A model generated the notes under the pieces. It had not been told where the DNA came from. It did not search any database and worked only from the letters and a program-made list of their open reading frames with translations. Both the position numbers and the translations under genes were made by a program. DNA of 18,910 nucleotides from Gemmatimonadota bacterium (lineage in GTDB: Bacteria > Gemmatimonadota > Gemmatimonadetes > Longimicrobiales > RSA9): positions 1,740 through 20,649 of the forward strand of contig JBBDRO010000087.1 in the NCBI GenBank assembly GCA_040905425.1, given 5' to 3'. This document shows, piece by piece, positions 1 to 18,910 of this stretch. Positions within the stretch are counted from its first letter, which is position 1. The number at the start of each line of letters is the position of its first letter.

Positions 1-619
1 GCACGCCGAGCGCGGCCGGGCGCACCGCCCCCCACGGCCCCTGGTAGCCGTGCACCACGCCGAACAGCGCCGCGCTCAGCACCACGGCCAGCGCCGTGGA
101 GCCCGTGGCCAGGATGAGCGCCGTGAGCAGGAAGCCACGAAAGACCACCTCCTCCGTGACGCCCGCGGTGATCGAGAGTGCCACGAACCACCCCTTCTCC
201 TGCCCCGTCACCGGCAGCAGGTGCCGGGTGAGGGCCAGCTCCCGAAAGCCGAGCAGATGCCCCGTCACGAAGACCACGACGGCCGCCGCCACCAGGCCGA
301 GCGTCCAGGCCAGGAAGGGCACCGCCGCCACGGGTGTCAGCAGGAGCTCCGTCGGCCCCCATCCCGCCATCACGACCATGGCCACAGTGGCCAGCGCCAG
401 CAGCCAGAGGGAGACGATGGTGCTGGCGTAGATGCCCGTGCGCGGCAGTGCCGCCGGGTCGTCCCCGAGCGCCGCCGCCTGCCCCACGAGCATGGCGGGC
501 AAGAGCGCCAGCAGCAGGGTGGTCCAGAGGCGCGCGGCTGCGGGCAGCGCGCTCGTCGCCAACCAGACGAGCACCGCGGCGGCCAGCACCGCCCCCGCCA
601 GCACGAAGCGCTGCCTCAT
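1..619 (-). CDS. CPBP family (CAAX/Abi, Rce1-like) intramembrane glutamic endopeptidase, 3' end runs off the window
   Basis: Not in the ORF track because there is no stop in the window. Manual translation from ATG 619 gives MRQRFVLAGAVLAAAVLVWL...AGVTEEVVFRGFLL...ALFGVVHGYQG, with many hydrophobic helices and the EExxxR and FxxxH CPBP motifs. Confidence 0.88.
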   Translation of the reverse strand, partial: MRQRFVLAGAVLAAAVLVWLATSALPAAARLWTTLLLALLPAMLVGQAAALGDDPAALPRTGIYASTIVSLWLLALATVAMVVMAGWGPTELLLTPVAAVPFLAWTLGLVAAAVVVFVTGHLLGFRELALTRHLLPVTGQEKGWFVALSITAGVTEEVVFRGFLLTALILATGSTALAVVLSAALFGVVHGYQGPWGAVRPAALGV

Positions 620-657
620 GGCCGCACCGCCCCCGCCGGCAGCACAGGCTGCCTCAT
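581..657. repeat. Imperfect tandem duplication (39 + 38 bp) of the CPBP gene start
   Basis: 581-619 ggccagcaccgcccccgccagcacgaagcgctgcctcat versus 620-657 ggccgcaccgcccccgccggcagcacaggctgcctcat. Confidence 0.75.
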
Positions 658-1586
658 GCCAGCGCCCCGCGGAGCCGCGGCGCGGCGGCCACGCACGCCG
701 CGCCCAGCAGGAGCCCCGCCAGGGCATCCACAGCGTAGTGGAAACCGCCGTAGATGGCCCCCAATGTAAGCCCGAGCGTGAGCACCACGAGCAGCGGCGC
801 CACCCGCGGCAGCGGCCGCAGCAGGCAGAGCGTGGCCGCCAGCGTGACCCCCACGTGCGAGGACGGGAACGCGGCGCCACGGCTGGAGCCCGCCTCCAGA
901 ATGCCGTGCGCCAGCCCGTAGAAGAAGCCATCCTCGATACCTCCTCCCGGCGGGGGGAAGCCGTAACGCGGGCCCGCCACCGGAAAGTAGATGAAGAACA
1001 CGTAGTGGGCCACGAACGTGAGCATCAGCACGAAGATCAGCCGGCGGGTCTCTTCCAGCCGCCCGGTCGCGTAGAGGTAGAGCGGCGGCAGGTAGATGAT
1101 CAGGTAGTAGGACAGGTAGGAGAAGTGCAGCAGCTCGCTCAGCAGCGGCACGGGGGCGGCCGCCGCCCAGTCCCGGCTGGGCTGGCCGCCGAAGAGCGCC
1201 GCCTCCCAGCCCATGACCAGCGCATCGAACATGCGGCCGCCCCACACGGCCAGGTTCAGCGCCTCGAGCTCCGTGTAGAGGGCGGGCACGAGCAGGAGCG
1301 GATACCAGTCCGCGGCCACCCGGGCGCCGCGCGGCCAGCGCCGCGCCAGCGCCGCCAGACCGCGGCGCACAGGCCCGCCGCGCAGTCCCGCCAGCGCCAG
1401 CGCCGCATGCAGTGCCGCAAGCAGCGGCCACGCCGCCGGGCGGCCCGGGAAGAGCAGCGCCGCCCCCGACACCAGGGCATAGAGCGCCAGCAGCCGATCC
1501 ACCGGGCGCGGCCCGCCCGCGGGTGCCGCGGGTGCCGCGGGTGCCGCGGGTGCCGCGGGTGCCGCGGGTGCCGCCGGCGTGGCCAT
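654..1586 (-). CDS. PAP2 superfamily membrane protein, AUR1/IPT1 (inositol phosphorylceramide synthase)-like phosphotransferase
   Basis: Multi-TM protein with motifs YFPVAGPRY, AAFPSSH and YGGFHYAVD, resembling the AUR1-type D2/D3/D4 motifs with a His-His-Asp triad. ATG 1586 is preceded by GGGAG. Confidence 0.8.
   Translation of the reverse strand: MATPAAPAAPAAPAAPAAPAAPAGGPRPVDRLLALYALVSGAALLFPGRPAAWPLLAALHAALALAGLRGGPVRRGLAALARRWPRGARVAADWYPLLLVPALYTELEALNLAVWGGRMFDALVMGWEAALFGGQPSRDWAAAAPVPLLSELLHFSYLSYYLIIYLPPLYLYATGRLEETRRLIFVLMLTFVAHYVFFIYFPVAGPRYGFPPPGGGIEDGFFYGLAHGILEAGSSRGAAFPSSHVGVTLAATLCLLRPLPRVAPLLVVLTLGLTLGAIYGGFHYAVDALAGLLLGAACVAAAPRLRGALA
1517..1574. repeat. 9-bp tandem repeat (ccgcgggtg) x about 6.4, encoding (PAA)n at the PAP2 N-terminus
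   Basis: Six perfect gcgggtgcc units at 1519-1572. Confidence 0.97.
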
Positions 1587-1605
1587 GCGGTCTCCCACGC
1601 GGGCC

Positions 1606-2730
1606 TCAACCCCCGAGGGGGCGCTCGTAGATGCGGTAGCGCTTGTAGACATGGCCCAGGCGTTCCAGGGCGTGGTTCATGGGACCGTTGTCCTCCAGGA
1701 TCCACGAGCACTCACCGCGCGGCATGCCCATCTCTCTCGAGGTCCGGTAGACGTGGGCAATGAGGAACGAATCCAGCCCCAACCCCCGGTACTCCGGCAC
1801 CACGCCCAGCGTGAGCACACGCACCCGCGTGATGCGCCGCTTGTACCACAGGAACTTGAGCCAGCCGAAGGGCAGCATGCGGCCGTTCATGTGCCGCAGG
1901 ACCTGGTTGTAATCGGGCAGCATGAGGATGAAGGCCACGGCCTTGCCGTCCACCTCGGCAAAGGCACACAGGCGCTCGTCCACGAGCGGCTTCAGGCTCT
2001 TTGCCATGTGGTCGATCTCAGCGTCCGTCATGGGGACGAAGCCCCAGTTGCGCTCCCATGCCGTGTTGTAGATGGCCTTGACCGTGGCCAGCTCCTCGTC
2101 GAAGCGGGCCAGCTCCAGCCGGCGCAGTTCCACGTGCTTGCGGCGCAGCATACGCTGGATGCCGCGCGCCATCCGTTCGGGCGGCTCCTCCCCCTCGATC
2201 CAGTAGGCGAAGAGGTCCTTGGCCTTGGCGTAGCCGGCGCCCTCCAGCAGGGCCGGATAGTAGGGCGGCGCGTGCCCCATCATGATGACCGGCGGATGCT
2301 CGGCGCCCTCGATCAGCACACCGGGCGAGTACAGTTCCTCGTTGGTGGAGAGGTTCATGGGGCCCAGGCACCGCGCCATGCCCCGCTCTCCGAGCCAGCC
2401 CTCCGCCGCGCGCAGCAGGGCGCTGGCCACGGCCGGGTCGTCCACGGACTCGAAGAGCCCGAAGAAGCCGGTGCGCTCCTCGTGGAAGCGGTTGTAGGCG
2501 TGGTTCACCACGGCGGCGATGCGGCCCACCGGCGCACCGTCCCGCCACGCCAGGAAGAACTCCACATCGGCGTGCGCGTGGAACGGGTGGCGGTCGCGAT
2601 CCATGAGCGCGCGCACGTCCGCGCGCAGGGGCGGCACCCACTGGCGATCGTCCGCGTAGATGGCCCACGGCAGGCGGATGAAACGCTCGCGCTCGCGCCG
2701 GCCGGTAAGGGGGCGGACCTGAACGCTCAC
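1606..2730 (-). CDS. GNAT-fold N-acyltransferase, probable bacterial ceramide synthase (bCerS-like)
   Basis: 374 aa from GTG 2730 (GAGGA upstream). Motifs FIRLPWAIY..D..WVPPL, GRIAA, GFFGLFE, GPMN, WERNWGF, LGVVPEYRGLG and ECSWILEDN..MN. It lies directly downstream of the spt-like gene, and the functional call rests on family plus context. Confidence 0.8.
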   Translation of the reverse strand: MSVQVRPLTGRRERERFIRLPWAIYADDRQWVPPLRADVRALMDRDRHPFHAHADVEFFLAWRDGAPVGRIAAVVNHAYNRFHEERTGFFGLFESVDDPAVASALLRAAEGWLGERGMARCLGPMNLSTNEELYSPGVLIEGAEHPPVIMMGHAPPYYPALLEGAGYAKAKDLFAYWIEGEEPPERMARGIQRMLRRKHVELRRLELARFDEELATVKAIYNTAWERNWGFVPMTDAEIDHMAKSLKPLVDERLCAFAEVDGKAVAFILMLPDYNQVLRHMNGRMLPFGWLKFLWYKRRITRVRVLTLGVVPEYRGLGLDSFLIAHVYRTSREMGMPRGECSWILEDNGPMNHALERLGHVYKRYRIYERPLGG

Positions 2731-2740
2731 CAGGGCGTCC

Positions 2741-3922
2741 TCAGATGACGGCCATGCTCTTGCCCACCCGGGAGAGGGCGTCGAGCACCGCGTCGATATG
2801 ATCGTCGGTGTGGGTGGCCATGAGTGAGATGCGCAGCCGGCAGGAGTGCTCCGGCACGGCGGGCGGCGTGACCGGGTTGGTGAAGATGCCGGCGTCGAAG
2901 AGCTCCTTCCAGAAGACGAGCATGCGCTCCACCTCTCCCACCACGATCGGCACGATGGGGGTCTGGCTGTTCGCGATGTCATAGCCCAGGGAGACGAGTC
3001 CCTCCTGCATACGCCGGGTATTGCGCCAGAGGCGCTCGCGGCGTTCCGGCTCGGCCGCGATGACGTCCAGCGCCGCCAGCACCGTGGCCACCGAGGCGGG
3101 CGGCATGCTGGCGCTGAAGATGAGCGAGCGGGCGTGGTGCCGGAGGTAGTGCATGACCGGTTCCGGTCCGGCGATCACCCCACCGATCGAGGCCAGTGAC
3201 TTGGAAAACGTGGCCATGGTGAGCGAGACACGCTCGCTGAGTCCGAAGTGCTGCGCCGTGCCGCCCCCCGAGTCCCCGAGCACCCCGATGGCATGGGCAT
3301 CATCCACCAGCACGTCCGCGCCGTACTTCTCCGCCAGCTCCACGATCCCCGGCAGATTCACGATGGTGCCCTCCATCGAGAAGACGCCGTCCGAGACGAT
3401 GAGCTTGCCCGCCTCCTCGGGCACCCGCTGCAACTCCCGCTCGAGCGCGGCCATGTCGGCGTGCGCGAAGCGGTGCACCTCTCCCGAGGCAAGACGCTGG
3501 CCGTCCACGATACTGGCGTGGTTGAGCTTGTCGGAGAAAACGTGGTCATTACGGCCGACCAGGCTGGAGATGACGCCCAGATTGGCCTGGAAGCCAGTAC
3601 TGAAGACCAGCGCCGACTCGTACCCCATGAAGCGGGCCAGCCGCTCCTCCAGCTCCTCGTGCAGATCCAGCGTACCGTTCAGAAAGCGGCTGCCCGTGCA
3701 GCCGCTGCCGTAGCGCTTGAGCGCGCGCTCCGCCGCCTCCAGCACGTGCGGATGATGGGTGAGCCCCAGGTAGTTGTTGGAACCCACCATGATCTTCCGC
3801 TCGCCGCGGATGACCACCTCCGTGTCGTAGGAGGCCTCGATGGGCTGGAAATAGGGGTAGTACCCCTGCGCCATGACCGCGCGCGCCTGGGTGTAGCCGT
3901 GACATTTGTCGAACAGACTCAT
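2741..3922 (-). CDS. spt: PLP-dependent alpha-oxoamine synthase, probable serine palmitoyltransferase
   Basis: YYPYF N-terminus, GSNNYLGLT, GCTGSRFLNGT, NHASIVDG, DDAHAIG, TFSKSLASIGG (PLP lysine), PPAVP loop and RLRISLMATH. This set is closer to Bacteroidetes-type SPT than to BioF/Kbl. ATG 3922 has GGGGG upstream. Confidence 0.82.
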   Translation of the reverse strand: MSLFDKCHGYTQARAVMAQGYYPYFQPIEASYDTEVVIRGERKIMVGSNNYLGLTHHPHVLEAAERALKRYGSGCTGSRFLNGTLDLHEELEERLARFMGYESALVFSTGFQANLGVISSLVGRNDHVFSDKLNHASIVDGQRLASGEVHRFAHADMAALERELQRVPEEAGKLIVSDGVFSMEGTIVNLPGIVELAEKYGADVLVDDAHAIGVLGDSGGGTAQHFGLSERVSLTMATFSKSLASIGGVIAGPEPVMHYLRHHARSLIFSASMPPASVATVLAALDVIAAEPERRERLWRNTRRMQEGLVSLGYDIANSQTPIVPIVVGEVERMLVFWKELFDAGIFTNPVTPPAVPEHSCRLRISLMATHTDDHIDAVLDALSRVGKSMAVI

Positions 3923-3965
3923 CGTCCCCCGCAATCCATGCCAGGCGCGGCCGTGCGCGCCCCAC

Positions 3966-4946
3966 TTATAACCATCCGTGCTCCCGGTACCACGCCGCCG
4001 TGGCGGCCAGCCCCTCGGGCAGCCCTATGCTCGTCTCGAAGCCCAGCACGCGCCGGGCACTCTCCGTCTCCGTCAGCCAGCCGGGAGCCAGCAGTTCGCG
4101 CGCCTTGTCCCGGTTAAAAATGGTGCTGCCGCCGCGTAGCCGCCCGGCCGCTTCACTCACCGCCGCCGCAACGCGGATCAGGCCGGCCGGCACCGGCACT
4201 CGCACGCCAGGCCGGCCCACCGCCCGCGCCACCAGTTCGGTGAGTTCCGCGAACGTGCGGGCGTCGGCGTCGGCCACATGCACCACGCCCTCGGCGTCCG
4301 GCACGGTGGCCGCCAGCACGAGGGCGCGCGCCAGATCCTGCACGTGGATCATCTGCAGCAGCCTGGGCGGCCCCGTCGGAACCGGCCGGATGCCGATCCG
4401 GGCCAGGCGGAAGAAGCGCAGCATCTCCCGCTCACGCGGTCCGTAGACCGCCGGTGCACGGAGCACCACCCGGGCCATCCACGGCGCCACCTCCGCGAGC
4501 GCCGCCTCCCCCGCCAGCTTGCTCCGCCCGTACGCCGTCAACGGCCGTGGCCGATCCCCGGGCGCCACTGGACGCCCGTGCAGACTCGGCCCCACCGCCG
4601 CCAGCGAACTGAGGTAGACGAAGCGGGGCACCCCCGCGGATCTGGCCGCCTCGACCAGCGTCCTGGTGCCCTCGGCGTTCACCCCCAGGTAGGCGGACTC
4701 CCGGGGCGCATGCGTGAGCGCGGCCAGGTGGATCACCGCATCCACGCCCCGCACCGCCCGCTCCAGCGACGCGCCGTCCTCCAGGCTGCCCGCCACGGTG
4801 GCCACGCCGAGCCGCTCCAGAATGGCCGTGTGGCTGCTGGCGCGGACCAGGGCGCGGACCGCCACACCCCGCACGACCAGCGCCTCCGCCAGGTGCGAGC
4901 CCACGAACCCGGTTGCGCCGGTCAGCAATACGCTGGGGGTCGTCAC
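3966..4946 (-). CDS. Extended SDR NAD(P)-dependent epimerase/dehydratase family, probable ceramide reductase (CerR-like)
   Basis: TGATGFVG Rossmann motif, HLAA, YLSSLAA and catalytic YGRSK. GTG start at 4946. First gene of the spt operon; the specific activity is inferred from context. Confidence 0.8.
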   Translation of the reverse strand: MTTPSVLLTGATGFVGSHLAEALVVRGVAVRALVRASSHTAILERLGVATVAGSLEDGASLERAVRGVDAVIHLAALTHAPRESAYLGVNAEGTRTLVEAARSAGVPRFVYLSSLAAVGPSLHGRPVAPGDRPRPLTAYGRSKLAGEAALAEVAPWMARVVLRAPAVYGPREREMLRFFRLARIGIRPVPTGPPRLLQMIHVQDLARALVLAATVPDAEGVVHVADADARTFAELTELVARAVGRPGVRVPVPAGLIRVAAAVSEAAGRLRGGSTIFNRDKARELLAPGWLTETESARRVLGFETSIGLPEGLAATAAWYREHGWL

Positions 4947-4958
4947 GAAAGCGCCTCT

Positions 4959-4987
4959 AAGCTGTCCCCGCTCAGCACAAAAGGCAA
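4959..4987 (-). promoter_or_regulatory. Putative sigma70-type promoter of the lipid operon
   Basis: TTGCCT (4987-4982) - 17 nt - CAGCTT (4964-4959), implying a very short leader before GTG 4946. Confidence 0.4.
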
Positions 4988-5089
4988 TGTCGGACGCCCG
5001 CCGCCGCGCGCACGACGTCCCGTGCTTGCACCAGCCGCCGGAAACACGGAGTTTCCACCCTCCGCAACGCACCACTCCGGGAGGTGAGC

Positions 5090-5380
5090 TTGACCCTGTT
5101 GAATGATGACGAGATCCGCGAAGGCCTGCTCCAGCTGGACGGCTGGACGCGCGAGGGCCCCGAGATCATGAAGCGCTACGGCTTCCCGGATTACGCGGCC
5201 TCCATGGCGTTCGCCAACCGGGTGGCCGAGCTGGCCGAGGCCGCCGACCACCACCCTGACATGCTCATCACCTACGACCAGGTCACCCTCACCCTCGCCA
5301 CGCACAGCGCCGGCGGGCTCACCCGCAAGGACCTGGAGCTGGCCGGCCGCATCGAACGCGAGGCCGCGCCGGAGCGCTGA
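5090..5380 (+). CDS. phhB: Pterin-4-alpha-carbinolamine dehydratase (4a-hydroxytetrahydrobiopterin dehydratase)
   Basis: AEAADHHPD and THSAGGLTRKD motifs. GGAGG at 5080-5084 favours TTG 5090; GTG 5084 is the alternative start. Confidence 0.92.
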   Translation: MTLLNDDEIREGLLQLDGWTREGPEIMKRYGFPDYAASMAFANRVAELAEAADHHPDMLITYDQVTLTLATHSAGGLTRKDLELAGRIEREAAPER

Positions 5381-5398
5381 CGCGCGTTCGGGCGTTTC

Positions 5399-5414
5399 CA
5401 GGCGACGTCGCCTG
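5399..5414. terminator. Perfect 16-bp palindrome between convergent genes, possible terminator hairpin
   Basis: CAGGCGACGTCGCCTG flanked by tttc and aaaa. No downstream U-tract on either strand. Confidence 0.45.
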
Positions 5415-5442
5415 AAAAAGGCATGCGCGCGCCGCACCGCCT

Positions 5443-6777
5443 TCATGCCGTCCACGCCTCGAGCAGCGCTTCCACCACGTCCAGGCCGGCGTCCAGCTGC
5501 GCCGCCGTGATCACGGCGGGCGGGGTGAGCGCCAGCACCTCGCCGCGCGGGCCCTCCGGCAGCACCAGCACGCCGCGGCGGAGCGCCTCACCCATGAGCC
5601 AGGCGGCCGGAGTGCGCTCACCGGGAGCGGGGTCCGCCAGGCGCACGCCGCCAAGCAGCCCGAGGCCCCGCGGCTCCAGCGCCACGTCCAGCCGCTCCAC
5701 CCAGGACGTCACACGCGCCCGCACGGTTTCACCCAGCGCGGCCGCGCGCGCTACCAGGCCGTCCCGCTCAATGAGGTCGAGCTGCGCCAGCGCCGCCGCG
5801 CACGCCACCGGATTGCCCAGGAACGTGCTGGTGTGGATGGCCTCCCCGCGCGAGGGGGGCCAGGCCGCCATGATCTCCGGCGTACCGATGGCCGCCGAGA
5901 GCGGCAGGCTGCCCGTGAGCGCCTTGCCCACCGTCATGATGTCCGGCACCACGTCCGTGTGCTGACATGCGAACCAGCGGCCGGTACGGCCGAAGCCGCT
6001 GTAGATCTCGTCGAAGATGAGCACCGTACGGCGCCCGTCGCAGAGCTCGCGCAGGCCCGCCAGGAAGCCCGGCCCCGGGACGCGCAGGCCACCCCGCCCG
6101 AGCACCGGTTCCACGATGAGCGCGCCCGCCTCCACCTCGTCGATGAGCCGGGCGGCGCAATCCAGCGCCGCCGCCACCTCGCGCGGCGCGCTGCCCGGGT
6201 AGGGCGCGAAGCGGACGCCCGCGTGCAGGGCCGCCTGGAAGGGCGCGCGGAACTCGGCCCGGTGCGTGACGGCCAGCGCCCCCATGGTGAGCCCGTGATA
6301 GCTTCCCTCGAAAGCGACGACGCCGGGACGCCCCGTGGCCAGCTGCGCCGTCTTCAGCGCCGCCTCCACCGCCTCCGCGCCGGCGCTGCCCAGGATGGAT
6401 ACGGACAGGCTGCCCGGCGCCAGCTCCGCCAGCCGCTCCAGCAGGCAGACCTTGGCCTCCGCGGGGTGGACGTCACCCAGCGCGTGTGGCAGGCGGGCGG
6501 CCTGTGCCGCGATGGCCGCGGCCACCTCCGGCGGCGCATGCCCGGCCGTGGCCACGCCGAAGCCGGCGGTGAGGTCCACGAAGTCATTGCCGTCCACGTC
6601 GCGCACGGCTGCGCCCCGCGCCTCTCCCCAGAAGATCGGCGGCTCGGGCGCCATGCAGGTGACGTTGGGGGACTCCACGGCCGCCAGCCGCGCCGCGAGG
6701 GCACGCGAGCGTGGACCCGGTACGGACGTACGGAGGCGCGGCAGCGCACCCGGCTCGAGGGGGGACGGCAGGCTCAG
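5443..6777 (-). CDS. Class III PLP-dependent aminotransferase (GabT/ArgD-like), start uncertain
   Basis: DVDGNDFVDLTAG, GAEAVEAALK, SYHG, FDEIYSGFGRTG, PDIMTVGKAL and HTSTFLGNP. The homologous-looking N-terminus extends to CTG 6777; the canonical alternatives are GTG 6678 and ATG 6654. Confidence 0.9.
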   Translation of the reverse strand: MSLPSPLEPGALPRLRTSVPGPRSRALAARLAAVESPNVTCMAPEPPIFWGEARGAAVRDVDGNDFVDLTAGFGVATAGHAPPEVAAAIAAQAARLPHALGDVHPAEAKVCLLERLAELAPGSLSVSILGSAGAEAVEAALKTAQLATGRPGVVAFEGSYHGLTMGALAVTHRAEFRAPFQAALHAGVRFAPYPGSAPREVAAALDCAARLIDEVEAGALIVEPVLGRGGLRVPGPGFLAGLRELCDGRRTVLIFDEIYSGFGRTGRWFACQHTDVVPDIMTVGKALTGSLPLSAAIGTPEIMAAWPPSRGEAIHTSTFLGNPVACAAALAQLDLIERDGLVARAAALGETVRARVTSWVERLDVALEPRGLGLLGGVRLADPAPGERTPAAWLMGEALRRGVLVLPEGPRGEVLALTPPAVITAAQLDAGLDVVEALLEAWTA

Positions 6778-7226
6778 CGCCGGCCCCCGAAAAGGAGGGC
6801 GCCGAGCGCACCGGCGGCAACGCCGGCCACCACGGCGGCCAGGATGCCGGCCGTACGCTCGTCCATGCTCCGCGCAGTGGGCCGCGCCCCGCCCGTGGTG
6901 CCTTGCCGATCCGCCGCCGGTCGGACTGCCGGGGGCCGCCGCGTCGACTCCGCCGCGCTGCCCTCCGTCTCCGGCGGCGCGGCCTGACCGGCTTCCACCT
7001 CGGCGCCGCAGGCGGCGCACACCGTCATGCCCCGGTCCCGGGCGGTCCGGTTGGCGTAGCCCAGGGATCCGCCGCACGCCGGGCAGGCACCGGGCGCCGG
7101 ACAGGGTGCAATGAACTCGTAAAGCGAGCGCCGGGAGATGTCCAGGCGCTCCGCGATGGCGGCCACCGGGAGTTCCGATTCCCAGTAGAGGCGGTTGGCT
7201 TCGGGCGCGCTGGCAGCGTCCGGCAT
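6774..7226 (-). CDS. Hypothetical protein: HTH-like N-terminus, CxxC..CxxC zinc ribbon, C-terminal TM helix
   Basis: 150 aa: LYWESELPVAAIAERLDISRRSLY, CPAC, CAAC, then GILAAVVAGVAAGALGALLF-GGRR. GGAG upstream of ATG 7226. Confidence 0.75.
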   Translation of the reverse strand: MPDAASAPEANRLYWESELPVAAIAERLDISRRSLYEFIAPCPAPGACPACGGSLGYANRTARDRGMTVCAACGAEVEAGQAAPPETEGSAAESTRRPPAVRPAADRQGTTGGARPTARSMDERTAGILAAVVAGVAAGALGALLFGGRR

Positions 7227-7276
7227 GCGCGGCTCCGTGCAGAGGGGAGAGTGTAGCGCGCAACATAGGGCGGCGC

Positions 7277-7360
7277 GGGCGCCACGACCAGCGCCACCGG
7301 GCGCCACGGCCAGTGCGCCGGGGCGGGCATGACCAGCTCCCGCCGGGGTGCCACGACCAG
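7277..7360. repeat. Four imperfect 15-bp direct repeats in a divergent intergenic region
   Basis: GGGCGCCACGACCAG 7277-7291, GGGCGCCACGGCCAG 7299-7313, GGCGGGCATGACCAG 7322-7336 and GGGTGCCACGACCAG 7346-7360. Confidence 0.7.
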
Positions 7361-7381
7361 CTTTGCAGGGGCGCCGGTGTC

Positions 7382-7409
7382 TTGCCCCGGGGGGCCGCCC
7401 GGATAGCTT
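7382..7409 (+). promoter_or_regulatory. Putative sigma70-type promoter, probably giving a leaderless LD-carboxypeptidase mRNA
   Basis: TTGCCC (7382-7387) - 16 nt - TAGCTT (7404-7409) - 7 nt - GTG 7417, with no SD. Confidence 0.5.
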
Positions 7410-7416
7410 AGCTGCC

Positions 7417-8355
7417 GTGCACAGCTCAGGTGACCCGCAGCCGATCCGCCCGCCCCGCCTCTTCCCCGGCGCCCGGGTGGCCCTCGTGGCCCCCGCGGGG
7501 CCGCTGGCCGAGGAGCGCGTGGCCCGCTCCCTGGAGCTGTGCGCCCGCCTGGAGCTGGAGCCACGGCTGGGCCCCGCGGCGCGGGCGTGCCACGGCTATC
7601 TGGCCGGGACCGACGAGGCGCGCGCCGCGGACCTGGCCGCCGCGCTCCACGATGAGGACGTGGACGCCGTGTGGGCGCTCCGCGGCGGCTACGGCACCAT
7701 GCGCATCCTGGACCGGTGCGGCCTCGAGTCGGCGGCGCCGCGGCCGCGCGCCTTTCTGGGCTTCAGTGACAACACCGCGGTGCACGCGGCGCTCGGGCGC
7801 CACGGGCTGGTGAGCTTCCACGCCCCGCACCCGGGAGGCGCCTTTCCGCCCACCACGGAGGAGGTGTTCCGGCGCGTCCTCTTCACCGCCGCAGCCGCGG
7901 GTACCCTGCCCCTGCCGCCCGGCGGCGCACCACCGCGCACCCTCGTGCCCGGTGTGGCGGAGGGCCCGCTTGTGGGCGGCAACCTGGCGCTCCTGGCCGC
8001 CCTGTGCGGCACCCCCTTCGCACCGCGCACGGCCGGGGCCATCCTGGTGATCGAGGATGTGGGCGAGCCCGCCTATCGGGTGGACCGGGGGCTGACGCAG
8101 CTGCGGCTGGCCGGCCTGCTGGAGAGCGTGGCGGGCCTGGCTCTGGGGCGCTTCACGGAGTGCCCTGAGGACGAGCCGCCGGAGCTGCTCGAGGAGCTAC
8201 TCGGCCAGACGGCCCGCGAACTCGGCGTGCCGGCGGTGATGGGCCTGCCCGTGGGCCACGTGGACGAGAACTGGACGCTGCCGCTCGGGGTGCGGGCGCG
8301 GCTGGAGGCGGATGGATCCGGGTCGCTTACGCTGTTGGAGGCGGCGGTGACGTGA
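7417..8355 (+). CDS. ldcA: LD-carboxypeptidase, peptidase S66 family
   Basis: VALVAPAG, YLAGTDEARA, RGGYG, GFSDNT (Ser), GGNL, EDVGE (Glu) and GH (His) triad motifs. Confidence 0.92.
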   Translation: MHSSGDPQPIRPPRLFPGARVALVAPAGPLAEERVARSLELCARLELEPRLGPAARACHGYLAGTDEARAADLAAALHDEDVDAVWALRGGYGTMRILDRCGLESAAPRPRAFLGFSDNTAVHAALGRHGLVSFHAPHPGGAFPPTTEEVFRRVLFTAAAAGTLPLPPGGAPPRTLVPGVAEGPLVGGNLALLAALCGTPFAPRTAGAILVIEDVGEPAYRVDRGLTQLRLAGLLESVAGLALGRFTECPEDEPPELLEELLGQTARELGVPAVMGLPVGHVDENWTLPLGVRARLEADGSGSLTLLEAAVT

Positions 8356-8380
8356 GCGTGGGACACAGAGGAGGAGCCGG

Positions 8381-8947
8381 ATGAGCGGCAAGATCTACAC
8401 GCGGACGGGGGACAGCGGTGAGACCGGCCTGTTCGCGGGGGGGCGTGTGCCCAAGAACCATCCGCGCGTGGCCGCCTACGGCGCCGTGGACGAGCTGAAC
8501 GCGCTGCTCGGTCAGGCGCTTTCGGCGGGCGCGGAAGGCGCGCTGCGGGAGCGCCTGGAGCTGCTGCAGGGGGACCTGCTGGCGCTCGGTGCCGAGCTGG
8601 CCACGCCCCGCGCGGCGGGCGCGCCCAGGCATGCGCACATTCCGCCGCTGCCGGTCGAGCGGATCGCGGAGATGGAGCTGTGGATCGACGAGGCCGACGA
8701 GGTGCTGCCGCCGCTCACCAGCTTCATCCTGCCCGGCGGCGCGCAGGTGGGCGCCGCCCTGCACGTGGCGCGCACCGTCTGCCGGCGGGCCGAACGGCAG
8801 GTGGTGGAGCTGGCCGGGACCACCTTCGTGGAGGGTGACGCCATCCGCTACCTGAACCGGCTCTCGGATTATCTCTTCGTGGCGGCCCGGCTGGCCAACC
8901 GGGATGCGGGGCGCACGGAGACCACCTGGCGGGGCCGCGCCGACTGA
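8381..8947 (+). CDS. ATP:cob(I)alamin adenosyltransferase, PduO type
   Basis: KIYTRTGD.GET, AYGAVDELN, FILPGG, RTVCRRAER and YLNRLSDYLF. Strong GAGGAGGAG RBS. Confidence 0.95.
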   Translation: MSGKIYTRTGDSGETGLFAGGRVPKNHPRVAAYGAVDELNALLGQALSAGAEGALRERLELLQGDLLALGAELATPRAAGAPRHAHIPPLPVERIAEMELWIDEADEVLPPLTSFILPGGAQVGAALHVARTVCRRAERQVVELAGTTFVEGDAIRYLNRLSDYLFVAARLANRDAGRTETTWRGRAD

Positions 8948-9040
8948 GCACCGCGGCGCCGCTCTTGCGGGTCTCCGGAGCCGGTGGCACTATGCTCTGT
9001 TACCCCGACCTGATCGAATGACCCCTGGAGGATATCCGGC

Positions 9041-9274
9041 ATGCCGTACGTGATTGCTGAGCCGTGCATCGGGACCAAGGACGCCAGTTGCGTCGAGGTC
9101 TGCCCGGTGGACTGCATTTATGAGGGTGAGGACCAGTACTACATTCACCCCGACGAGTGCATCGACTGCGGGGCGTGCGAGCCGGAGTGCCCGGTGACCG
9201 CCATCTTCCCCGATACCGACGTGCCGCCGGAGTGGACCAACTACATCGAGAAGAACGCCGCCCACTTTGAGTAA
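9041..9274 (+). CDS. fdxA: Ferredoxin, 7Fe ([3Fe-4S]+[4Fe-4S]) type
   Basis: C-x7-CVEVCPVDC and [20 protein letters not shown]. Confidence 0.93.
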
Positions 9275-9369
9275 GCGTCGGCGCCGGCTCGCCCCCCTTG
9301 CCCTGGCCGCCGCTCTCGCGGCGTGCGCCGGTGCCGCGCCGGACACCACGGGCGGCTGACCCTTCCCCC

Positions 9370-9415
9370 AAAACAATGCGGCGCCCCCGCCCCACGTGGG
9401 GCGCAGGCGCCGCAT
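9370..9415 (-). terminator. Intrinsic terminator downstream of the small membrane-protein gene
   Basis: Minus strand ATGCGGCGCC-TG-CGCCCC-ACGT-GGGGCG-GG-GGCGCCGCAT followed by TGTTTT, about 19 nt after the stop at 9434. Confidence 0.75.
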
Positions 9416-9433
9416 GCACCAGCGCGGTCCGGC

Positions 9434-9613
9434 CTACAGCCCGGCGGCGCGGATGGCGTCCAGCTCCTGGACCGAGGGCTGATCACCCTTGGTCAGAAGG
9501 CGGTCCTCCACCGGCCGCTCAGGACGCGCGCGCGCCATGAGGAGGCTGGTGGCAATGGCCGCGACGGCAATGAGGCTGACACTCAGGGTCCTGATAACTC
9601 CTCCCGTCGACAT
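9434..9613 (-). CDS. Small (59 aa) single-TM hypothetical protein
   Basis: MSTGGVIRTLSVSLIAVAAIATSLLMARARPERP...LDAIRAAGL, bracketed by a sigma54-like motif and a terminator. Exact start uncertain. Confidence 0.6.
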   Translation of the reverse strand: MSTGGVIRTLSVSLIAVAAIATSLLMARARPERPVEDRLLTKGDQPSVQELDAIRAAGL

Positions 9614-9644
9614 GGGTAACGGTGCCGCTGCGGCGGCGAGTGAA

Positions 9645-9660
9645 TGCACGAGCCGTGCCC
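9645..9660 (-). promoter_or_regulatory. Putative sigma54 (-24/-12) promoter
   Basis: Minus strand GGGCACGGCTCGTGCA has the exact GG-N10-GC spacing and two mismatches to TGGCACG-N4-TTGCW. An AT-rich tract lies upstream at about 9684-9701. Confidence 0.55.
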
Positions 9661-9749
9661 ATCCCCGGGACGATGGCTCGTACAAAAAAGAACGTTTGTT
9701 TGCGCGGCGTCGTGACAGCGCCGATGGGGATGCGCGGTCCCGTCACCGC

Positions 9750-9793
9750 CTGAAGAAGGGGCGGAGCGCTCCGGCGCCCCGCCCCTCTTTCAG
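9750..9793 (-). terminator. Terminator hairpin ending the three-gene envelope operon
   Basis: 20-bp near-perfect inverted repeat, minus strand CTGAAAGAGGGGCGGGGCGC-CGGA-GCGCTCCGCCCCTTCTTCAG, overlapping the stop at 9790. Confidence 0.7.
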
Positions 9794-10929
9794 TTGGCTC
9801 CCCAGCGGAGGGTGAGCCCGAGCTCACCGCCCCAGAGACCGGGGCTATCCTCCCCGCCAGCGGCGTCCACCTTGCCGAGCAGCAGGCGCGCGGAGGGCAC
9901 CAGCTCGAAGCTGCCCACACGCTGCGGCACGTCCGCGCCACCGCCCACGAGCCAGCCACCACCGCCGGCGCCTTCGGTGCTCTGCACGCGCGCGTCCAGC
10001 GCCGGACGCACCGTGGTCGTACCCAGGCGCATGGACCCGGCCACGCCGGCCACCAGCAGGTTCTGGCTGCCGGTCTGCGAGACACTGTCGCGTACGAACG
10101 CACCCTGATCGTCCACCAGCGAGATGAAGATGTCCCCGCGCTCACGCCACACGTCCGTGAGGTAGGCGGTCCATACGGCCGTCCGCGAGGTGCGGAACGA
10201 GTACGTGAGGTCGCCTCTCCAGCGATTGCCCGCCTGGAAGAGATTGCGCCCGTCCAGTTGATCCTGGCTGAAATTCTGGAAGGTCACGCCCGCGGTCAGC
10301 TTGTTGGCGCCCAGATTCCGGTCCAGCGCCAGCCGAACCCGCACCTCGTCACCCGGGGCGTAGGTGGCGTCCAGGTCACTGCGCGGCTCGAACTCGTCCG
10401 CCATGCGATAGCTGCCGGCCAGCCCGACCCCCCACTGGCCGGCGCGGAACGCCGTGGCCAGGCCGGTGGTGGCGCCGAAGCCCAACCCCCAGGTGGCCTC
10501 GCGAAAGCCCAGCAGCTCGCTGGACAGCGTGGCGGCCACGGCCGCCTCCTCCGGCGAGTGCTCCGTGGCGCCGGTGGGCAGGTTCAGGCCCAGCGTGACC
10601 ACCGCCCAGGGCGTGGCCGTCCAGCTGGCCCGCACGCGTGTGTCCACCATGCCGCTCAGCTCGAACGTGGTGCTGTCCGTCTGCGCCGACCCCCGTGCAT
10701 ACGCGGTGTAGAGGTCCAGCGTCAGCCGACTGCCGACCGGCTGTTCGAAGGCCACCGGCACCATGAGCAGCGTGGCGTTCTCCAGGCCCAGGCCCTCACC
10801 GAAGGTGTAGCCCTGGAAGACCACGCCGCTGGCCGCCGAGGTACCCGTCTGGGCCGCCGCGGGCGCGGCTCCGCCCACCAACGTCAGCGCCAGTGCCAGC
10901 GCCAGGATGCCGCCGCCGAAGCGCCTCAC
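9790..10929 (-). CDS. Putative outer-membrane beta-barrel protein of unknown function
   Basis: Sec signal peptide ending AAA-Q. Many amphipathic strands with aromatic ends (LTLDLYTAY, VTLGLNLPTG, WGVGLAGSY, WRGDLTYSF, C-terminal GELGLTLRW). The GTG start overlaps the upstream TGA (GTGA). Confidence 0.75.
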   Translation of the reverse strand: MRRFGGGILALALALTLVGGAAPAAAQTGTSAASGVVFQGYTFGEGLGLENATLLMVPVAFEQPVGSRLTLDLYTAYARGSAQTDSTTFELSGMVDTRVRASWTATPWAVVTLGLNLPTGATEHSPEEAAVAATLSSELLGFREATWGLGFGATTGLATAFRAGQWGVGLAGSYRMADEFEPRSDLDATYAPGDEVRVRLALDRNLGANKLTAGVTFQNFSQDQLDGRNLFQAGNRWRGDLTYSFRTSRTAVWTAYLTDVWRERGDIFISLVDDQGAFVRDSVSQTGSQNLLVAGVAGSMRLGTTTVRPALDARVQSTEGAGGGGWLVGGGADVPQRVGSFELVPSARLLLGKVDAAGGEDSPGLWGGELGLTLRWGAN

Positions 10930-12320
10930 TGTCCACCTCCCGGACGGGGGATCACGATGGTGATGACGGTCACGGGCGGCGGCGGCGGGGCGGGCGGTAC
11001 CACCGCGCCGCTCTGCCCGGTGGACTCCGACTGCGGATTGCGCGCCTCCGCCTGCTGGGTGGCCGGCTGACTGCCGCCCCCGGTCTGACCCGTCTGCGCC
11101 GCCACCAGCGGCACCGCGCCGGAGGGATTCACGGCATTGGCGGCGTTGCGCGCCATGTCACCCGTGGTGCTCACGCCCCCGGCGGGCGGCGGCGCCAGCC
11201 CCGCGGCGGCCACGTCCGTGGCGGCGCCCGCCTGCGCGGCGGCCCCGATCTCCGCGGCCTCCGTCTGCTGCACCTGGGCGCGCGTGAAGCTGGGGTCGAG
11301 CTGCGTGGCCTCGCCGAAGGCGCTGCTGGCCGTAGCGTAGTCCCCGCGGTCCATGGCCTCCAGACCCCGTCCATAGGCCAGGAACGCCAGCAGGTTGCTG
11401 GCCCGGTTCTCGTTGATGGCCTCCGTCTCCGCGGCCGTCAGCTGCACGCCCAGCCGCTGCAGGATGGCAAAGACCACGGCCTTTTCCATCTCGAAGATGG
11501 CGTCCAGCGGGCGCTGATCAGAGACTTCGCCAAGCTGGTTGCCGCCGGCCGTGGCCAGCACCGCCGCGTCGAGCTGCACCTGTCCCTCCGTACCGCCGGA
11601 GAGCGTGCCCTGGACCACGTTCTCGGCCTTCAGCAGGCGCCCCGCACGCGCGCCGGTGGCCTCGTCGGCCAGACCCGCCTGCGTGAGCACCATCTCATCC
11701 AGCATGCTGCGTACGCGGACCCGCTCCACGGACGTGACGGCGTTGGAGAGCCCGAGGTCCGTGATGATCATGTCCGCCATGGCCGTCTGCAGCGGCGCGT
11801 ACTCCTCCGGCAGGCCGAGCAGCTGGAAGGGGAAGACGGCCACGCTGTTGGGCGTGGGCGGCTCCTGGGAGAGCTGCGCCTCGCGCGCCAACGCCGTGCG
11901 CGCCTCGGCCCGCATCTGCTGGCGGGTGACCAGCGCCAGGCGGCCGCGCACGTCATCCATGAGCGCGGCGTTCTCACCCATCTCCAGGTAACGCTCGTAG
12001 GCCGTGCGCGCCTCGGTCCAGGCCTCGAGCTCCTCCTGGGCCAGTCCCAGGTACAGAGGGGCGGACCCACTGGCGTCCGGCCGGGACGCGAGCGGATCCA
12101 GCACGCGTACGGCGTCCTGGTGACGCCCGGCCTGGTAGTACGCCATGCCCAGTTCCGTGGCGGCATCCACGTCCTCCGGCGCCGCGGCCACCCGGGCCTC
12201 GAGAACGGGGATGTCCTCCGGACGCGCCTCGAAGGTGGCGGCGGCGCAGGCCGCCAGCAGGCAGAGGCCCACGGCCGGCAGCATGGCCGTGAACCGACGG
12301 AGACAGCGTGGTAGAGCCAT
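10926..12320 (-). CDS. Lipoprotein with TPR repeats and a CsgG/HfaB (TolB-N/FlgO-like) domain
   Basis: Lipobox LAAC. TPRs at LGMAYYQAGR..DA and LYLGLAQEEL..W.EA..AY. CsgG-like core SVAVFPF..ADMIITDL..VERVRVRSMLDE..AGRLLKAENVVQGTL, then a further TPR and a low-complexity tail. ATG 12320 has a GGGAGA RBS; a coupled ATG at 12371 is the alternative start. Confidence 0.8.
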   Translation of the reverse strand: MALPRCLRRFTAMLPAVGLCLLAACAAATFEARPEDIPVLEARVAAAPEDVDAATELGMAYYQAGRHQDAVRVLDPLASRPDASGSAPLYLGLAQEELEAWTEARTAYERYLEMGENAALMDDVRGRLALVTRQQMRAEARTALAREAQLSQEPPTPNSVAVFPFQLLGLPEEYAPLQTAMADMIITDLGLSNAVTSVERVRVRSMLDEMVLTQAGLADEATGARAGRLLKAENVVQGTLSGGTEGQVQLDAAVLATAGGNQLGEVSDQRPLDAIFEMEKAVVFAILQRLGVQLTAAETEAINENRASNLLAFLAYGRGLEAMDRGDYATASSAFGEATQLDPSFTRAQVQQTEAAEIGAAAQAGAATDVAAAGLAPPPAGGVSTTGDMARNAANAVNPSGAVPLVAAQTGQTGGGSQPATQQAEARNPQSESTGQSGAVVPPAPPPPPVTVITIVIPRPGGGQ

Positions 12321-12367
12321 CGACTTCTCCCGGGAGAGACGGGAAGTAGGTGAGTGCATGATCGTCA

Positions 12368-14914
12368 TCATCGGCGGATGGGGAGTGTGGGACGCTGGAA
12401 ACCCGAGCCCGCGGGAAGTCCGTCCGCTCCGGCCTCCATGGGCCGCGCATCACGGACCGCCCTGAGCTGCTCCAGCGTGGGTCCGGCCGGCTGCGCCATC
12501 AGCAACGCCGCCTGGTTTTCCCGATAGATCCGTATGCCGCCGATCCACATGGCGTTGGACGGTGAGGGCACGTCCAGCGGCTCCAGGGAGAGATCCGGCT
12601 GCTGCAGGAAGCGCGAATAGAAATGTGGGCTCGGATCATCCCAGTTGCCGTAGACCAGCACCTGTTCGCACCCGGAGTCGCGATACGCCGCCGGCGGTGA
12701 ATTCTGGAAGCCCACGATGAAGCCGCCGCCCGGGAAGGCAAAGCTGGCTTCCGCGGTGTAGATCAATTCGTAATCCCCGATCACCGTATTGCCGTGCGGG
12801 TTCAGCGGCACCTGCGCGTCCGAGACTACCTGGTGCCAACTCTGCGCCGCGATACCCTGGCTGACCACGTTGCTGCCCGAACCCAACTGAGGTGGCCCCG
12901 GGTTCTTGTTGGCCACCGCGAAGAAGATGTTGCGGCGCGTCTCATCGAAGTTCAGCGCGCCCATGTCGAAGGCAATCTTGTCCCCCGGGCTGAGCGTGAA
13001 CGCGGGCACGTTGCGGTAGATGAAGCCCATGAAGGAGTAGTTGGTATTACCGCCGAAGGGGAAGCAGTTGCCCACTCCCTTCACGTCCAACGGCTCGATG
13101 GCCAGTGCAGGCGCCGCACCCACCGGCGCGTCCACCTTCACAGCCGCCGCACCCTCGATGCTGCCGAGCGTGGCGTCGATACGCGCCTCGCCGTTGCTCA
13201 CGGCCGTGCCGGTAGCGGTGTTGTCTCCGTGGTCGCTGACCGCCACCACGCCACCGTCACTCGTGGACCACGTCACGATCCGGCCCTGCACTTCGGTGCC
13301 GTTGCGGTCCACCGGGGTGGCGGTGAAGAGCTGCGTGGCGCCGAGCGCCTCGTAGAGGTGCTCGGCCGGGTCCACGACCACGTCCGTGACCACCTGCTCG
13401 ATCTGCACGAGCACGTCGCCGCGGGCGTTGCCGGGGGCCGTGACGAAGACGATGGCCTGCCCATTGGCCTGGGAGGTGACCAGGCCGCTCTGATCCACCG
13501 TGGCCACGGTGGGCAGGGCGCTCATCCAGGTGAGTTCCACGTCCATGGGGTTGCCGTTTCGGTCCCGCGCCGTGGCGGTGAGCTGCTCGTCCACGCCCAG
13601 GGCGTCGATTTCCAGCCGCGTGGTGGACATCTCCACGCTGACCACGTGCTGCGTCACGGTGAGACTGGCGCTGCCCGAGACGCCGTCGGCCGCGGCGCTC
13701 ACGCCGGTGGTACCCACGCCGTTGGCGGTGGCCTGGCCAGCGGCGTCGATGCTGGCCACGTCCCCGTTGTCGACGCTCCAGGTGAAGGTCGGATCACCCA
13801 CCGCATTGCCGTTGGCGTCCTGCGCCTCCGCGCTGAACTGCGCCGTGGAGCCGAGGCCGTCCACCGTGGTGGATCCGGGCGTCACCACCACCACAGCCAC
13901 CTGCTGCTCCACGGTCACCGTGGCGGTGGCCGCCACGTCCGCGGCGCCATCGAGCGCCACCCGCACGGTGGCCTGGCCGTTCTGCTCGGCCCGGAAGACG
14001 CCCGGGCCTTGCATGCTGACGGCGCTGCCCTCGACCACCGACCAGGTGAGCGCGGGATCGCCCGCCACGGGGTCACCGCGCGGGTCGAGCACCTGGGCGG
14101 AGAACGTGGCTTCGGCGCCGAGCGCGGCTAGCGTCTGGCTGCCGGGCGTGATGGCCACGGACGCGGCACGCTGCGTGACCTCGATCTCGTGGGTGTCCGT
14201 GCGCGTGCCGGCCAGTACGCCGAAGCGGGCCGTGCCGGGGCGGAGGGTTACCACGTGGCCATCCTGATCCACCGTGGCCGTCTCCGGCGTGAGCGCGCTC
14301 CAGACCACCGTGGGGTTGGCCGGGCCGCCCTGGACCGCGGCCGCCAGATCCAGCTCCGTGCCCTCCTCCACCGGGCCGGCGGGGCCGGTGATGCTGACCC
14401 CGGTGATGTTCAGGTTCTCGGGCGGTCCGGGAACCAGCTCCGGACTCTGCACCTGTTGCGGCTCACCCGGCTGCACACCCGTGAGCGTGATCTCACCACT
14501 CCACTGCGTGGTCTCCACCCCGTCCACCACGTTCACCAGTTCCACCAGCACCTCGAGCGTCGCGGCGCCGCCCGGGGGCAGCGTCACCTCGAAGGGCACG
14601 CTCCATTGGCTCTGATCCGGATCCACGTCCACCACCGCGGTACCCACCACACTGCCCCCGGGCATCAGGCGGGCGGTGATGCGCACACGGTTGATGGGCG
14701 CGCCGGTGTAGTTCGCGGCGGCCGCGTGGAAGCCGGGCGCCAGCGGGATCTGCACCGTGCCGCCCTCGTGCGGCGTGCCTAGCGGGCCGTCGGCATCGCC
14801 GCAGCCGGCCAGCGCGAGGGCGCCGAGCGCGCAGGCGCCCAGCAGGTGACGCGCGCGGACTGCCACGCTCACGCGAGAACGAGAAGCGGGTATCGTCGGC
14901 CTGTGTGCGTCCAC
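12368..14914 (-). CDS. Lipoprotein with five Ig-like (Big_2) repeats and an unknown C-terminal domain, adhesin-like
   Basis: GTG 14914 with AGGAG 5 nt upstream, and lipobox LAGC. Five roughly 85-aa repeats (V.V.P....LG...F.A...D..G.....TW.....VA.VD..G...A...G.A) at about 14407-13133, and a distinct aromatic-rich domain at about 13105-12520. Confidence 0.85.
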   Translation of the reverse strand: MDAHRPTIPASRSRVSVAVRARHLLGACALGALALAGCGDADGPLGTPHEGGTVQIPLAPGFHAAAANYTGAPINRVRITARLMPGGSVVGTAVVDVDPDQSQWSVPFEVTLPPGGAATLEVLVELVNVVDGVETTQWSGEITLTGVQPGEPQQVQSPELVPGPPENLNITGVSITGPAGPVEEGTELDLAAAVQGGPANPTVVWSALTPETATVDQDGHVVTLRPGTARFGVLAGTRTDTHEIEVTQRAASVAITPGSQTLAALGAEATFSAQVLDPRGDPVAGDPALTWSVVEGSAVSMQGPGVFRAEQNGQATVRVALDGAADVAATATVTVEQQVAVVVVTPGSTTVDGLGSTAQFSAEAQDANGNAVGDPTFTWSVDNGDVASIDAAGQATANGVGTTGVSAAADGVSGSASLTVTQHVVSVEMSTTRLEIDALGVDEQLTATARDRNGNPMDVELTWMSALPTVATVDQSGLVTSQANGQAIVFVTAPGNARGDVLVQIEQVVTDVVVDPAEHLYEALGATQLFTATPVDRNGTEVQGRIVTWSTSDGGVVAVSDHGDNTATGTAVSNGEARIDATLGSIEGAAAVKVDAPVGAAPALAIEPLDVKGVGNCFPFGGNTNYSFMGFIYRNVPAFTLSPGDKIAFDMGALNFDETRRNIFFAVANKNPGPPQLGSGSNVVSQGIAAQSWHQVVSDAQVPLNPHGNTVIGDYELIYTAEASFAFPGGGFIVGFQNSPPAAYRDSGCEQVLVYGNWDDPSPHFYSRFLQQPDLSLEPLDVPSPSNAMWIGGIRIYRENQAALLMAQPAGPTLEQLRAVRDARPMEAGADGLPAGSGFQRPTLPIRR

Positions 14915-15029
14915 AGGGGCTCCTGGGGTACATGGCGAACCGGCGACACGCCAATCCTGGCGACGTGCCACAATGGGGCGAACATCGGGGAGCGAGGCGT
15001 TCGTGCGTACGAGCGTCTCCGGGGAAACG

Positions 15030-15059
15030 AATGTAGGATCGCGCCCCCGTTGCGGTCAA
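15030..15059 (-). promoter_or_regulatory. Putative sigma70 promoter of the Ig/CsgG/barrel operon
   Basis: TTGACC (15059-15054) - 18 nt - TACATT (15035-15030). Confidence 0.65.
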
Positions 15060-15070
15060 CAATGATGTTC

Positions 15071-15754
15071 TCAGGGAGTCAACGCGGAGAGGGCAGCCCG
15101 GTCCGGGATCCGGTAGCGACCCCTACCGTCGGACTCGAGGTGACCACGCGCACGGAGGTCGGCGAGTACACGCACCACCACCTCGCGGGCCGAACCCACC
15201 TTCTCGGCAAGGTCCGCCTGCGTGCCGGCCAGCCGGAACCACGGGCCGGCGGCCGCGGCGCTCCGCTCGAGCAGCTCGCGGACCACGCGGCCGCGCACGT
15301 CGAGGCCGTGGCGCTCGTCGAGGCGCTCGACCAGGAAGGAGATGCGTTGCGAGAGGTGGCGGAGCAGGCGCCAGGCAAGCTCCGGGTGACCGGCCAGCGC
15401 CGCGCGGAATTCGCCGGCTTCGAGGACGAAGCAGCGCGTGGCGCGGGTGGCTACCGCCGTGGCGGGGTACCCGCCCCCCGCCAGGAGCGGCACCTCGCCG
15501 ATGGTGGCGCCGGGCCCGGCGGTATGCACCACGTGCTGGCGGCCCTGGCGGGCGCGGACGATGCGTACTTCACCGCTCAGTACAACGTAGAGGCCGTCCG
15601 GCTCCTGGCCTGTCAGCCAGAGCACGGCGTCAGCTGCATAGGTGCGACTTGTTCCCGCCGCGGCCAACAGCGCCAGGGCCTCCGGCTGTAGTTCCGCGAA
15701 GAGGGGTATCCGGGCGAGCTCATCCACCATGTTGTGTGACCTGGGTTCCAGCAT
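15071..15754 (-). CDS. Crp/Fnr family transcriptional regulator
   Basis: IPLFAEL, LYVVLSGEVRI, GEVPLL, YPATA and HTH TQADLAEKVGSAREVVVR. Start at ATG 15754 or ATG 15730. Confidence 0.92.
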   Translation of the reverse strand: MLEPRSHNMVDELARIPLFAELQPEALALLAAAGTSRTYAADAVLWLTGQEPDGLYVVLSGEVRIVRARQGRQHVVHTAGPGATIGEVPLLAGGGYPATAVATRATRCFVLEAGEFRAALAGHPELAWRLLRHLSQRISFLVERLDERHGLDVRGRVVRELLERSAAAAGPWFRLAGTQADLAEKVGSAREVVVRVLADLRARGHLESDGRGRYRIPDRAALSALTP

Positions 15755-15777
15755 GGTACCACCCCGGACGTCATAAT
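15735..15777 (+). promoter_or_regulatory. Putative Crp-type site with a class II promoter for the Spy/CpxP gene
   Basis: TGTGA-cctggg-TTCCA at 15735-15750 is centred at -41.5 relative to a -10 box CATAAT at 15772-15777. Confidence 0.45.
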
Positions 15778-15826
15778 AGGCCCCCGGACCGGAGCCAGTC
15801 ACCCCGCTCAAAGCTGGAGGCATTGC

Positions 15827-16387
15827 ATGCGTGACCATTCCCTGGCGGCCCGCTTCGGCGCGGCCGCCTGTGCCCTGACGCTCGTCCAGGCGGCACCCAT
15901 CGCCGCCCAGCACGAGCATTCGCCGTACGCCGCGGGCCAGTCGAGCCAGGTGAAGTCCCTGACCCAGCAGCAGGTGGATGACCTGCTTGCGGGCGCCGGC
16001 ATGGGGTTGGCCCTGCCGGCCGAGTTGAACGGGCACCCGGGTCCGCGCCACGTGCTGGAACTGGCCGACTCGCTCGCGCTCACCAGCGCACAGCTGAGGC
16101 GGACGCAGGAGCTTATCGACGCCATGCAGGCAGAGGCCGTGGCGCTCGGGGCGCGCCTCCTCGAAGCGGAAGCGGAACTGAACGATCTCTTTGCCGCCGG
16201 GTCCGTGGAGGAGGGCCAGGTGGCGCCTGCCGTCATGCGGGCGGCTCGGCTGGAGGGGGAGCTGCGCACGGTTCATCTGCGGACGCACGTTGCCATGTAC
16301 GGCCTGCTCACCGAGCATCAGCGCCACACCTACGATCGGTTGCGCGGCTATGGTGCGGGCCACGGGCCGGTGTCAACCCCGTTTTAG
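15827..16387 (+). CDS. Periplasmic Spy/CpxP (LTXXQ) family protein
   Basis: Signal peptide ending IAA-Q, then HEH, SPYA, GMGLALPAELNGHPGPRHVLELA, LTSAQ and LTEHQ motifs. GGAGG RBS. Confidence 0.85.
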   Translation: MRDHSLAARFGAAACALTLVQAAPIAAQHEHSPYAAGQSSQVKSLTQQQVDDLLAGAGMGLALPAELNGHPGPRHVLELADSLALTSAQLRRTQELIDAMQAEAVALGARLLEAEAELNDLFAAGSVEEGQVAPAVMRAARLEGELRTVHLRTHVAMYGLLTEHQRHTYDRLRGYGAGHGPVSTPF

Positions 16388-16396
16388 CGCCCAAAG

Positions 16397-16438
16397 CAGC
16401 GCGGCCCGCACCGGAGGAAGACCGGGCGGGCCGCGCTG
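16397..16438. terminator. Hairpin between convergent genes, probable bidirectional terminator
   Basis: Perfect 13-bp stem CAGCGCGGCCCGC / GCGGGCCGCGCTG with an inner CCGG pair. Confidence 0.7.
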
Positions 16439-16460
16439 GGAGCGCTTGGAAGGTGACGGC

Positions 16461-16844
16461 TCACTCGTCGCTTTCGACCGCTTCCTCCGCCTCATCGGGG
16501 AACATGGGGCTCAGCTCGCGCCAGAGTTCCTCCACCTTGCGGCGCAGGTCCCGCACCCGCACCTCCTCCTCCGACTGGTTCTGCAGGTGGTAGCGGGCGG
16601 CGCTCAGCGCGCTGTAGGCTCGCCACAGCGCCTGCGAGGCCGGCGTGCGCGTCTTGCTGGGGCGCTTCTCGTCCCGCAGCTTGGCCACCACCCATTCGCT
16701 GAGGTCCTGGTTGAGGAGCATGACGTCCCCGTCCGCCTTGGCCTCGTCCTCCACGAACTTCTGCAGCTTGCTCTTGAACGACTTGGGCACGCCGGCGACG
16801 ATGTAGACGCTCAGGTCGTCGCGCTCGAGCATCTCAGCCGCCAT
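16461..16844 (-). CDS. Hypothetical cytoplasmic protein (127 aa), charged and helical
   Basis: Strong AGGAGGAG RBS, G/C-ending codons, a TATCTT -10-like box at 16889-16884 and a downstream hairpin. Confidence 0.85.
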   Translation of the reverse strand: MAAEMLERDDLSVYIVAGVPKSFKSKLQKFVEDEAKADGDVMLLNQDLSEWVVAKLRDEKRPSKTRTPASQALWRAYSALSAARYHLQNQSEEEVRVRDLRRKVEELWRELSPMFPDEAEEAVESDE

Positions 16845-16981
16845 GCACTCCTCCTGTTGGATTTCGGGTCTTTTTGGCCGGGCAAGATAGCGGATCGCGC
16901 GCCCTTTCGCACGTTCTCAAGCGACATATGGCTACGCCGCGTTCCCGGCGCGTCGAGAATTCCGGCCGTTTTTCCGGGTTC

Positions 16982-18277
16982 TCAGCGCTCCAGGACCATG
17001 GCGAATCCCATACCGCCCGCGGCGCACACGCTGACCAGTCCCACACCCAGACCGCGCCGGCCCATCTCGTTCAGCAGGGTGGTGGTGAGGCGAGCGCCGG
17101 TGGCGCCGAAGGGGTGGCCGATGGCTATGCTGCCGCCCATGACGTTGATGCGCGCCTCGTCGATGAGTCCGACCTTGCGGTCCCGGCCCAGCTCGCGGCG
17201 CGCGAAGGCGCCCGAATCCAGCGCCTGGAAGTTGGACAGCACCTGGGCGGCAAAGGCCTCGTGAATCTCCCATAACTCCACGTCCGACATGGAGATACCC
17301 GCTCGCTCCAGGGCCTGCGGAATGGCCCAGGCCGGGCTCTGCAGGAGCTGCGTGGCGGGATCCAGCGCGGTGTACGACCAGCTCCGGATGAAGCCCAGCG
17401 GCTCGAGCCCTTCGGCGGCCGCGCGCTCCTCCGCCATGAGCACCACGGCGGAGGCGCCGTCCGTGAGCGGGGAGGCGTTGCCGGCGGTCACCGTGCCGTG
17501 CTTGCGGTCGAATGCGGGGCGCAGGGCGGCCAGCTTCTCCGCCGAGGTGTCCTCCCGGATGCCGTTGTCCGCGCTCACCACCTCCGCGAAATCGGGCGGC
17601 AGGTAGACCGGCACGATCTCCGCCGTGAGGCGGCCGTCCCCGGTGCCCCCGGCCGCCAGCTGGTGCGAGCGCAGCGCCCAGCGATCCTGCTCCGCCCGGG
17701 AGATGCCGTTCTCCTTGGCCATGCGCTCGGCGCTCTGCCCCATGGTTTCGCCGGTGGAGGGCTCAGCGATGGCCGGCGTCACCGGCGCCAGATCGCGCGG
17801 CCGGACGCGCGCCAGCGTGCGCGCTTTGGCTACCGCCGTGCGGGCTTTGTTGGCGTCCAGCAACAGGTTACGTAGGCGCTTGGAGAGCAGCATGGGGACG
17901 TCCGAGAGCACTTCCACGCCGCCCGCCACCACCACGTCCGCGTGGCCGCGGGCAATGGCCTCCGTGCCGCTCGTGATGGCCTGGTTGGCGGAGGCGCAGG
18001 CACGGCTCACGGAATGGGCGTGCGCGCGGGGCGGGATGCCGGCGGCCAGCCCCACCTCGCGCGCCACGTTGGGGGCCAGGATGGAGGGGACCACCGTACC
18101 GTAGACCAGTTCGTCCACGCTGGCCGGGTCCAGATCCGCGCGCGCCAGCACGTCACGCACGGCCAGCGCCCCCAGCCGCACCGCGGGCATGTCACGGAAC
18201 TGCGTCCCCGACCTGAGGAACGGGGTCCGGCAACCGGCCACGATGGCAACGCGCCGGCCCAGCCAGGGTTCGGCCAT
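16982..18277 (-). CDS. fadI: Acetyl-CoA C-acyltransferase (3-ketoacyl-CoA thiolase), FadI type
   Basis: RTPF, PNVARE, SVSRACAS, HEAFAAQ, GHPFGATG and CAAGG. GGAGG upstream of ATG 18277. Confidence 0.9.
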   Translation of the reverse strand: MAEPWLGRRVAIVAGCRTPFLRSGTQFRDMPAVRLGALAVRDVLARADLDPASVDELVYGTVVPSILAPNVAREVGLAAGIPPRAHAHSVSRACASANQAITSGTEAIARGHADVVVAGGVEVLSDVPMLLSKRLRNLLLDANKARTAVAKARTLARVRPRDLAPVTPAIAEPSTGETMGQSAERMAKENGISRAEQDRWALRSHQLAAGGTGDGRLTAEIVPVYLPPDFAEVVSADNGIREDTSAEKLAALRPAFDRKHGTVTAGNASPLTDGASAVVLMAEERAAAEGLEPLGFIRSWSYTALDPATQLLQSPAWAIPQALERAGISMSDVELWEIHEAFAAQVLSNFQALDSGAFARRELGRDRKVGLIDEARINVMGGSIAIGHPFGATGARLTTTLLNEMGRRGLGVGLVSVCAAGGMGFAMVLER

Positions 18278-18294
18278 GGGGACCTCCGCTTCCT

Positions 18295-18753
18295 TCAGTC
18301 CGAGGATTCCGCTCCGAAGCCCTCTTCGAGGGCGTTGAAGCCGAGCAGCGCACATTTCACGCGCACGGGGAATCTGGCCACCCCCGCCAGGGCGCGCAGA
18401 TCGCCGAGCTCGCGGTCGCGCGCGGCCTCCGCGTCCCCGTGCATCATGGCCGTGAAGCGCGCGGCCAGCGCCAGCGCCTCCGCCCGGCTCTTGCCCATCA
18501 CCAGCTTGGTCATCATGGAGATGGCGGCCTGGGAGATGGAGCAGCCCTGCCCCTCGAACTTCACGTCGGCCACCGTGTCATCTTCCATGCGCATCTGCAG
18601 GAAGATCTCGTCCCCGCAGGTGGGGTTGTTCATATGGACGCGGATGTCCGCGTCGGGCAGCTCCCCCTTGTTGCGAGGGCGCTTGTAGTGGTCGAGGATG
18701 ACCTCCTGGAAGAGGCCGCCGAGGTCCGGGGTAGAGCGGTCGATATCCGTCAT
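18295..18753 (-). CDS. sufU: SUF system NifU-family Fe-S assembly sulfur-transfer protein
   Basis: QEVILDHYKRPRN, NPTCGD, GCSIS and FPVRVKCA. It has the SufU-type insertion and lacks the IscU LPPVK motif. Confidence 0.93.
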   Translation of the reverse strand: MTDIDRSTPDLGGLFQEVILDHYKRPRNKGELPDADIRVHMNNPTCGDEIFLQMRMEDDTVADVKFEGQGCSISQAAISMMTKLVMGKSRAEALALAARFTAMMHGDAEAARDRELGDLRALAGVARFPVRVKCALLGFNALEEGFGAESSD

Positions 18754-18760
18754 GGTGCGC

Positions 18761-18789
18761 AATATAACGGGCCGCGCGGGGGAGGCGAA
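18761..18789 (-). promoter_or_regulatory. Putative promoter giving a leaderless sufU(-fadI) mRNA
   Basis: TTCGCC (18789-18784) - 17 nt - TATATT (18766-18761) - 7 nt - ATG 18753, with no SD. Confidence 0.6.
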
Positions 18790-18910
18790 CCGCCCGGGGG
18801 GGAGCGCGGTGTGGTGTCAGCGCCGCACGTACAGGCTCCGGTGTCATCGGGGCCATGCGCGGGGAGCGCGGTGTGCCATCAAAGCCGCACGCGTAGCGTC
18901 CCGTTGAAGC

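Follow-up and report, generated by a model that had tools for sequence, protein, structure and literature searches.

Only a handful of routes by which lipoproteins cross the outer membrane to the cell surface are known, and none for most phyla. They comprise Slam, certain type 2 and type 5 systems, and a route in Bacteroides to which the Lpt machinery has been linked (PMC13692018). The same source describes a negatively charged motif after the Cys as the export signal of surface lipoproteins in the Bacteroidota (PMC13692018). Slam genes lie beside a gene with a lipobox in 185 of 353 instances, about half (PMC5449769). Among the exopolysaccharide exporters, PelB is accompanied by a ring that the small lipoprotein PelC forms (PMC12141448).

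The FhaC barrel of two-partner secretion is plugged at rest by its helix H1, and in the LptD-LptE complex the lipoprotein occupies the lumen of its partner barrel. CsgG builds an oligomeric channel from two membrane-spanning hairpins per subunit. TolB and LpoB act in envelope maintenance. We analyzed a stretch of 18,910 nucleotides (the window) from a Gemmatimonadota bacterium, in which three adjoining genes, here called g1, g2 and g3, look like a three-part outer-membrane system of the Gemmatimonadota that is undescribed as far as we searched.

Gene layout and domain architecture

The module consists of three overlapping minus-strand ORFs at 12368-14971 (867 aa, g1), 10926-12371 (481 aa, g2) and 9790-10929 (379 aa, g3). 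Read from the ORF coordinates, the g1/g2 junction is ATGA (12368-12371) and the g2/g3 junction is GTGA (10926-10929). The preliminary description of this DNA had named three exported proteins joined by such overlaps, and both the coordinates and the signal peptides agree with it. GC3 is 0.85-0.89 in the g1, g2 and g3 frames alike. The features of the locus are as follows.

15071..15760, minus strand: Crp/Fnr-family regulator directly upstream of the module on the same strand, given as context only (Pfam)
15030..15059, minus strand: sigma-70-like promoter candidate upstream of g1, TTGACC-18 nt-TACATT (consensus match only)
12368..14971, minus strand: g1, lipoprotein with an Ig-repeat array (ORF, AGGAG ahead of GTG, LAGC lipobox, Big_2)
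14429..14803, minus strand: conserved N-terminal domain (NTD) of g1, about 125 residues from the lipid-bearing Cys (alignment, profile)
13054..14302, minus strand: Ig-like repeat array (Big_2/Big_1) of g1, approximately residues 224-609 of the 867-aa ORF (Pfam)
12368..13120, minus strand: C-terminal domain of g1, about 250 residues, no sequence family (Pfam and PDB searches)
10926..12371, minus strand: g2, lipoprotein with TPR and TolB-N-like domains (ORF, Pfam, homologues, structure model, lipobox LAAC)
11886..12221, minus strand: N-terminal TPR domain of g2, residues 34-145 (Pfam TPR, helices of the model, TPR structures at Z 11-14)
11454..11855, minus strand: TolB-N/LpoB-like alpha/beta domain of g2, residues 156-289 (fold matches), the source of a weak CsgG match
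11232..11435, minus strand: second TPR-like helical module of g2, residues 296-363 (Pfam TPR_1/TPR_2 at 330-362)
10929..11195, minus strand: C-terminal tail of g2, residues 376-464 (low pLDDT, conservation, predicted interface)
9790..10929, minus strand: g3, predicted outer-membrane beta-barrel with a signal peptide, 379 aa (model, fold matches)
9750..9793, minus strand: GC-rich hairpin ending g3, a probable terminator without a clear T-run (folding energy)

Translation of g1 more likely begins with the GTG at 14912-14914, preceded at 5 nt by AGGAG, and this start yields a protein of 848 aa. The signal peptide ends in the lipobox LAGC, whose Cys codon lies at 14801-14803, and the NTD begins with C-G-D-A-D, placing Asp at +3 and +5. 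Pfam finds Big_2 in four stretches (E 7.6e-19), plus Big_1. For the C-terminal 250 residues or so there was no Pfam match at E<=0.1 and no PDB sequence match at E<=1.

The signal peptide of g2 ends in the lipobox LAAC and Pfam detects TPR families in the protein, which bears out its earlier designation as a TPR lipoprotein. An alternative start at 12320 would give 464 aa, and residue numbers of g2 follow this form. In the structure model, the alpha/beta domain superposes on TolB (1c5k) with Z 12.1 and an rmsd of 2.4 Å over 132 residues. Foldseek returned TolB at E 4.3e-5, aligned at about 3 Å, and the lipoprotein GNA1162 at E 7.7e-4; the fold lists for g2 include TolB, LpoB, GNA1162, FlgT and CsgG. 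Together with the second helical module, the alpha/beta domain resembles the periplasmic domain of CadC (Z 11.5, 202 residues). The C-terminal tail is disordered, with low pLDDT, when g2 is modeled alone, yet it is conserved in the alignment, where it contains a conserved helix, a VNPS motif and a C-terminal I-x-I-x-I-x-R-P strand.

The third protein, g3, has an ordinary signal peptide ending in AAAQ. It had no Pfam match at E<=1 and none in NCBIfam, and DUF560 is thus unmatched. Its model is an all-beta barrel (mean pLDDT 91.7) with 22 DSSP segments, corresponding to roughly 16-20 strands, and with very short predicted outer loops; the view of g3 as an orphan barrel therefore stands. The closest folds include the exopolysaccharide exporters PelB (9h80_M, Z 20.1, rmsd 3.7 Å over 267 residues), BcsC (6tzk, Z 18.8) and PgaA (4y25, Z 18.0), as well as the TpsB/Omp85 proteins CdiB (Z 19.3), FhaC (17.2), and TamA and BamA (about 15), and porins score alike. 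CdiB, OprB and CymA all lie within 2 Z units of the top match. Since the closest folds are within about 2 Z of each other, the fold points to no single function. In Pfam and in the fold lists, g3 fell into no named small-molecule channel family. Slam structures were absent from the g3 fold lists, an absence that by itself excludes nothing. No POTRA family was found in g2 or g3 by Pfam, and the g3 model consists of the barrel only.

The promoter candidate matches the consensus at 9 of 12 positions, and the region contains 2 such sites against 0.2 expected from shuffles. The hairpin at 9750-9793 spans the g3 stop codon and is stable (-42 kcal/mol, z -4.8); the terminator scan gave 0 sites, as the hairpin is not followed by a T-run. 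Of the single promoter and single terminator proposed at first, a promoter-like site and a stable hairpin were thus found, but not a terminator recognized by the scan. The upstream regulator matches cNMP_binding (E 1e-19) and HTH_Crp_2 (E 2.5e-13), which does not imply membership in the module. As had been stated from the sequence, curlin, CsgE/F, Hfa, TonB-plug and POTRA families were absent from g1-g3 and from 16 neighboring ORFs in Pfam searches.

Conservation and predicted structure of the g2-g3 pair

The preliminary description had suggested that the barrel and the TPR lipoprotein might be a conserved pair, and their association proved to be strict. The gene immediately upstream of g3, in the same orientation, is g2 in all of the 30 loci first examined and, in profile searches, in 75 of 75 loci from 72 other Gemmatimonadota genomes, whose genes were called with a basic script using ORFs and GC3. 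The pair is translationally coupled, with g2 and g3 in most cases overlapping by 4 bp or abutting. One apparent fusion (P0312) reads like a frameshift.

A complex of the two proteins was also predicted with high scores. Three runs gave ipSAE values of 0.84, 0.85 and 0.81, against 0.00 for the best of 3 controls; 116 of 157 solved complexes reached that level, as did 2 of 215 mismatched pairs. At least 80% of the contacts are shared among the runs, and the pLDDT of the partner is 81. Recall of a known complex is unlikely, because no similar complex was found among solved structures. The predicted interface comprises g2 residues 376-457, from the tail, and alternating strand positions of g3 all round the barrel, which are therefore lumen-facing. 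Of 41 conserved g3 positions, 22 fall in this interface, as compared with 39% of all positions (p ~0.03). The tail of g2 is thus predicted to fill the lumen of the g3 barrel as a plug, a modeled link between the two proteins that the preliminary description had not foreseen.

Lipoproteins linked to the pair

The whole of g1 is not conserved. What it has in common with other proteins is the NTD of about 120 residues, which defines a family whose Ig, lectin or propeller ends are variable. A profile of this domain built without the window sequence matched g1 at E 1.4e-5 and one paralogue, on contig C12, at E 4.8e-8, and these two were the sole matches among the 4798 ORFs of the genome. The passenger domains in the family include Big_1, Big_2, Flg_new_2, legume lectin, cohesin, RCC1 and PD40, which are types typical of surface proteins, and the lipoproteins can exceed 1700 aa. 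The 20 Big_2 matches in the 4.1-Mb genome are confined to few distinct ORFs, and chance adjacency of g1 to the pair is therefore unlikely.

An NTD lipoprotein gene occurs within 700 bp of the pair and on the same strand in 33 of the 75 loci. All 33 adjoin the pair, and none was found elsewhere in the fetched regions. The preliminary description had envisaged variable cargo upstream of the pair. The ends of these proteins are indeed variable, but the linked gene is not an arbitrary one, since it encodes the common NTD and an acidic motif, and its usual place is downstream (32 of 33 loci, often overlapping g3 by 4 or 13 bp). It is upstream in the remaining locus; the window is a second such case, and the position of g1 is therefore exceptional. 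In the other 42 loci no NTD lipoprotein adjoins the pair, which sits among housekeeping genes such as those for YebC, a DnaB_C-like ATPase and signal peptidase.

Among 201 sampled genomes of the phylum, 63 contain both g3 and the full NTD, 12 contain g3 only, 3 the NTD only and 123 neither, counts that overstate independence because the genomes of one phylum are related, and that were obtained with NTD profiles for which 29 of the 33 adjacent proteins had served as input, with no more than 5 new hits. At least 9 of the 12 genomes with g3 only have a second form of the NTD (group B). The 3 genomes with the NTD only are 95-99% complete and contain no g3 by profile search. The pair is genomically and phyletically tied to g1-like lipoproteins.

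In all of 29 cargo lipoproteins, Asp or Glu is present at +2 or +3 after the lipid-bearing Cys. None of 29 g2 lipoproteins has either residue at +2 to +5, and as background 38 of 153 lipoproteins crudely called in the source genome have an acidic residue there. Negative charge immediately following the Cys defines the LES-type export signal of Bacteroidota surface lipoproteins (PMC13692018), and the acidic motif is a clear candidate for a sorting signal of the cargo proteins.

Interpretation and relation to known systems

We lean, by a small measure, toward the view that the g2-g3 complex, plugged in trans, serves the g1-type lipoprotein family as a dedicated export or anchoring module. Its computed parts are the conservation of the pair, the predicted insertion of the tail into the barrel, the common NTD, the linkage and the co-occurrence, whereas recognition of the NTD by g2, displacement of the plug and surface exposure of the g1-type lipoproteins are inferred. 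In such a module, g3 would be the barrel and g2 a lipoprotein on its periplasmic side, with the TPR and TolB-N-like domains hanging below and the C-terminal tail of about 85 residues plugging the lumen, supplied in trans. The cargo would be built from the Cys, an acidic C-x-D/E motif, the NTD of about 120 residues, a variable Ig-repeat stalk and a head that is lectin-like, cohesin-like, a propeller or of unknown type. It would arrive at the outer membrane via Sec and Lol, where the periplasmic domains of g2 may recognize the NTD. The plug would then be displaced and the lipoprotein would pass through or alongside the g3 barrel to the surface, remaining anchored there with its Ig stalk displayed.

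More tentatively, and with rather less confidence, we suggest that this could be a new kind of export system, a tail-gated barrel in which the acidic motif and the NTD of about 120 residues route giant Ig lipoproteins through the barrel to the surface. Such a system would handle several cargo proteins per genome, of up to thousands of residues, would be widespread in one class of Gemmatimonadota, and would have no homology to Slam, two-partner secretion or the Lpt route.

A different role for the same complex, which we consider unlikely though worth weighing, is that of a docking platform or uptake complex. The g2-g3 pair would be a plugged, gated channel, and the Ig lipoproteins, exported by a general route, would dock on it via their NTD, where they would catch substrates or particles in the way of the surface lipoproteins associated with SusC-type barrels in the Bacteroidota. 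The acidic motif after the Cys, present in 29 of 29 proteins, matches the general export signal of the Bacteroidota (PMC13692018); if it does indicate a general export pathway, the translocon would be something other than g2-g3. Heads of the lectin, cohesin and propeller types would suit ligand capture, the translational coupling of g3 with the lipoprotein fits a stable complex of fixed proportions, and a plugged barrel resembles a gated transporter. However, no TonB box, plug domain or SusC/SusD family was found in Pfam or NCBIfam, the very short predicted outer loops of g3 offer little docking surface, and neither a hydrolase nor an inner-membrane transporter was consistently nearby in the window and the scanned neighbors. 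The periplasmic TPR and TolB-N-like domains of g2 would also be left without a clear role.

It is improbable that g2-g3 is a general envelope module, acting as a structural complex, as a tether or as a porin with a plug, with the Ig lipoproteins as co-expressed periplasmic neighbors. The 42 loci in which the pair stands among housekeeping genes would fit this, as would the match of g2 to the fold of TolB and LpoB with their maintenance functions. The co-occurrence of the pair with the NTD argues against it, as do the placement of all 33 NTD genes on the same strand next to the pair and the overlaps with g3 in many loci. The pair is present in only 75 of 201 genomes and is therefore not a core part of the envelope.

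More improbable still is a polysaccharide exporter, a rearranged version of PelB/PelC, BcsC or PgaA whose Ig or lectin lipoproteins would bind the exported polymer. The best folds for g3 do include these three exporters, all of them TPR-linked; PelB works with a small-lipoprotein ring and TPRs (PMC12141448), and g2 matches the lipoprotein GNA1162. With CdiB, OprB and CymA so close in score, though, the exporter match shows only the class of barrel. No glycosyltransferase, synthase or polymer-modifying gene was present in the window or among the 39 and 36 neighbors scanned at other loci, and the predicted lumen is filled by a protein tail.

That g2 is a true CsgG/HfaB-type channel, an oligomeric pore for amyloid export or for holdfast anchoring, is scarcely credible: many g2 homologues have a precomputed PF03783 hit and one is named "CsgG/HfaB family protein", but the window g2 scores just 17.4 bits (E 0.0029), short of Pfam's gathering cut-off of 20.8, in a match limited to positions 39-98 of a profile of 210, the CsgG pre-pore 4uv2 ranks 29th in Foldseek (E 2.2e-3) with an rmsd of 13.7 Å against about 3 Å for TolB, the 135-residue alpha/beta domain of the predicted model has short strands only and no long or transmembrane hairpins, and the curlin, CsgE/F and Hfa partners are missing from the ORFs searched. 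The structure model largely refutes this channel reading, and the label given to g2 at first does not hold in the sense of a channel; judged from the model, g2 shares a fold with CsgG and is not a functional member of that family.

The preferred reading, a dedicated export or anchoring module, would matter for several reasons. The module is compact, has only three genes and is open to testing, and it comes from a soil-dwelling, common and little-studied phylum. It offers a clear candidate for a sorting signal, a gate predicted to be of the plug-in-barrel type, and natural cargo of widely differing sizes. If the reading is true, the module represents a new solution to surface display, would explain giant Ig-type adhesins on the Gemmatimonadota surface, and might be adapted as a scaffold for display. 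Should the pair do no more than anchor the lipoproteins, its design, with the tail of one protein as the plug of another protein's barrel, would still be unusual.

Among described systems, the CsgG/HfaB and TolB-N/LpoB-like proteins share with g2 the lipoprotein anchor and the same small alpha/beta core; unlike CsgG, g2 has no transmembrane hairpins, no channel and a Pfam score below the cut-off. PelB-PelC, BcsC and PgaA combine TPRs with a barrel, as the module does, and are among the best fold matches of g3. Their TPRs are fused to the barrel, whereas those of the module are separate, polysaccharide synthesis genes are not nearby, and in the predicted complex a protein tail occupies the lumen. 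In LptD-LptE, as is predicted for the module, a lipoprotein lies inside its partner barrel. The LptD barrel, however, far exceeds that of g3 in size and comes with a jellyroll domain, the plug formed by LptE is folded and not an extended tail of about 85 residues, and no sequence similarity to g2-g3 was found in Pfam, NCBIfam or further searches.

Two-partner secretion (FhaC, CdiB; TpsA) is similar in its cargo, which is recognized through a conserved N-terminal domain of about 120-250 residues, and in its gene order, since the transporter adjoins the gene for a very large, repeat-rich protein. The resting plug that helix H1 provides in FhaC would be provided in the module by the g2 tail. The module differs in having no POTRA and no match to the TPS-domain family in Pfam, in placing the plug and the putative periplasmic receptor on a separate lipoprotein, and in having lipidated cargo.

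Slam, the type 11 secretion system (Slam1 and Slam2 of Neisseria, with TbpB, LbpB, fHbp and HpuA), likewise has periplasmic TPRs, a barrel and an adjoining lipoprotein gene. A lipobox-bearing neighbor was counted in 185 of 353 cases for Slam and in 33 of 75 loci, plus the window, for the module, and both have a cargo family with one conserved domain and variable parts. In Slam, one chain comprises both the TPRs and a 14-strand DUF560 barrel, whereas in the module the TPRs are on a separate lipoprotein (75 of 75 loci), which adds a TolB-N-like domain and a plug tail, and g3 lacks a DUF560 match. The common cargo domain is a C-terminal 8-strand barrel in Slam and N-terminal in the module, and Slam has been reported from the Proteobacteria, the module being found in the Gemmatimonadota. 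By this comparison, the module appears to resemble Slam in its logic and to be built from different parts.

Organization of the three genes and their surroundings

The window has a G+C content of about 72% and carries three adjacent open reading frames on its minus strand, with GC3 values of 0.85-0.89. They encode an Ig-repeat lipoprotein (g1), a lipoprotein with TPRs and a TolB-N-like domain (g2), and a beta-barrel (g3).

12368-14971, minus strand: g1, ORF with coding-type GC3
14912-14914, minus strand: GTG, likely start of g1, with AGGAG 5 nt upstream
10926-12371, minus strand: g2, ORF with coding-type GC3
9790-10929, minus strand: g3, ORF with coding-type GC3
15059-15030, minus strand: promoter-like site from a sequence scan
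15071-15760, minus strand: Crp/Fnr-family regulator, directly upstream of g1 on the same strand

The g1 and g2 genes have ATGA in common at their junction, and g2 and g3 have GTGA. Lipoboxes end the signal peptides of g1 and g2, and the signal peptide of g3 is of the ordinary type. The stop codon of g3 is spanned by a strong hairpin (-42 kcal/mol, z -4.8) without a T-run; the terminator scan returned 0 sites. The ORFs, their overlaps, the export signals, the promoter-like site and the hairpin together confirm the three-gene envelope module reported in the preliminary description.

A Crp-family gene is also found beside the module in one distant genome, where it and the end of g3 share 4 bp (L106:6979-7680, plus strand), and the two cases could reflect recurrent regulation by a cyclic-nucleotide-type sensor. 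Divergent from the Crp gene of the window is a gene (15827-16387, plus strand) for an LTXXQ/Metal_resist-type protein of the Spy/CpxP-like periplasmic family, with both matches below or near their cut-offs; a link to envelope stress is possible. The remaining neighbors are housekeeping enzymes. The class-III aminotransferase ORF (5443-7266, minus strand) has about 200 residues preceding its Pfam domain (match 210-600 of 607), reflecting either a mis-set start or an N-terminal extension.

The TPR lipoprotein and the barrel

The barrel g3 matched no family in Pfam or NCBIfam and nothing in a PDB sequence search, which for g2 returned TPR proteins only. TPRs lie at both ends of the folded part of g2. 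Its Pfam match to CsgG (E 0.0029) covers only positions 39-98 of the 210 in the profile and, at 17.4 bits, stays below the cut-off of 20.8. Each protein was modeled from an alignment of 36 sequences. The model of g3 is a confident all-beta barrel (pLDDT 91.7), and that of g2 (pLDDT 82.8) is divided as follows, with residues numbered in the 464-aa form that begins at the alternative start at 12320.

Residues 34-145: TPR domain
Residues 156-289: small alpha/beta domain
Residues 296-363: TPR-like helices
Residues 376-464: tail, modeled with low confidence

The alpha/beta domain can be superimposed on the TolB N-terminal domain (Z 12.1, rmsd 2.4 A, 132 residues), and taken with the following helices it is similar to the CadC periplasmic domain (Z 11.5, 202 residues). 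Proteins with folds related to that of g2 are known to form rings. CsgG is only 29th in the Foldseek list for g2, with an rmsd of 13.7 A. The modeled domain has no long hairpins, so that g2 would share a fold common to CsgG but would not be a CsgG-type channel, and the earlier CsgG label cannot be kept in that sense.

Stand-alone lipoproteins (about 250-270 aa) with scores above the CsgG cut-off are encoded within about 3 kb of the pair at L031:6181-6936 (minus strand; E 1.5e-19, also matching LpoB) and L050:12496-13317 (minus strand; E 4.6e-17). Secondary matches to the g2 profile were also present in the loci L102, L106, L108, L110, L114 and L116. The stand-alone CsgG-type lipoproteins occur near the pair above all in genera with a short g2 that has no N-terminal TPRs.

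The best fold match of g3 is the PelB barrel (Z 20.1, rmsd 3.7 A, 267 residues), followed by CdiB (19.3), BcsC (18.8), OprB (18.3), CymA (18.2) and PgaA (18.0). By the model g3 has roughly 16-20 strands, and the Z values are too close to point to one function.

Homologues of g2 and of g3 number in the hundreds at 45-60% identity, and their source names, where given, are Gemmatimonadota; the phylum assignment used here is taken from these names and from the Atlas. A search of 1.84 billion cluster representatives gave 1645 relatives of g3 at E<=0.001, of which 1341 had E<=1e-10. Our survey of the pair was made within the phylum, where g3 was found in 75 of 201 sampled genomes, a tally that counts the genome of the window and the unpublished genome G157. 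In all of the first 30 loci the gene immediately upstream of g3, on the same strand, is a g2 homologue, and a profile search found the same order in 75/75 loci from 72 other genomes, a set that leaves out G157 and also G044, where the match runs up to a contig end. Gene calls in the other genomes were made with a simple ORF and GC3 script; by these calls g2 and g3 mostly abut or overlap by 4 bp. The barrel and the TPR lipoprotein, initially proposed as a joint translocon or anchor, are thus a conserved pair, present once in the genome of the window.

In one apparent g2-g3 fusion (P0312, 792 aa) a stretch rich in His and Arg at the junction leads into a signal peptide of the g3 type; the protein is probably the product of a frameshift or a gene-calling artefact. 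Candidatus Zixiibacteriota predominate in a g3-like Atlas cluster of 102 members (score 0.98), 11% of which have PF13557, and the barrel family may reach beyond the Gemmatimonadota.

When g3 (28-379) and g2 (26-464) were co-folded, the two proteins were predicted to bind, in keeping with the role first proposed for them, with ipSAE values of 0.84, 0.85 and 0.81; the best of three controls gave 0.00. Of 157 solved complexes 116 attained this mark, as did 2 of 215 mismatched pairs, frequencies that are only rough here because our own alignments were used. This binding is a prediction score and not a measurement, and its geometry is read from the contacting residues. Contacts agree to at least 80% between runs, with a partner pLDDT of 81. 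The g2 side of the predicted interface is the tail (residues 376-457), and the g3 side consists of alternating strand positions all round the barrel and the long loop 124-149, a pattern that places the g2 tail, by prediction, inside the barrel lumen, which was an unexpected mode of binding. The tail contains conserved motifs, namely a helix, VNPS and a C-terminal I-x-I-x-I-x-R-P strand, and conserved g3 positions are mildly enriched at the predicted interface (22 of 41, versus 39% overall; p ~0.03).

The adjacent lipoprotein family and its candidate signal

The g1 protein contains four Big_2 stretches (Pfam, E 7.6e-19) and ends in a domain of about 250 residues that matched nothing in Pfam or among PDB sequences. 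The accessions PF26182.1 and PF26918.1 are precomputed for g1 and near-identical relatives in the protein collection. Both families are absent from the local Pfam library, and no mention of them was found in the literature searched; they may name the N- or C-terminal domain of g1.

As a whole, g1 is not conserved beside the pair; it belongs to a family of putative cargo lipoproteins. In many loci the gene that comes just after g3 codes for a large lipoprotein. Twenty-two of these proteins have Big_1, Big_2 or Flg_new_2 domains (Pfam, E<=1e-4), and single ones have legume lectin, cohesin, RCC1 or PD40. The first 200-250 residues are common to g1 and to the large lipoproteins beside g3. In an alignment of the g1-type form (A3, group A) the order is a domain of about 120 residues from the lipid-bearing Cys, then Y-V-G-P-G-A, then an Ig domain. 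In one set of genera this region takes a second form (group B, alignment A4). The two profiles align over the Ig part alone (probability 93.6), so that the comparison does not demonstrate homology of the first domains.

A word-based homologue search with the g1 N-terminal domain, for which such a search is too insensitive, found the window's own protein and two near-identical ones only, and an Atlas search with it was uninformative (best score 0.92, an unnamed cluster). A domain profile built without the window sequence had just two matches among the genome's 4798 ORFs, g1 (E 1.4e-5) and a paralogue (E 4.8e-8); paralogues of g1 are found on contigs C12 and C96 of this genome.

Profiles of both forms, built from 29 of the 33 adjacent proteins, located a gene for such a lipoprotein no more than 700 bp from the pair, and on the same strand, in 33 of 75 loci. 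In 32 of these it is downstream of the pair and in 1 upstream, and none was found elsewhere in the fetched regions of the 75 loci. The window is the second case of a cargo gene upstream of the pair, and its gene order is therefore the exception. Two Ig lipoproteins after g3 do not match the domain profiles, one with Big_2 (L074:3820-4626, minus strand) and one with Big_1 and cupredoxin (L088:3762-4994, minus strand), so the link of the pair to Ig lipoproteins may be wider than the domain family.

A small protein (about 105-185 aa) without a signal peptide is encoded directly after g3 in 26 of the 75 loci, for example at L065:4357-4674 (minus strand), L035:9778-10125 (plus strand) and L092:7198-7713 (plus strand), and is not present in the window. 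Its N-terminal half is conserved, its tail is Lys-rich, and no Pfam match was found where it was scanned. In 6 of the 26 loci its gene stands between g3 and that of the large lipoprotein.

Across the 201 genomes, the best E-values with the A3 profile fall into two groups, Ig-only matches weaker than 1e-18 and full-length matches at 1e-28 or better, and the cut for presence of the domain was set at 1e-25. Sixty-three genomes have g3 and the domain, 12 have g3 only, 3 have the domain only and 123 have neither, counts that overstate the case because related genomes are not independent. At least 9 of the 12 g3-only genomes have the group B form; G153 gave Ig-level matches only in the group B search, and G098 and G157 lay outside the genome-wide check for that form. 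The three domain-only genomes are 95-99% complete and have no g3 by profile. Several genomes have many copies of the domain, with at least six full-length matches listed for G090.

In each of the 29 cargo sequences the Cys is followed by Asp or Glu at +2 or +3, mostly as C-x-D. The 29 g2 lipoproteins all lack acidic residues from +2 to +5, and in a crude scan of the window's genome Asp or Glu stood at +2 or +3 in a background of 38 among 153 putative lipoproteins. In the Bacteroidota, a negatively charged motif after the Cys sends lipoproteins to the surface (PMC13692018). The acidic motif of the cargo is, from its sequence, a candidate sorting signal.

Proposed function and comparison with known systems

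The findings are explained most economically by a module in three parts, with a barrel, its lipoprotein partner and a lipoprotein family that has an N-terminal signal domain. In this module g2 would sit on the periplasmic side with its tail plugging the g3 barrel, its TPR and TolB-N-like domains would be offered as a receptor, and the cargo lipoproteins would either be handed on to the cell surface or be retained there. Recognition, release of the plug and translocation, as a sequence of events, are our inference. The main rival is that a general pathway reading the acidic signal exports the lipoproteins, with the plugged barrel as a docking or uptake partner. A role of the pair in polysaccharide export would suit the fold of the g3 barrel, but the gene neighborhoods do not fit it. 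As no paper linking PelC/PelB with TolB, or GNA1162 with PelC, was found in the literature searched, we do not claim that PelC shares the g2 fold. A true CsgG channel formed by g2 is contradicted by the g2 model.

We rate the three-part module as a case of dedicated outer-membrane handling of surface lipoproteins, which is a known kind of system, and the possibility of a new type of export system is real. In the literature searched, no description of it was found, in one case among the best 12 of 251 matches.

The module resembles Slam in its logic, since both have TPRs, a barrel and adjacent lipoprotein cargo; 185 of 353 Slam genes lie beside a lipobox gene (PMC5449769). However, every defining part is different: DUF560 is absent here, the TPRs belong to a separate lipoprotein, the signal of the cargo is N-terminal, and the module is found in another phylum. 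The N-terminal cargo domain and the plugged barrel of similar fold recall two-partner secretion, although the module has no POTRA domains. A lipoprotein inside a barrel is also the arrangement of LptDE, whose proteins are unrelated to these.
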